From the NCBI GenBank assembly GCA_963664825.1, contig OY761614.1:1344001-1408000 (forward strand): a DNA stretch of 64,000 nt. The letters run 5' to 3'. Every line of letters starts with the position of its first letter. The first letter of the stretch is position 1. This DNA comes from an uncultured Holophaga sp. GTDB lineage: Bacteria > Acidobacteriota > Holophagae > Holophagales > Holophagaceae. Below, one piece after another: positions 1-64,000 of the stretch. Made by a program: the position numbers and the translations under genes. Under the pieces are notes generated by a model. That model had not been told where the DNA came from and made no database searches. It saw only the letters and a program-made list of their open reading frames with translations.

Positions 1-81
1 GGCTTTCTGGGCCAGACGGCTTTGCTTGGGATCATCCCCCAGGATGGCCCTGGCCCAGAGATTGGTATCCACCGCGATCAT
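1..81 (-). CDS. vapC: PIN-domain (VapC-like) toxin, 5' part only; runs off the window edge
   Basis: Manual translation from ATG at 81: MIAVDTNLWARAILGDDPKQSRLAQKA, the xxxDTN N-terminus of PIN toxins; ATGA overlap with the antitoxin stop. Confidence 0.85.
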   Translation of the reverse strand, partial: MIAVDTNLWARAILGDDPKQSRLAQKA

Positions 82-326
82 CGGCGGGCACCGGCCCTCT
101 TGGCGGCCTCCATGTCCTCGAAGCTCATCCGGCGGGCCCCCGGAATGGCCAAATCCCACAGGTCTTCCGCGCGATACTTCACCGGCCCCATGGCGGCCTT
201 GGCCTGCGTCGAATCCATCTCAAAGCGCACCTGGTCACCCTCATGCAAGCCAAGGGCCTCCCGGATGGCCTTGGGAATCGTCAACTGCCCTTTGCTGGTC
301 ATGGTTGCGATGGCGGCATGGAGCAC
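78..326 (-). CDS. AbrB/MazE/SpoVT-family antitoxin
   Basis: ATMTSKGQLTIPKAIREALGLHEGDQVRF AbrB-fold motif; SD AAGGAGGTGA before GTG; directly upstream of PIN toxin. Confidence 0.9.
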   Translation of the reverse strand: MLHAAIATMTSKGQLTIPKAIREALGLHEGDQVRFEMDSTQAKAAMGPVKYRAEDLWDLAIPGARRMSFEDMEAAKRAGARR

Positions 327-513
327 GGTCTCACCTCCTTACCAGAATACGATTTCGTCCTTACTTGTCCACGGACATCTCCGGGAGAACTTGCTCCCAG
401 CCCTTCCGCTAGGCAGGGTGGCCTCCTGGCAAACCAGAAAACGCTGCGTGTTCGCTTTTGGCCTGGGCAAGCCGATAATGCAGGCATTGGACTGTACCAA
501 CGGGAGTGGAATC

Positions 514-1059
514 GTGAGCCTGCCTCCATTGAAGCACCCTGGCTACACCCTGGAGGATTGGCAGTCCTGGGAGGGACGCTGGGAACTCATCAATGGCCAG
601 GCCTTTGATCTGACGCCCGCCCCTTCCACGGAGCACCAGGAGATCTCCTCCAATCTCCATGCCAGGATCTGGAATGCCCTGGTAGCTGCCAAGCGCGGGC
701 CTGGAGGCGGGGATTGCAAGGTCTTCGCGGCTCCCGTGGATGTCTATCTGGAAGCCGGTGTGGTCCAACCCGATCTTCTGGTGGTCTGCGACCCTGCCAA
801 GATCAGTCCTCGCGGCATCGAAGGCGCCCCCGATCTGGTGGTGGAGATCCTGAGCCCGAGCACGGCCGGGAAGGATGTCACCCGGAAATGGTGGCTGTAC
901 GAGGCCGCAGGGGTGCAGGAGTACCTGATCGTCGATCCTGCGGAAAAGGTGGGAAGGCTGCTCCACCTGGTGGCCGGACGCTACGAAGAGGCCGCCCGGG
1001 TGGAATGGGGCACGGTGGTGGCGCTCCTGAGCGGAAGGGTGGAGATCACGCTGGGCTGA
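514..1059 (+). CDS. Uma2-family PD-(D/E)XK endonuclease-like protein, copy 1
   Basis: YTLEDW..WELING, QPDLLVVC, GAPDLVVEILSPST, K..LYEAAGVQEYLIVDP; GTG start at 514 chosen by alignment with the paralogue. Confidence 0.9.
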   Translation: MSLPPLKHPGYTLEDWQSWEGRWELINGQAFDLTPAPSTEHQEISSNLHARIWNALVAAKRGPGGGDCKVFAAPVDVYLEAGVVQPDLLVVCDPAKISPRGIEGAPDLVVEILSPSTAGKDVTRKWWLYEAAGVQEYLIVDPAEKVGRLLHLVAGRYEEAARVEWGTVVALLSGRVEITLG

Positions 1060-1118
1060 GGGATTCCGAGCGCATTCCGCATCCTGGGCCCCTCGGGAAT
1101 AAAGAGGCCAAAAAAGCA

Positions 1119-1271
1119 GAACGCGAAGAGCGCGAAGGAAGCGAAGACCGCGAATGGGACATCTGGAAAAGGGGAACCTGGTTGTCGGCTTGGCTCAGCC
1201 AGAAAAGTTCATCACGGATGAACACGGATCGATTCACGCGGCGGGCAGGCCCGGATTCATCGGCATTCATC
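1119..1271. repeat. Degenerate tandem-heptamer arms (CGCGAAG-AG-CGCGAAG; CACGGAT-GAA-CACGGAT)
   Basis: gaacgcgaagagcgcgaaggaagcgaagaccgcgaa at 1119-1154 and cacggatgaacacggat at 1213-1229; same layout as the arms of the 4449 and 21891 elements. Confidence 0.5.
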
Positions 1272-1322
1272 AATGTTGAAACCCAGGACCGATTCACCGC
1301 CGGGTGGGAAGATGAGCCGCCT

Positions 1323-2399
1323 TCACAGCCCTTCCATCAGTTTCCTCGCCCCGGGGTGTTTGGGATCCAGTTTGAGGGCCTCCCAGGCGGCGGCCTTGGC
1401 TTCCTGTTTCCGCCCCAGGTCCTTGAGGATCTGCCCCTTGCGCCACCAGGCGCCGGGATATCCCGCCGATCCTCCCTCCAGGGGCTCCCGCAGCACCTGG
1501 TCCAGGAAGGCCAGGCCCTCCTCCCGGTGCAGGCCCGAACGGGCGGCCAGCTTGCCGAGCTGGAAGCGCACGAGACTGGGGGCATCGGCCTGGCCGAGGG
1601 CCTCCCGGGCGATTCTCCAGGCCTCTTCCGCCTGACCGGCGTCCAGCAGGGCGTCGCAGATGGCCTCCAGGGCCCGGGCGCGTTTTTTCACGGGAGGCAG
1701 CAGGCGCCGGGCCTCCGCGGCCAGGCGACGCTTCTGCTCCCGATCCCCCAGCTGCTTACGCGTCTCCCGGCTGCCCAGGGCATCCAGGTATCCGTAGACC
1801 ACCTCGGGATCCCAGGGGGCCAGGACCAGGGCTCGGCCGAAGAAGGGCTCCGCCTCCTTCCAGCGCCCCTCCATGGAGAGCACCATCCCCTGGAGGAGAT
1901 CCCCCCGGGGGGGGCTGACCCTGCGCAGGCTGGCGGCGCAATCCAGGGCCTTCCGGGTGGAACCGCCCAGGAGGCCCGGGAGCTGCTCATAGGCCAGTCC
2001 CAGGCTCATCCAGGCCGTGACCAGGCGCGGGTCGGCCTGGGTGGCCTCCTCCAGATCATCCAAGGCGCCCGAGGCATTGCGAAGGCTCGAGAAATTCCGC
2101 TGCTGCACGGCGGTACCCGCCCGGGCGAGCCCTCGGGCCAGGATGGCATCGGCCAATCCCCCTTGAAGGGACAGGGCCTTCTCGGCAGCCCCCAGGCCTT
2201 CCCCGAAGCGCTGGAGGGAACTCAGGGCCTGGGACTTGGCCGCCCAGGCCAGGGAGTTGCGGGGATTGGCCTGGATCTGGGCCTCCGCTTCCCCCAGGGC
2301 TTTGAGGTAGCGCCCGGCCTCCAGATCCGGCCTGGGATCGTAAGCAGCGGCCACCAGGGCCGTCGCGGCAAAGAGAGGAATGAAGCGGCGAAAATACAT
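1323..2399 (-). CDS. Exported tetratricopeptide-repeat protein
   Basis: Signal-peptide-like start MYFRRFIPLFAATALVAAA; several TPR-like units (AWAAKSQAL, AWMSLGLAY, AWWRKGQIL...ALKLDPKH). Confidence 0.8.
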   Translation of the reverse strand: MYFRRFIPLFAATALVAAAYDPRPDLEAGRYLKALGEAEAQIQANPRNSLAWAAKSQALSSLQRFGEGLGAAEKALSLQGGLADAILARGLARAGTAVQQRNFSSLRNASGALDDLEEATQADPRLVTAWMSLGLAYEQLPGLLGGSTRKALDCAASLRRVSPPRGDLLQGMVLSMEGRWKEAEPFFGRALVLAPWDPEVVYGYLDALGSRETRKQLGDREQKRRLAAEARRLLPPVKKRARALEAICDALLDAGQAEEAWRIAREALGQADAPSLVRFQLGKLAARSGLHREEGLAFLDQVLREPLEGGSAGYPGAWWRKGQILKDLGRKQEAKAAAWEALKLDPKHPGARKLMEGL

Positions 2400-2409
2400 G
2401 GACAACCCT

Positions 2410-2955
2410 TTAACCCAGCTTGATTTCCAGGCTCCCCTCCAATAGCCGGAGGGTGCCCTCCCATTCCACCCGGGAGACCGTCTGGTAGATGCCGTTGCCC
2501 CCCAGCAGGAGGAGCTCCGCTCGGCGTTCCTCGGGATAGACGATCAGGTACTCCGGCACACCGGCGGCCTCGTAGCACCAACGCTTGGTGGTGAGATCCT
2601 TCTGCCCGGTGCTGGGGCTGAGGATCTCCACCACCAGATCCGGGGCGCCCTCGATGCCGCGCTCGGAAATCTTGGCGGGATCGCAGACCACGAGCAGATC
2701 GGGAACCACGACGCCCGTACCCAGGAACGCATCCGTGGGGGCGCTGAAGAGCCGACAGCTGCCGCCCCCCTTGCGCTTGGCTTCCAGGAGCGCGCTGCCG
2801 ATGGCCACGTGAAGGTCCGAAGAAATACTCTGATGCGCGATATTCGGGGAGGGCGTCATGTCATAGGCCACACCCTCGATCAGCTCCCAGCGCCCCTCCC
2901 AGGACTTCCAGTCCTCGAGGGTATAGCCAGGATGCTTGAGTTCAGGGAGGGGCAT
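2410..2955 (-). CDS. Uma2-family PD-(D/E)XK endonuclease-like protein, copy 2
   Basis: Same motifs as 514..1059; shared block PDLLVVCDPAKISxRGIEGAPDLVVEILSPST; both 181 aa. Confidence 0.9.
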   Translation of the reverse strand: MPLPELKHPGYTLEDWKSWEGRWELIEGVAYDMTPSPNIAHQSISSDLHVAIGSALLEAKRKGGGSCRLFSAPTDAFLGTGVVVPDLLVVCDPAKISERGIEGAPDLVVEILSPSTGQKDLTTKRWCYEAAGVPEYLIVYPEERRAELLLLGGNGIYQTVSRVEWEGTLRLLEGSLEIKLG

Positions 2956-3073
2956 GGAGGTTCTCCAGGAGCGCTTCGTATTTTCGCATGCAAATGAACG
3001 GATTCACCACGGAGGCGGAGAAAACAGATGGAGCAACTCGTGGCCACCCATGTCCTCGGGTGCATCTCCCCTT

Positions 3074-3787
3074 TCATGCCTCCTGCCCGGCATTTTTGGG
3101 TATCGAAAGGGCCGCCAGCATGAGCACCACGGCAAGGGAGGCCCAGCCCAGGGCCGTGCCATCCGTGGAGAGGCGGGGCAACTCCTCGTGAAGGAGCAAG
3201 CCCAGGGAATCGTACTGGGGACCCGGTCCCAGGCCCAGGAGCCGGAGGGTGGACTCGCCCCAGAGGGCTCCCAGCCAGACTGTGGGAAATAGGCAGGCCG
3301 CCTGCTCCCCCACCCAGGGAGCCCAGACCCTGGCGCGGTGTAGGCGGCTGCCCCCCAACACCCGGTTCATGGCCCAGGCCGGCCCCCGGCGGAAGGGATC
3401 CAGCCGAGCCCGAAGGGGAGCTTCCAGTTGCAGGGCGAGGAGAAGGCCGAGCACCAGGCCCAGGGCCATCCAGCCCAGACCGCCCCAGGCAGCGGCCAGG
3501 GGCAGCAGGAAGAGCAGGGGCGGTATGGCCCTCAGGGCGGAACGGGCCCCCTTGAACCGCTCCGCGCCCAGGGCCGCCAAGGCGGCCAGGAGGAGGGCCA
3601 GGAGGGCTACAGCGGTCGCAAAACCCAGGCTGCGGGCCCCGCCCTGGAGGAGCCGCAGGCACCCGTCCCGGCCCAGGGCGTCCGTGCCCAGCGGATGGCC
3701 CCAAGAAACACCCAGATCCCCTCGGAAGGGATCCAAGGGCAACTCCGGCCAGAGGAGGGCCAGGAGAAAGACCAGGCGGACCTTCAT
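3074..3787 (-). CDS. OppC/DppC-like ABC permease, divergent
   Basis: HPLGTDALGRD motif, ESTLRLLGLG (ExxLSFLGLG-like), hydrophobic segments; ATGA overlap with upstream gene. Confidence 0.8.
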   Translation of the reverse strand: MKVRLVFLLALLWPELPLDPFRGDLGVSWGHPLGTDALGRDGCLRLLQGGARSLGFATAVALLALLLAALAALGAERFKGARSALRAIPPLLFLLPLAAAWGGLGWMALGLVLGLLLALQLEAPLRARLDPFRRGPAWAMNRVLGGSRLHRARVWAPWVGEQAACLFPTVWLGALWGESTLRLLGLGPGPQYDSLGLLLHEELPRLSTDGTALGWASLAVVLMLAALSIPKNAGQEA

Positions 3788-4434
3788 GCCTCAGCCTCCG
3801 TCCGTTGAGCCAGTGTCCAGAGCGTGGCGTAGACCAGGATCCAGACCCCCAGGCCCCACCGGTCCTGGGCCGCCACCCGCCCCATCCAGTCCGAACCCAG
3901 GCCACGGATGGCCAGGATGCGCTCCAGCACGAGGGTCGCGGTCATCCAGAGAGGCAACCTCGCCGCGATCCAGCGGGGCAAGAGGCTCCGCAGCGAGAGC
4001 CCCCTGGAAAGCCACAGCGCCCGGTGCCCCCAAGCCGCCGGGAAGGGGTGCTCCGGAGGCAGGGCCTGGGCCAGCCAGCGCAGTTCGGTGGGAAGGGCCG
4101 CCAGCAGGAAGGCCAGCGCCCAGGCCCCCTTTCCGGGAGGGCCCCAGGCCGAGGGCCAGACCCCAAGCGCCAGCCCGCCCCAGAGCAGTTCCGGCGGAGC
4201 CTCCCAGAGGGCCAGCGCCCGGCTGCGCGCAGCCGAGGGTCCCAGGAGCCAGGCGAGGCCCAGGGCCGAGACCACCAGCGCCCCCAGCAGCAGAGCGCTC
4301 ATGGGCAGGATCTCGAAGGGGAATTCCGGGGCCCGAGCCCCTCGCCAGGGAACGCCGGGCAGAGCGAAGGCCGCGCCCAGGGCCAGGATCCAGAAGGCCC
4401 AGCCCTGGGCGAGAAATTCGGCCTTCCGAACCAC
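3784..4434 (-). CDS. OppB/DppB-like ABC permease, short and divergent (start GTG 4434 or ATG 4578)
   Basis: C-terminal LVLERILAIRGLG...AAQDR resembles OppB VETIFxxPGLG...RD; lies between SBP and OppC-like genes. Confidence 0.65.
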   Translation of the reverse strand: MVRKAEFLAQGWAFWILALGAAFALPGVPWRGARAPEFPFEILPMSALLLGALVVSALGLAWLLGPSAARSRALALWEAPPELLWGGLALGVWPSAWGPPGKGAWALAFLLAALPTELRWLAQALPPEHPFPAAWGHRALWLSRGLSLRSLLPRWIAARLPLWMTATLVLERILAIRGLGSDWMGRVAAQDRWGLGVWILVYATLWTLAQRTEAEA

Positions 4435-4448
4435 ACCACTGAAAAACG

Positions 4449-4561
4449 GAACCACAGAGCGCGCAGAGCATGACAGAGGGCGCAGAGGAAAATACGAAGG
4501 GAAGCTGCGCTTATCTTTCCTCTGTGCCCTCTCTTGTAATTCTCTGCGCCCTCTGCGGTTC
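4449..4561. repeat. ~113 bp palindromic element (REP/MITE-like)
   Basis: Outer IR gaaccacagagcgcgcagag / ctctgcgccctctgcggttc (18 of 20 paired); inner IR agagggcgcagaggaaa / tttcctctgtgccctct. Confidence 0.8.
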
Positions 4562-4587
4562 ATTCTTTTGTCCCCCATCGCCCGGAT

Positions 4588-5943
4588 TCAGGGCTTCCAG
4601 CTCCAGCCCGCCGCTCCCGGCGTGGATAGGTAGAGCCCCAGGGCGCTGGGCGCCACCTCCAGGCGGCGGTCCACCCAGACGCCGCCCATGAAATCCAACA
4701 GCGGCAAGGAGGTGGGCTGCTCGGCCCAGAGGGCCTGGAGTTCCTCCCAGGGCCACCCCTTGGCCTCCGTGAGCCTGGGCAGGAGGCCCGCCAGCTTGGG
4801 GTGGCGCCATCCCGAAAAGTTCATGCCCCCCTTTTCCGTGAGCAGATCCAGCACGGACCAGGGGTGGGGCGCGAAGACATTCACCGCGCAGGCCACCTGG
4901 AAGTCCCCCTTGCTGAGCCGCTGGAAGAGCAGGGCCGCTTCCACCGGCCGGGGCTCCAGGAGGACCCCCTCCCGCTTGGCCCGCTCCCGCAGGGCCAGCA
5001 TGTACTTCCCCACCAGTTCATCCCCGGCCGTGTAGAGGATCTCCCAGCGCGTCCCCCGGGGCGGCACCCCCTGGCCCACCATGGAACGGACCGGGAATCC
5101 CAGGCTCTCGGGGAAGAGCCCCCGACTGGGCCGGGCCTGCCCCCCGAAGATCCCCTCGGGGATGGCCTCGCCGCGCCAGCGCTCCAGACAGGCCAAGGGC
5201 ACGGGCCCCACCCGGCTCCAGACCAGGAGCTGGGCATGGAGGGGCTGGTGGATCTCCCTGTGGCTGGCCGGAGGCTTTAAACCCCTCCGTGGCGGCGGCA
5301 CGCCGATGGTGAGCCAGCCCTTCTGGAGGTTCTGGAGCAGGGCCTGCTCATCGGGGATGAGGCGGAAGCGCAGCCCGGCAATGCGGGGATGGAGGAAGTG
5401 GGGCCTGGCCGTGAGTCGCCATTCGCCTGCCTGCGTCTTCAGCGAGAAGGGCCCGCACCCTTCGCCAGGGTGCCCGGCCTTGGCGATAGGCACCAGGGTC
5501 AGCTCGTAGAGCAGGCGCTCCGGGGCGCGATCCCCCTTCAGTTCGAGCACACCCTGGCTCAGGCTGGCTCGGACCCCCTCCAGGATGCCGCGTTTGGTGG
5601 GGCTGGCCTGGGGATCCCGCTGAAGAGCCTGGAGGGTCCAAAGGGCGTCCTCGGCCCGCACCGGGCTGCCATCCCCGAAACGGGCATCCCGGCGCAGGTA
5701 GAAGCGGAGCGCCCCGGCCTTCACCTCCCAGCGCTCAGCCAGCCGGGGCTGCAGGTGCCCTCGCGCATCCAGGCCCACCAGGGCATCCCCCGCGAGGGAC
5801 TGGAGGATGGCCTGTTCGAAGCCTTCTCCCCGGACGAAATCCAGGGGGCCCGGATCCCGGGCGAAGGATTCCTGCACCACCTGGGCGGCCAGACTCAGGC
5901 AGGCCAGTGCGGATCCCAGGGCAAGAGCGGCGAGAGGCTTCAT
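4588..5943 (-). CDS. Family 5 (OppA/DppA-like) ABC substrate-binding protein
   Basis: Signal peptide; LQPRLAERWEV...FYLRRDARFGDGSPVRAEDA SBP_bac_5 signature; NFSGW motif. Confidence 0.85.
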   Translation of the reverse strand: MKPLAALALGSALACLSLAAQVVQESFARDPGPLDFVRGEGFEQAILQSLAGDALVGLDARGHLQPRLAERWEVKAGALRFYLRRDARFGDGSPVRAEDALWTLQALQRDPQASPTKRGILEGVRASLSQGVLELKGDRAPERLLYELTLVPIAKAGHPGEGCGPFSLKTQAGEWRLTARPHFLHPRIAGLRFRLIPDEQALLQNLQKGWLTIGVPPPRRGLKPPASHREIHQPLHAQLLVWSRVGPVPLACLERWRGEAIPEGIFGGQARPSRGLFPESLGFPVRSMVGQGVPPRGTRWEILYTAGDELVGKYMLALRERAKREGVLLEPRPVEAALLFQRLSKGDFQVACAVNVFAPHPWSVLDLLTEKGGMNFSGWRHPKLAGLLPRLTEAKGWPWEELQALWAEQPTSLPLLDFMGGVWVDRRLEVAPSALGLYLSTPGAAGWSWKP

Positions 5944-6035
5944 GGCATCCCCCGATGGGACAGTGGTGCCTCAAGGGTGGGCGATCGGGACCCCTCCGCC
6001 ATGGGACTTTCGCGCTAGGCTTGCCGGGGGGGCGC

Positions 6036-7802
6036 ATGACCGAGACCCGATCACGTTTTTTCTGGTGGTGGAAGCTGTTGGCGCCCCATCGGGGAACTCT
6101 CATGGCGGGTCTGGGGGCGACGGTGCTCTGCAGCGTCTCCGCGGCCTGGGTGCCCTACTGGAGCGGCCGGGCCGTCCACGCCCTGGAGCTGACCCAGTAC
6201 GCCAGGTCCCGCAGGCTCCTCCTGGTCATGCTCGCCTTCACGCTGGCGGCGGGTCTGGGCCGCTACCTCATGCGCAACACCCTCATCGGCCTCAGCCGGA
6301 ACATCGAGAAGGAACAGCGGGAGGGGCTCTATGCCTTCCTCCTCTCCAGATCTTTCGCCTTCTTCGAACGCCAGCGGATCGGGGACCTCATGAGCCGCAT
6401 CGGGGATGACGTGGGCTCGGTGCGCATGGCCACCGGCCCCGGACTCATGAGCTTCCTCCAGGCCTTCAGCCTGCTGCCCGTCACCCTGGGCCTCATGTTC
6501 CACGATAGCCCCAGGCTCACCTTCGCCGTCATGGCCCCCTTCGTCCTGCTGGGAGCGAGCTTTTACGGCATCGGCAAGGCCAGTCATCGCGTCCAGCAGA
6601 GGCTCCAGCTGGTGACGTCGGATCTCAACACCTTCAGCCACGAGACCATCTCCGGCGAAAAGGTCGTCCAGGCCTTCGGCCTCGAGGAGCGGCGCATCGA
6701 GGGTTTCCTGGCCCTGAGCCGGAAGCAGGCCAGGCTCAGCATCCAGCAATCGGCCATCTTCAGCGCCTACGGCCCCCTCTCCATGCTCATGGGCGGACTG
6801 GCGGCCCTGGTCCTGGTCTCCTTCGGCGGCGCCCTGGTCCTTCGCCACTCCTTGAGCCTGGGGGATCTGACGGCCTTCACCGGATACCTCGCGGCACTCA
6901 TCTGGCCTGTGATGTCCCTGGGCTGGGCCGCCAATCTCTTCCAGCGGGCCCGGGCGGGACAAGAGCGCATCGATCAGGTGCTGGCCAGCCCCGAGGCGGC
7001 CCTGCCGGAGCCCGGCCTTCCCTTGGCCGCAGAGCACACGTCCGGTCAACCCGTGGGCCTATGCCTGGAAAACCTCAGCCACCGCTTCGAGAGCGGCCGG
7101 GGCCTGGGGCCCTTGAGCCTGAGTGTGCCCTCCGGAGGCAGCCTGGCCATCCTGGGAAGCATCGGCGCGGGCAAGACGATCCTCCTCCAGATCCTGGCGG
7201 GACTGCGGGAGGCCCATTCCGGCACACTGGAGGCGGACGGCCTGCCCCTAGCGCACGAGGGGCTCCGCCGACACTGGGCGGATCTGGGCTGGGTGCCCCA
7301 GGAGGCCTTCCTCTTCTCCACGACCCTGCGCGAAAACCTGGCCATGGGGAGGCCCCAGGCCACCGAGGCAGAAATCTGGGAAGTGGCCCGCACCGTCTGC
7401 CTGGACGATCTCATCCGGCGGCTCCCGGGTGGCCTGGATACGGTCGTCGGCGAGCGGGGCGTCGCCCTCTCCGGGGGGGAGCGCCAGCGCGCCGCCTTGG
7501 CCCGCGCCCTCCTGCGCCATCCCCGGCTGATGCTGCTGGATGACGCGCTATCAGCCGTGGATTCTGAAACGGAAAGCCGCATCCTGGAGAACCTGAAGGC
7601 ATTCCTTGGACACAGCACACTGGTCCTCGCCACCCATCGTGTCTTCGTCGCCGAACTCTGCGACCAGGCCCTGGTCCTGGAGGAAGGCCTGCAGGTCCAA
7701 TACGGAAGCCCGACTGCGCTGGCCGCCCAGGAGGGCACCTTCGCCCGGCTCAAGCGGCTTCAGAGCCTGGAGAAGGAACTGGCCAGGGACCTGGCGAACT
7801 GA
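6036..7802 (+). CDS. ABC exporter, fused TMD-NBD (MdlA-like)
   Basis: GDLMSR TMD motif, Walker A GSIGAGKT, LSGGERQ signature, Walker B LMLLDDALSAVD. Confidence 0.92.
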   Translation: MTETRSRFFWWWKLLAPHRGTLMAGLGATVLCSVSAAWVPYWSGRAVHALELTQYARSRRLLLVMLAFTLAAGLGRYLMRNTLIGLSRNIEKEQREGLYAFLLSRSFAFFERQRIGDLMSRIGDDVGSVRMATGPGLMSFLQAFSLLPVTLGLMFHDSPRLTFAVMAPFVLLGASFYGIGKASHRVQQRLQLVTSDLNTFSHETISGEKVVQAFGLEERRIEGFLALSRKQARLSIQQSAIFSAYGPLSMLMGGLAALVLVSFGGALVLRHSLSLGDLTAFTGYLAALIWPVMSLGWAANLFQRARAGQERIDQVLASPEAALPEPGLPLAAEHTSGQPVGLCLENLSHRFESGRGLGPLSLSVPSGGSLAILGSIGAGKTILLQILAGLREAHSGTLEADGLPLAHEGLRRHWADLGWVPQEAFLFSTTLRENLAMGRPQATEAEIWEVARTVCLDDLIRRLPGGLDTVVGERGVALSGGERQRAALARALLRHPRLMLLDDALSAVDSETESRILENLKAFLGHSTLVLATHRVFVAELCDQALVLEEGLQVQYGSPTALAAQEGTFARLKRLQSLEKELARDLAN

Positions 7803-7897
7803 ACCAATTGGGGCCACCCGCGCCGATTCCGGGGCAGACCGAGGCGCTTTCCCCTTTCCCGGATGGCATGCTTCATCCAGGTCTCCCTGGACGTTCC

Positions 7898-9229
7898 ATG
7901 CGCACCCTGATCCTCGCCTGCCTCCTCTTCCACTCGGCCTTCGGACAGTCCCCGCTGCCCCGAGGTGAAGTGGTCCCCCGTGTGGCCTGCCGGGCCGAGC
8001 CGAACTTCAGCTATGCCCTCTATGTGCCAAGCGGGTACCGGGAGGACCACACGTGGCCCGTGCTCTTCGGGTTCTCCCCCGGGGGCTCCGGGGAAGAACC
8101 CGTGCGCCTCTTCCAGAAGGCCGCCGAGCGCTTCGGATGGATCGTCGCAGGTTCCAACGATGCCCGCAACGGCCCCCTGCGCCCGGCCCTGGAGGCCTCG
8201 GAGGCCCTGTGGAAGGATGTCCAGTCCCGTTTCAAGGTGGATCCCAGGCGGAGCTGCGCCGTGGGTTTCTCGGGAGGGGCCCGCATGGCACTCCGTCTGG
8301 CCCTGAGGCACCCCAAGAGCTTTGCGGGCGTCATATCCTTCGGCGCCTTCGGCACAGGCGATGGCCTGCTCACCGGACTGGGGCACCTTCACTTCTTCCT
8401 TGCCTGCGGACAGGAGGACTTCAACCACTGGGAGCTCCTGGAGGGACGCGAGGAGCTGCTCTCCAGGAAGTGGAAGGCCATGGCGGATCGTTTCGAGGGG
8501 GGGCACCAGTGGCCTCCGGAAGAGATGGCGGCCACCGCCCTGGCCTTCGTCCAGCTGGGAGCGAACCGGGAGGGCCTTTCCCCTGCGGATCCGGCGCTGG
8601 AATCCGAATTCCGCCAAGGGCTGCTGAAAGCCGCGAGGAAATCCGGAGAGACCCTGCTGGGACTGCGCCGCTGGCAGGAACTGGCCCGGATCTTCCCGGA
8701 TGCCCCGGAGGGGCGCGCGGCCCTGCTGGCCGGGGCAGCCGTGGCGGAAGAACTGAGACTGGAGCGGCACTATGGGCAAGCCTCCCGGGAATTGTCCGGG
8801 ATGCCTCGGGACAGGCAGTACCTGGCGGAACTGAAGCACTACATCGGCCTCCTAAAGAAGGCTGCCCCCCCGGAGAAACTCATGCTCCGGCGGCTCCTGG
8901 GAGGCCCGATCCTCGAATACCAGATCGCCCTGGGCGAGGCCCTGGAGAAGAAATCCTGGGAGCGCCTCCTGGCCCTCAGCACGAGCCTTGCGGCCCTGGA
9001 CGAGCGGGTGGGCTGGCCCTCCATCTATGCTGCGGCCGCCCTCGTCCAGCTGGGCAGGCCCGACGAGGCCCTTCCCCACCTGAAGGCTGCCCGGGACCGG
9101 GGCTACCGGAAATCAGAGCGCATCCGGGAGCTGCCGGAGCTGAGGCCGCTCCACGGGCGGGAGGATTTCGAGGCCCTCCTCAGGGAAATGAAGGGGGAGC
9201 CGCCCCGGGAGTTCAGGCCCCTTCCCTGA
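7898..9229 (+). CDS. Exported alpha/beta hydrolase with C-terminal TPR-like region
   Basis: Signal peptide; YALYVP, GFSGG nucleophile elbow, G-x-E-D and GGH triad candidates; helical C-terminus. Confidence 0.75.
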   Translation: MRTLILACLLFHSAFGQSPLPRGEVVPRVACRAEPNFSYALYVPSGYREDHTWPVLFGFSPGGSGEEPVRLFQKAAERFGWIVAGSNDARNGPLRPALEASEALWKDVQSRFKVDPRRSCAVGFSGGARMALRLALRHPKSFAGVISFGAFGTGDGLLTGLGHLHFFLACGQEDFNHWELLEGREELLSRKWKAMADRFEGGHQWPPEEMAATALAFVQLGANREGLSPADPALESEFRQGLLKAARKSGETLLGLRRWQELARIFPDAPEGRAALLAGAAVAEELRLERHYGQASRELSGMPRDRQYLAELKHYIGLLKKAAPPEKLMLRRLLGGPILEYQIALGEALEKKSWERLLALSTSLAALDERVGWPSIYAAAALVQLGRPDEALPHLKAARDRGYRKSERIRELPELRPLHGREDFEALLREMKGEPPREFRPLP

Positions 9230-10874
9230 AGGTCACCTTGTTGATCTCGGCGAAGGTCGTGACGCCCTGCCGCACCTTCTCCAGGGCGCTCTCCCGCAGG
9301 GTCTGCATGCCCAGGCGCCGGGCGACGGCCTTGATATCCCGGGCGGAGGCCCGCTTGATGATCAGCTCCCGCAGCTCGTCGTCCATGCCCATGAATTCGA
9401 TGATGGCCTGCCGACCCCGGAAGCCCGTGCCATTGCAGTCCACGCAACCCACCTTCTCGAACACGGTGGCCCTGGCGGCCCAGGCCGCGTCCACGCCGTT
9501 GTCCTTCAGCTCCTGGGCGCTGGGGGTCGGCACCGGGCGCTTGCACTTGGTGCAGAGGCTGCGCACCAGGCGCTGGGCCAGGATGCAGTTGAGGGCGCTG
9601 ACGAAGTTGTAGACCTCCACCCCCATGTGCTGGAAGCGGCTGATGACGTCCAGGGTGTTATTGGCGTGGACGGTGGTGAAGACGAGATGGCCCGTGAGGG
9701 CCGACTGGATAGCGATCTGGGCGGTCTCATTATCGCGGATTTCCCCCACCAGGATCTTGTCGGGATCGTGGCGCAAAATGCTTCTCAGCCCCACGGCGAA
9801 GGTGAGGCCCTTCTTCTCGTTGACCGGGATCTGGGTGACGCCCTCGAGCTGGTACTCGACGGGGTCCTCGATGGTGATGAGCTTGTCCTCAGAGCTGCGG
9901 ATCTCCGTGAGCACGGCGTAGAGCGTTGTCGTCTTGCCCGATCCCGTGGGGCCCGTCACCAGGAACATGCCGTAGGGCTCCCGGGCGTAGCGCCGGATGC
10001 GGGCCAGCTCCTCAGGGGAGAACCCCAGGATCTCCAGGCTCAGGGTCTTGAACTCCTCGGAGAGGTTCTCCTTATCCAGGATGCGGATGACGGCATCCTC
10101 GCCATGGATGGTGGGCATGATGGAAACGCGGAAATCGATGGCCCGGCCCCGGACTTTCAGCTTGAAGCGCCCGTCCTGGGGCTTGCGCTTCTCGGCGATA
10201 TCGAGCTCGGACATGACCTTGATGCGGCTGATGATGGGCGAGGCGAAGCGCTTGTCGATGGGCTCGGCGGCGGCGTAGAGGCTGCCATCGATGCGGAACT
10301 TGATCTGGAAGCCCCCGGCGGTGGTCTCCATGTGGATATCCGAGGCCCGGCGCTGAAGGGCGTTGAAAATGGTGGTATCCACCAGCCGGATGATGGGCGC
10401 CTCGTCCTTGTCGGTGATGCGCGCCAGATCCAGCACCTCATCGTCCAGGTCCTCTTCCCGAAGCACCTGGACCTTGAGGGCCTCTCCCGCCTCGTCCAGC
10501 ACCTTCTGGCCCGATTCGGAACGCTTGAGCACTTCCTGGATCTGGGCCTGGCGAGCCCCGGCGAAGCGCAGGGGGCGCTTGAGCTGCATCCGCAGCAGAT
10601 CCTGGGTGACCACGTCCAGGGGATCGGCCATGGCCACCCAGAGGACGCCCTCCTTCTCATGCACCGGCACGAAATGGTGGTTGAGCATGAGATCCAGGGG
10701 AATGGCCTGGAAGAGCGCGAAATCCACCGGCTCCTTGGTGAGATCCAGGGTCGGGTAGAGCTGGGGCGGCCGGTAGTCGGTCTTGGAGAGTTCGCCGGGA
10801 TCCAGCACCTGTGTGAGATCGCCCGGCACGGTGGGCTTTTCGGGTTCGGTGGGGGGCGTGTTGGGGGAGGCCAT
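9213..10874 (-). CDS. GspE/PilB-family secretion/pilus assembly ATPase
   Basis: ASDIH, LDIAEKRKPQDG, GPTGSGKTTTLY, TIEDPVE, LRHDPD..VGEIRD, TGHLVFTTVH, CTKC/CVDC zinc motif. Confidence 0.95.
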   Translation of the reverse strand: MASPNTPPTEPEKPTVPGDLTQVLDPGELSKTDYRPPQLYPTLDLTKEPVDFALFQAIPLDLMLNHHFVPVHEKEGVLWVAMADPLDVVTQDLLRMQLKRPLRFAGARQAQIQEVLKRSESGQKVLDEAGEALKVQVLREEDLDDEVLDLARITDKDEAPIIRLVDTTIFNALQRRASDIHMETTAGGFQIKFRIDGSLYAAAEPIDKRFASPIISRIKVMSELDIAEKRKPQDGRFKLKVRGRAIDFRVSIMPTIHGEDAVIRILDKENLSEEFKTLSLEILGFSPEELARIRRYAREPYGMFLVTGPTGSGKTTTLYAVLTEIRSSEDKLITIEDPVEYQLEGVTQIPVNEKKGLTFAVGLRSILRHDPDKILVGEIRDNETAQIAIQSALTGHLVFTTVHANNTLDVISRFQHMGVEVYNFVSALNCILAQRLVRSLCTKCKRPVPTPSAQELKDNGVDAAWAARATVFEKVGCVDCNGTGFRGRQAIIEFMGMDDELRELIIKRASARDIKAVARRLGMQTLRESALEKVRQGVTTFAEINKVTFREGA

Positions 10875-11005
10875 GGCTAATAGTAATGCGTCTTTGAACC
10901 CGAAGGATCCAGAGCCAAGAGGGACCCTCCCTTCGGAATCCACCGTTGACCCCGTGCACCCCCAACGCCCACAATGAAATACCCTAGCGACAGCCCGGAG
11001 GTTCC

Positions 11006-11359
11006 ATGCGTGGGTACGCACCCATCCTGCTCCTGATCCTTGTGGCCGTAGCACTGCCAGTCATCATCTGCAATTTGTCCTGGCTGCTCCGACCCCACTG
11101 GCCCACAGCGGCCAAATATTCAACTTATGAATGCGGTATCACCGCCGTCACCGAGGCCCGGGAGCAGTTCTCGGTGCGGTACTACCTCGTGGCCGTCATG
11201 TTCCTCATCTTCGATGTGGAGACCGTGTTCCTCATGCCCTGGGCCATCCAGATGAAGGAACTGGCCACCTTCGGATTGATCGAGATCGGCATCTTCCTGT
11301 TCCTGCTGCTCTTCGGATACGGCTACATCTGGTCCAAGGGAGCCCTCACATGGGAGTGA
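11006..11359 (+). CDS. nuoA: NADH-quinone oxidoreductase subunit A
   Basis: YECG, FLIFDVE, KGALTWE. Confidence 0.96.
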
Positions 11360-11393
11360 GTCTGATGCAGGAACGGACCCCAGGAGGTGTCGC

Positions 11394-11926
<533 letters not shown>

Positions 11927-11927
<1 letters not shown>

Positions 11928-12787
11928 TGGCGGACGCCAATATCCCCGAGAGCGCCCAGGGTCCCTACGTCTACGACTACAAGACCGCCCCGAACCGCCA
12001 GATCATCCTGCCCCAGACGGTGCCCCTGCCGGGGTTCAAGGCCTACGCCGCCGAGCAGGAGGCCGAGACCCAGGCTGTTGAAGCCAAGTGGCAGAAGCAG
12101 CTCGCGGATTTCGAGGCCGCCAAGCTCCAGGCCGAAGCCGCAGGCAAGGAAGCCCCCAAGGCTCCCCTGAAGGCCGCGCCCAAGCAGGGCGATGGCGACC
12201 TGAAGTTCCCGGCGCCCACCGAGGCTGCCGATCCCGATCTGCTGCGCCTTATGGAACTCCTGGGGGACCGGGTCGAGGAAGCCTTCGAACAGGGCCCCGA
12301 ACACACCTGCCAAGTCGGCAAGGACCACATCCTGGAGGCCCTGCGGCTCTGCCGGGAGGATGCCGCCCTGAAGTTCGAGATGCTGGCCGACGAAACGGCC
12401 ACCCACTATCCCGCGGCCGAGGGCTTCGCCTTCAGCGTGGTCTATCACCTGACGAGCATCTGCCGCCGCAAGCGCCTGCGCCTGCGCATCCTGGTGCCCG
12501 AAGGCTTCGAACCCGAGAGCGCCACCCAGGTCTACCCTTCGGCCAACTGGATGGAGCGCGAGATCTGGGATATGCAGGGCATCCGCTTCGCGCACCACCC
12601 GGACATGACCCGCATCCTCTGTTCCGAGGACTGGGAGGGCCACGCCCTGCGCAAGGATTATCCGGTGGTGGGCTGGGGCCAGCGCGATATCGATTTCCGC
12701 GAGGACCGCAGCGGCATGCTCAACCGCATCGCCCTGGAAAAGGCCGGCCAGCTCGGCATCAACCTCAAGCGCCCCACGGCGGAGTGA
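11927..12787 (+). CDS. nuoC: NADH-quinone oxidoreductase subunit C with long N-terminal extension
   Basis: ANWMEREIWDMQGIRF.HHPDMTRIL...GHALRKDYP; TGATG overlap with nuoB. Confidence 0.93.
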
Positions 12788-12790
12788 CCG

Positions 12791-13891
12791 ATGTTCAAGA
12801 ACGAGGAGATGGAAATCAACCTGGGCCCGCAGCACCCGTCCACCCATGGCGTGCTCCGGGTCAAGGTGCGGCTCGAGGGCGAGACGGTCAAGTACTGCCG
12901 TCCCATGATCGGCTACCTGCATCGGGGCGTGGAGAAGATCTGCGAGAACAAGACCTTCTTCCAGGGCCAGGTCTGGACCGATCGCATGGACTACACCTCC
13001 GCCATCGCCAATAACCTGGGCTGGGCGGAAGCCAACGAGAAGCTCTTCGGCATCACCGTTCCCCGCCGGGCCCAGTACATCCGCACGCTGCTGGCCGAGT
13101 GCAACCGCATTTCGAGCCACCTGATCTGGCTGGGCACCCACGCCATGGATATCGGCGCGCTGACGGTCTTCCTCTACGCCTTCCGGGAACGCGAAGACAT
13201 CCTCGATATGTTCGAGGCCTACTGCGGCAGCCGCCTCACCACCACGGCCCTCCGCATCGGCGGCCTCCCGGCGGACCTGCCTGCGGGCTTCGAAGCCAAG
13301 GTCCGGAAGTTCCTGGCCAAGTTCCCGGCCTGCCTCGATGAGTACGAAGGCCTCCTCACGGAGAACCGCATCTGGAAGAAGCGCACCCTCGGCGTGGCCA
13401 AGCTCAATGCCGAGGACGCCATCGCCCTGGGCGTGACCGGGCCCCTGCTCCGCGCCGCGGGCGTGCCCTACGATATCCGCAAGGCCTTCCCCTACGCGGC
13501 CTACGCCGAGATGGATTTCGAGATCCCCACCCGCACCGAGGCCGATACCTACGCCCGTTACATGGTGCGCCTGGCGGAGATGCGCCAGAGCGCCCGCATC
13601 ATCCAGCAGTGCCTGGACGGCCTGCCCGAGGGCCCCATCATGGCCAAGATCCCCAAGATCCTGCGCTCCGAGGTCAACGAGGTCTACCACCCCACCGAGG
13701 CCCCCAAGGGCGAGATCGGCTACTACCTGGTGGGGGAGAAGGGTTCCACGACCCCCTACCGCTTCCACGTCCGAGCTCCGGGCTTCGTCAATCTCCAGTC
13801 CCTGCCCAAGATGGCCGAGGGTGGCCTGATCGCCGATATCATCGCGGCCATCGGCACCCTGGACGTGGTGCTCGGCGAGATCGATCGCTGA
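12791..13891 (+). CDS. nuoD: NADH-quinone oxidoreductase subunit D
   Basis: NLGPQHPSTHGVLR, GYLHRGVEK, DVVLGEIDR; no NiFe CxxC motifs. Confidence 0.97.
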   Translation: MFKNEEMEINLGPQHPSTHGVLRVKVRLEGETVKYCRPMIGYLHRGVEKICENKTFFQGQVWTDRMDYTSAIANNLGWAEANEKLFGITVPRRAQYIRTLLAECNRISSHLIWLGTHAMDIGALTVFLYAFREREDILDMFEAYCGSRLTTTALRIGGLPADLPAGFEAKVRKFLAKFPACLDEYEGLLTENRIWKKRTLGVAKLNAEDAIALGVTGPLLRAAGVPYDIRKAFPYAAYAEMDFEIPTRTEADTYARYMVRLAEMRQSARIIQQCLDGLPEGPIMAKIPKILRSEVNEVYHPTEAPKGEIGYYLVGEKGSTTPYRFHVRAPGFVNLQSLPKMAEGGLIADIIAAIGTLDVVLGEIDR

Positions 13892-13905
13892 AGAGGAACT
13901 GATTC

Positions 13906-15060
13906 ATGCCCACACCGACCCTGACACAGTCCCTCCTGATCGCCCTCATCCAGGCCATCCTGGTGGTGATCTTCATCTTCGTGGTGGTGCCCCTCACCAT
14001 CTTCGCCGAGCGCAAGGTGCTCGGCCATATCCAGGATCGCCTGGGCTCCACCCGCATCGCCGGCCATCTCACGGGCCTGACGGGTTGGATGAACCGCGGC
14101 ATGTGGAAGATGGGCAAGGTGCCCGTGCTCTCCTACTGGCGCGGGCTGCCTGGCCTGGTGGGCGATATCCTCAAGATGCTCCTCAAGGAAGACATCCTCC
14201 CGACGAAATCCGACAAGTTCGTGTTCTGGATCGCACCGGCCCTGAGCTTCGTGGCTTCCGTTGTCGTCTTTGCCGCCATCAGCTTCGTGCCCGGAACCTT
14301 CTTCACCCTGCCGTCCTGGGTGCCCCTCATCGGCGGCCTGCCGGTGACCGGCGCCATCGCCGATATCAACGTGGGCCTGCTCTGGATCCTGGGAGTGGCC
14401 ACCGTCGGCGTCTACGGCATCGTGCTGGCGGGCTGGGCCTCCAATTCCAAATACCCCCTCCTGGGAGGCCTGCGCAGCGGCGCCCAGATCGTGAGCTACG
14501 AAGTGCCCTTGGCCCTCAGTCTCCTGGCGCCGGTGCTGATGTCGGGCAGCCTCCAGTTCAGCGAACTCTCCCGAAGCATGGCGGTGGGCCAGCCCTTCTG
14601 GGCGGTGGTGCCCCAGTTCCTGGGCTTCTTCCTGTACCTCACATGCGGCTTCGCGGAGACGAACCGCCTGCCCTTCGATATGCCCGAGGCCGAAAATGAA
14701 CTGGTGGCGGGCTTCCACACCGAATATTCCGGCATGAAGTTCGGATTCTTCTACCTGGCAGAATACATCAACATGACCGTGGTGGCCGCGCTGGCCTCGG
14801 CCTTCTTCCTGGGGGGGCCCTGGCTCCTGCCCTTCGGCCTCCAGGGCGTCCTGATCCCCTCGACTCTGCCCTTCATCGGCCAACCTCACGCCATCTTTTT
14901 CGTCGCGAAGATCGTATTCCTCCTCTTCACCTACATCTGGGTCCGCGGCACGATTCCCCGCTACCGCTACGACCAGATCATGGCGGTGGCCTGGAAATAC
15001 CTGATCCCGGTGGCCCTCGTCAACCTGCTCCTGGCGGCAGCCGTCCGCTACTGCGCCTAG
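13906..15060 (+). CDS. nuoH: NADH-quinone oxidoreductase subunit H
   Basis: ERKVLGHIQDR, AETNRLPFDMPEAENELVAG, PRYRYDQ. Confidence 0.96.
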   Translation: MPTPTLTQSLLIALIQAILVVIFIFVVVPLTIFAERKVLGHIQDRLGSTRIAGHLTGLTGWMNRGMWKMGKVPVLSYWRGLPGLVGDILKMLLKEDILPTKSDKFVFWIAPALSFVASVVVFAAISFVPGTFFTLPSWVPLIGGLPVTGAIADINVGLLWILGVATVGVYGIVLAGWASNSKYPLLGGLRSGAQIVSYEVPLALSLLAPVLMSGSLQFSELSRSMAVGQPFWAVVPQFLGFFLYLTCGFAETNRLPFDMPEAENELVAGFHTEYSGMKFGFFYLAEYINMTVVAALASAFFLGGPWLLPFGLQGVLIPSTLPFIGQPHAIFFVAKIVFLLFTYIWVRGTIPRYRYDQIMAVAWKYLIPVALVNLLLAAAVRYCA

Positions 15061-15069
15061 GGGGGAAGC

Positions 15070-15579
15070 ATGAACAAGTTCCTGAAGACACTCATCCCCT
15101 TCGATATTGCCAAGGGCCTGAAGACCACCGGCACGCACTTCGCGAAGGTCTTCTTCACGGCCAATCGCCGGAAGGTGCCCTTCCACGTGGTTTCCGAGTA
15201 CCCGGAGGTGCCCGCCAAGGTGGAGCCCCGCTTCCGCGGGCGCCTCCAGTTGCTGAGGGACGAGGCCGGCGAGGTCAAGTGCGTGTGCTGCATGTCCTGC
15301 GTGAAGATCTGCCCCACCCAGGTGATCACCATCGAGGCCACCAAGAAGGAGGGCCGCAAGGCCAAGCTGCCCGCGCGCTACGACTTCGAGATGGAACGCT
15401 GCATCTTCTGCGGTTTCTGCGTGGAGAGCTGCCCCTTCGACGCCATCATCCTCAACGATCAATTCGAACTGGCCGTCTACGACCGCGAGGAACTGGCCCT
15501 GGGTGTGGACGGGCAGTACCAGAACATGTTCAGCCCCTCCCCGGTGGCCAAGTTCTCCGTTGCAGAACCAGAGGATTGA
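15070..15579 (+). CDS. nuoI: NADH-quinone oxidoreductase subunit I
   Basis: Two CxxCxxCxxxCP 4Fe-4S motifs; YPE...PRFRG. Confidence 0.95.
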   Translation: MNKFLKTLIPFDIAKGLKTTGTHFAKVFFTANRRKVPFHVVSEYPEVPAKVEPRFRGRLQLLRDEAGEVKCVCCMSCVKICPTQVITIEATKKEGRKAKLPARYDFEMERCIFCGFCVESCPFDAIILNDQFELAVYDREELALGVDGQYQNMFSPSPVAKFSVAEPED

Positions 15580-15589
15580 GGGAAAAACC

Positions 15590-16138
15590 ATGGAACAACT
15601 GCTCTCAAAGCTCGGACAGAACCTCTTCCTGATCTTCGGCCTCATCGCCCTGGTGGGCGCGGGGATCATGATCTTTGCCAAGAACGCCATTCATAGCGTC
15701 ATGGGCTTCCTGCTGGCCATGCTGGCCGTCTCCGGTTGCTACCTCAGCTTCGGCGCCGAATTCCTGGGCGTGGCCCAGCTGCTCGTCTACGCCGGAGGCA
15801 TCGTGGTGCTCTTCCTCTTCGTGGTGATGCTGGTGGAAATGAGCAAGGCCAAGGAGAAGGGAGTCTTCCAACGCCAGACTCCCTTTGCCCTTGTCCTGGT
15901 GCTGGCCGGTGCCGTGGCCTTCGTGGGCGTCTTCTGGAGGACCCTCTTCGGACCCAGTGCGCCGGTATCGCTCACCCTTTCACCGGGACTGGTGGAACAG
16001 GGAGAAAAGCTCGGCAATGCCCAGTTGGTGAGCCGCGGCCTCTTTGCGGAGAATCTCCTGCCCTTCGAGATCCTCTCGGTGATCCTCCTGGTGGCCCTGG
16101 TGGGCGCCGTGGTCTTGGCTAAAACGGAGCGTGTGTGA
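15590..16138 (+). CDS. nuoJ: NADH-quinone oxidoreductase subunit J
   Basis: AEFLGVAQLLVYAGGIVVLFLFVVML, LPFEILSVILLVALVGA. Confidence 0.95.
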   Translation: MEQLLSKLGQNLFLIFGLIALVGAGIMIFAKNAIHSVMGFLLAMLAVSGCYLSFGAEFLGVAQLLVYAGGIVVLFLFVVMLVEMSKAKEKGVFQRQTPFALVLVLAGAVAFVGVFWRTLFGPSAPVSLTLSPGLVEQGEKLGNAQLVSRGLFAENLLPFEILSVILLVALVGAVVLAKTERV

Positions 16139-16245
16139 TGCGAAACATCCGATCAGCCACGGGCTCGGATTTCGGACAGGCCTTGCATGTTGAAGTCTCG
16201 TGTATCCGCGCAGCGGATGCCGAGAGAACGGAGCGTGTGTGATGC
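16123..16245 (+). repeat. 85 bp insert between 19 bp perfect direct repeats of the nuoJ/nuoK junction; forms a 34 aa mini-ORF (16138..16242)
   Basis: aacggagcgtgtgtgatgc at 16123-16141 and 16227-16245; two internal hairpins. Confidence 0.85.
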
Positions 16246-16544
16246 CGGCGATGAACCAGGTTCTCCTCATCTCCTTCCTGCTCTTCTCGGTGGGTGTCGC
16301 CGGTGTGCTCATCCGGCGCAACGCGCTGATCATCCTCATGTGCGCCGAGCTCATGCTCAACGCCGCCAACATCAACCTCATCGCCTTCGCCCGTCACAGC
16401 GGCACCGTCGCCGGACAGGCCTTCGCGCTGATGGTGATGGGGCTGGCCGCGGCGGAAGTGGCCATCGGACTTGCCATCGTGGTCGCCCTCTACCGCAGGA
16501 AGAACACCATCGCCGTCGACGAGATCAATCTACTAAAGGGCTGA
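16242..16544 (+). CDS. nuoK: NADH-quinone oxidoreductase subunit K
   Basis: RRNALIILMCAELMLNA, AAAEVAIGLAI. Confidence 0.95.
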   Translation: MPAMNQVLLISFLLFSVGVAGVLIRRNALIILMCAELMLNAANINLIAFARHSGTVAGQAFALMVMGLAAAEVAIGLAIVVALYRRKNTIAVDEINLLKG

Positions 16545-16548
16545 AACA

Positions 16549-18753
16549 ATGCTAATGGAACCCGCAGCCAGCGCAGCCCTCTCCACCCCGGTTCCCGCCT
16601 CGGTGCTCTGGCTGATCCCCTTCCTGCCCCTCTTCGGCGCCCTGCTCAATGGCGCCTACGGGCTCTTCTGCAAGTCCACGGGCCGCAAGGCCCCCAGCAC
16701 CAAGCTGGTGGATTTCATCGCCCTGGGCTCGGTGGGCGTGGCCTTCCTGCTATCGATCACCTACTTCGTCACCCTGCTGGGCCAGAGCCCGGCCAACCGC
16801 TCCATCACCCAGTCCGTGTGGACCTGGATCGATCTGGGCGGCGCCCGGGTGATGGATGGCCTGGCCCGCAATACCGTGGCCTGGGCCTACAAGTTCGATA
16901 CCCTCTCGGGCGCCATGGCGCTGCTGGTGACCGGGGTGGGCTTCCTGATCCACCTGTTCTCCACGGGCTACATGCAGGAGGAACGCCAGGACGGCCGGTA
17001 CTATCGTTTCATGGCCTACATGAACCTCTTCGTGTTCTCCATGCTGAATCTGGTGCTGGGCGCCAATATCCTCATGATGTTCCTGGGCTGGGAGGGGGTG
17101 GGCCTCTGCTCCTACCTGCTCATCGGCTTCTACTTCGATAAGGAATTCGCCGCCACCGCCGGGAAGAAGGCCTTCGTCACCAACCGCATCGGCGACTTCG
17201 GCTTCATGCTGGGTTTCTTCCTGCTCTTCCAGATCTTCGGCAGCGTGGACTTCGACACCCTCATGGGCATGACACGCGCTGTCATGGCGCGGCCCGAGCT
17301 CACCATCTTCGGCGTGACCCACGCACCCACCTGGTGGTTCAACCTGGCCGGCATCGCCCTCTTCCTGGGGGCCTGCGGCAAGAGCGCCCAGATCCCCCTC
17401 TATGTCTGGCTGCCGGACGCCATGGCGGGGCCCACCCCCGTGAGCGCCCTCATCCACGCCGCCACCATGGTGACCTCCGGCCTCTACATGATCTGCCGGA
17501 TGAATTTCGTTTATGCCAACGCGCCATTGGCCCTCTCCATCGTGCTCTTCATCGGCGCCCTCACGGCGCTGGTGGCCGCCAGCATGGGCCTGGCCCAATA
17601 CGACATCAAGAAGGTGCTGGCCTATTCCACCGTCTCCCAGTTGGGCTTCATGTTCATGGGCATGGGCGCCGGAGCCTACACGGCCGGCATGTTCCACGTC
17701 TTCACCCATGCGTTTTTCAAGGCCGCCCTCTTCCTCGGCGCGGGCTCCGTGATCGTGGCCTGCCATCACGAGCAGGACATGCGCAATCTCGGGGGCCTCC
17801 GGTCGAAGATGCCCTGGACCTACGCCTCCATGCTGATTGCGACCCTGGCCATCGCGGGCATCTTCCCCTTCTCGGGCTTTTTCTCCAAGGACGAGATCCT
17901 CTGGAAGGTCTTCGAGGGCTGGCAGACGGGTGGCCACACCCTGAGCCTGGTGGCCTGGATCATGGGCATGGTGGCCGCCTTCATGACAGCCTTCTACATG
18001 GTCCGCCTGATGGTGATGACCTTCGGCGGAGAATACCGCGGCGCAGGCCTGGACCCCCACGGCCACACCGTGCCCACTGAGGCCCATTCCCACGGCCATG
18101 GCCCCCAGGAAGTGGTCTGGAACATGTGGGTGCCCGTCTTCATCCTGGCGATCCTGGCCCTGGTGGGCGGTTTCCTGAACATCCCCCACAGCCTGCACTG
18201 GATCGGTTCTTCTCACTTCAGCCAATGGCTGGCCCCCCTGCTCTACCAGAAGGAGGCCCTCCACGCTAGCCACGAGGCGGCCCCGGCCATCGAATACGGC
18301 CTCATGGCCTGGACCACCCTCATCTGGGCCCCGGGCGCCATGCTGCTGGCCTACCTGTTCTACGGCCTGGATCCTACCTGGGCCCGTCCCCGCGCCTTCG
18401 TCAAGGGCTTCCCCGGCCTCTTCCGCTGGGTCCACAACAAGTATTTCGTCGACGAGTTCTTTGAAATGGCCTTCATCGGCCCCTGCAAGCAGCTGGGAGC
18501 CCAGCTCTGGGCCTTCGATACCTGGGCGGTGGATGGCATGGTGAATGGCGCCGCCCGCTTCACCCTCATCTGGGCCCGCCTCAGCTTCTGGTTCGATTCG
18601 CATATCGTCGATGGCCTAGTGAACCTGGTGGCCTATTTGATCCAGCAGCTCTCCGGTGGCTTCCGCAAGCTCCAGAGCGGCCGCGTGCAGAACTACGCCT
18701 TCGTGATGTTCCTGGGCTTTTTGATCTTCGCGTTCTGGAAGTTCCTGGCCTGA
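16549..18753 (+). CDS. nuoL: NADH-quinone oxidoreductase subunit L
   Basis: GWEGVGLCSYLLIGF, GKSAQIPLYVWLPDAMAGPTPVSALIHAATMV, QSGRVQNY. Confidence 0.97.
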   Translation: MLMEPAASAALSTPVPASVLWLIPFLPLFGALLNGAYGLFCKSTGRKAPSTKLVDFIALGSVGVAFLLSITYFVTLLGQSPANRSITQSVWTWIDLGGARVMDGLARNTVAWAYKFDTLSGAMALLVTGVGFLIHLFSTGYMQEERQDGRYYRFMAYMNLFVFSMLNLVLGANILMMFLGWEGVGLCSYLLIGFYFDKEFAATAGKKAFVTNRIGDFGFMLGFFLLFQIFGSVDFDTLMGMTRAVMARPELTIFGVTHAPTWWFNLAGIALFLGACGKSAQIPLYVWLPDAMAGPTPVSALIHAATMVTSGLYMICRMNFVYANAPLALSIVLFIGALTALVAASMGLAQYDIKKVLAYSTVSQLGFMFMGMGAGAYTAGMFHVFTHAFFKAALFLGAGSVIVACHHEQDMRNLGGLRSKMPWTYASMLIATLAIAGIFPFSGFFSKDEILWKVFEGWQTGGHTLSLVAWIMGMVAAFMTAFYMVRLMVMTFGGEYRGAGLDPHGHTVPTEAHSHGHGPQEVVWNMWVPVFILAILALVGGFLNIPHSLHWIGSSHFSQWLAPLLYQKEALHASHEAAPAIEYGLMAWTTLIWAPGAMLLAYLFYGLDPTWARPRAFVKGFPGLFRWVHNKYFVDEFFEMAFIGPCKQLGAQLWAFDTWAVDGMVNGAARFTLIWARLSFWFDSHIVDGLVNLVAYLIQQLSGGFRKLQSGRVQNYAFVMFLGFLIFAFWKFLA

Positions 18754-18793
18754 GCCTGCCATTCCTTTTGCATTGATGTCCGCTGGAGTTGAT

Positions 18794-20404
18794 ATGAGTC
18801 CGACCCTGATCCCCTGGTTCAAAAACCTGCCGCTGTGGGTCACCTTCATCCCGCTGCTGAGCGCGCTGTGCCTGCTCTTCGTGCCCAAGGAGAAGCGCCG
18901 GGTCTTCGAACTCGGCGCCCTGGGCATTACCATCCTGGACTTCGCCCTCAGCGTGCCCCTCTGGTTCCAATACGACCGGGCCAATTCCGCCGTCCAGTGG
19001 CCTACCGTGATGGACTGGATCCCCAGTCTCGGGGTGCAATTCAATATCGGCATGGACGGCATCAGCCTGGTGCTCTTCCTGCTGACCACCTTCATCGGCT
19101 TCATCGCCGTATGGTCCTCCTTTAGCGCCATCCAGGAACGCCACAAGGAGTATTACATCTGGCTGTTGGTCATGCAGACCTCCATGCTGGGCGTCTTCAT
19201 CTGCCAGGACATGTTCCTCTTCTACCTGTTCTGGGAACTGATGCTGGTGCCAATGTACTTCCTCATCGCCATCTGGGGCGGCCCCCAGAAGCTCTACGCG
19301 GCCATCAAGCTCTTCCTCTACACCCTGGCCGGCTCCGTGCTGATGCTGGTGGGCATCCTGGCCATCTACTTCCTGCAGAAGAAGGCCGGGCTCACCCCCA
19401 GCTTCTCCATCGCCTCCTTCCAGGCCATGGCGCCCGTCATCGCCCAGCAGACCAAGAGCTTCCAGATCCTCTTGGCCCTGGCTCTGTTCGTGGGCTTCGC
19501 CATCAAGGTGCCCATGTTCCCCTTCCATACCTGGCTCCCGGACGCCCATGTGCAGGCGCCCACGGCCGGTTCGGTGATCCTGGCCGGTATTCTCCTGAAG
19601 ATGGGCACCTACGGCTTCGTGCGTTTCCTGCTGCCCATCCTGCCGGACGCCACCCGCATCCTGATGCCCTATCTGCTGACCCTCACCCTCATCGGCATCA
19701 TCTACGGCGCCCTGGTGGCCATGGTCCAGAAGGACATGAAGAAGCTCGTGGCCTACAGCTCCGTGAGCCATCTGGGCCTCTGCATGCTGGGCATCTTCGC
19801 CATGAATCCCAACGGGATCATGGGCGGCATGTTCCAGATGATCAATCACGGCATCTCCACTTCCGCGCTCTTCCTCATCGTCGGCATCGTCTACGAGCGC
19901 CGCCATACGCGCCTGATCGCCGACTTCGGCGGCCTGTCCAAGACCATGCCCGTCTACGCCACGATCTTCATGATCATGACCATGAGCTCCATCGGCCTGC
20001 CGGGCCTCAATGGCTTCATCGGCGAGGCCGCCATCCTCATGGGGGCCTTCCAGGTCCATCCCTGGTGGGCCGTGGCGGCCTGCAGCAGCCTGATCCTGGG
20101 TGCGGCCTACATGCTCTGGCTCTACCAGCGCGTCATGTTTGGGCCCATCAACCCAACTAATGAGCAGATGCCCGATCTCAAGGCCCGGGAGATCGCCTAC
20201 TTCGTGCCCCTGGTGGTGGCCGCCTTCTGGATTGGCCTCAATCCCACCCCCCTCATGAAGGTGCTCGACAAGCCCGTGGAGAAGCTCGTGCGCCAAGTGG
20301 ACCCCACCTACTACGAGGCCCAGGATCTGAGGGCTCGCCAGAAGGCCGCCGCCCGAATCGGCATGGCGGGCATGCCGGCTGAAGCAGCCCACGGAGGTCA
20401 CTGA
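18794..20404 (+). CDS. nuoM: NADH-quinone oxidoreductase subunit M
   Basis: FAIKVPMFPFHTWLPDAHVQAPT, LLKMGTYG, KKLVAYSSVSH. Confidence 0.97.
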   Translation: MSPTLIPWFKNLPLWVTFIPLLSALCLLFVPKEKRRVFELGALGITILDFALSVPLWFQYDRANSAVQWPTVMDWIPSLGVQFNIGMDGISLVLFLLTTFIGFIAVWSSFSAIQERHKEYYIWLLVMQTSMLGVFICQDMFLFYLFWELMLVPMYFLIAIWGGPQKLYAAIKLFLYTLAGSVLMLVGILAIYFLQKKAGLTPSFSIASFQAMAPVIAQQTKSFQILLALALFVGFAIKVPMFPFHTWLPDAHVQAPTAGSVILAGILLKMGTYGFVRFLLPILPDATRILMPYLLTLTLIGIIYGALVAMVQKDMKKLVAYSSVSHLGLCMLGIFAMNPNGIMGGMFQMINHGISTSALFLIVGIVYERRHTRLIADFGGLSKTMPVYATIFMIMTMSSIGLPGLNGFIGEAAILMGAFQVHPWWAVAACSSLILGAAYMLWLYQRVMFGPINPTNEQMPDLKAREIAYFVPLVVAAFWIGLNPTPLMKVLDKPVEKLVRQVDPTYYEAQDLRARQKAAARIGMAGMPAEAAHGGH

Positions 20405-21873
20405 TGCCCTTCGCCCAGAGCCTGCTGGAATCCCTCACTCGGGATCTCCCCTTCCTGTATGGGCCCCTCTTCCTGGTCCTGGCCGCCACGCTCATGCTCT
20501 GGCCCGGCGATCTTCTGGTCGGCAAGGACAATAAGCGCGTCTGGTCCGTGGTGGCCTTCCTGGTGCTGGTCTCCGGTGGCACGCTGGCCCTCCTGGCCCC
20601 TACGGGCACAGGGTTTGCCGGCATGTTCAAGGTGGATGGCCTCACCAAGGGCTTCCAGTTCCTCTGCGTGCTGGGGGGCCTCATCACGATCCTCCTGAGC
20701 CAACCCCAGCTCAACGCGCTTCGGGAGCAGACGGTCGAATACTACGCCCTGATCCTCTTCTCCATCAGCGGCATGATGCTGCTGGTGGGTGCGGCCGACC
20801 TGGTGTCGGTCTACTTCAGTCTCGAACTGATGGCCCTCTGCATCTACATCCTGGTGGCCTACCTGCGCACCCACGAACGCAGCATCGAAGCCGGCCTGAA
20901 GTACTTCCTGCTGGGGGCCTTCTCCAGCGGCATCCTCCTCTACGGCATCAGCCTCCTCTTCGGCGCCGCCGGTGGCACCACCACCAATCTGGCCGAGCTC
21001 AACGACAAGCTGGCCCTTGTGAGCCCCAATGGCAGCCTGATGGTCTTTGCGGGTGCCCTGATGGTGCTGGTGGGATTCGCCTTCAAGGTGGCCGCCGTGC
21101 CCTTCCACATGTGGAGCCCGGACGCCTACGAGGGCGCTCCCACCCCCATCACGGCCTTCATGTCCATGGCTCCCAAGGCCGCGGCCCTGGGCGCTTTCCT
21201 GCGCGTCTTCGGCACGGGCCTCCGGGGAGTATCGACGGAATGGGTCCTGCCCCTCTCCTTCATCGCCGGGGCCAGCATGATCCTGGGCAATGTGGCGGCC
21301 CTGCGCCAGCAGAGCTTGAAGCGCCTCCTGGCCTACAGCTCCATCGCCCACGTGGGCTACATGCTCCTGGGCGTGCTCAGCGGCGATGTGCAGGCCGGGG
21401 CCCAGGCCATCTGGCTCTACATGTTCACCTACCTGCTCATGCAGAGCGGCGCCTTCGCCGTGATCATCTACCTCCAGGGCAAGGGCGAAGGAGAGCGCAT
21501 CGACGATCTCCGGGGCCTCGCCAAGCGCCAGCCGGTGCTGGCCTTCGCCATGATGGTCTTCATGCTGAGCCTGGCGGGCATCCCGCCCCTGCTAGGATTC
21601 TTCAGCAAGTTCTACCTCTTCAAGCTGGCCATCGAGCAGGGCTATGTGACCCTCACGGTGCTTGCCCTCCTCACCAGCGCCATCGGCGCCTGGTACTACC
21701 TGAACGTCGTGGCCACGATGTATTTCAAGGAACCCGCTGAAGCCAAGGCTGATGCGAGACCCCTGAGCAAGACCTTCACCTTCATTCTCACCGTCTCTTG
21801 CGCCCTGATCCTGGTGGGTTCTCTCTTCGGGCGCCACCTCCTGGACTGGACGGCCAGGATCGTGCTGGGCTGA
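20404..21873 (+). CDS. nuoN: NADH-quinone oxidoreductase subunit N
   Basis: EAGLKYFLLG, FKVAAVPFHMWSPDAYEGAPTP, KRLLAYSSIAH, SLAGIPP. Confidence 0.97.
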   Translation: MPFAQSLLESLTRDLPFLYGPLFLVLAATLMLWPGDLLVGKDNKRVWSVVAFLVLVSGGTLALLAPTGTGFAGMFKVDGLTKGFQFLCVLGGLITILLSQPQLNALREQTVEYYALILFSISGMMLLVGAADLVSVYFSLELMALCIYILVAYLRTHERSIEAGLKYFLLGAFSSGILLYGISLLFGAAGGTTTNLAELNDKLALVSPNGSLMVFAGALMVLVGFAFKVAAVPFHMWSPDAYEGAPTPITAFMSMAPKAAALGAFLRVFGTGLRGVSTEWVLPLSFIAGASMILGNVAALRQQSLKRLLAYSSIAHVGYMLLGVLSGDVQAGAQAIWLYMFTYLLMQSGAFAVIIYLQGKGEGERIDDLRGLAKRQPVLAFAMMVFMLSLAGIPPLLGFFSKFYLFKLAIEQGYVTLTVLALLTSAIGAWYYLNVVATMYFKEPAEAKADARPLSKTFTFILTVSCALILVGSLFGRHLLDWTARIVLG

Positions 21874-21890
21874 GCCCGATTTTCAAGAAG

Positions 21891-22007
21891 ATGAACCACA
21901 GAGAGCGCAGAGGAAAGGGCTGAGAGCACAGAGAAAAAAACAAAGAGGATAAAATCAGTTTTCCTCTCTGCCCTCTCTTTTATTTTTCTGCGCTCTCTGT
22001 GGTTCAT
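21891..22007. repeat. 117 bp palindromic element (REP/MITE-like), same family as 4449..4561
   Basis: Perfect 21 bp terminal IR atgaaccacagagagcgcaga (21891-21911) / tctgcgctctctgtggttcat (21987-22007); purine-rich left half, pyrimidine-rich right half. Confidence 0.88.
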
Positions 22008-22022
22008 TTTTCAGGACGCTGA

Positions 22023-22316
22023 ATGATCTTTCGCCCCAAACCCAGCCAGGATGCCGACCCCCAGGAGCGGGCCCTCTGGGGGGAGCTGACCTCCCTGGGC
22101 ATGGTCTTTCCCATCGCCATCATGCTGGGCTTCTTCCTGGGGCGATGGATCGGGCGGGCCTGGGGGCATCCCCAAGGGGGCCAGTGGGTCGGAATGGCCC
22201 TGGGCATCGCCACCGGCTTCTGGGAGCTCTACAAGGTCACCAAGCATCTGGAGAGCCTGGATCCGCCCCCTCCCGGAGAGACACCCCCGAAGGACCCCCA
22301 TGATCCCCGAGACTGA
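22023..22316 (+). CDS. AtpZ/AtpI-family small membrane protein
   Basis: Two TM segments with LGFFLGRWIG motif; first gene of the Fo cluster. Confidence 0.8.
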   Translation: MIFRPKPSQDADPQERALWGELTSLGMVFPIAIMLGFFLGRWIGRAWGHPQGGQWVGMALGIATGFWELYKVTKHLESLDPPPPGETPPKDPHDPRD

Positions 22317-22695
22317 GGATCCCGGTACCCACCATCTGGTCTGGATCGGACGTTTCATGCTGATCCTGTGGCCCCTGGGCGCCCTGGCGTGGCTCCTGCG
22401 CTCGAGATGGGCGGCCTTGGCCTTTGCCGTGGGAGCCTCTAGCAGCCTCGTCTTCTGGTCCCTCCACCGTTGGACCGTACGACGTATGCTCACGCCCTCC
22501 GTGCGTCGACGCTGGTTCTTTGCCTTGCTGGGAATCCTCAAGCTGGCGTTGATCGTCCTGGTTCTGCGTGGGATGATGGCTTGCCTCCCTCGGGAGGCTC
22601 TCCCCCTGGCGACCGGCATCCTGCTCTTCGTCGGAGCCATCCTGCTGGAGGCCTTGCGCCTCATTCTGCGGCCGGAAGCCGGAGCCCGAGATTGA
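22300..22695 (+). CDS. atpI: ATP synthase subunit I-like membrane protein
   Basis: Four hydrophobic segments, 131 aa, immediately upstream of atpB. Confidence 0.7.
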   Translation: MIPETEDPGTHHLVWIGRFMLILWPLGALAWLLRSRWAALAFAVGASSSLVFWSLHRWTVRRMLTPSVRRRWFFALLGILKLALIVLVLRGMMACLPREALPLATGILLFVGAILLEALRLILRPEAGARD

Positions 22696-22716
22696 ACGCG
22701 TCGGAAAGGAAGAACG

Positions 22717-23457
22717 ATGGAACACCATGCGTCGTACCTCGCCACTCTCCTGACGAATCTCCTGGTCTACCTGGGCGTCTTGACCCGGCATCCCTGGGGC
22801 ACCTTCGCCCACGGCCAGGCCCTGTCCCTCCTGGAGCGCTACGACCATCTCTTCGCGGCCGTGCTGGCCACCCTGGTGATCATGGGCCTGGTGCTCGCCA
22901 CCCGGATCAAGCTCTCCCGCATTCCCGGCCCCTTCCAGCAGACCATGGAATTCCTCGTCACCTTCGTGCGGAACCTGGTGGGCGATAATGTGGCCCACCA
23001 TCCCGAAACCTATGTCCCGCTGATCGGGACCCTGGGCCTCTTCATCGTGCTGAACAATCTCTTCGGCATCGCCCCAGGCCTGCCCAGCGGCACGGGCAAC
23101 TGGAACGTGACTCTGGGTTGCGCGCTGCTGGTCTTTTTCTACTACAACTTCCACGGCATGAAGTCCCAGGGATTCTGGAAATACCTGGGGCACTTCGCGG
23201 GCCCCGTTTGGTTCCTCTGGTGGCTGATGTGGCCGCTGGAGATCCTGGGCCTGCTCTCCCGCATCCTGAGCCACTCCCTGCGCCTCTTCGGCAATATCGC
23301 CGGCGAACACGTGGTCTCGCTCATCTTCTTCAGCCTCGTGCCCCTGCTGGTGCCCATCCCGCTGATGGTCATGGGCCTCTTCTTCGGCCTGATCCAGGCC
23401 TTCGTGTTCATCATGCTGGCCACTATCTACGTCTCAGGCGCCGTATCACACGATTGA
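22717..23457 (+). CDS. atpB: F0F1 ATP synthase subunit a
   Basis: [27 protein letters not shown]. Confidence 0.97.
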
Positions 23458-23516
23458 CCCGCTCCCACTCCGGCATCGGGATTCCGAACCCCAATGCCCT
23501 TTTTCCGAGGTGTCCC

Positions 23517-23816
23517 ATGAAGAAGTTCCTCACCACCGCCTTCCTCTTCACCCTGGCCGTGGCCGCCTTCGCCCAGGTGCCCACCGGCGCCCCCGCCAAG
23601 AGCCTCTTCGAAGGCCAGTTCCTGGCTCATATCTCCCTCGCCATCGCCGCCGCCGGCTGCGGTCTGGCCCAGGGCAAGGCCGTCGTGGCTGCCTGCGAAG
23701 GCATCGCCCGCAATCCCCAGGCTGCCGGCAATATCCGCACCACCATGATCATCGGCCTGGCCCTCATCGAGGCCCTGGTGATCTATGTGCTCGTCGCCGC
23801 CTTCGCGGTGAAGTAG
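23517..23816 (+). CDS. atpE: F0F1 ATP synthase subunit c with N-terminal leader
   Basis: GIARNP loop, IGLALIEAL carboxylate helix. Confidence 0.95.
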
Positions 23817-23831
23817 GCCTGAAGCTTCCTG

Positions 23832-23866
23832 AAGCGGGGCGTTCCATAGCGGCGCCCCGCTTTTTG
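23832..23866 (+). terminator. Rho-independent terminator after atpE
   Basis: aagcggggcg...cgccccgctt stem followed by T run. Confidence 0.8.
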
Positions 23867-23899
23867 ATTTCCGCAGTCCCGCCCAAAGCCCTGAGGTCC

Positions 23900-25075
23900 A
23901 TGTTGAAGCCCCACCTGTTCCCGCTGCCTTCGGATATCACCCGCGTGATTCTGGGCGGCGTTCCATCCGTGGACCAGAAGGGGATGTCCCTGCCCACCCT
24001 TGAGATGGCCAGGGATTTCGCCCTCGGGTACGGCTATGACATGGATATCCCCCACCACCGGGATCATCTGGTGGAGGTCTTCGAGGATGCCCTGGCCTTC
24101 CTGGAGGAAGTGATCCTCGAGGGCACGGGCATGGATATTCCGCCGGAATTCTTCGAACTGCAGGATCCCCTGGAACTGCTGGTCTGGGCCTCCGTGCGCC
24201 CCCAGGACCAGCGAGCCCGCTGGGCCTGCGCGCTCCTGCGGGTGATGCACACCCTCTTCCACGTGGACAATAACGTCTACTTGCGGTTCCTCCCCGATAT
24301 CCAGCAGCAGATCTTCGACCGCTACGAGCGTTTCCTGGTGCCCACCCCCAACGGCGGATGGCTGCTCAAGGGGCGCTACGAAGTGCCCCTGCTGGCCATC
24401 AAGCGCAAGGAGAGCAAGGATCGCGTCTCCATGCTCCTCAAGCTGCTCCACAAGCCCGAGAACGTGGCAGAACCCATTTACGACCAGGTGGGCCTGCGCT
24501 TCATCGCTGAGGACCTCCTGGGCGTGTTGCTGGTGATCCGCTTCCTCCTGGATCACCACATCCTCATGGCCAACCACATCAAACCCAGCCGGACCCGGAA
24601 CCTGATGGTGAATCTGGAGGAGCTGGAACGCTGGATGGCCTCGCTGCCGGAGGGTTTCTCCCTGGATAGCCTCAGCGCCGAGGAACGGGCCCGCATCTCC
24701 GAGAGCCTCACCCTCTCTAGCGGAAGGGCGGAAGTCAACCCTTTTTCAAGCAGCAGCTATTCCGCCGTCCAGTTCACCGCCCGCACCCTCATCCGCCTGC
24801 CCAACCCAGCAGCGGCGGTCCTTGAGAAGGTCCAGGCCCGCTTCCAGCAGGTGGGTCGGCCAGAAATCGGCGATCTATTGCACATTCCGGAGTTGATCCA
24901 GGAGCAGGACGAGTTTACCTTTTTCTTTGCACACGAAGTCCAAGTCATGGAAAGATCCGGGTTCGAAAGTATCGTCTCAGGTCCGGCCTCGCATTCGGAG
25001 TACAAACTCCGGCAGCGAGATGCAGTCAGGAGACGTGTTCTGCAAGGCATTGCGCCGCAGGAGGGCTCATGTTGA
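23900..25075 (+). CDS. TIGR04552/TIGR04562-like conserved protein with RelA/SpoT-type nucleotidyltransferase motifs
   Basis: KESKDRVSMLLKLLHK, IYDQVGLRF, NPFS...YSAVQFT, HEVQV, ASHSEYKLRQ; family recognised from memory, not searched. Confidence 0.75.
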   Translation: MLKPHLFPLPSDITRVILGGVPSVDQKGMSLPTLEMARDFALGYGYDMDIPHHRDHLVEVFEDALAFLEEVILEGTGMDIPPEFFELQDPLELLVWASVRPQDQRARWACALLRVMHTLFHVDNNVYLRFLPDIQQQIFDRYERFLVPTPNGGWLLKGRYEVPLLAIKRKESKDRVSMLLKLLHKPENVAEPIYDQVGLRFIAEDLLGVLLVIRFLLDHHILMANHIKPSRTRNLMVNLEELERWMASLPEGFSLDSLSAEERARISESLTLSSGRAEVNPFSSSSYSAVQFTARTLIRLPNPAAAVLEKVQARFQQVGRPEIGDLLHIPELIQEQDEFTFFFAHEVQVMERSGFESIVSGPASHSEYKLRQRDAVRRRVLQGIAPQEGSC

Positions 25076-25407
25076 ACATCCAGACACGCCAGGAAGCCAA
25101 TGCTTCTGTGGTGACCATCCAAGGGAAGGTCAACTTCGAGGTGACGGCCCAATTGCGCGACGTGATCCGGGATACCGTCACCACGCATCAGCCCAAGCTC
25201 CTGGTGATCAACCTCGAAGGCGTGAGCTTCATCGATTCCTCGGGCCTCGGGCTCCTGGTGGCCGCACGCAATAGTGTCGACAAGAATAACGGGAAGCTGC
25301 ACCTCTGCGGCCTGCCTGCCCAGGTGAAGAAGACCTTCGATCAGACGAATCTGACGAACTACTTCTCCATCTTCGCCACCGAGCAGGACGCGCTGCGTGG
25401 GGCCTGA
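25069..25407 (+). CDS. STAS-domain anti-sigma factor antagonist (RsbV/SpoIIAA-like)
   Basis: NLEGVSFIDSSGLGLLV phosphoacceptor motif; overlaps upstream stop. Confidence 0.93.
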   Translation: MLNIQTRQEANASVVTIQGKVNFEVTAQLRDVIRDTVTTHQPKLLVINLEGVSFIDSSGLGLLVAARNSVDKNNGKLHLCGLPAQVKKTFDQTNLTNYFSIFATEQDALRGA

Positions 25408-25542
25408 TCTGGTCTAGGGGAGACCACCCAGGGTGGCCTGCTGTTCTCTGTGATCGCGATATCCCTCCTTTGACTCCACGTGGTGTCCTGGCATCGCCCG
25501 GGCACCGCGTTTTTTTGGTACGATTTCCACCCCGGAGTCGAC

Positions 25543-26722
25543 ATGAATAACGGCGTTGTTCTGGTCGTCGATGACGAGGTCCAGATCCGGGATATCCTCA
25601 GCTTCTACCTCAAACGGGCGGGCTACCAAGTGCTCGTGGCGGAGAACGGCGCCAAGGCCCTGGAGGTCATGGAAAAGATCCATGTCCTCGCGGCCACCCG
25701 ATCTCATCCTTTCCGATCTGCGGATGCCGGAGATGGCCGGAGATGAGTTCTGCCGCATCATCAAAGGGACCGCGGAAACCCGCGATATCTACTTCGTGCT
25801 GGTCTCGGCCATGGACGGCACGGCCTCCAAGATCGGCGGCCTGAATCTGGGCGCCGACGACATGATCGCCAAACCCTTCCACGCCCAGGAAGTGATGGCC
25901 AAGGTCGAGAGCGCCTTCCGCATCATCGAGATGCAGAAGGAGATCAAGCGGCAGAACCAGCAGCTCACCCGCTTCCAGGACCGGATGACCAGCGAACTGG
26001 CCCTCGCCGCACGACTTCAATTCGGCCTCCTGCCTCCGCTTCCGGGCACCGCGCCCAGTTTCAGCTACACCCACCGCTACCTACCAGCCGAAGGCATCGG
26101 CGGCGATATCTACACCATCCTGCCCATGGCCGGGGGCTGCCTGGCCCTGATGATCGCGGACGTGAGTGGACACGGCGTGACTGCCGCCTTGATCTCGGCC
26201 ATGGTCAAGACCTCCTTCGAGAGCCAGGTCCGCCTGGGGGGAAGCCCCCTTGCCTGGGCCCAGGGCATGAACCGGGATCTCGCCCACAACACCCTGGCCG
26301 AACAGTTCGCAACGGCCTTCCTGGCCCGCTTCGACCCGGCCCAAAACACGATGCGCTACGTGGCCGCAGGCCACGACGCGCCCTTCCGCATCCCCAACGG
26401 TGCCAAGGGCGGCCTCCACCATCCCCAGGTGCTGAGTGGGCACGGATTCATGCTGGGCATCCAGGAGGACCTCCCCTTCGAGGAGAAGGAGTCGCCCTTC
26501 GAGATCGGCGATCGTCTCGTGCTCTTCACCGATGGCCTAGTGGAAGTGGAACGGGAGGACCGCCAGCTTCTGGGCGAAGAGGGCCTCCTCCGCTTCTGCG
26601 CCGAACTGCCCGCCAACGAGGACGAGGCCGCCGATCATCTGGTGGCCAAGGCCAAGGCCTTCAATGATCCGGCCCCCTTCGTGGACGATGTGACGCTGGT
26701 GATCCTGGACCGCACCCGATAG
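25543..26722 (+). pseudogene. Receiver domain + SpoIIE/RsbU PP2C phosphatase, split by a +1 frameshift near 25675-25700
   Basis: One frame gives MNNGVVLVVDDEVQIRDIL...ALEVMEK; the next frame continues PPDLILSDLRMPEMAG...GGDIY...IADVSGHG...LFTDGL...DDVT. Confidence 0.8.
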
Positions 26723-26735
26723 GGAAGCGATCGCC

Positions 26736-27689
26736 TTAGCCCAGGGCCTCCTCGGCGCCGGATCTGGATTTCAACCACCGGGGACCGATTTCGGCCAACA
26801 ACATGGCGCTGAAGAGCAGGGCACCCCCCACCAACTGAAGGGCTCCCAGGCGCTCATGGATGCCGGGAACCCAGCCCGACATCGCCAGGAGCGCGGTGTA
26901 GACGGGCTCCATGGAACAGATGATCGCGGTCTCCGTGGCCCCCAGATAAGCCTGGAAGGTGGACATGCCCCAGAAGGCCAGGGCCGTGGCCAGGAAACCC
27001 TGGTAGGCCAGGGCGATCCACACACCCGGATCCGAGAGGGGCTGGAGGATGCCCTGGAATCCCAAGGGGGCCGGGAGGAAGGCTGTAATGGTCAATGAGA
27101 TGATGGCCACCACGGCCACCTGGGTGGTGGCCAAGACCCATCCGCTGGAACGCCTGGCATAGCGCCCCGTCAGCACGATATGGAAACCGCAGGCCACCGC
27201 GCAGAGCAGCGTCTCCGAATCCCCCAGGGTCCATCCGCCCAGGCGCACGCCGGGTTCATGGACCAGCAGGTAGAGCCCCGCCGCAGCCACCAGAGCCCCG
27301 AGTCCGTGGGAACGCTTGAGGCGATTCCCGAACAGGAGGCTCACCACCGGCGTGAAGAGCACGTAAAGGCCCGTAATGAAGCCACTCTTGGAGGTGGTAG
27401 TAAAGCGCAGCCCATCGGCTTGCAGCCAGAAGACTGCCGTGAGCCAGAGCCCCAGGATGGCGCCATCCCGCACGGCCTGGCGCGGAAAGGGAATCCGGAA
27501 GGCCCGGGCCAGAATCCCCAGGGTCAAGGCCCCCAGGATGAAGCGGAGGGTGAGCATGGCCCCCACGCTCAAGCTCGAATTGAGGGTGAACTTCATGGCC
27601 GCGAAGCTGCCCCCCCACACCAGGGCGAAGGCCGACATGGCGAGGACGGCGGCCAGATGCTTGGCCGGATCGGGCTTAGGAAGGGACAC
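26736..27689 (-). CDS. DMT/EamA-family transporter
   Basis: VWGGSF, LRF, GLRFTTTSKSGFITGL, MEPVY; about ten TM segments. Confidence 0.92.
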   Translation of the reverse strand: MSLPKPDPAKHLAAVLAMSAFALVWGGSFAAMKFTLNSSLSVGAMLTLRFILGALTLGILARAFRIPFPRQAVRDGAILGLWLTAVFWLQADGLRFTTTSKSGFITGLYVLFTPVVSLLFGNRLKRSHGLGALVAAAGLYLLVHEPGVRLGGWTLGDSETLLCAVACGFHIVLTGRYARRSSGWVLATTQVAVVAIISLTITAFLPAPLGFQGILQPLSDPGVWIALAYQGFLATALAFWGMSTFQAYLGATETAIICSMEPVYTALLAMSGWVPGIHERLGALQLVGGALLFSAMLLAEIGPRWLKSRSGAEEALG

Positions 27690-27700
27690 GGGATATTCGA

Positions 27701-28669
27701 CTAGCGGAGCACGGCTGAAACGCGGATCTCCATCTCGGGCTGTTCAGGATCATCCAGGCGCAGGATCACGCGCTCGTTGTAGTTGCCTGCCCGGGCCTGG
27801 GCTCCCAGGGTGATGGTCAGCTCCTGCTGGAGGGCAGCGGCCTTCCCGACCCCCTCCACGCGAAGCAGGGGATGGGTGGGCTTGGCGGAAAGCACACGGA
27901 AGGGCCTCCCGTCCGTGTGCTTGAGGGTGAGGGTGGCGCGGAGTTCCTTCCCGGCCTTCTCCACCCAGGCCACCCGGGCGGGCGTGGCCGTGACGGAGGG
28001 ACGCAGGGCCCACTGCACATTGACGGGGATGATGGGCATCCGCTCGCTGCGGGTCCGGATGCTGAGCACATCGACCCCACTGGCGTGATTGGCGGGCACC
28101 TTGTGGCCATCCAGCAGGACCTCCACCACCACATCCTTGCCTTCGCTGTGGAAGGAAGCACTCAGATAGGGCGCGCCAGGAGCCTTGGCATCGATGACAT
28201 GCACAGGCTGGCCGTTCCCGGAGGCGAGCCGCAGGGTCGCCCTCCGGGGGGCGCTGCGCAGCACTTCGTCGAAGAACAAGGCCGTGGTGCTGGGCATGAT
28301 CTCCTGGATCACCTCGGCCTCGAAGGAGAGCGTGATCGAAGGACTGACGGGGTCATCGGAGAGGACCTGCATCGACTTGCGCACCATCCCCCGCATCCCG
28401 GCGGGGTTGAAGGTGGCCTCGATCTCCGTGGATTCCCCCGCCTTCAGGTACCACTGGCCCACCAGGGTATAGGTGCATCCGCAGGAGGGCACGACCTGTT
28501 TGATCTGGATGGGCGCCGTGCCGGTATTGGTGGCCTTGAAGCGGTACGACACTTTGCGGTCCGCCGAGATCCGACCGAAGTCGTGGTGCAGCTTGGCGAA
28601 CTTGAGCACGGGCTGCTGGGCCTGGGCCATACACACACAACAGAGGGCAAAGGGGACGATTCGACGCAT
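27701..28669 (-). CDS. Exported DUF1573/Ig-like domain protein
   Basis: Signal peptide; HDFGRI...FKATNTGTAPIQIKQVVPSCGCT. Confidence 0.85.
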   Translation of the reverse strand: MRRIVPFALCCVCMAQAQQPVLKFAKLHHDFGRISADRKVSYRFKATNTGTAPIQIKQVVPSCGCTYTLVGQWYLKAGESTEIEATFNPAGMRGMVRKSMQVLSDDPVSPSITLSFEAEVIQEIMPSTTALFFDEVLRSAPRRATLRLASGNGQPVHVIDAKAPGAPYLSASFHSEGKDVVVEVLLDGHKVPANHASGVDVLSIRTRSERMPIIPVNVQWALRPSVTATPARVAWVEKAGKELRATLTLKHTDGRPFRVLSAKPTHPLLRVEGVGKAAALQQELTITLGAQARAGNYNERVILRLDDPEQPEMEIRVSAVLR

Positions 28670-28698
28670 GGCAACCTCGCCTTCAATTCTAGAGGAAG

Positions 28699-29598
28699 TC
28701 AGTAGCGGGGGTCTCGCCCGTTTTGCCCACGATGGGCGGCCCAGACTCCGTGCCAAGCCGCCCGAAGAAGACTCGGCTTCCCCTGGAAGATCCGCATTTG
28801 AAAGACATATAAGGCGATGCAGAGGCGTTCCAGGGAACCGCGAGGGTGCAGCTCCCTGTGCAGCAGGAGGCGATTCCGAGCGCTATAGAAGGCTTGCAGT
28901 GGGCTGCGTTTCCCCACCGTGCGGGCGCTGCGGTGGAGGATCTGGAGATCGGCGAGGACGATGGGAAGCCCGAGGGCATGGATCCTCCGACACCAAGCCG
29001 CATCCTCCCAGTAAAGGAAATACCCCCTGGGCCAGGGACCAATGCGCCCCCAGGCCTCCCGGGACACAAGCATCGATGCTCCACTCAAGGTTTCACGAGG
29101 TTCGAGCTGACGGCACCCAGGAGGCAGAGCCATCCTGTGGGAACCAAGCCCGCGGCAGAACCACCCGTCCATGCGATCGGCCCCCTGCCGCCGCCGCCCG
29201 TTGACCTGGTGCGTCCCCCAGAGGCCCACTTCCGGGTGGGCCTTCGCAAGGTTCAGAAGAGGCGCAAGGGTCGGGCCCTCCAGCACGGCATCGTTGTTCA
29301 GGAACCACACGGCTGGCGCCCCTTGGGCGAAGGCGAACTCCGCCCCCCGGTTGCACCCACAACCAAAGCCGGGATTAGTGAAATCCTCCAGGATCGTCAG
29401 GTGCGGATGGGCACCCTCCAGGCTGCGCCCGAGGCCCGGCCCTGGGCCATGATCCACCACAACCACGGCGTGGGGTTCGGCCTCGATCTCGCGCAAGGAT
29501 TCCAGACACCTGCGCGTCAACTCCGGCGAACCGTAGTGGATCAACACCACCGTGGGCAGAGCCCCGTCAGAGGCCTGGAATTCATGCAAGAATATCAC
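28699..29598 (-). CDS. GT2 glycosyltransferase (rhamnosyltransferase-like)
   Basis: NPGFGCGCNRG, FLNNDA, SGASMLV, YFLYWEDAAWC; divergent from rml operon. Confidence 0.88.
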   Translation of the reverse strand: MIFLHEFQASDGALPTVVLIHYGSPELTRRCLESLREIEAEPHAVVVVDHGPGPGLGRSLEGAHPHLTILEDFTNPGFGCGCNRGAEFAFAQGAPAVWFLNNDAVLEGPTLAPLLNLAKAHPEVGLWGTHQVNGRRRQGADRMDGWFCRGLGSHRMALPPGCRQLEPRETLSGASMLVSREAWGRIGPWPRGYFLYWEDAAWCRRIHALGLPIVLADLQILHRSARTVGKRSPLQAFYSARNRLLLHRELHPRGSLERLCIALYVFQMRIFQGKPSLLRAAWHGVWAAHRGQNGRDPRY

Positions 29599-29631
29599 CT
29601 CAAGACGAAGGTAGCGCCAACCGGGGGGGAC

Positions 29632-30381
29632 ATGCGAGTCAAAGGTGTTGTTCTAGCGGGTGGCACGGGTTCCCGCCTCTTCCCCCTCACGAAGGTGACC
29701 AATAAGCACCTGCTGCCGGTGGGATACGCGCCCATGATCTGGCATCCCGTGTGGAAGCTTAAGGAAGCTGGCGCCGAGGAGATCCTCATCGTCACCGGCA
29801 CCGAACACATGGGGGCCGTGGTGCAGTGCCTGGGGTCCGGCAAGGACTTCGGATGCCGCTTCACCTACAAGGTCCAGGACGAGGCCGGCGGCATCGCCCA
29901 GGCCCTGGCTCTTGGAGAAAATTTCGCAGGCGGGGATTCCCTCTGCGTCATCCTGGGGGATAACGTCTTCCAGGATAGCCTGGCGAACGAATTCCAGGCC
30001 TTCGAGCGCCAGGGCGCGGGCGCCCGCATCCTGCTCAAGCCCGTCTCCGATCCCCACCGCTTCGGCGTCGCCGAAGTCGTGGGCGACAAGGTGGTGGGCA
30101 TCGAGGAGAAGCCCAAGGCTCCCAAGTCCAATCTCTCGGTGACGGGCATCTACTTCTACGACCCTCAGGTCTTCGATATCATCCGCCGCCAGAAGCCCTC
30201 GGGCCGGGGCGAAATGGAGATCACGGACGTGAACAACGCCTATATCGAGAAGGGCCGGATGAGCTTCGGCACCTTCCAGGGCTGGTGGTCCGACGCGGGC
30301 ACCTACCCCAGCCTCTCCCATGCCAATGAACTCGCCCTCGGGGAGGCCATGCCCTTCCCGGATATCCCGAGGAAGATCTGA
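29632..30381 (+). CDS. rmlA: Glucose-1-phosphate thymidylyltransferase
   Basis: GVVLAGGTGSRLFPLTKVTNKHLLPV, EEKP, RGEMEITD, WSDAGT. Confidence 0.93.
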   Translation: MRVKGVVLAGGTGSRLFPLTKVTNKHLLPVGYAPMIWHPVWKLKEAGAEEILIVTGTEHMGAVVQCLGSGKDFGCRFTYKVQDEAGGIAQALALGENFAGGDSLCVILGDNVFQDSLANEFQAFERQGAGARILLKPVSDPHRFGVAEVVGDKVVGIEEKPKAPKSNLSVTGIYFYDPQVFDIIRRQKPSGRGEMEITDVNNAYIEKGRMSFGTFQGWWSDAGTYPSLSHANELALGEAMPFPDIPRKI

Positions 30382-30881
30382 TGGAATTCAAGAAGGGCCC
30401 CATTCAAGGGGTCAAACTGACGCCTCTCAAGAAGTTCGTGGACGAGCGGGGCTGGCTGGCGGAGATCTTCCGGCACGACGAGCTGGAGCCTGAATTCCAC
30501 CCGACCATGTCCTACGTGAGCGTGACGCTGCCCGGCGTGCTGCGTGGGCCCCACGAACACGTGGACCAGGCGGATCTCTTCGCCTGGGTGGGCCCCGGGG
30601 ACTTCAAGCTGACACTCTGGGACAACCGTCCCACGAGTCCGACCTACCTGAACCGCATGGAACTCTGCCTGGGCATCAACAATCCGGGCTCCGTGGTGGT
30701 GCCCAAGGGCGTGGTGCACTGCTACCGCTGCGTGAGCCAGGAACCCGGCTTCGTCATCAACTGTCCCAACCAGCTCTTCGCCGGGGAAGGCAAGAAGGCG
30801 CCCATCGACGAAATCCGCCACGAGGATGATGCCGAGAACCCCTTCGTGCAGGACGAACTGGCCCGCAGGGTCCGCCCCTGA
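30381..30881 (+). CDS. rmlC: dTDP-4-dehydrorhamnose 3,5-epimerase
   Basis: DERGWLAE, GVLRGPH, WDNRPTSPT, VPKGVVH. Confidence 0.9.
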   Translation: MEFKKGPIQGVKLTPLKKFVDERGWLAEIFRHDELEPEFHPTMSYVSVTLPGVLRGPHEHVDQADLFAWVGPGDFKLTLWDNRPTSPTYLNRMELCLGINNPGSVVVPKGVVHCYRCVSQEPGFVINCPNQLFAGEGKKAPIDEIRHEDDAENPFVQDELARRVRP

Positions 30882-31732
30882 TGCGCGTCGTCGTCGCAGG
30901 GGGAAGCGGCCAGCTGGCCCGGGCGATCCGGGAAACCTGGACCGGTCACGAGTTGATTTTCCCGCCGGAAACGGAACTGGATCTCTCCCGCCCGGAAACC
31001 ATTCAGAAGGTGCTCCGGGAACTCCAGCCCCAGATCCTCCTCAACTGCGCCGCCTTCACCCAGGTGGACCGCTGCGAGGCCGAAGAGGCCACGGCCGCCC
31101 TCATCAATGGCAGGGCCGTGGGCTGGTTGGCGGAGGCCTGCGATGAGCTGGGCGCCAAGCTCGTGCAGATCAGCACGGACTACGTCTTCGACGGCATGGG
31201 CGCCCGGCCCTACAGGGAGAGCGATCCCACAAATCCCGTTTCGGCCTACGGCCGCACCAAGCTCCTGGGGGAGCGGGCTGCTCTCTCTGCAAGGCGCCAT
31301 CTGGTGGCCCGCACGGCTTGGCTTTTTGAGGCCTGGGGCAAGAACTTCTTCCTCACCATGGTGAACGCTGGCCTTCAGGGCCGCGCCCTGCGTGTGGTGG
31401 ACGACCAGAGGGGCACGCCCACCAGCTGTCGGGCCCTGGCCCGCCAGCTGCAGGCGGCCGTGGAGGAGGACTGGCAGGGGCTGGTGCATGTCACCTGCTC
31501 GGGTGAAACCACCTGGCACGACTTCGCCGCGGAGATCTTCCGCCAGACGGGCATCCAGGCCCATCTCAGCCCCTGCGCCAGCACCGAATACCCCACACCC
31601 GCCCGCCGTCCCGCTTATTCCGTGCTGGATGGTAGCCATCGCAGTGAACTGGGCACGGACCGGATGCCCCCATGGCAGGACGCGCTGGAAGAAGTGGTCC
31701 TGGCGTGGCGACAACCCGAACCCAAGGTCTGA
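30881..31732 (+). CDS. rmlD: dTDP-4-dehydrorhamnose reductase
   Basis: GGSGQL, AAFTQVDRCE, ISTDYVFDG, YGRTK, VVDDQRGTPT, PARRPAYS. Confidence 0.95.
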   Translation: MRVVVAGGSGQLARAIRETWTGHELIFPPETELDLSRPETIQKVLRELQPQILLNCAAFTQVDRCEAEEATAALINGRAVGWLAEACDELGAKLVQISTDYVFDGMGARPYRESDPTNPVSAYGRTKLLGERAALSARRHLVARTAWLFEAWGKNFFLTMVNAGLQGRALRVVDDQRGTPTSCRALARQLQAAVEEDWQGLVHVTCSGETTWHDFAAEIFRQTGIQAHLSPCASTEYPTPARRPAYSVLDGSHRSELGTDRMPPWQDALEEVVLAWRQPEPKV

Positions 31733-31742
31733 AGAGGCACCC

Positions 31743-32726
31743 ATGGCAGAAACCATCCTCATCACGGGCGGCGCCGGTTTCATCGGTTCGAACCTCGTCC
31801 ACCGCTGGCACCGGGAGCATCCCCAGGATCGCATCCTGGTGCTGGACAAGCTCACCTACGCCGCCGATCGCACCCAGATCGAAGGCCTTGAAGGGGTCGA
31901 ACTCGTCGTTGGCGACGTGCAGAACCTGGAGCTGGCCCGGCACCTCATCGAGCGCCACGGCGTGAGGAAGCTCTTCCATCTGGCCGCGGAAAGCCATGTG
32001 GACCGCAGCATCACGGGGCCCGCGGAATTCATCCAGACCAACGTGGTGGGCACCTTCTCCATGCTGGAAGCCGCCCGCCAGGCCTGGGCGGGCGACACGA
32101 ACTGTCGCTTCCTGCACATCAGCACCGACGAGGTGTACGGATCCCTGGGTGAGACGGGCAAGTTCTCGGAAACGATGGCCTACGCCCCCAATAGTCCCTA
32201 CAGCGCCAGCAAGGCCAGTAGCGACCATCTGGTGCGGGCCTATCACCACACCTACGGCCTGAATACCGTGACGACCAATTGCTCCAATAACTACGGTCCC
32301 CGCCAGCATCCGGAAAAGCTCATTCCCCTGGCCATCACGCGCATGGCCAAGGGCGAGCCCATCCCCATCTACGGCGATGGCCAGAACGTGCGGGACTGGC
32401 TATTCGTGGAGGACCACTGCGCGGCCCTGGAGTTAGTGATGCTGAAGGGCGTCAGTGGCGAGACCTACTGCGTGGGGGGCGATAACGAGCGGACGAACCT
32501 GGAGCTCATCGATCTGCTCTGCGATTGCGTGGACCAGCATCTGGGACGAGCCCAGGGCACGAGCCGCAGGCTCAAAACCTTCGTAAAGGACCGGGCGGGA
32601 CATGATAGGCGGTATGCCATTGACGCGGGCAAGATCCAACGCGAGCTGGGATGGCACCCTGCCCATTCCTTTGCCGAGGCCCTCCAGGCCACCGTGGCCT
32701 GGTACCTTCCGGCCGGGAATCGCTGA
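31743..32726 (+). CDS. rmlB: dTDP-glucose 4,6-dehydratase
   Basis: TGGAGFIGSN, AAESHVDRSI, STDEVYG, SPYSASK, DRAGHDRRY. Confidence 0.96.
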   Translation: MAETILITGGAGFIGSNLVHRWHREHPQDRILVLDKLTYAADRTQIEGLEGVELVVGDVQNLELARHLIERHGVRKLFHLAAESHVDRSITGPAEFIQTNVVGTFSMLEAARQAWAGDTNCRFLHISTDEVYGSLGETGKFSETMAYAPNSPYSASKASSDHLVRAYHHTYGLNTVTTNCSNNYGPRQHPEKLIPLAITRMAKGEPIPIYGDGQNVRDWLFVEDHCAALELVMLKGVSGETYCVGGDNERTNLELIDLLCDCVDQHLGRAQGTSRRLKTFVKDRAGHDRRYAIDAGKIQRELGWHPAHSFAEALQATVAWYLPAGNR

Positions 32727-32776
32727 GACCCCATGATCAAACACAGGCCAAGGGCCACATCCATCCGGGGGATTCG

Positions 32777-34918
32777 ATGACTCAGGCCTTGCCAGGGCCC
32801 TGTGGGGTGGAGACTTCGAAACTGTCCCGGGAGTGGGCGCGCATCCTGCGCCAGATTGATGATGCCGTTTCTTCATTAATGTCCTACCGCTTCCGGCGCA
32901 GGTTCCTAAAACCACTCCGGCAGCGCGTCAAACATTTTGAATCCATTCCGCCCCAGGAGCTCCCTTCCAAGGTCAGCCAGGCCTTCGCCTCTGCCCCTAT
33001 GACCGCACCTCGATTCAGCGTCATCATCCCGGTCTTCAATAAATTTGAATTCACGGCGAGATGCCTGCTGTCCCTGGCTGAACTTGTCCAGAAGGAGCCC
33101 TTCGAGATCATCGTTGTGGATGACGGTTCCAGCGATCAAACGAAACCGACGCTCTCCGGGCTATCGGGGCTCCGTTTCCACAGAAATCCCGCGAATCTCG
33201 GCTTCGTGGATTCTTGCAATGTCGGGGCCCGGATGGCCACCGGAGAGTATCTGGTCTTCCTCAATAACGACACACTGGTTACCCCAGGCTGGATCGAAGC
33301 CCTCGAGCAGACCTTCCATGCCCGCGAGGACTGTGGTTTGGTGGGCTCGATGCTCATCTATCCAGACATGACCCTCCAGGAGGCCGGAGGGATGGTCTTC
33401 CGGGACGGATCGGCCTCGAACCGAGGAAAGGGCCGGGATATCGGCGATCCCGAATTCAATTACCTTCGCCCCGTCGACTACTGCAGTGGAGCCTCGATCA
33501 TGATCCGCGCCGAGCTGTTCAAGCAGATCGGAGCATTCGATACCCGCTATCGACCCGCCTACTACGAAGACACGGATCTAGCCTTTGCGGTGAGGCGCGC
33601 GGGTTTCCAGGTCTACTACCAACCAGCCTCAAAGGTGATCCACTTCGAGGGGGTCACCGCTGGGAAAAAGACCTCCCACGGCGTGAAGGCCCATCAAGTG
33701 ACCAATCGCCTCCTCTTTCTTGAGAAGTGGACGGAAACCCTGTCACACCAACCCAAGCGGCAGGACCCACGGGATACCCAAGACCACGCGGGAGGAATCC
33801 TAGTCCTCGACCATAAGATTCCCAAACCCGACCGGGATTCCGGCTCCCTGGACATGTTCAATGCCCTGCGGATCATGACCAAACTGGGCTATCAGGTGGA
33901 TTACCTGCCGCTCGCACGACCCGAATATGCTTCCCAGTACACGGAATTGCTTCAGCAGGAAGGGGTCCGCTGTCTGTACCGACCTTATTTCCGAAGTCTC
34001 AAAAAACATCTCAAAAAAAAACATAGCTACGACTTCGTATTCATTTCACGCATCAAGACCATCCAAAAAAGCTTCGACCAAGTTCGGAAGTGGGCCGCTG
34101 AGGCCAAGATCATCTTCAACACCGTAGACCTGAACTTCCTGCGGGTGGGCCGACGAGCCACAGTCGAACAAAGCCGACGCCTCGCCCGTAAGGCAGAGAA
34201 ATATCGCGTGGCCGAACTCCATTACCTCAATCACGCCGATGCCAGTATCATCATCAGCCCGGTGGAGCGGGACCTGATCTCCCCGGATATCGACCCCAGC
34301 AGGATCGAGATCATCCCCCTGATCCGGGAATTCCCATCGGTCAGGGCCTCCTTTCGGGGGAGTCAGAACATTGCGTTCATCGGACATTTCACCCATCGTC
34401 CGAACGTGGATGCCATGCAGTTCTTCCTCTCCGAGATATGGCCCACGCTCAAGTCCAGGATGCCCGGTGTGCGATTCGATATCATCGGCCAGGGTTTCCC
34501 ATCGGAACTCTCTCCGCTGGTGGATGATTCCGTCAAGATCCACGGCCTGATCCCGGATCTGGATGCCCTTTTCCCCACGCTCAGGCTATGCGTCGCTCCG
34601 CTCCGCTACGGAGCTGGCCTCAAGGGGAAACTCGCCACTTCACTGGGCTACGGCGTTCCCAGCGTCGTCTCGCCGATAGCCATCGAAGGCATGGGACTCC
34701 TGCACGGCCAGCACGTACTCGTGGCCGACAGCCCCGGCAGTTGGATCCAACAGATATTCGAGCTCTACAACGACCAGGAACAGTGGGAGAAAATTGCAGA
34801 TGCCGGCTTAGCCTTCGTCGAGGGCCAATACTCAATGGCCAGGAATACGGAACGTTTCCAGGCCTTGTTTCAGAAACTGAAACCCGTCGTTGGAATTCAG
34901 GCATCTCTTCGTATGTGA
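32777..34918 (+). CDS. Bifunctional GT2 + GT4-like glycosyltransferase
   Basis: SVIIPVFN, VVDDGSSD, FLNNDT, YYEDTD; C-terminal HRPNVDA, APLRYGAGLKGK; start uncertain. Confidence 0.9.
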   Translation: MTQALPGPCGVETSKLSREWARILRQIDDAVSSLMSYRFRRRFLKPLRQRVKHFESIPPQELPSKVSQAFASAPMTAPRFSVIIPVFNKFEFTARCLLSLAELVQKEPFEIIVVDDGSSDQTKPTLSGLSGLRFHRNPANLGFVDSCNVGARMATGEYLVFLNNDTLVTPGWIEALEQTFHAREDCGLVGSMLIYPDMTLQEAGGMVFRDGSASNRGKGRDIGDPEFNYLRPVDYCSGASIMIRAELFKQIGAFDTRYRPAYYEDTDLAFAVRRAGFQVYYQPASKVIHFEGVTAGKKTSHGVKAHQVTNRLLFLEKWTETLSHQPKRQDPRDTQDHAGGILVLDHKIPKPDRDSGSLDMFNALRIMTKLGYQVDYLPLARPEYASQYTELLQQEGVRCLYRPYFRSLKKHLKKKHSYDFVFISRIKTIQKSFDQVRKWAAEAKIIFNTVDLNFLRVGRRATVEQSRRLARKAEKYRVAELHYLNHADASIIISPVERDLISPDIDPSRIEIIPLIREFPSVRASFRGSQNIAFIGHFTHRPNVDAMQFFLSEIWPTLKSRMPGVRFDIIGQGFPSELSPLVDDSVKIHGLIPDLDALFPTLRLCVAPLRYGAGLKGKLATSLGYGVPSVVSPIAIEGMGLLHGQHVLVADSPGSWIQQIFELYNDQEQWEKIADAGLAFVEGQYSMARNTERFQALFQKLKPVVGIQASLRM

Positions 34919-35424
34919 ACGCGTATCCTCTCCCGGATGGCCTCCAGGAGTTCCGGGAGGGGGTGAGCGCGGGAGCGGGCGCAGGCGTGGGCGGCTTCCC
35001 CGCAGAGGAGGCAGAGCCGGGGTGGAAGGTCCAGGAGCCTGCGGGAGAGGGAGCCCTGCTCGGGATCGATCACGTCCAGATCCCATAGGCGCCCCAGGGC
35101 ATGGGTATCCTCCAGGCCGACGGTGGCACGCTTGAGCTCCAGCGCATCCGCATCGACTACCAGGAGCGCCTCGGGGCCCGTGGGGTCCAGGCGCAGTTCC
35201 CGACTTAGCAAAGGCCATTTCCGGCGGTCCAGGAGGACTTCCAGGGCGCCCAGGGCCCCATCCATGAGAAGCCTCGCCTCCGGGGAATCCTTGACGGGCC
35301 CCGGCATCACGAGGCTGATGGACACCAGGGGCCTCCGGAAGGCCTCCAGAGCCTGCCGCTGGAGGAGGACCCGGCGTTCGCGGTTCGCCAGGACCTCCTC
35401 CAGTTTGACTGTGGTTTCCCTCAG
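34897..35424 (-). CDS. citX: Apo-citrate lyase phosphoribosyl-dephospho-CoA transferase; probable CTG start
   Basis: LEEVLANRERR, SLVMPGPVKDS, TGPEA, LGRLWDLDV, CLLC...ACARSRAH. Confidence 0.9.
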   Translation of the reverse strand: MRETTVKLEEVLANRERRVLLQRQALEAFRRPLVSISLVMPGPVKDSPEARLLMDGALGALEVLLDRRKWPLLSRELRLDPTGPEALLVVDADALELKRATVGLEDTHALGRLWDLDVIDPEQGSLSRRLLDLPPRLCLLCGEAAHACARSRAHPLPELLEAIRERIRVHIRRDA

Positions 35425-36947
35425 GGTTTCACCTGGCGGACGACATCGATGACGCTCCCATCCCGGTAGTGGATGATGCCCACGACCTTGTCCAGGAATT
35501 CGATGGGCGCGGGTTCCCCGGTGATGGAGACGGCGCGCTCGTAGAGTTCCTGGATCGTCATGACCGGAAGCCCCGCCGCCCGCAGGCGCGCCTCCACCTC
35601 GGGGCGGTTGGGGTTCACGGCGATGCCGTGATCCGTCACCAGCACTCCGATGCAGGGCCCCGGGGTCACGAGGGTCGTGACCCGCTTCACGACGGTGGGG
35701 ATGCGCCCCCGGATCAGGGGCCCCACCACGATGGAGAGGTTGGCAGTGGCGGCCACATCACAGTGGCCGCCGGAGGCGCCCATCATGAGCCCATCGGAAC
35801 CCGTCACCACATTCACGTTGAAGTCGAGATCGACCTCGAGAGCGCTCAGGATCACCACGTCCAGGCGATCGCAGTGGGTGCCCTTGGAACTGGGGTTGGC
35901 GTATTCGTTGGCGCTGACCTCGATGTGATCCGGGCTGGTGCGCAGGGATTCTATGGCATCCCCGTCGAAGCACTGCACGTCCAGCAGCTTGCCGATGAGG
36001 CCCTTCTTGTGTAGATCCACGATGCCGCCCGTGATGCCCCCCAGGGCGAAGCTGGCGGTGATGCCCTTGGCGCGCATCTTCTGCTCCAGGAAGCGCACCA
36101 CCGCGGTGGAAGCGCCGCCGGAGCCGGTCTGTAGCGAGAAGTCCTGCTCGAAGTACCCGGAGTGTTCGATCACGTTCGCGGCGTGGCGGGCGATCAAGAG
36201 ATCCCGGGGGTTCTTCGTCACGCGGGCGGCACCCACGCTGATCTTGGAGGGATCGCCCACCTGGTCGACCTTCACGATCCAATCCACCTGGTCCTGGCTG
36301 ATGCTGGCCGGGGCGTGGGGGAAGGGGAGGATCTCCTCCGTGAGGAGGATCACCTTATCCGCGAACTGGGCGTCCACCTTGCCGTAGCCCAGGGAGCCGC
36401 AGTGGGACTTGCCGGAAACGCCATTGGCATTGCCGAAGGCGTCGCAGGCCGAGACTCCCAGGAAGGCCACGTCCAACTTCAGTTGGCCCGACTTGATCAG
36501 GTGCACGCGCCCGCCGTGGGAGTGGATGTGGATGGGCTGCTCCATCAGGCCGTTGGAGATGGCCTTGGCCAGCTCGCCGCGCATGCCCGAGGTGTAGATC
36601 TTGGTGATGACGCCAGCCTTGATGTGCTCCACCAGGGGCGCATTGCAGGTGAGCAGGGAGGATGAAGCCAGGGTGAGGTTCTTGAAGCCCATGCGGGCAA
36701 GGGTATCGACCACCCGGTTGATGACCTTGTCGCCTTCCCGGAAGGCGTGATGGAAGGAGATGGTCATGCCGTCCTTGAGGCCCGAGCGGCGGATGGCCTC
36801 CTCCAGGGAGTCCACGAGCTTGCGATCCAGCTTCTCCTTGGGGTCCTTCAGGTAGGGCGTGTGCGTCGCGTAGTCCCGGAAGCGCTCCAGCCCCTGGAGG
36901 CAGGCGTCCTGGAGATCGAGGGTGCGTTGGTTGTTGTTCATGATCAC
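35421..36947 (-). CDS. citF: Citrate lyase alpha subunit (citrate:acetyl-ACP transferase)
   Basis: [48 protein letters not shown]. Confidence 0.97.
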
Positions 36948-37831
36948 TTCCCCGCTTCCATGCGAATGCCGGAGGTCTTCGCGAGCTGCAGCGTGCGCCT
37001 GGCGCTATTGACCACCGGGGCGTCCACCATCTTCCCGTTCAGGGAGACCACGCCCAGGCCCTCCCGCTCGGCCTTTTCCGCGGCCTCGACGATGCGCTCG
37101 GCCTTGGCCACCTCGGCGGCCGTCGGCGCATAGGCGTTGTGGAGGAGCTCGATCTGGCGGGGGTTGATGAGCGACTTGCCGTTGAAGCCCAGGCGCTTGA
37201 TGAGTTCGACTTCCTTGAGGAAGCCCTCGTCGTCGTTGACGTCCGAATAGACCACGTCGAAGGCGTCGATCTTGGCGGCCCGGGCCGCGTGGAGGAGGGC
37301 GCAGCGGGCATAGAAGAGCTCGGTGCCGTCCCCCCTGGAAGTCTGCATATCCACCACGTAATCGAAGCCCGCCAGCGCGATGGAATCCATGCGGGGGCTG
37401 GAGGTGGCGATGGAGACGGCGTTGACCACTCCCGAGGCCGATTCGATGGCGGCCATCAGCTTGGTGGATCCCACGGCCCGGCCGCATTCCCGCTCGATGC
37501 GCTCCACGTGGCTCTCCAGCTCCTGGATATCCTCGGCGCGATCGGTCTTGGGCAAGCGGATGATCTCGGCGCCTCCGCGCACGGCGGCCTCCAGATCCAG
37601 CAGCCCGTAGGGCGTATCCAGGGGGTTGATGCGCACCACCTTCTCGATGCCGTCATAGACGGGGTTCTGGATCGCATGAAACACCAGGAGACGGGCCGTG
37701 TCCTTTTCCCGCAGGGCCACCGCGTCCTCCAGATCGAACATGATGGAATCGGGCTTATGCACGAAGGCCGTGCTGAGCATGGCGGCGTTTGAGCCCGGGA
37801 TGAAGAGCATGCTGCGTCGGATCTTGCTCAT
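36944..37831 (-). CDS. citE: Citrate lyase beta subunit
   Basis: [48 protein letters not shown]. Confidence 0.96.
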
Positions 37832-38118
37832 GCCAGGGTCCTCCAGTTCAGTTCCCCACCCTCGGTGCCGCGCAGGACTGCCGCCTGCACCCGGGCGCGG
37901 ATGGTGCAATCCAGGGCCCCCTTGTCCTCGATGACGATCTGGCCGCCGGTGACGCCCTGCTTCTGCAGGGTCTCCTGGACCACCTTCCGGATCTGGGCGC
38001 CGAACTGGCGCATCACTTCGCTGGAAATGACCACCTCCAAACCCACGCCCGGAGAGACCTTCACCAGCAGGTCGTTGGACTCCAGCGTCCCCGCCATGGC
38101 TTCCTTTACGATTTCCAT
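37828..38118 (-). CDS. citD: Citrate lyase acyl carrier protein (gamma subunit)
   Basis: [26 protein letters not shown]. Confidence 0.96.
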
Positions 38119-38177
38119 CCATCCCACCTCATGCTTTTGGCCCCTCGGGACCTGGATTACGGGAGCGCCTTTTGCGC

Positions 38178-39197
38178 CTAGGTGCAAGGGGCATACTTGA
38201 TCCGCAGGCGCGCCAGGGTTGTCGCAGGCACCAGGGAGGCCATCGCCTCGAAGTCGCCCAGGGCCAGCAGACGCCTCACTTCCGAAGCCGATACGGGCCG
38301 CCCGGCCACCTCCAGGCGAGGCACCTCCACGACCCGGATGGCCGGGCCTGGGCCCTCCTCGGCCTCCAGCCAGCGATGCATATCCTCGTTGTACTTTCGC
38401 GTGAGCCCGCAGAAGGGCTCGGTGCCCACGAAGCGATGGGTGATGCCCAGGGCCGGAGCCAGATACTGGCGGAACATCAAGAGATCCATGGCCGTGCTGC
38501 AGGCCTCCACCGCGCAGGCATCCTTGATGAAGTAGCTGGGGAAGGTGGCCTTGGAGATGAGATAGCGGGAGCCCTCATGCACCGTGAGGCGCTCCAGCCC
38601 CCCAAGCCCCTGGCGCACCAGATCCAGACGATCCTCGTAGGCGATGGCCGAGGCGTCTTCCCCGACCACGAAGACGTGCAGCCAATCGCAATTCTGAAGG
38701 GCCTGGCGCACCAGATGGAGATGGCCCAAGGTGAAGGGATTGGCGTTCACGACCACGGCCCCCCCTTCCCGTTTCAGGAGCCGCAGGCTATCGCAGTAGG
38801 CCCGGATGCCGACGGGCGTGTTCTCCATGAGGCAGGCCTGGCCAGGCACTTCCACCAACTCGTGGAAGCCGCAGCCCCGGAAGAGGGCGGCATTCGAAGG
38901 CTTGGTATAGAGGAAGAGATGGGCCTGGCCCCGCTCCAGGGCCAGATGGACCAGCTCGTTCATGAGCCTCAGGGCCAGATTGGCGCCGCGATGCTCGGCG
39001 TCGATGGCCACGCACTTGACGACGCCCTCTGTGAGCCCGGCGCAGGCCACGAGGCGCGCACCGGCCCGTCCCACCACGAAGACCTGGATGCCCGGCTCCA
39101 GGTCCAGGCCGCTGGCGGCGAGAAGGACCTTCAGCTCCGCCGCCCCTCGGGAATCCTCCCGGGGGACGAGGGTGCCGAATTCCACTTCCTCTTCCAC
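38178..39197 (-). CDS. citC: [Citrate lyase] ligase
   Basis: GNAT-like N-terminus; VVNANPFTLGH, ISKATFPSYF, RFVGTEP, VSASEVR. Confidence 0.96.
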   Translation of the reverse strand: MEEEVEFGTLVPREDSRGAAELKVLLAASGLDLEPGIQVFVVGRAGARLVACAGLTEGVVKCVAIDAEHRGANLALRLMNELVHLALERGQAHLFLYTKPSNAALFRGCGFHELVEVPGQACLMENTPVGIRAYCDSLRLLKREGGAVVVNANPFTLGHLHLVRQALQNCDWLHVFVVGEDASAIAYEDRLDLVRQGLGGLERLTVHEGSRYLISKATFPSYFIKDACAVEACSTAMDLLMFRQYLAPALGITHRFVGTEPFCGLTRKYNEDMHRWLEAEEGPGPAIRVVEVPRLEVAGRPVSASEVRRLLALGDFEAMASLVPATTLARLRIKYAPCT

Positions 39198-39210
39198 GAA
39201 GCGGTCCTCT

Positions 39211-41142
39211 TCAGGCCTGGGTCGTGAAGTTCAGGAGGCCTCCCGCCAAGAGGATCTGACGCTGGCGCTGGGAGAGGGCGTAGGTGCAGGACACGGGTTT
39301 CTGGCCAGCGACCTGGAGAAGGATGGGCTCGCCCTTCTCGATGGCCTGCCTCCAATCGGGAGCCTCCAAGGCCACGCCGACCTCGATGCGATCGTAGTCG
39401 GCGGGGTTCTCGAAGAGCAGGGGCAGAATGCCGAAGTTCACGAGGTTGGCGGCGTGGATGCGTTCGAAGGATTTCGCCACCACCGCCTTCACGCCCAGGT
39501 ACATCGGGCACATGGCCGCATGCTCGCGGCTGGAGCCCTGGCCGTAGGATTCCCCGGCCACGATGACATTGTGGAGGCCCTTGTCCCTATTCTCCATGCA
39601 GCGGGTGGAGAAGGTGCCGTCCACATTCTCGAAGACAAACTTGGCGTAGGTCGGCACATTGGAGCGGTACTTCAGGCGGGCCCCGGCGGGCATGATGTGG
39701 TCGGTGGTGATCTTCTCGCCCACCTTGATGGTCGCCAGGCCCTTGAGGGAGGCGGGCATGGGCTCATTGCTGGGGGGTTCGCCGATATTGGGGCCGCGGA
39801 AGATCTGGGTACCCCGGGCGGCCTCGGAGGGGAAGATGAACATGGAGTCGTCCACCAGGAAGCTCTCGGGCTCCTGGATGCCGGGGTACGGAATGCCCGG
39901 GGTGGAGGGATCCGTGAAGGTGCCCGTGAGGGCGGCCAGGGCGGCCACCTCAGGGCTCACCAGGTAGACCTGGGCGTCCTTGGTGCCGCTCCGCGCCTCG
40001 AAATTGCGGTTGGAGGTGCGCAGGCTCACGCCGCCGCTCTTGGGGGAGAAGTGGTTGCCGATGCAGAAGCCGCAGGCCGATTCCAGGATGCGGGCCCCGC
40101 TATCGAGCATATCGGCCATGCTGCCGTCCCGGCTGAGCATTTGGAGCACCTGGCGGGAACCCGGCGCGATGCCCAGGCTCACGTTCTCATTCACCCGGTG
40201 CCCCTTGAGGATGGCGGCCGTGGTGCGCATATCCTTGAGGCTGGAATTGGTGCAGGAGCCGATGCAGACCTGGTCGACCTTCATCCCGGCCAGTTCCTTC
40301 ACGGACTTGACGTTGCCGGGGCTGTGGGGGCAGGCGGCCAGGGGCTCGATGGAACCTAGGTCCACCTCGATGACCCGGTCAAAGGAGGCGCCTTCGTCAT
40401 CCTTCAGTTCGCTCCAATCCTGTTCGCGCCCTTGAGCCTTGAGGAAGGCGCGGGTCACGGAATCGCTGGGGAAGATGGAGGTCGTCACACCCATCTCGGC
40501 GCCCATATTGGTGATGGTGGCGCGCTGAGGCACGGAGAGGGTCTCCACGCCGGGACCGCCGTATTCGAGCACCACGCCCACGTTGCCCTTGGTGGTGAGC
40601 AGGCTGAGCATGTGGAGCACCACGTCCTTGGCGGTCACCCAGGGGCGCAGGCTGCCCTTGAGACGGGCCAGATAGACCTTGGGGGCCGTCAGATAGAAGT
40701 TCCCGCCGCCCATGGCCACAGCCACGTCCAGGCCGCCGGCGCCGACGGCGATCTGGCCGATGCCGCCGCCCGTGGGCGTATGGCTATCGGAACCCAGCAG
40801 GGTCGTGCCGGGCTTGCCGAAGCGCTCCAGGTGGACCTGATGGCAGATGCCATTGCCGGGGCGGGAATAGACCAGGCCGAAGCGCTGGGCGATGGTCTGG
40901 AGGTAGCGGTGGTCATCGGCATTCTCGAAGCCCACCTGGACCGTGTTGTGGTCCACATAGGACACGGAGAGATCGGTCTTGATGGCGGGCAAGCCCATCG
41001 CCTCGAACTGCAGGTAGGCCATGGTGCCCGTGGCGTCCTGGGTGAGGGTCTGGTCGATGCGGATGCCGATCTCCTGGCCGACGACGTATTCGCCTTCGCG
41101 CAGGTGAGCCTGGAGGATCTTCTGAACGATGTTGCGCTGCAT
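39211..41142 (-). CDS. Aconitate hydratase (short ~640 aa type)
   Basis: QDATGTMA, GICHQV, GSDSHT, IGSCTNSS, ACGFCIG, TSNRNF, ITTDHI, YGQGSSREHA. Confidence 0.93.
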   Translation of the reverse strand: MQRNIVQKILQAHLREGEYVVGQEIGIRIDQTLTQDATGTMAYLQFEAMGLPAIKTDLSVSYVDHNTVQVGFENADDHRYLQTIAQRFGLVYSRPGNGICHQVHLERFGKPGTTLLGSDSHTPTGGGIGQIAVGAGGLDVAVAMGGGNFYLTAPKVYLARLKGSLRPWVTAKDVVLHMLSLLTTKGNVGVVLEYGGPGVETLSVPQRATITNMGAEMGVTTSIFPSDSVTRAFLKAQGREQDWSELKDDEGASFDRVIEVDLGSIEPLAACPHSPGNVKSVKELAGMKVDQVCIGSCTNSSLKDMRTTAAILKGHRVNENVSLGIAPGSRQVLQMLSRDGSMADMLDSGARILESACGFCIGNHFSPKSGGVSLRTSNRNFEARSGTKDAQVYLVSPEVAALAALTGTFTDPSTPGIPYPGIQEPESFLVDDSMFIFPSEAARGTQIFRGPNIGEPPSNEPMPASLKGLATIKVGEKITTDHIMPAGARLKYRSNVPTYAKFVFENVDGTFSTRCMENRDKGLHNVIVAGESYGQGSSREHAAMCPMYLGVKAVVAKSFERIHAANLVNFGILPLLFENPADYDRIEVGVALEAPDWRQAIEKGEPILLQVAGQKPVSCTYALSQRQRQILLAGGLLNFTTQA

Positions 41143-41157
41143 GGTGTCTCCGGTGCG

Positions 41158-43569
<2,412 letters not shown>

Positions 43570-43575
43570 CTAAAC

Positions 43576-43591
43576 GCGAGATGCGTGCCAA
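43576..43591 (-). promoter_or_regulatory. Sigma54 -24/-12 promoter for icd-acn-cit operon
   Basis: Minus strand TTGGCAC-GCATC-TCGC, correct GG-N10-GC spacing; adjacent sigma54 activator gene. Confidence 0.75.
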
Positions 43592-43716
43592 TTCCTCGAA
43601 GCGCACAAGGTTCCCCGAAGGAGCGCGTCATCCAGGCGGGCTGCGGCCCCGGGAGCCCCCCTCTCTCTCCGCCGGGAATGAGGGCATCACCCAGCCCCGG
43701 TTAATGGGCCAATAGG

Positions 43717-45753
43717 TTAAACAGTCGACCTATTCTTTGACCAGTTAATGAATGATTTCCCAATGCTCGAGAGTTCCGTGCCCTGGCGGCCCACGCTGGA
43801 GCGCACCAGCCCCAGCTCGGCCAGCAGCTGGAGGACGCCCCTCACCTCGGCCTCGCTCAAGGGGTTCCCCTGACCCTGGAGGGCGGTCTTGATGCTATTC
43901 CGCCCCGCCCTGAGGCCTCGGTTGGCAAACTGATCCAGGATCCCCAACACTCCCAGGGCCCGGTCCAGACCGCAGCGGGCGCCCAGGATGGCCTCCTCCG
44001 CTCCGAAGGATTCGGTCCGGCTCACCAGGTAGGCGGGTAGAGCCTCTACGGTGACCGTGGATTTGGCCATGAGGGTGATGTGGTTGGCCACATTCCCCAG
44101 TTCCCGGATATTCCCGGGCCACGCGTAGTGCTGCAGGAGTTCCCGAGCCTCGGCCGTGAAGGTCAGGCGGGCCTGGTGCTGTTCGGCCAGGAAGTGCTTC
44201 AGCAGGGGGAAAATATCCTCCGGCCGCTCCCTCAAGGGGGGCACGATCAGGGAGAGGGCGTTGAGGCGGTAGTAGAGATCCTCCCGGAACTGCCCGGCCT
44301 GGATGCGTTCCCGCAGATTGCGGTTCGTGGCCGCGATGACCCGGATATTCACCTGGGTCAGCTTGGTGGAACCCACCCGCATGATCTGGCGCTCCTGGAG
44401 GACCCGCAGCAGCTTGGCCTGGAGCATGGGCGGCATGTCCCCGATCTCATCGAGAAAGACCGTGCCATTGTTCGCCTGCTCGAAGAGGCCCTCCTTGCCC
44501 TCCCGGAGGGCCCCAGTGAAGGATCCGCCCACGTACCCGAAGAGTTCGCTCTCCAGCAGGTTCTCGGGCACGGCTGCGCAGTTCACGGCCACGAAGGGCT
44601 GCTTCTCCCGGGGGGAGGCGTTGTGGATGGACTGGGCCAGCAACTCCTTGCCCGTGCCACTCTCCCCCATGATGAGCACCGTGAATTCCGAACCCGCGAT
44701 CCGCTTGGCCAGTTCGATGCACTGGCGCATCGCTGGGGAATGGGTGAGCACATCGGGGAAGGTGTAGCGGGCCGTGAGGCCGCGCTCCCTCAGCTTGCGG
44801 CTCAGGTTCTGCTCCAGCTGGCGGATGTAGGTCACCTCCTGGAAATTGAAGTAGCTGCCGCTGGGCTCGCCAAAATAGTGGATGTCCTGACGATTGACCA
44901 CCAGGGAATGGCCCTTGGTCTCGACGATCCACTCCCGGCTCTGCTCCTGCCCCAGGATCTCCTGGATCTCCGGAGCGAAGACCTCGAGGCCGCGGCCCAG
45001 GATGTCCTCCCGCAGATCGAGCATCTCGGCCAGGGCCTGGTTATGGAGGGCGATCTTTCCCTGGTTATTGATCAGCAGGATGCCTTCGTGGGCCAGATTG
45101 ATGATCGTGTCCAGTTCGATATTGCGCTTGAAGAGGTCCTTGTACTGGTGGTTGACCCCCGTATCCAGGGTGACGTTGTTCTGGGAATAGCGCAGCAGCC
45201 GCTGATCGATATCCCGGTCCACGATGCGCAGCCGGATGATGATCTCGATGAAGGTGGAGATATCGATGCAGCGGTGCCCGATATCAATGACGGTGGAGAT
45301 GTGCTCGGGCACGAGATCCCGCTCGCCGGGGGTGACGGCGATATGGATATCGGAACAATCCATGCCCTCTTCAAACGGGATGAAGTGCAGGTGGTTGAAC
45401 TCCAACTGCTGCATGAGGGCCACCATCTCCATGGTGGTCTCGGGCAGGTTATTGACCACCAGCACCTGGGTGCCCGGAGGAAGGGTGAAGATGCGGTGGG
45501 CATCGCTCTCCCGGATGGTGCGATGCACCGCCAGGATCCGCCGGGCCTCGGCCACGTGGTTCTGCACCTCCAGGGCCTTGCTTTGGGTGGTCACCAGCAC
45601 CAGATCGGCTTCGATGGGTTCGCAGGGTTTGAGGTTCTCGAAGAAGTGGCTGCGGATCTCCACGCGACCCCCGAGGACCTCCATCAGGTCCCGGCCCAGC
45701 ACATCGCCCAATTGCGAGTTCCGCTGGTCGGTGATCAAGGCGATCCGCTTCAT
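43717..45753 (-). CDS. Sigma54-dependent enhancer-binding protein (sensor region, PAS-like, AAA+, C-terminal winged HTH)
   Basis: GESGTGKE, ESELFGY..GSFTGA, FLDEIGDM, FREDLYYRL, WPGNIREL. Confidence 0.95.
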   Translation of the reverse strand: MKRIALITDQRNSQLGDVLGRDLMEVLGGRVEIRSHFFENLKPCEPIEADLVLVTTQSKALEVQNHVAEARRILAVHRTIRESDAHRIFTLPPGTQVLVVNNLPETTMEMVALMQQLEFNHLHFIPFEEGMDCSDIHIAVTPGERDLVPEHISTVIDIGHRCIDISTFIEIIIRLRIVDRDIDQRLLRYSQNNVTLDTGVNHQYKDLFKRNIELDTIINLAHEGILLINNQGKIALHNQALAEMLDLREDILGRGLEVFAPEIQEILGQEQSREWIVETKGHSLVVNRQDIHYFGEPSGSYFNFQEVTYIRQLEQNLSRKLRERGLTARYTFPDVLTHSPAMRQCIELAKRIAGSEFTVLIMGESGTGKELLAQSIHNASPREKQPFVAVNCAAVPENLLESELFGYVGGSFTGALREGKEGLFEQANNGTVFLDEIGDMPPMLQAKLLRVLQERQIMRVGSTKLTQVNIRVIAATNRNLRERIQAGQFREDLYYRLNALSLIVPPLRERPEDIFPLLKHFLAEQHQARLTFTAEARELLQHYAWPGNIRELGNVANHITLMAKSTVTVEALPAYLVSRTESFGAEEAILGARCGLDRALGVLGILDQFANRGLRAGRNSIKTALQGQGNPLSEAEVRGVLQLLAELGLVRSSVGRQGTELSSIGKSFINWSKNRSTV

Positions 45754-45848
45754 GCCATCTCCACTGGACAGACTGTCAGGGATGGGCGCTTTTTCAAGTG
45801 CGATCCGAGGGCCGTTTGGGGCATTCTTTAAGGTTCGGAGCATACGGA

Positions 45849-46526
45849 ATGGCCATCAATCCCAAGAGCAAGGAAATCCAGGTCCAGAAGCCGGCCCAGA
45901 GCCTGCAAGCCTTTCAGCAGAAGCTGGCCCGGGGGGAGGACTCCCAGACCACCCTCCTCAAGCCCCTGCTCATCGGGGCGGGGATCGTGGCCGTCCTGGT
46001 GCTAAGCACCTTCGGCTTCCTGGCCTGGCGCGCCAATGTGCTCGAGAAGCACGAGGTGGCCGTGACCGAACTCCTCACGGAAGTGCAAGGGGACGGCCTG
46101 AGCCCCGTGCCCCCCGCTGAGCTGGAGCAGCGCATGCGGGCCCACCTGCCTCAATTGGAGGCCCTGGCCAAGGGCGCCCCGAGCGCCGCCGCGGCCACCA
46201 CCCAGGGTCTCCTGGCCTCCTGGCGCCTCCAACTGGATGGCCAGGCCCCCCAGGCGCCTGAGGGTACGGACCCCTGGGCCCGGCTGCGCTTGTCCCAGCG
46301 GCAGCTCGCCCTGGCCCAGGCCGACGCTGTGGCCTCGACCCTCCAGCCCCTGCGCCATGCCGCCAAGCCCGATACGCCCTGGGCCCCCCTCTACTGGACC
46401 ACCCTGTTGGAACTCCACCGCCTGAAGGGGGACCGGGACCAGGCGTGGCAGGACTATGCCGAGTACAAGGCCCTCTTCAAGGACCGCGCCGATCCTTCCT
46501 TCGAGAAGGTGCTGGCCAGCATCTGA
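45849..46526 (+). CDS. Single-TM helical hypothetical protein (YfgM/TPR-like)
   Basis: One hydrophobic segment then alpha-helical repeats; 31 bp upstream of pdp. Confidence 0.6.
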   Translation: MAINPKSKEIQVQKPAQSLQAFQQKLARGEDSQTTLLKPLLIGAGIVAVLVLSTFGFLAWRANVLEKHEVAVTELLTEVQGDGLSPVPPAELEQRMRAHLPQLEALAKGAPSAAAATTQGLLASWRLQLDGQAPQAPEGTDPWARLRLSQRQLALAQADAVASTLQPLRHAAKPDTPWAPLYWTTLLELHRLKGDRDQAWQDYAEYKALFKDRADPSFEKVLASI

Positions 46527-46557
46527 TTGCACTTCTAACCCGCCTTCGGGAGTTCCC

Positions 46558-47859
46558 ATGCGCATGTACGATTTGATCTACACCAAGAAGATGGGCGGAG
46601 CCCTCTCCCCCGAACAGATCGCCTTCTGGACCAAGGGCGCCGCCGATGGCAGCCTCACCGATGAGCAGAGCGCGGCGCTCCTGATGGCCATCTGCTGGCG
46701 CGGTATGAATACAGAGGAGACGCTGGCTCTCACCCTGAATATGCGCGACTCCGGCGACCGGGTGGATCTCTCCTCCGTGCCCGGCGTGAAGGTGGACAAG
46801 CACAGCACGGGCGGCGTGGGAGACAAGACCACGCTGATCCTCGGCCCCATCGTCGCGGCCTGCGGCGTGCCCTGCGCCATGTTCAGCGGTCGTGGCCTGG
46901 GTCACACGGGCGGCACCGTGGACAAATACGCCGCCATCCCGGGGCTCCGGGTCGAACTCGATATCGACCAGTTCAAGGAGAGCCTCCTCCAGACCGGTTT
47001 CGCTAATAGCGCCCCCACCGGCGATATCTGTCCCGCCGACCGCAAGCTCTACGCGCTGCGGGACGTGACAGCGACCGTCGAATCCATTCCCCTCATCACA
47101 GCCAGCATCATGTCCAAGAAGCTGGCCGGCGGCAGTGACGCCCTCGTGCTGGACGTGAAGTGCGGCGGCGGGGCCTTCATGAAGACGCCGGAGGATTCCA
47201 AGGCCCTGGCCCAGAGCATGGTGAATGTGGGCAAGGCCCATGGGGTGAAGATCAAGGCTCTCATCACGCGCATGGAAGAGCCCCTGGGCTGGGCCATCGG
47301 CAACGCCCTCGAGGTCGTGGAATCCGTGGAGATCCTCAAGGGCATGCATGGGGAGAGCGATCTGGCTCAGATGAGCTTCCGCCTGGCCGCCGAGATGCTC
47401 GTCCTGGGTGGCGTGGCGAAGAACTTGGCCGAGGCTCAGGCCCTGGTGAAGGAATCGGTCGCCTCCGGCCGAGCCATGGAGGCCTTCCGGAAGTGGACGA
47501 CCTTCAACGGCGGCGACGCCGCCTCCCTCGATGATTTCAGCCGCCTGCCCCAGCCCGGCAAGGTGGTGGAGATCAAGGCCACCCATGATGGTTGGATCCA
47601 GGCCGTGGATAGTCGCGCCCTGGGCCTCCTGGGCATGGAACTGGGAGCCGGACGGCGCAGCAAGAACGATGTGCTTGATCTGGGCGTGGGCATTCGCCTG
47701 CACCACAACGTGGGTGACCGCGTGAAGATCGGAGACACCCTATTCACGGTCTACGCTAAACAGGGCAGTGAGATTCCCGTGGAGCGCTACCTCGAGACCC
47801 TGAGCCTCCGGGCCCAGCTCGTCCCCAAGACATCCTGGCTGCTCGACACCGTCGAATAA
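46558..47859 (+). CDS. pdp: Thymidine/pyrimidine-nucleoside phosphorylase
   Basis: DKHSTGGVGDK, SGRGLGHTGGT, YALRDVTATV, SIMSKK, LDVKCG.GAFMK. Confidence 0.96.
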   Translation: MRMYDLIYTKKMGGALSPEQIAFWTKGAADGSLTDEQSAALLMAICWRGMNTEETLALTLNMRDSGDRVDLSSVPGVKVDKHSTGGVGDKTTLILGPIVAACGVPCAMFSGRGLGHTGGTVDKYAAIPGLRVELDIDQFKESLLQTGFANSAPTGDICPADRKLYALRDVTATVESIPLITASIMSKKLAGGSDALVLDVKCGGGAFMKTPEDSKALAQSMVNVGKAHGVKIKALITRMEEPLGWAIGNALEVVESVEILKGMHGESDLAQMSFRLAAEMLVLGGVAKNLAEAQALVKESVASGRAMEAFRKWTTFNGGDAASLDDFSRLPQPGKVVEIKATHDGWIQAVDSRALGLLGMELGAGRRSKNDVLDLGVGIRLHHNVGDRVKIGDTLFTVYAKQGSEIPVERYLETLSLRAQLVPKTSWLLDTVE

Positions 47860-47878
47860 AGTCCAACAGACAACCAGT

Positions 47879-47914
47879 TCCAGGCCTCGAAAGTTCCTGC
47901 TTTCGAGGCCTGGA
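47879..47914. terminator. 15 bp perfect inverted repeat after pdp (terminator or mRNA-stabilising hairpin)
   Basis: tccaggcctcgaaag-ttcctg-ctttcgaggcctgga; weak U-tract. Confidence 0.6.
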
Positions 47915-48105
47915 TTGCGTTTGCACGGATTTTAAAAAGGTTCCCGAAAATTTGGCGAGGCATGACTTTTTGGTTGCATTCCGAGCGGGACGTGGGATAA
48001 CTGGCCAACCTTCATTCACAACTTGAGCTTTTGAACACCCCGAGAGGGGTTTTCGTCGTTCCCTCCCCCGCGGCTTTGGCCGCGCCTTACCAAAGGAGTT
48101 ATTCC

Positions 48106-51100
48106 ATGACTCGAAACTCCAGGCTCCTCAGCTGCATCGTGGCGGGCCTTTGCACCGCCGGGATGGTCCAGGCCCAACAGACCTTCGGTGCCTTCAAGGG
48201 GCGCATCACAGACAAGGCGACCGGCGCTCCCAAAGGGGGTGTGCTCATCACAATCGATAACCAGGCCACTGGATATCATCGCCAAGGCGTATCCAACAGC
48301 GACGGGACCTTCCGTTTCTCCGTGGTGCCCCTTGGAAATTACCGCATCCTCTTCAAATCCCCCGATTCCACCGCTTCCATGATCCGCACTTCCATGCTGG
48401 GCACCGAAACAGAGGCCTCTGTCTCCATGGCTCCCGCCGCCACAGCGAGCGTCACAGTCGTAGCCACTGCCGATACCGTAGACCAAGCCAATACGACCTC
48501 GGCTGAAGTGGGCGTGAATGTCTCCTCTGAACGGCTGGAATCCCTGCCTGTCCTCAGTCGGAACGTGATTTCAGCGGCTGTCCTGGCTCCAGGCGTCCAG
48601 CTCATTGGTGGTTCCAACGTCGATCCCACGAAGAAGAGTGCGACCTACATGTCCACGGGCGAGGGCCAGGGGCGCGGCACCAATTTTAACATCGACGGCG
48701 GTGATAACAATTCTTCGGACGTGGGTGGTAATGTTTCCCCCATTCCCATGGATGCCATCGGCGAATTCCAGGTCGTCACCAATCAGTACAAGGCCGAGTT
48801 CGGCCGTTCCAATGCAGGTTTCCTGAACGTGGTGTCCAAGGCTGGCTCCAACACCTTCTCCGGGATCGTCAGCGGTCAGTATACCAACCAGGACCTGCGC
48901 GCCCGCAGCACGGACGAAGGGGACAAGAAGGACAACAACAGCCGAACGATTGCCGCCCTCGTCAGCGGTCCCATAGTGAAGGACAAGCTCTTCTACATGC
49001 TGTCCATGGAGCGCAAGGACGAAGAGGGTGCCGCTGCCACCTTCGCTCCACAATCGATCGCAACTTGGCCAACCCTGGGAAGCATCAAGACTAAGTTGAA
49101 GGAGACTGTGGCCTATCTACGCCTAGACTGGGCCGCTTCCCAGGTCTTGAACGTCACGGCCACCTATGGCTATGACAAGAACGAGACACCCAACCAAGCG
49201 TTCCCACACACCGGCCGCGCCAACGGCAACGTGGATCCATCCATGCTAGGGACGGGCCTGAACAAGACCAACCGATTCAGCTTGAAGGCGACGACCTCCT
49301 TCACGCCCAATGTAATCTGGGAAAGCAACCTGGCCTACTTCGATTACAAGAACGGCATCTCACCCAACGTCGGGGGTGGGGGAATGGGCACTCCCATGGA
49401 GATCCGAACCGTAACCAGTGATCTGCTGGGTATCCCCGCTCCCGACCGAGGCAGGTACGGAGAGGACCCCAACGCCTTCCAGAACACCGGCATCAAGCGC
49501 CTCCAATGGCGGAACGATCTGACCTACATGCTGGGTGATCATTTCTTCAAGGCTGGCCTGGATTTTCAGCACACTGAATACGCCGACCAGAATCTCTTTT
49601 ACCCAGAAACGGGCGTATACCTCATGTATATTGCCGGCATGAATCGTAGCGATATCTACAACCCGACCACCGGTACGAATCCTGTCCTGGCAAATACCAA
49701 TGTGGCTGGTATCAGCCTGACCCCCAATGGATTCCAGTCTGGAGAAAAATACAAACAATACGGCCTATACGCCCAAGATGATTGGACCATCAGCCCGAAA
49801 CTCTCCGTCTACCTTGGTCTTCGTGCCGACACGGATACGGTTTTCGATTTCATGAAGCAGTACCAGCCCCTATACAACCAGATATACGCGTCAAACCCCG
49901 AATTCCTCTGTGGGAGTTCGGTGCCCAAGAACAAGACCTACGTATCGCCCCGCCTGCAGATTGTCTACAAGCCCAAAGGAGATGACAACCTCACCTTCAA
50001 GTTGGGATACGGGAAGTTTGTAGCCAATACCATCGACAACGTGACGGGCTTCTGCCGCCAACTCGGGAACAAGGCCAACGGCATTTCAGGCCTCCTCATC
50101 GGCAACACTGCAGCACTGAGCACCAGCGGTGCACCCGACATCTACGACGTCTACGTCCCCAATTTTTCAAAAGGGACCACCATTTCAAATGTTAACGGCA
50201 ACCCCGTAGTTCTCCCCGCCGATCTTACTCCGTACAACTATGCGAACAATGTGGGGGGCCTTCGCGACTACTTCAAGAACATCGTCAACGGCTGGCTGAC
50301 CACAGCCAGCTACTCCACGGCCGGCAAATACCTCATGGCTTCCGACTTCCAATACCCCACCACGGACACCATTAACCTGGGTGGAACATTCAAGTTCGAT
50401 GAGCACAACACTGTAGACATTCAGTACATTTGGTCCCGCACACAACATTGCACTGTCCAGTATGCAGCGGACGGCGCCCTCGACCCGGACGGCAACCCCG
50501 TGCCACAGGCGTGGTCCCGTGGGCCCGGCGGCGAGAACATGGGCGACACCATTTTCCTGTCCAACCAGACGGCCCGCAGCAACCAGATCCAGGTGAAATA
50601 CTCTTACACCGGTCCGAAGCTATCCGTCCTGTTCAACATCGTGGCCAAGGAGTTCCGCTCCTCCTACGGCGGCAATGCGGGTTCCTTTGACAACACGGGT
50701 TCCGCCGATTTCTATGGCAGCGGCGCCCAAATTCCATGGAACACGGGTCATGAGCGTCTTAGCGCCGGCTCCGAATTCCTCTCTGGCTCCTTTGCCGTGA
50801 ACTATGTTTTCGATTTCGGAACCAAGGTGGGCGTGCTTGGAACTTGGCACAGCGGCAAGTTCTATGACACCTATACAGGCTTCAACGCCGAGATGGGCGC
50901 AGGCAACGAGAATTCAGCCTATCCAATCGACTGGGCCGGAACCCGGGAGGGTGATTGGGCCATGGATCTAGGCTTGCGGGTTTCCCATGCATTCAAGATG
51001 GGTAAGGGCATAACCATCGAACCGTTCCTCCAGGTCGCCAACATTCTGAACAACTACGATTACGGCGCAAATTACGACGGTAATATCAACGATCCGAATA

Positions 51101-51195
51101 GCACAGACCACAATAAGGAATTCGGGAATCGACGTGCCAATTGGCAAGCCAACCAACCTCGCACGGCAGCGGTCGGCTTCCGCCTCACCTTCTGA
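48106..51195 (+). CDS. TonB-dependent receptor (Oar-like, N-terminal carboxypeptidase regulatory-like domain)
   Basis: Signal peptide, SD AAGGAG, NFNIDGGDN, DAIGEFQVVTNQYKAEFGRS, YAQDDW, C-terminal GFRLTF. Confidence 0.93.
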   Translation: MTRNSRLLSCIVAGLCTAGMVQAQQTFGAFKGRITDKATGAPKGGVLITIDNQATGYHRQGVSNSDGTFRFSVVPLGNYRILFKSPDSTASMIRTSMLGTETEASVSMAPAATASVTVVATADTVDQANTTSAEVGVNVSSERLESLPVLSRNVISAAVLAPGVQLIGGSNVDPTKKSATYMSTGEGQGRGTNFNIDGGDNNSSDVGGNVSPIPMDAIGEFQVVTNQYKAEFGRSNAGFLNVVSKAGSNTFSGIVSGQYTNQDLRARSTDEGDKKDNNSRTIAALVSGPIVKDKLFYMLSMERKDEEGAAATFAPQSIATWPTLGSIKTKLKETVAYLRLDWAASQVLNVTATYGYDKNETPNQAFPHTGRANGNVDPSMLGTGLNKTNRFSLKATTSFTPNVIWESNLAYFDYKNGISPNVGGGGMGTPMEIRTVTSDLLGIPAPDRGRYGEDPNAFQNTGIKRLQWRNDLTYMLGDHFFKAGLDFQHTEYADQNLFYPETGVYLMYIAGMNRSDIYNPTTGTNPVLANTNVAGISLTPNGFQSGEKYKQYGLYAQDDWTISPKLSVYLGLRADTDTVFDFMKQYQPLYNQIYASNPEFLCGSSVPKNKTYVSPRLQIVYKPKGDDNLTFKLGYGKFVANTIDNVTGFCRQLGNKANGISGLLIGNTAALSTSGAPDIYDVYVPNFSKGTTISNVNGNPVVLPADLTPYNYANNVGGLRDYFKNIVNGWLTTASYSTAGKYLMASDFQYPTTDTINLGGTFKFDEHNTVDIQYIWSRTQHCTVQYAADGALDPDGNPVPQAWSRGPGGENMGDTIFLSNQTARSNQIQVKYSYTGPKLSVLFNIVAKEFRSSYGGNAGSFDNTGSADFYGSGAQIPWNTGHERLSAGSEFLSGSFAVNYVFDFGTKVGVLGTWHSGKFYDTYTGFNAEMGAGNENSAYPIDWAGTREGDWAMDLGLRVSHAFKMGKGITIEPFLQVANILNNYDYGANYDGNINDPNSTDHNKEFGNRRANWQANQPRTAAVGFRLTF

Positions 51196-51215
51196 CCCAG
51201 ACCCAGAACACTAGC

Positions 51216-51250
51216 AAAAGGAAGGGGCCCTCACGGGTCCCTTCCTTTTT
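51216..51250. terminator. Bidirectional Rho-independent terminator
   Basis: aaaaggaaggggccc-tcac-gggtcccttccttttt between convergent genes. Confidence 0.88.
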
Positions 51251-51266
51251 CGTTCGACTGCTTTCT

Positions 51267-52019
51267 TCACAGTCCCAGCATTTCCTTCAACCTCGGCGTC
51301 ACGCTGCGGCTCACCTCCAGATCCACGCCTTCGGCCACGCGGATGGCGGCGCGACCTCCTTCGAGGGGACGCAGGCCCAGGACGGCCTCGGGGCGCAGAA
51401 GCAGATGGCGCTGGATGCGCAGGAGGCCCGCGCTAGGGAAGGCCTCCTCCACCTCCCCCAGGCTGGTCCAATCGGTGCGCTGGCGCGTGAGTTTGCCCCC
51501 CACAGGGGCCCAGGCGGAAACGACCTCCTCTTCCACTTCGAAGTGGGTGGTGCGCCTCAGTTCCAGGAAGACATGGCCCTCGCCGGCCTTCACGGGGAAG
51601 CGCGGGGAAGCCCCCAGGGCCATCTTGAGTTCACCGGCTTTGCGCCGGGGCACGGCGCCCTGGCGCAGGCGGGCGAGGGCCTTCTCCAGACGCTCGGCGG
51701 AGACGGGCTTCAGGAGGTAATCGGTGGCAGATGCCTCGAAGGCCCGCACGGCGTGCTCGGAAAAGGCCGTCACGAAAACCACCGGCGGGCATTCCTGACC
51801 ATCGGCTAGCTCAGCCATGACCTCCAGGCCCGTGATGCCGGGCATCTGGATATCCAGGAAGAGGGCCTCCACATCATGGCCCTGCTTCAGCCACGCCAAA
51901 ACACTGGGCCCGTCGGGGAGTTCGGCCAGCACCTCGCAGCCCGCCTCCCGCAGCAGGCGGCCCAGCCGCGCCCGGGCCAGGGGTTCGTCATCGGCCAGAG
52001 CTACTCTCAACAGGGTCAT
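51267..52019 (-). CDS. LytTR-family response regulator
   Basis: ADDEPLAR, FLDIQMPG, VFVTAF, DYLLKP, LRIQRHLL, VSRS. Confidence 0.93.
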   Translation of the reverse strand: MTLLRVALADDEPLARARLGRLLREAGCEVLAELPDGPSVLAWLKQGHDVEALFLDIQMPGITGLEVMAELADGQECPPVVFVTAFSEHAVRAFEASATDYLLKPVSAERLEKALARLRQGAVPRRKAGELKMALGASPRFPVKAGEGHVFLELRRTTHFEVEEEVVSAWAPVGGKLTRQRTDWTSLGEVEEAFPSAGLLRIQRHLLLRPEAVLGLRPLEGGRAAIRVAEGVDLEVSRSVTPRLKEMLGL

Positions 52020-53086
52020 GGTCTTCTCCCGATTCTGTCCAAAGCGATCCGAATTTCGGCCAGGGTGCGCTCCCCTTCCGTGGATAGCCGGAAGGACGCG
52101 CCCTCGCCATAGGCGAGGTAGAGCCTGGCCTCCAGGTTCCCCACACCCACCCCGTTGCCCAGCAGCAGGGGCAGGGGCTTACCGCTATTGGCCACCCGCA
52201 GCAGGAGTTCATCGCCCTCCCGCGCCAGGGTGATCTCCAGATCGCCGCCGGAGAGAGAAGGCGCGATGCCATGTTTGATGGCGTTCTCCACCATGGGCTG
52301 GACGAGGAAGGGCGGTGTCTCCAAGGCCTCCAGGCTTTCATCCCAGCCCCATCGCACTTCCAGGCGCTGGCCCAGGCGCATGGATTCCACAGCCAGGTAG
52401 CGGCTCACCAGGGTGCGTTCGTCCCGGAGAGGGGCACTGGGCCTGCTGCCATGATTCAGCAGAGCCCGGTAGAGGGAGGCCAGATCCAGGATGCCCTTCT
52501 CTGCCGCCGGGGGATCGGTGTGCACCAGCTCGGCGAGCCCATTGAGGGCATTGAAGAGCGCGTGGGGGCTCAGCTGACCCCGGAGGAGCACCCAATGGGC
52601 CTCCCTCAATTTCTTTTCCGTCTCCTGTTTGAGGATCCGCGTGCGCTCCCAGTGGGTGATGGCGTATCCCGCCAGCATGGTGGTCGGCACCCAGATGGCC
52701 AGCACCGAACCCAGGGCCACCAGGGCCGCGGGGCGCGCCGTGGAGGTCGTGAAGAGGCTGAGGAGGACCAGGACGATGCCCAGCAGGAGGATGAAGGCCG
52801 CCGCGAAAAGACCCGACTGGACGAGTCCCTTCAGGAAGGGGGCGTGGGTGGCCCGGCCCTTGGTCCACAGCCAGGGGGCCGGAGAAAGCCAGAGGATCAG
52901 CACCGGCAACCCGAAGGCCGCCAACAGGGCGCCCAAGAAGGTGGTAGGCCGGTAGATGCCCGGCACCAGGGCCAGGTTCCCCGCGAACAAGAGGGTCAGG
53001 AGCAGCCCGAAACCGACCATGGGCATCCACACCCACGGGCTGCGAAGGCGAGTCTTCTCGTAGACGATCACATCCTCGGTGCGCAT
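52016..53086 (-). CDS. LytS-family sensor histidine kinase
   Basis: Four TM segments; LRGQLSPHALFNALN, QPMVENAIKHG, GVGVGNLEARL. Confidence 0.93.
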   Translation of the reverse strand: MRTEDVIVYEKTRLRSPWVWMPMVGFGLLLTLLFAGNLALVPGIYRPTTFLGALLAAFGLPVLILWLSPAPWLWTKGRATHAPFLKGLVQSGLFAAAFILLLGIVLVLLSLFTTSTARPAALVALGSVLAIWVPTTMLAGYAITHWERTRILKQETEKKLREAHWVLLRGQLSPHALFNALNGLAELVHTDPPAAEKGILDLASLYRALLNHGSRPSAPLRDERTLVSRYLAVESMRLGQRLEVRWGWDESLEALETPPFLVQPMVENAIKHGIAPSLSGGDLEITLAREGDELLLRVANSGKPLPLLLGNGVGVGNLEARLYLAYGEGASFRLSTEGERTLAEIRIALDRIGRRP

Positions 53087-53162
53087 GCTCCGATTATGGC
53101 CAGTCCCAGCGACGACCGTCAGCCTTCCGCCCAGCGGGGGCCTTGGGGCGCCGAACCGCCCA

Positions 53163-53855
53163 TCACTTGGGTGCCGAAACCTGGACCAGGGCGGGACGCT
53201 GCTGCTGAATCTCCAGGGCCAGGGTCTTCACGCCATTGATGAGGAACTGCATGGCCACCGCCGCGAGGATCAGGCCCATGAGTTTGTTCATGACCTTGAT
53301 GCCCAGGGCGCCCATGCGCTCCATGACCCGGGGCGCCTGGCGCAGGAACAGGTAGCAGACCCATCCGTTGAGCAGGATGGCCACCAGCACCACCAGGTAC
53401 TCCGAGAGACTGATGCCAGCGATCATGCCCATCACCGTCGAGATGGTGCCGGGCCCCGCCAAGAGAGGGATCCCGAAGGGGATGATGGCGAAATCGTCGG
53501 GCAGTTTCAGGGCGGCCTCGGCCTTCTCCTGTTCGGTGGAACGCTCCCGGGGATCCTCGCCGTAGAGCATGGAGATAGCACGGTAGAGCACCAAGACGCC
53601 TCCCACGAAGCGCATGGCCAACGCCGTGAATCCGAAGAAGGTGAAGATGAATTGCCCCAGCAACGCGAAGAGCACCATCGTGACGGTGGCCGTGAGACTC
53701 GCCTTCCAGGCCGCCCGCCTCAGGGAGGGCGCATCCATGCCGGTGGTTGCCGTCGCGAAGAGCATCGAGGCGCTGGGGGGGTTGATGACCGAGAAGAGGG
53801 AGGCCGTCACCCCCAGGATGAAGGGCCATGTGGGGAGCGGAGAAAAGGCGGGCAT
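53163..53855 (-). CDS. MarC-family membrane protein
   Basis: LFSVINP, AIIPFGIPLLAGPGTI, KLMGLILAAVAMQF. Confidence 0.93.
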   Translation of the reverse strand: MPAFSPLPTWPFILGVTASLFSVINPPSASMLFATATTGMDAPSLRRAAWKASLTATVTMVLFALLGQFIFTFFGFTALAMRFVGGVLVLYRAISMLYGEDPRERSTEQEKAEAALKLPDDFAIIPFGIPLLAGPGTISTVMGMIAGISLSEYLVVLVAILLNGWVCYLFLRQAPRVMERMGALGIKVMNKLMGLILAAVAMQFLINGVKTLALEIQQQRPALVQVSAPK

Positions 53856-53873
53856 GCCTTATCCTATCGCTGG

Positions 53874-54096
53874 ATGGATGATCTTCTGAAGTATCGCGAA
53901 CAGCACAAGCTCCGGCTCTCCTGGATGACAGGGCCCAGTCCGCGATCCGGCGCCGCAGGCGACGGGAGCGGGAGCAGCGCCCAGTGGGCGCTGCGATCCG
54001 GGGGTAGTCAAGGGCATCCAGGAGCGGAGGACGGACATGCCCGATGACACTCTCCTGAAGTATTGCCAACAGCACAAGCTTCGGCTCTCCTGGATG
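53874..54096 (+). repeat. Imperfect duplication of the acyltransferase 5' end around a hairpin-rich insert; 57 aa mini-ORF 53874..54047
   Basis: ctgaagtatcgcgaacagcacaagctccggctctcctggatg versus ctgaagtattgccaacagcacaagcttcggctctcctggatg, 169 bp apart. Confidence 0.8.
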
Positions 54097-54738
54097 CCCT
54101 GGCTCTATTTCGCCCTCAAGGACCGGCACCGCGCCTGGGCCGAGGCCTGGCAGGCGGAGATCCAGGCGCGGCTCCGGGAGCTGGAGACCGTGGAAATCGG
54201 CAGGGGCGGCTTCATCGCCCCTGAGGCGAGGATCTTCGGGGAACCCGGCCGGGGCATTTCCATCGGGGACCGCTGCGCCATCGCAGCCGACGTCTTCTTG
54301 CATGGACCCATCACCCTGGGCAACGAGGTCTCCATCAATGCGAGGGCCAGCCTGGATGGCGGCGCCAAGGGCATCCGCATCGGCGATGGCACGCGCATCG
54401 CCTCGGGCGTGGCCATCTATGGCTTCGATCATGGCCTGGCGCCCGATCGAAGCATCCGGGAACAGCCCGTCACCTCCCAAGGCATCCGCATCGGCGCCGA
54501 TGTGTGGATCGGCGCCCTGGCAGGCATCACGGATGGTGCAAGCATCGGGGATCACGCCGTGGTGGCCATGGGCGCCGTCGTCACCCGCGAGGTCCCGCCC
54601 TGGGCCATCGTGGCCGGCGTCCCCGCCAGGGTGATCGGCGACCGCCGGGATCAGCCTCTGGCGGGAGGGGCCGACCCCACACGGGAAGCGTGCCCCGACC
54701 TCACTTCCATCCTTCCATCAGGTAGAGATCCGAGGTGA
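54037..54738 (+). CDS. Hexapeptide-repeat (LbH) acyltransferase
   Basis: IRIGDGTRI, IRIGADVWIG, IGDHAVVAMGAVVT, AIVAGVPARVI; SD GGAGG. Confidence 0.92.
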   Translation: MPDDTLLKYCQQHKLRLSWMPWLYFALKDRHRAWAEAWQAEIQARLRELETVEIGRGGFIAPEARIFGEPGRGISIGDRCAIAADVFLHGPITLGNEVSINARASLDGGAKGIRIGDGTRIASGVAIYGFDHGLAPDRSIREQPVTSQGIRIGADVWIGALAGITDGASIGDHAVVAMGAVVTREVPPWAIVAGVPARVIGDRRDQPLAGGADPTREACPDLTSILPSGRDPR

Positions 54739-57280
54739 GCCTGCGCATGAAGGAATAGGCGTAGGAACTACCGTCCGGGGCCACGCAGAGGCTATCGAGT
54801 CGGCTCACGCCGACGGTGTCGGCGGGTCGCAGTTCCTTCCAAAGCCTGCGCCGCCCCGTGGCCAGATCCAGACGCCAGATCTTCGCGGGCAGCCCCAGCA
54901 GGGAGCCCAGGAAGAGCTCCCTCCCATCCGAACTCCACTGCAGGAGGATCTCCTCCTCGGAGATGCCGGAGACCTCCCGGATCCACTCACCCTTCGAGGT
55001 GTAGAGCTGCACCTTCCCATCCACGGGGCCGAGAGCCACCCGAGCACCATCCGGGGCCACCAGGCAGCAGGCCTCGGAACGCCCCGGCGAGGCCAGCCAG
55101 GGTTTCATCTCCCCGGTCTGGAGATCCTGCTGGTAGTAGCGAAAGACCTTATCGGCCCCGACCCCGCCCAGCAGGAGTCTCCCGGGCCCCAGGAACACGG
55201 CCCAATCAGACTTCACGCCATGGCTCGGAAGCCGACGGGCCTCGCCAGGGCCCGTCGGCAGCAGGGCCAGTTCGGTCCCATGGTTGGCGAGATTGCGCAC
55301 CACGGCCCATTTCCCGTCCGCCGAGAGCACCAGCGGATCGCCATCCCCCAGCCGCACGGCTTCAGATCCGTCCGGCCGCCGAAAATAGGCGCCCCCGGGT
55401 CCGGCCCCTTCCCGGTTCTCGGCAAAGAGGATCCCCTTCCCATCCAGGGCCAGATCGGCCACCTTCGAGGACTGGAGCCAGGAGAGTTCCCGTTCCTTCC
55501 CGGCATGACCGAAGAAGAGATGGCGGCGCGCCATGCTGTGGCTCAGCAGCACCTTCCCCGTGTGCGACACATCCTGGATGAAGAGCCGACCCAACACCGA
55601 ATAGAGCAGGTGCTGGCGCCCGGAAAGCGTGACGGTACGAAGTTCCTGACGGTCCTCCGACAACCGGACGGTATAGATCAGCTCCCGTCCGTCCGGGGAC
55701 CAGGCCAGGGATTGGATCTCGCCCCGAACCAGGACCTGCCGCTGGCCCTTCCCATCCACCACCGAAAGGCACTGGTTCCCGGCGGAGATGATCTCCGCGA
55801 AGGCGACTCGGCCCCCCTTCGGAGACACCTTGGGGAAGTCGATGGCATGGGCCGCGGGCGCCTCGAAGAGAACATGGCCGATGGGGTATTCCAAGCGCTG
55901 GCGCCCGTTTTCACCCACACGGACCACAGCCAGTTGCTGTCCATCGGGGCTCCAGTCCGCAGAGCGGACCCTCTCCAAGATCTCTCGCGGCGCTCCTCCC
56001 CCCAGGGGTGCCCTCGCCAGGGTGCCCGAAGGGACCAAGATGCCTGCGCCAGCCGGATCGCCGGCCACCCGAAGCAGGAGCGCCATCTCACCGGTGGAAG
56101 CGATGGAGAGGATCTCGGTGTCGGAGGGGAGTTCCAGGGAACGCGCCCCCAGGCCTTCCACGCGCCCCAGCCAGAGATGGCTGGGGTCCTCGGCCCCGCT
56201 CAGGCTGTATACGAAACTGCGGCCATCTGGCGCGAGCCGGGCGCTTTGGATCTCGCCGGTGCGATAGGTGAGGCGATGCAGGATGGGGGGCTCGCGCTGG
56301 GCCCATGCCCGCCCCAACCAAAGCGCCGTTCCGCCGAGGACCAAGGCCCCCGCGAGGAGAAGGGGACGGAAGCGCCGCAACTTCCGGAAAGAAGGCCAGG
56401 CCATGCGGGAAATCGAGGTCGAGCCCAGCAGGATATTCTCGAGGTCGAAGGCCAGGTCCTGGGCGCTCTGATACCGGGCCCTCGGATCCTTTTCCAGGCA
56501 GCGCAGAAGCGTCCTCTGGATCACGGGAGGCAGGCGCAGCACGGAGGGTTCTTCCGGTGGATCCTCTTTGAGGATGGCGTGCATGATCTCCACGGCCGAA
56601 TCCCCACGGAAGGGCCGCTTCCCGGCGATCATCTCCCACAGGATCACGCCGAAGGCGAAGATATCGGAGCGGGGATCCGCGGGGCGCCCATTCACCTGCT
56701 CCGGGGACATGTAGCCGACGGTGCCGACCATCACGCCCACCTTCGTCTCCATGGGCGGCGCCGATTCGGCCCGGGTCACGTCGCTATCCCCGGCCAGGGG
56801 ACTCTGCAGTTTGGCCAAGCCGAAGTCCAGGATCTTCGTGCGCTCATCCCGGGTGATGAAGATGTTCTCCGGCTTCAGATCGCGATGGGTGAGGCCCTTC
56901 TCGTGGGCGGCCGCCAGACCCTGGGCTACCTGCTGGCTCAGTTCCAGGATCTTTCGCAGGGGGAGGGATCTCTCCTCCATGCGCTCCCGCAGCGTCTGGC
57001 CTTCGAGTAGTTCCATGACCAGGAAGGGCATCCCCTCGTGGAGCCCCGTATCGTAGATCTGGAGGATGCCGGAGTGATTGAGCAGAGCCACGGCCTTGGC
57101 TTCCTGCTCGAAGCGCCGCAGCCGATCGGGATCGGCCGCGAAGGAAGGCAGCAGCATCTTCACGGCCACTTCGCGCCCCAGGCGCAGATCCTTGGCGCGG
57201 TAGACCTCCCCCATGCCGCCGCTGCCGAGGAGGCCGACGATTTCGTACGGACCGAGTCTGCTTTCTGCTTCGAGGGTCAT
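54701..57280 (-). CDS. Hanks-type Ser/Thr kinase with TM segment and TolB/PD40-like beta-propeller
   Basis: LGSGGMGEVY, VAVK, HRDLKPEN, DFG, YMSPEQ, SDIF; WSPDG repeats. Confidence 0.95.
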   Translation of the reverse strand: MTLEAESRLGPYEIVGLLGSGGMGEVYRAKDLRLGREVAVKMLLPSFAADPDRLRRFEQEAKAVALLNHSGILQIYDTGLHEGMPFLVMELLEGQTLRERMEERSLPLRKILELSQQVAQGLAAAHEKGLTHRDLKPENIFITRDERTKILDFGLAKLQSPLAGDSDVTRAESAPPMETKVGVMVGTVGYMSPEQVNGRPADPRSDIFAFGVILWEMIAGKRPFRGDSAVEIMHAILKEDPPEEPSVLRLPPVIQRTLLRCLEKDPRARYQSAQDLAFDLENILLGSTSISRMAWPSFRKLRRFRPLLLAGALVLGGTALWLGRAWAQREPPILHRLTYRTGEIQSARLAPDGRSFVYSLSGAEDPSHLWLGRVEGLGARSLELPSDTEILSIASTGEMALLLRVAGDPAGAGILVPSGTLARAPLGGGAPREILERVRSADWSPDGQQLAVVRVGENGRQRLEYPIGHVLFEAPAAHAIDFPKVSPKGGRVAFAEIISAGNQCLSVVDGKGQRQVLVRGEIQSLAWSPDGRELIYTVRLSEDRQELRTVTLSGRQHLLYSVLGRLFIQDVSHTGKVLLSHSMARRHLFFGHAGKERELSWLQSSKVADLALDGKGILFAENREGAGPGGAYFRRPDGSEAVRLGDGDPLVLSADGKWAVVRNLANHGTELALLPTGPGEARRLPSHGVKSDWAVFLGPGRLLLGGVGADKVFRYYQQDLQTGEMKPWLASPGRSEACCLVAPDGARVALGPVDGKVQLYTSKGEWIREVSGISEEEILLQWSSDGRELFLGSLLGLPAKIWRLDLATGRRRLWKELRPADTVGVSRLDSLCVAPDGSSYAYSFMRRLTSDLYLMEGWK

Positions 57281-57288
57281 TTGGAACA

Positions 57289-58005
57289 CTACCAGGAGGT
57301 CTTGGACACGCTGATGGAATCGTACCTTGCCGGAGGCGTGGAGGGGAGGCTTTGCTGTTCCACACTCCCCACCCCCAGCCCCTTCAGGGCCTCCTTCAAG
57401 GCCTCCACCCGCGCCTGGGTGATGGCCGCGGGGATCTCCGGCAGGGCCGGGATGAGAAGAATCCAGCGCCCATCCAGACCCCAGGCGCTCACCCATGCTC
57501 GGAGCTTGATCCGCGCCGCGCTGGAGAGTTCCGCATTGCCCTTGAGGAAGTAGATGGGCTCCCGATGACCTCCATCTGTCAGAGGGCTGGAGGGTATGGC
57601 GAGCTTGGGCTGGCGGGGCGCCATGGCCTCCGAGGGAATCGCCAACACGGCCCATGGATCGGGAATGGCGGGAAGGGGCAGGGCCTTCTCGTGGCGCACC
57701 GCCAGATCACCTTTCAGGGGGTAGGTCTCCCCGGGGATGGCCAGCTGGGCCAAGGCATAACCATCCTTGAGGACCGTGATCTGCAAGCGGCCCAGATTCC
57801 GCCTCTCGCCCTCCCGGCGGAGCGTCAGGAGTTCCCCCGGGGCTAGGGACGGGCAGCCCTCGCCTTCCAGGCGATAGAGCCGTTCACCTTCTTCGAAGGG
57901 CGGCATCCCGCTGCGCACCACACCCACCACCCGCAGGGGCTGGGCGGCGACGAGCATGGAGCCCAGCAAGCATCCCAAGAGCATCGGCTTCATATCCTCA
58001 CTCAT
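57289..58005 (-). CDS. Exported hypothetical protein with degenerate OmpA-like C-terminal domain
   Basis: Signal peptide; IYFLKGNAELSSAARIKL and ARVEALKEALKGLGV resemble OmpA_C, but the GHTD motif is absent. Confidence 0.55.
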   Translation of the reverse strand: MSEDMKPMLLGCLLGSMLVAAQPLRVVGVVRSGMPPFEEGERLYRLEGEGCPSLAPGELLTLRREGERRNLGRLQITVLKDGYALAQLAIPGETYPLKGDLAVRHEKALPLPAIPDPWAVLAIPSEAMAPRQPKLAIPSSPLTDGGHREPIYFLKGNAELSSAARIKLRAWVSAWGLDGRWILLIPALPEIPAAITQARVEALKEALKGLGVGSVEQQSLPSTPPARYDSISVSKTSW

Positions 58006-58019
58006 CGGGTCCGCACCTC

Positions 58020-59291
58020 CTAGGTCTGAGGAACGACACCCATCTCCCGCAGCAGATCCCCCAGGAGAAAGAGGGAGCCCGTCACCAGGCGCAGGCCCTC
58101 ACGGGGTTCCTTCAGACGGGCCGCGAGTTCGGCAATATCGAGAAGGGGCAAGGTTTCCCCCCAGGCCGCGCAGAGGGCTGCATGCGTGGCGTAGCGCTCG
58201 TTTTCCCCCTTCACCAGCGTAATGGAGCGGGGTTCCATGAGGCGCAACTCGCTGACCATGTGGGCCAGATCCTTATCGCCCATGGCGCCGAAGATGAGGT
58301 GGGGCCGAACCCCACAGGCCCTCGCGTGACGGGCCACCATGCGGGCGCCATCGGGATTATGGCCCCCATCGATCCAGACATCGCTGCATCCGGGAATGGG
58401 CCACAGGCGGCCCGGCCACCGGGTTCGCGCCAATCCTTCCCAGGCCTGGGATTCGGGGATGGGAAAGCCCAGGCAGCGCAATTGCCGGAGGGCCTCCAAC
58501 GCGGTGGCGAGGTTCTCCAGCTGATGAGCGCCGGGAAGCCCGATGGGCCTGCCCTGCACGACGCTGTGATCCCAAAGCAGCTCGTCGGCCACCAGGGCCG
58601 GAGACGGGCAGAGCCTGGGACGACACTCCAGGAGTGGTTCGATCCAGGCGGGCTCCAGCGTCGGCCCCAGCACGAGGGGCCGTCCCTCCCGGGCCGTGCA
58701 GAGCTTTTCCCGGGCGATGGCCTCCCGGGTCTCTCCCAGGAACTTCGTATGATCCAAGGCGACATTGGTGAGGACCGTCAGCAGCGGATCCACCGTATTG
58801 GTGGCATCCCAGCGCCCTCCCATGCCCACCTCGATGATGCCCACCTCCACGCCCGTCATCCGGAAGGCCAGCAGGGCCGAGGTGATCATCAGCTCGAAAA
58901 AGGTGGCCTGGATCCCGGCCCGGACCTCGCAGTCGAAGGCCTCCCCCAGCAGCAGATCCAGGGCCGAGGCCCCGATGAAGTGGCCGTCGATCCAGATCCG
59001 CTCCGTGGGCGCCACCAGGTGGGGCGAAGTCGTCCAGCCCACGGCCAGACCGCAGGCCCGCAGGGCCTGGGCCAGGAAGGCGCCCGTGGAGCCCTTGCCG
59101 TTGGTGCCGGCGATCAGGATGCAGGGGAAGCCCCGCTCCGGATGCCCCAGGCCCTCCAGGAGCCGCTGGGGATTGGAGAGTCCCAGCTTGATGCCCCAGT
59201 GGCCCCGGGCTTCCAGGCGCTGGATATTGGGATAGTTCCCCAGCCTCAGATCGCCCTGTGGAAAGGGATCCCCCGTCCCAGGCACGACCAT
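58020..59291 (-). CDS. folC: Folylpolyglutamate synthase/dihydrofolate synthase
   Basis: IAGTNGKGST, TSPHL, EVGMGGRWDATN, WPGRL, DGGHNP, TGSLFL. Confidence 0.95.
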   Translation of the reverse strand: MVVPGTGDPFPQGDLRLGNYPNIQRLEARGHWGIKLGLSNPQRLLEGLGHPERGFPCILIAGTNGKGSTGAFLAQALRACGLAVGWTTSPHLVAPTERIWIDGHFIGASALDLLLGEAFDCEVRAGIQATFFELMITSALLAFRMTGVEVGIIEVGMGGRWDATNTVDPLLTVLTNVALDHTKFLGETREAIAREKLCTAREGRPLVLGPTLEPAWIEPLLECRPRLCPSPALVADELLWDHSVVQGRPIGLPGAHQLENLATALEALRQLRCLGFPIPESQAWEGLARTRWPGRLWPIPGCSDVWIDGGHNPDGARMVARHARACGVRPHLIFGAMGDKDLAHMVSELRLMEPRSITLVKGENERYATHAALCAAWGETLPLLDIAELAARLKEPREGLRLVTGSLFLLGDLLREMGVVPQT

Positions 59292-59292
59292 C

Positions 59293-60150
59293 TCAGGCCT
59301 TCTTCGGACCGTGCTTCAGGGATTCGAAGAGACGTTCCAGTTCCTCTTCGCTGCCGAAGTGAAGCAGGACGGACCCGCCCTTGCCCTTGGCCTTGATCTC
59401 CACGCGTGTGCCCCAGGCCTGGGTCAGTTCTTCGGCGGCCGCCTTCAGGAATACCCCGGGATGGGGGCGCTTGGCGCGGGTCTTCCGCTGCTTGGCGAGC
59501 TGGTGGACCTTGGATTCCAGGGCGCGCACCGAGAGTTGCTTGGCGACGATCTCCTGGGCCAGATTCTCCTGGACTCGGGCGTCGTCCACGCCCAGCAGCA
59601 CCTTGGCGTGGCCCGTGGAGACCGCACCCGTGGCCACCATCTCCTGAATGGCACTGGGCAGGCGCAACAGGCGCAGGGTATTGGCCACCTGGGGACGGCT
59701 CTTGCCGACCCGATCGGCCACCTGCTCCTGTGTGAGCCGCAGATGCTCGCCCAGCTGCCAGTAGGCCTTGGCCTCCTCGATGGCGTTGAGTTCCTGGCGC
59801 TGGATGTTCTCCACCAGCGCGAACTCCAGCAGGCGATCCTCCGGCACTTCCTTGAGCACCACCGGCACCATGGATAGCCCGGCCAGCTTGGCGGCGCGCC
59901 AGCGGCGCTCACCGGCGATGATCTCGAACTTGTCGCCCACCTTGCGCGCCACGATGGGTTGCACCATGCCATGGAGCTTGAGGCTGGCCGCGAGATCCTC
60001 CAGCGCCGAAGCATCGAAGTAGCTGCGGGGCTGATAGCGGTTGGCAACCAGGGTGCCCACGGGCACCTCCCGGGAACTGGCGTCCTCCGGCGCAATCTGG
60101 TTCATGAGGGAGGTCAGCCCCCGCCCCAGGGCAGGCCTTTTGGGAATCAT
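59293..60150 (-). CDS. parB: Chromosome partitioning protein ParB
   Basis: LGRGLTSL, QPR, IIAGERRWRA, ENIQRQELN, GKSR..VAN.LRLL. Confidence 0.96.
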   Translation of the reverse strand: MIPKRPALGRGLTSLMNQIAPEDASSREVPVGTLVANRYQPRSYFDASALEDLAASLKLHGMVQPIVARKVGDKFEIIAGERRWRAAKLAGLSMVPVVLKEVPEDRLLEFALVENIQRQELNAIEEAKAYWQLGEHLRLTQEQVADRVGKSRPQVANTLRLLRLPSAIQEMVATGAVSTGHAKVLLGVDDARVQENLAQEIVAKQLSVRALESKVHQLAKQRKTRAKRPHPGVFLKAAAEELTQAWGTRVEIKAKGKGGSVLLHFGSEEELERLFESLKHGPKKA

Positions 60151-60932
60151 CGTGCCTCCTCCTGGAGATCGGGTTCCAGCTGGCCCAGCCATTCCCGCGC
60201 CAGGTTCAAGTAGGACTGGGCGCCCTTGGATTTCAGATCGTAGAAGGCGACGGGCTTGCCATGGCTGGGCGCCTCGGCCAGGCGGATATTCCGGGGGATG
60301 AAGGTCTGGAAGACCTTGCCCGGGAAGGCTTGGCGCACCTCGTGAGCCACGGCGGCGCCCAGGTTGGTGCGTTCCTCCGCCATGGTGAGCAGGATGCCGC
60401 CCATCCGCAGGCGCGGATTGGGGCCCGCCTGCACCCGGCGGATGGTCTCGATGAGCTCGGCGAGTCCATCGAGCGCAAAGAATTCGCAGGGCATCGGCAC
60501 GATAACTTCGTCGGCGGCCGTGAGCGCATTGAGGGTGATCATGCCCAGGGAGGGCGGCGGATCGATGAGGATGAAGTCGTAGTCGTCCCGCACGGCGTCC
60601 AGGGCCTTACTGAGCACCTGCAGCTCGGGCAATTCAAAGAGCTCGAATTCCAGCTGGGCGAGATCCTTGCCCGCGGGGATCACCTGGAGCATGGGCACTT
60701 CGGTGCTGAGGATCAGCGCCTTGGCTGGAGCGCCCTTCATTAGCGCAAAGGCCCCCGCCCGCTGGTCCGGCTTGGGGAAACCCAGGCCCGTGGTGCTGTG
60801 GCCCTGGGGATCGAAATCGATGAGCAGCACCATCTTTTCCATCATCGCCAGGGACGCGGCCAGATTAATGGCCGTGGTGGTCTTGCCCACTCCGCCCTTC
60901 TGATTGGCCAGCACCACGACCCTCGCAGACAT
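60147..60932 (-). CDS. parA: Chromosome partitioning ATPase ParA/Soj
   Basis: NQKGGVGKTTT, DFDPQG, IPRNIRLAEAPSHG. Confidence 0.96.
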   Translation of the reverse strand: MSARVVVLANQKGGVGKTTTAINLAASLAMMEKMVLLIDFDPQGHSTTGLGFPKPDQRAGAFALMKGAPAKALILSTEVPMLQVIPAGKDLAQLEFELFELPELQVLSKALDAVRDDYDFILIDPPPSLGMITLNALTAADEVIVPMPCEFFALDGLAELIETIRRVQAGPNPRLRMGGILLTMAEERTNLGAAVAHEVRQAFPGKVFQTFIPRNIRLAEAPSHGKPVAFYDLKSKGAQSYLNLAREWLGQLEPDLQEEAR

Positions 60933-60991
60933 GCTAGGGCCTCGACTTCACAGCATTAGGGCTGGAGGAACGTGAATTCACCGGTCAACCT

Positions 60992-61027
60992 CGTGTGGAA
61001 CATTGGAAGTCTATCACGTTCCACGCG
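60992..61027. promoter_or_regulatory. Two parS-like half-sites in inverted arrangement upstream of parA
   Basis: gtggaaca (60995-61002) and cgttccac (61017-61024) match halves of TGTTCCACGTGGAACA; no complete 16-mer. Confidence 0.35.
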
Positions 61028-61060
61028 ACCCGTCGCACAGCAGCTGGGGTAGAAGTTCCC

Positions 61061-61864
61061 TCAACGGGCCCCCCCAAACAATGCGACGTCAGGTTCGAAG
61101 AAACCGATGGAACGCACGGGTCCACCAAGCCAGAGCCCCGTCCAGCGTCCCTCTTCCATTCCCCCCACCGTGACGCGCACCGGGTCTTCGCCCGCAGGAA
61201 GGAAGCCCCAATCGCCAATGCCTGTGCGCTGGGCCAGCCAAGCCGCGGCCACCGCACAGCCCTGCCCACAACAGAGAGTCTCCCCTTCCACGCCCCGCTC
61301 CCAGGTGCGGATGCGGGCTCGCCCAGGCTCGAGGATCTGGAGGATGCTGATATTGGCACCCTCCGGCAGCGCGGCATGAAAACGCAGGGGGGGCGCAAAG
61401 GAGGCCAGATCCACGCGGTCCACCTCGGGCACCTCCACGATCAGATGGGGCGTGCCCGTCCATCCGAAGGCGTGGGGGAATTCCAGGGATAACGGAGAGG
61501 GTCGAAGGCCGTAGGCGCCCCCTTCGGGCAGACGCAGGCCCACGCCCGCCTCATCCAGGCGCAAGCTCACACGTTCGCCGCTCACCACGGCATCGAGCCC
61601 GCCGCGGAACCCGGTGGGCAGCATGCTGGCGGCGGCCCGAGTCCCGTTGGAGCAGAAGGTCCTTGTACCATCCGGTTCCCAGTGATCCATCCGCCAGGGT
61701 TCCCCCTGGGCAAAGCGATGCACCAGGAAGAGGCCGTCGAGGCCCAGCCCACGGCCACGGGGACAGAGGGCCCGGGCCCATGCGGGCCCATGGAAGGAGG
61801 GTGGCGCCTCCTCAAACCAGAGATAGGCAAACACATTGCCGGAAGCGGCCGCGATCTTGAGCAT
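61061..61864 (-). CDS. dapF: Diaminopimelate epimerase-like protein, divergent
   Basis: SGNVF, GLGLDGL, FCSNGTR, GTPH, RTWERGVEGETLCCGQG. Confidence 0.75.
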   Translation of the reverse strand: MLKIAAASGNVFAYLWFEEAPPSFHGPAWARALCPRGRGLGLDGLFLVHRFAQGEPWRMDHWEPDGTRTFCSNGTRAAASMLPTGFRGGLDAVVSGERVSLRLDEAGVGLRLPEGGAYGLRPSPLSLEFPHAFGWTGTPHLIVEVPEVDRVDLASFAPPLRFHAALPEGANISILQILEPGRARIRTWERGVEGETLCCGQGCAVAAAWLAQRTGIGDWGFLPAGEDPVRVTVGGMEEGRWTGLWLGGPVRSIGFFEPDVALFGGAR

Positions 61865-61881
61865 TCGGGAATCCTGCTGGG

Positions 61882-62190
61882 TCAGTGGCGGTCGCCGCGG
61901 TCGCGGAAACTGTAGACGGTTTCCCCTGGCCGGGCGTAGCCCTGTCGGCGGGCGAGTGCCTCGAAGAGTTCCGGATCCTTGGCCGCGAGGCGGCGCACTT
62001 CATCGGCCAGCTCACGGTTGTGTCTGGCCTTCTGGAGCAGATCTTCCTTGAAGGCCCGAAGCTCCCCCTGCCGCTGGTGAAGAGCAGGGAGGCCATCCGG
62101 CGCAAACAAGAGGATGCCCGTAGAGACCAGTGCAGAAATGACCAGGGCACCCCAAAGAGTGCGCGAACGAAGAAGCCAGGCGGCGTTCAC
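61882..62190 (-). CDS. ftsB: Septum formation initiator (FtsB/DivIC family)
   Basis: One TM, coiled coil, EALARRQGYARPGE; conserved eno-ftsB order. Confidence 0.85.
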   Translation of the reverse strand: MNAAWLLRSRTLWGALVISALVSTGILLFAPDGLPALHQRQGELRAFKEDLLQKARHNRELADEVRRLAAKDPELFEALARRQGYARPGETVYSFRDRGDRH

Positions 62191-62194
62191 GGCC

Positions 62195-64000
<1,806 letters not shown>

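Follow-up and report, generated by a model that had tools for sequence, protein, structure and literature searches.

The junction between nuoJ and nuoK in this genome carries the same gene end twice, with a spacer and a hairpin between the two copies. What this DNA is, and how it can sit inside a coupled operon, are the questions analyzed here. A sequence-only reading had proposed a small non-autonomous element or an excision scar; the former is supported by empty sites and by a dispersed hairpin, whereas the excision-scar variant found no support. As described below, the insert is real and belongs to a family-wide class of cassettes without an enzyme of their own, for which genome comparisons give unusually good support to both the relay frame and gene-end replacement.

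The repeated gene end at the nuoJ/nuoK junction

The window, that is, the whole stretch of 64,000 nucleotides analyzed, corresponds to C1:1344001-1408000 of a 3.47-Mb genome in one contig (G000). The names nuoJ, nuoK and those of other genes are the ones we presume from protein sequence and operon position. The features of the locus are as follows.

15590 to 16138, forward strand: nuoJ-like gene, 182 aa; its final five codons and stop lie within the left copy
16121 to 16141, forward strand: left copy of the gene end (working nuoJ 3′ end with the TGATG stop/start); the unit starts at the A of 16121
16138 to 16242, forward strand: relay frame of 34 codons; ATG over the nuoJ stop, TGA over the nuoK start
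16142 to 16194, forward strand: spacer U, site-specific; its length is fixed among the seven filled genomes
16195 to 16224, forward strand: hairpin H, a 30-nt bulged stem-loop with a GNA loop; its 3′ foot is the unit end
16225 to 16245, forward strand: right copy of the gene end (displaced or overwritten), containing the relay-frame stop and the nuoK start
16242 to 16544, forward strand: nuoK-like gene, intact, 100 aa

An exact direct repeat of 19 nt (16123-16141 and 16227-16245) is present at a start-to-start distance of 104, with 85 nt between the copies, just as the sequence-only reading had it; the repeat unit proper starts at 16121/16225 (AAA versus AGA), immediately 3′ of the hairpin. 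The 34-codon frame at 16138-16242, noticed by the same reading, is likewise open and is translated as MRNIRSATGSDFGQALHVEVSCIRAADAERTERV*. Its ATG shares bases with the nuoJ TGA (16136-16138), and its TGA overlaps the nuoK ATG at 16242. The layout of the insert is a copy of the nuoJ end, a spacer of 54 nt, and the 30-nt hairpin H. As a side observation, the nuo operon of the window (11006-21873) runs A-B-C-D and then H-N, and nuoE, F, and G frames are absent between nuoD and nuoH (presumed names).

The fold of the 85-nt insert was better than those of 200 of 200 shuffles as single-stranded DNA (z −2.97), and z was −2.10 as RNA. Two hairpins had been claimed for it. The one at 16204-16218 is present, although it is only the tip of the 30-nt bulged hairpin at 16195-16224. 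The other, within the spacer, was rejected as a conserved feature, since its RNA z scores ranged from −0.91 to +1.81 in seven orthologous spacers and its DNA z was below −2 in only two of the seven, with differing folds. Rfam gave no match over the insert and two weak matches outside it (E 2.3 and 4.3). No inverted repeat joined both insert ends, and the hairpin stands at one end only, indicating that the insert is not a MITE, which would have terminal inverted repeats and a short target duplication.

An assembly artifact or a chance repeat was considered, because tandem repeats are prone to mis-assembly and several relatives' copies lie at contig ends. However, a unitig of run X1, which may be the source sample of the genome, covers 16069-16800 with 0 differences at depth 25, and a unitig of run X3, from another study, covers 16069-16633 with 0 differences at depth 2. 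Thus, the read support demanded for the duplication comes from contigs of two studies. Diverged versions also occupy the same nuoJ/nuoK junction in six other genomes. These results refute an artifact or a chance repeat, the probability of which we regard as practically nil. In RNA run X6, pieces of a relative's nuoJ and nuoK were present and the insert was uncovered. Excision joints were absent from the contigs of four runs.

Distribution of the insert among relatives

The nuoJ/nuoK junction was resolved at 42 of 43 loci, which are the best matches to a query containing the insert, so that filled loci are enriched among them: seven were filled, 34 had a single copy, and one had a short scar-like remnant. 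The empty sites with one copy that had been expected were found. The filled genomes are G000, G006, G007, G021, G080, G086, and G087, and among 133 family genomes only these seven gave a match across the insert. All seven show a period of 104 and a frame from the nuoJ stop to the nuoK start; judged from the sequences, this frame is open and would be coupled at both ends in each of them, which agrees with the earlier suggestion that the element fits a coupled operon. A second nuoJ-type junction (L278) is likewise open and coupled. The open frame thus occurs in 8/8 nuoJ-type junctions, against shuffle expectations of 0.38-0.53 each (product 0.0014, the rows being not fully independent), and the claim of an excess over chance held. 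The remnant in G022 (L017) consists of a 16-nt gap with a five-codon frame, MRGEA*, coupled at both ends and without a hairpin; it looks like a shrunken cassette that kept the relay.

The spacers of the seven filled genomes were identical at 15-36 of 54 positions, their length being fixed, and a codon-position signal was absent (0.405/0.421/0.437). No trace of a decayed nuoK start was detectable in the spacer (15/54 in the window and 8-17/54 in 5/5 tested). Such divergent spacers, without codon-position signal or nuoK likeness, indicate that the frame is kept and the peptide is not; no sign of selection on the relay peptide was seen in the seven filled nuoJ/nuoK units.

In a host tree from which the insert was excluded, starred branches pair three of the filled genomes with an empty sister (G007/G008, G087/G058, and G086/G074). 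The G086 cassette is more similar to the one in G080 (63/84) than to the one in its clade-mate G087 (47/84), so that the horizontal signal at nuoJ/nuoK is one trio of 84-nt sequences. On the other hand, spacer identity within the window's genus (30-31/54) is higher than that between genera, which fits plain descent with losses and speaks against homing. The empty junction had been pictured as TGATG. This is the usual empty form in genus g5, whereas the window's genus has TGA-C-ATG (5/5); the TGATG in both copies is, therefore, likelier to be cassette-derived than native.

The hairpin family and its two forms

The search of the 85-nt insert against its own genome, which had been suggested, showed that the last 30 nt recur elsewhere, while the rest was without match. 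A profile built from 15 copies detected 17 distinct hairpins in G000 at E ≤ 0.006, and in all 17 a direct repeat begins at the 3′ foot (period 101-110 in 16 and 67 in one); as the seeds were partly picked for having direct repeats, a pattern search provides the unbiased count. The pattern matched in 20/24 genomes of the same family (f1) and in 0/8 of family f2, as would be expected of a short, dispersed, lineage-specific hairpin of the REP type. Eight matches in 2/8 genomes of family f3 were chance-like, and the reversed-pattern control gave one match in 41 genomes. A direct repeat right after H was present in 98 of 192 pattern-found copies with enough flank, compared with 29 of 2000 random positions. 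The period was 99-110 in 82 of these 98, with clustering at 101-108. Among the remaining copies, 69/192 are of a 42-nt form and 25/192 are of neither form, several of them with weaker repeats; these copy counts are not independent, since they include related genomes and MITE copies.

The outer arms of H are fixed. Its inner three pairs vary, yet pairing is retained in 111, 111, and 107 of the 112 distinct copies, with co-variation of the inner stem (GC 57/CG 51; CG 53/GC 53) at positions that were free in the search pattern. Loops of the cGNAg type are very stable in single-stranded DNA. A scan for GNA-triloop hairpins between direct repeats had been suggested, and GNA is common (131/192 H copies) but not required. 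Genomes carrying H have 1-24 copies, mostly single, in either orientation relative to transcription; H also occurs behind terminator-like hairpins (rpsT), inside MITEs, and inside coding sequence. Two exact patterns gave 0 matches in viral contigs, and a replication-fork strand bias is unproven (11 versus 5, with the origin placed from GC skew only). H has no GTAG foot. The base before GTC is C in 35% and T in 65% of the 69 42-nt units, and mostly G or A in the 82 long units. Sequence logos also displayed a junction motif of about CCRNS before the cut and AR after it, inflated by MITE copies. The unit lengths 42, 104, 157, and 210 seem to lie near multiples of the helical turn.

The long form (~104 bp) can be written x [A U H] A′ y, where A is the gene end; 99% of 73 first units start with A. 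The 88 first units with a period of 99-110 fall into 26 site families, common to several genera, including the polA start (13), the rpsT end (12), the cydB, uppS, manC, and purE starts, and the nuoJ and nadB ends. The gene body is always on the A side, such that A spans the stop or, on the other strand, the start. The target genes have no common function. Arrays of 2-4 units also occur, the last unit often having a partial or decayed H; a four-unit array lies at C1:1219608-1220023 of G000.

The short form consists of a 12-nt leader plus H (42 nt). Comparison of a filled and an empty copy of one MITE showed a difference of exactly 42 nt and no duplication. Two such units lie in tandem at L207, one lies in frame in an otherwise intact 681-codon aspS-like frame (L128), and metagenome contigs contained 28 further units, most of them in MITE-like or low-complexity repeats. 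Since the 42-nt leader motif is missing from the 104-bp units, the hairpin alone links the two forms. In addition, one or two 42-nt units occupy fixed positions in each of 2-3 MITE families from this bacterial family (L047, L050, L096, L103, L239, and many metagenome loci, L374-L401), indicating that H spreads as a passenger too.

Several other repeats were observed. Longer units, with periods of 152-170 and 214-228, are present at other gene ends, e.g., a biotin-carrier-like C-terminus (L222, L232, L216, L268, L060, L194, and L210). A second small hairpin insert of ~36 nt stands before the same short motif in an IS91-like transposase gene of G000 (C1 ~830945-830980, L156), and also in frame in pnp-like S1-domain sequences of two other genomes (L126 ~2043-2078; L182), where a 42-nt H unit is found ~50 nt upstream of it. 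Another dispersed repeat family has a GTAG end, head-to-tail units with a period of ~109-130, and variable middles (G000 C1: 90693-90840, 339362-339600, 1574288-1574420, 2151109, and 2470719). A period-61 array on the same contig gave ~110 exact repeats at 61 and its multiples, as expected of a CRISPR array. Two contigs of G017 (L093 and L085) share the rpsT end, one leading to a unit and a displaced copy and the other to a unit and 240 nt without match in G000; the pair may reflect an insert of larger size, rearrangement at H, or mis-joining.

A putative relay frame and its coupling to the following gene

At gene-start sites, the frame from the displaced start continues across both H and the spacer, and in 36 of 41 cases its stop falls between −5 and +8 of the real start; an additional site was without a matching start, and two families of unclear orientation were excluded from this count. 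Shuffling of the spacer gave an expectation of 27.3/41, and 12.0 when the frame was also random. With one member per family, the P values were 0.08 (spacer shuffled) and 0.0017 (frame random). The modest excess over the frame-fixed shuffle indicates that most of the coupling signal is unit length modulo 3 plus a stop placed at the start. At rpsT, where the target is a gene end with a terminator-like hairpin, a frame reaching the second stop was observed in only 2/12.

An internal frame coupled to its neighbors, the arrangement known from MIRUs, is thus found in 7/7 nuoJ/nuoK units and at 36/41 gene-start sites. Ribosomes may, on this sequence evidence, be relayed through the frame to the next gene, and our best reading is that the cassette is tolerated through this coupling.

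Replacement of gene ends

If the right copy were a neutral spare, with neutral changes in one copy and silent changes in the other, our own calculation gives an expected pN/pS of ~0.55. Over 655 codons, left and right copies differed with pS 0.246 and pN 0.047, i.e., a pN/pS of 0.19, the changes being mostly silent; three rows below 60% identity were dropped from this set, and L193 and three families were left out. The observed value, compared with the neutral one, indicates that each of the two copies has functioned as a gene end. For rpsT, whose right copy lies behind the terminator-like hairpin, pS was 0.139 and pN 0.008. Each right copy also resembles its own left partner more than it resembles those found in other genomes (0.5 versus 2.1 mismatches for nuoJ and 4.5 versus 8.3 for polA).

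The polA start was compared in the best 30 of 49 loci matched in 61 genomes (16 filled and 14 unfilled). Among these 30, codon 2 is GCT in 14/16 filled versus 0/14 unfilled loci, a TGA across codons 2-3 occurs in 16/16 versus 3/14, and the upstream frame ends at +8, on this codon 2-3 TGA, in 14/14 testable filled loci. The working start of polA is cassette-borne. Accordingly, the incoming DNA supplies the working gene end, as in integrative elements, on the evidence of polA codon 2 and of the pN/pS of 0.19. The sequence-only reading had missed that the cassette supplies a working gene end, and also that its "duplication" differs from a plain target-site duplication.

Immediately after H, positions 2-3 match the left copy poorly (48% and 71%), whereas positions 4-22 match at 79-99% with a three-base rhythm. 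Such a profile appears more compatible with crossing over within A than with strand transfer precisely at the foot of the hairpin.

Search for a mobilizing enzyme

A fixed end at the hairpin foot, together with 42-nt inserts made without homology, requires an enzyme. Candidates were searched from a loose first look, covering 1-41 genomes each, such that a divergent enzyme could escape. Y1_Tnp (PF01797) and RAYT were absent from G000, G006, and G007, and the RAYT/TnpA-REP model (NF047646) was over its cut-off in 0/16 f1 genomes including G000. IS200-like TnpA occurs in 4/15 same-family relatives with no H beside it, and no H was present at nine Y1 loci scanned. H as a REP with a cognate flanked TnpA-REP was rejected on the NF047646 and Y1-locus results. 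Reverse transcriptase (PF00078), which a diversity-generating retroelement would show, was found in 0/6 genomes (G000 and five relatives); differences between left and right copies, read by eye, include C/G and T/A and are mostly silent. IS110 (PF02371) is present in G000 and in one of five relatives. IS91-type transposases (PF04986) occur in 11/41 genomes and are commonest in G016 (no pattern match) and G020 (one pattern match). TnpB (PF07282) was absent in 5/5 genomes.

G000 has 14 tyrosine recombinases (PF00589, NCBIfam typing), including an integron integrase, and by coordinates none of these 14 genes adjoins an H copy. No mobile-element protein recurred beside H when the neighborhoods were read by eye; the ORF clusters were MITE shadow frames and housekeeping neighbors. 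The integron integrase (TIGR02249) was detected in 10/25 genomes and in 9/15 same-family relatives. A chromosomal integron lies at C1 2532000-2539900 of G000, with an integrase over the TIGR02249 cut-off, at least five attC sites of 110-123 nt, and an IS110-type transposase nearby. The core motifs of attC are RYYYAAC...GTTRRRY. H as an integron attC was rejected, because the integron's own sites are unlike it and H is without the core motifs. Given that no mover, no H-adjacent enzyme, and no excision joint was found, we infer, rather than observe, movement, circles, and the ribosome relay.

Competing explanations

We consider it probable that the insert is a non-autonomous, site-specific mobile 104-bp cassette of the form [gene end A][spacer U][hairpin H], homing to one gene end. 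The cassette would enter an empty allele within the last (or first) 20-70 bases of a gene, its own A completing the gene and the old end being pushed behind H. The crossover would probably fall within A, because the first one or two bases after H are free of coding constraint. Loss would occur by deletion between the two A copies, and expansion would yield short arrays. Each cassette lineage would keep to one gene end, giving at least 26 lineages in addition to a 42-nt form that would need no homology and leave no duplication on insertion. At operon junctions and gene starts, the surviving cassettes would be those whose length and sequence form a relay frame coupled to the next start, and through such coupling the hairpin is proposed not to silence downstream genes. 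H itself is the likely mobility signal, a single-stranded DNA hairpin at whose 3′ foot a trans-acting enzyme may cut or join the DNA. Such a cycle of entry, expansion, and loss would explain most simply why spacer lineages are old while gene-end pairs look young, why presence is patchy, and why arrays occur. A more far-reaching version is possible, although we hold it only tentatively: an undescribed minimal class of homing DNA, in which one single-stranded hairpin may recruit any gene end as a homology arm, and in which site-specific ~104-bp cassettes and an arm-less 42-nt form may pass from strain to strain as small circles, overwrite the outermost codons of essential genes, and build a relay frame that keeps them harmless. 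The mover would then be a host-encoded or trans-acting enzyme outside the Y1, Y2, RT, IS110, TnpB, and integron families.

The cassettes could also be old passive insertions, in which a REP-like hairpin arrived with a target duplication of ~74 bp, insertions were retained only where they spanned a gene end, the spacer represents what is left of the duplication after decay, gene conversion maintains the likeness of the two ends, and empty alleles arose by repeated precise losses, without homing. Young-looking copies without a difference along their full ~73 nt and with a partial H at the end (L049 and L106), an identity that declines gradually with distance from H, and spacers that track host relatedness in the window's genus agree with this account, which moreover makes an enzyme unnecessary today. 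However, a neutral right copy conflicts with the observed pN/pS, the nuoJ spacer carries no trace of the nuoK start in any of the five tested, the polA start of filled genomes is a separate allele lineage common to several genera, and a single origin requires many independent precise losses on the tree. We consequently regard passive insertion as unlikely. Selection could instead have kept the insert as a domesticated regulatory module, whose relay frame and hairpin tune the translation or mRNA decay of nuoK-N, polA, and cydB. The fixed length (104 in 7/7 nuoJ units and 103 in 13/13 polA units) with a frame never broken there, the strongly conserved hairpin, and the five-codon coupled frame that G022 retains after losing H are all in line with such a role. 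Nevertheless, the module is missing from 35/42 nuoJ/nuoK junctions, the closest relatives included; H occurs in either orientation, behind rpsT terminator-like hairpins, in MITEs, and in coding sequence; and the lack of a common target function, of a spacer codon-position signal, and of an Rfam match over the insert also makes regulation as the primary explanation very unlikely.

Integrative islands work by re-supplying a gene end. The cassettes could, therefore, be scars of larger integrative elements that targeted and re-supplied gene ends and left one attachment arm with a recombinase-binding hairpin; contig L093 of G017, where the gene end and H are followed by unrelated DNA, and the 14 tyrosine recombinases of G000, integron integrase included, would suit such an origin. 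In contrast, no cargo-bearing version was seen among the ~190 copies with flanks, whose periods cluster at 101-108, none of the recombinase genes adjoins H, the integron attC sites are ordinary ones of 110-123 nt, and viral contigs gave no H with the two exact patterns. We give this origin little credence and favor the mobile, homing cassette.

Comparison with known systems

In integrative elements and homing-endonuclease ORFs, insertion occurs in a gene end, the incoming DNA completes the gene, and the displaced end remains as a diverged direct repeat. The cassette resembles them in its insertion inside a gene end, its own copy completing the gene, and the displaced end being kept. It differs from them in having no integrase, nuclease, or cargo, in its size of ~104 bp, and in at least 26 target genes under one hairpin. 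There are only 85 nt between the repeats, and no cargo-bearing copy was recognized among 192, which separates it from integrative elements proper.

MIRUs target start codons and contain a frame coupled to the gene, an arrangement presumed to limit harm (PMC12548453); they have 4-nt direct repeats (PMC3184786), and their mobility is called apparent (PMC12548453). Like MIRUs, the cassette is small, seemingly mobile, and without an enzyme of its own; it lies at gene boundaries, contains an inverted repeat rich in G+C, expands in tandem, and has a coupled internal frame (PMC12548453, PMC3184786). However, MIRUs as described there have 4-nt repeats, a common body, and start-codon insertion, whereas the cassette has a coding gene-end repeat of 19-70 nt and is cut inside the gene (PMC12548453, PMC3184786). 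Furthermore, only the 30-nt hairpin is shared among cassettes, each site has its own spacer lineage, and both orientations occur. The cassette thus works like a MIRU, but classification as one was rejected, since its repeat of 19-70 nt starts inside the coding end in place of tetranucleotide repeats and start-codon insertion.

REPs may occur in frame within genes and in repeated arrays that include flanking DNA, and those of the CGTC type lack a dedicated transposase (PMC3733652). TnpA-REP cuts single-stranded DNA near bulged hairpins (PMC8266576, PMC6006769). H resembles REPs and BIMEs of the GTAG and CGTC types in being a 20-40-nt bulged hairpin, lineage-specific and strand-polar, with in-frame copies in tRNA synthetase genes and tandem reiteration with flanks, and it shares with CGTC REPs the lack of a known transposase (PMC3733652). 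By contrast with the REPs described there, H has no GTAG foot, shows CGTC/TGTC only in the 42-nt form, and pairs over 13 bp around a 3-nt loop (8-9 bp and 4-5 nt in REPs). It also differs in its 1-24 copies per genome, fixed unit ends, and gene-end replacement arms, and no RAYT is present in the H-richest genomes. The 42-nt form alone resembles single-stranded DNA elements of the IS200/IS605 type, with no target duplication (as the filled and empty MITE copies show), a short preferred motif, and an end at the foot of a GNA-loop hairpin; it differs from the published elements in having one hairpin rather than two ends, and in conserved target bases 3′ of the element (PMC6006769).

Searches of the open literature, apart from the supplementary repeat tables of PMC3733652 and PMC6006769, yielded no account of this element or of cassettes that lack an enzyme and carry gene-end arms. 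The spread of enzyme-less repeats, MIRUs and CGTC-type REPs among them, still awaits an explanation (PMC3733652, PMC12548453). In the cassette family, the ends are sharp, alleles occur both filled and empty, units come in two sizes, the 30-nt signal is defined, and some hosts are cultured (Geothrix species), so that circles, binding proteins, and coupling are directly testable. It would represent selfish DNA that rewrites the termini, start codons, and ribosome-binding regions of essential genes, and it would provide a natural series of independent solutions to translational coupling. If MIRUs share the mechanism, the cultured host family would be a place to find the enzyme. In summary, the element combines a MIRU-like coupling, a REP-like hairpin, and an arm like that of integrative elements, and it departs from each of these systems in a defining property.
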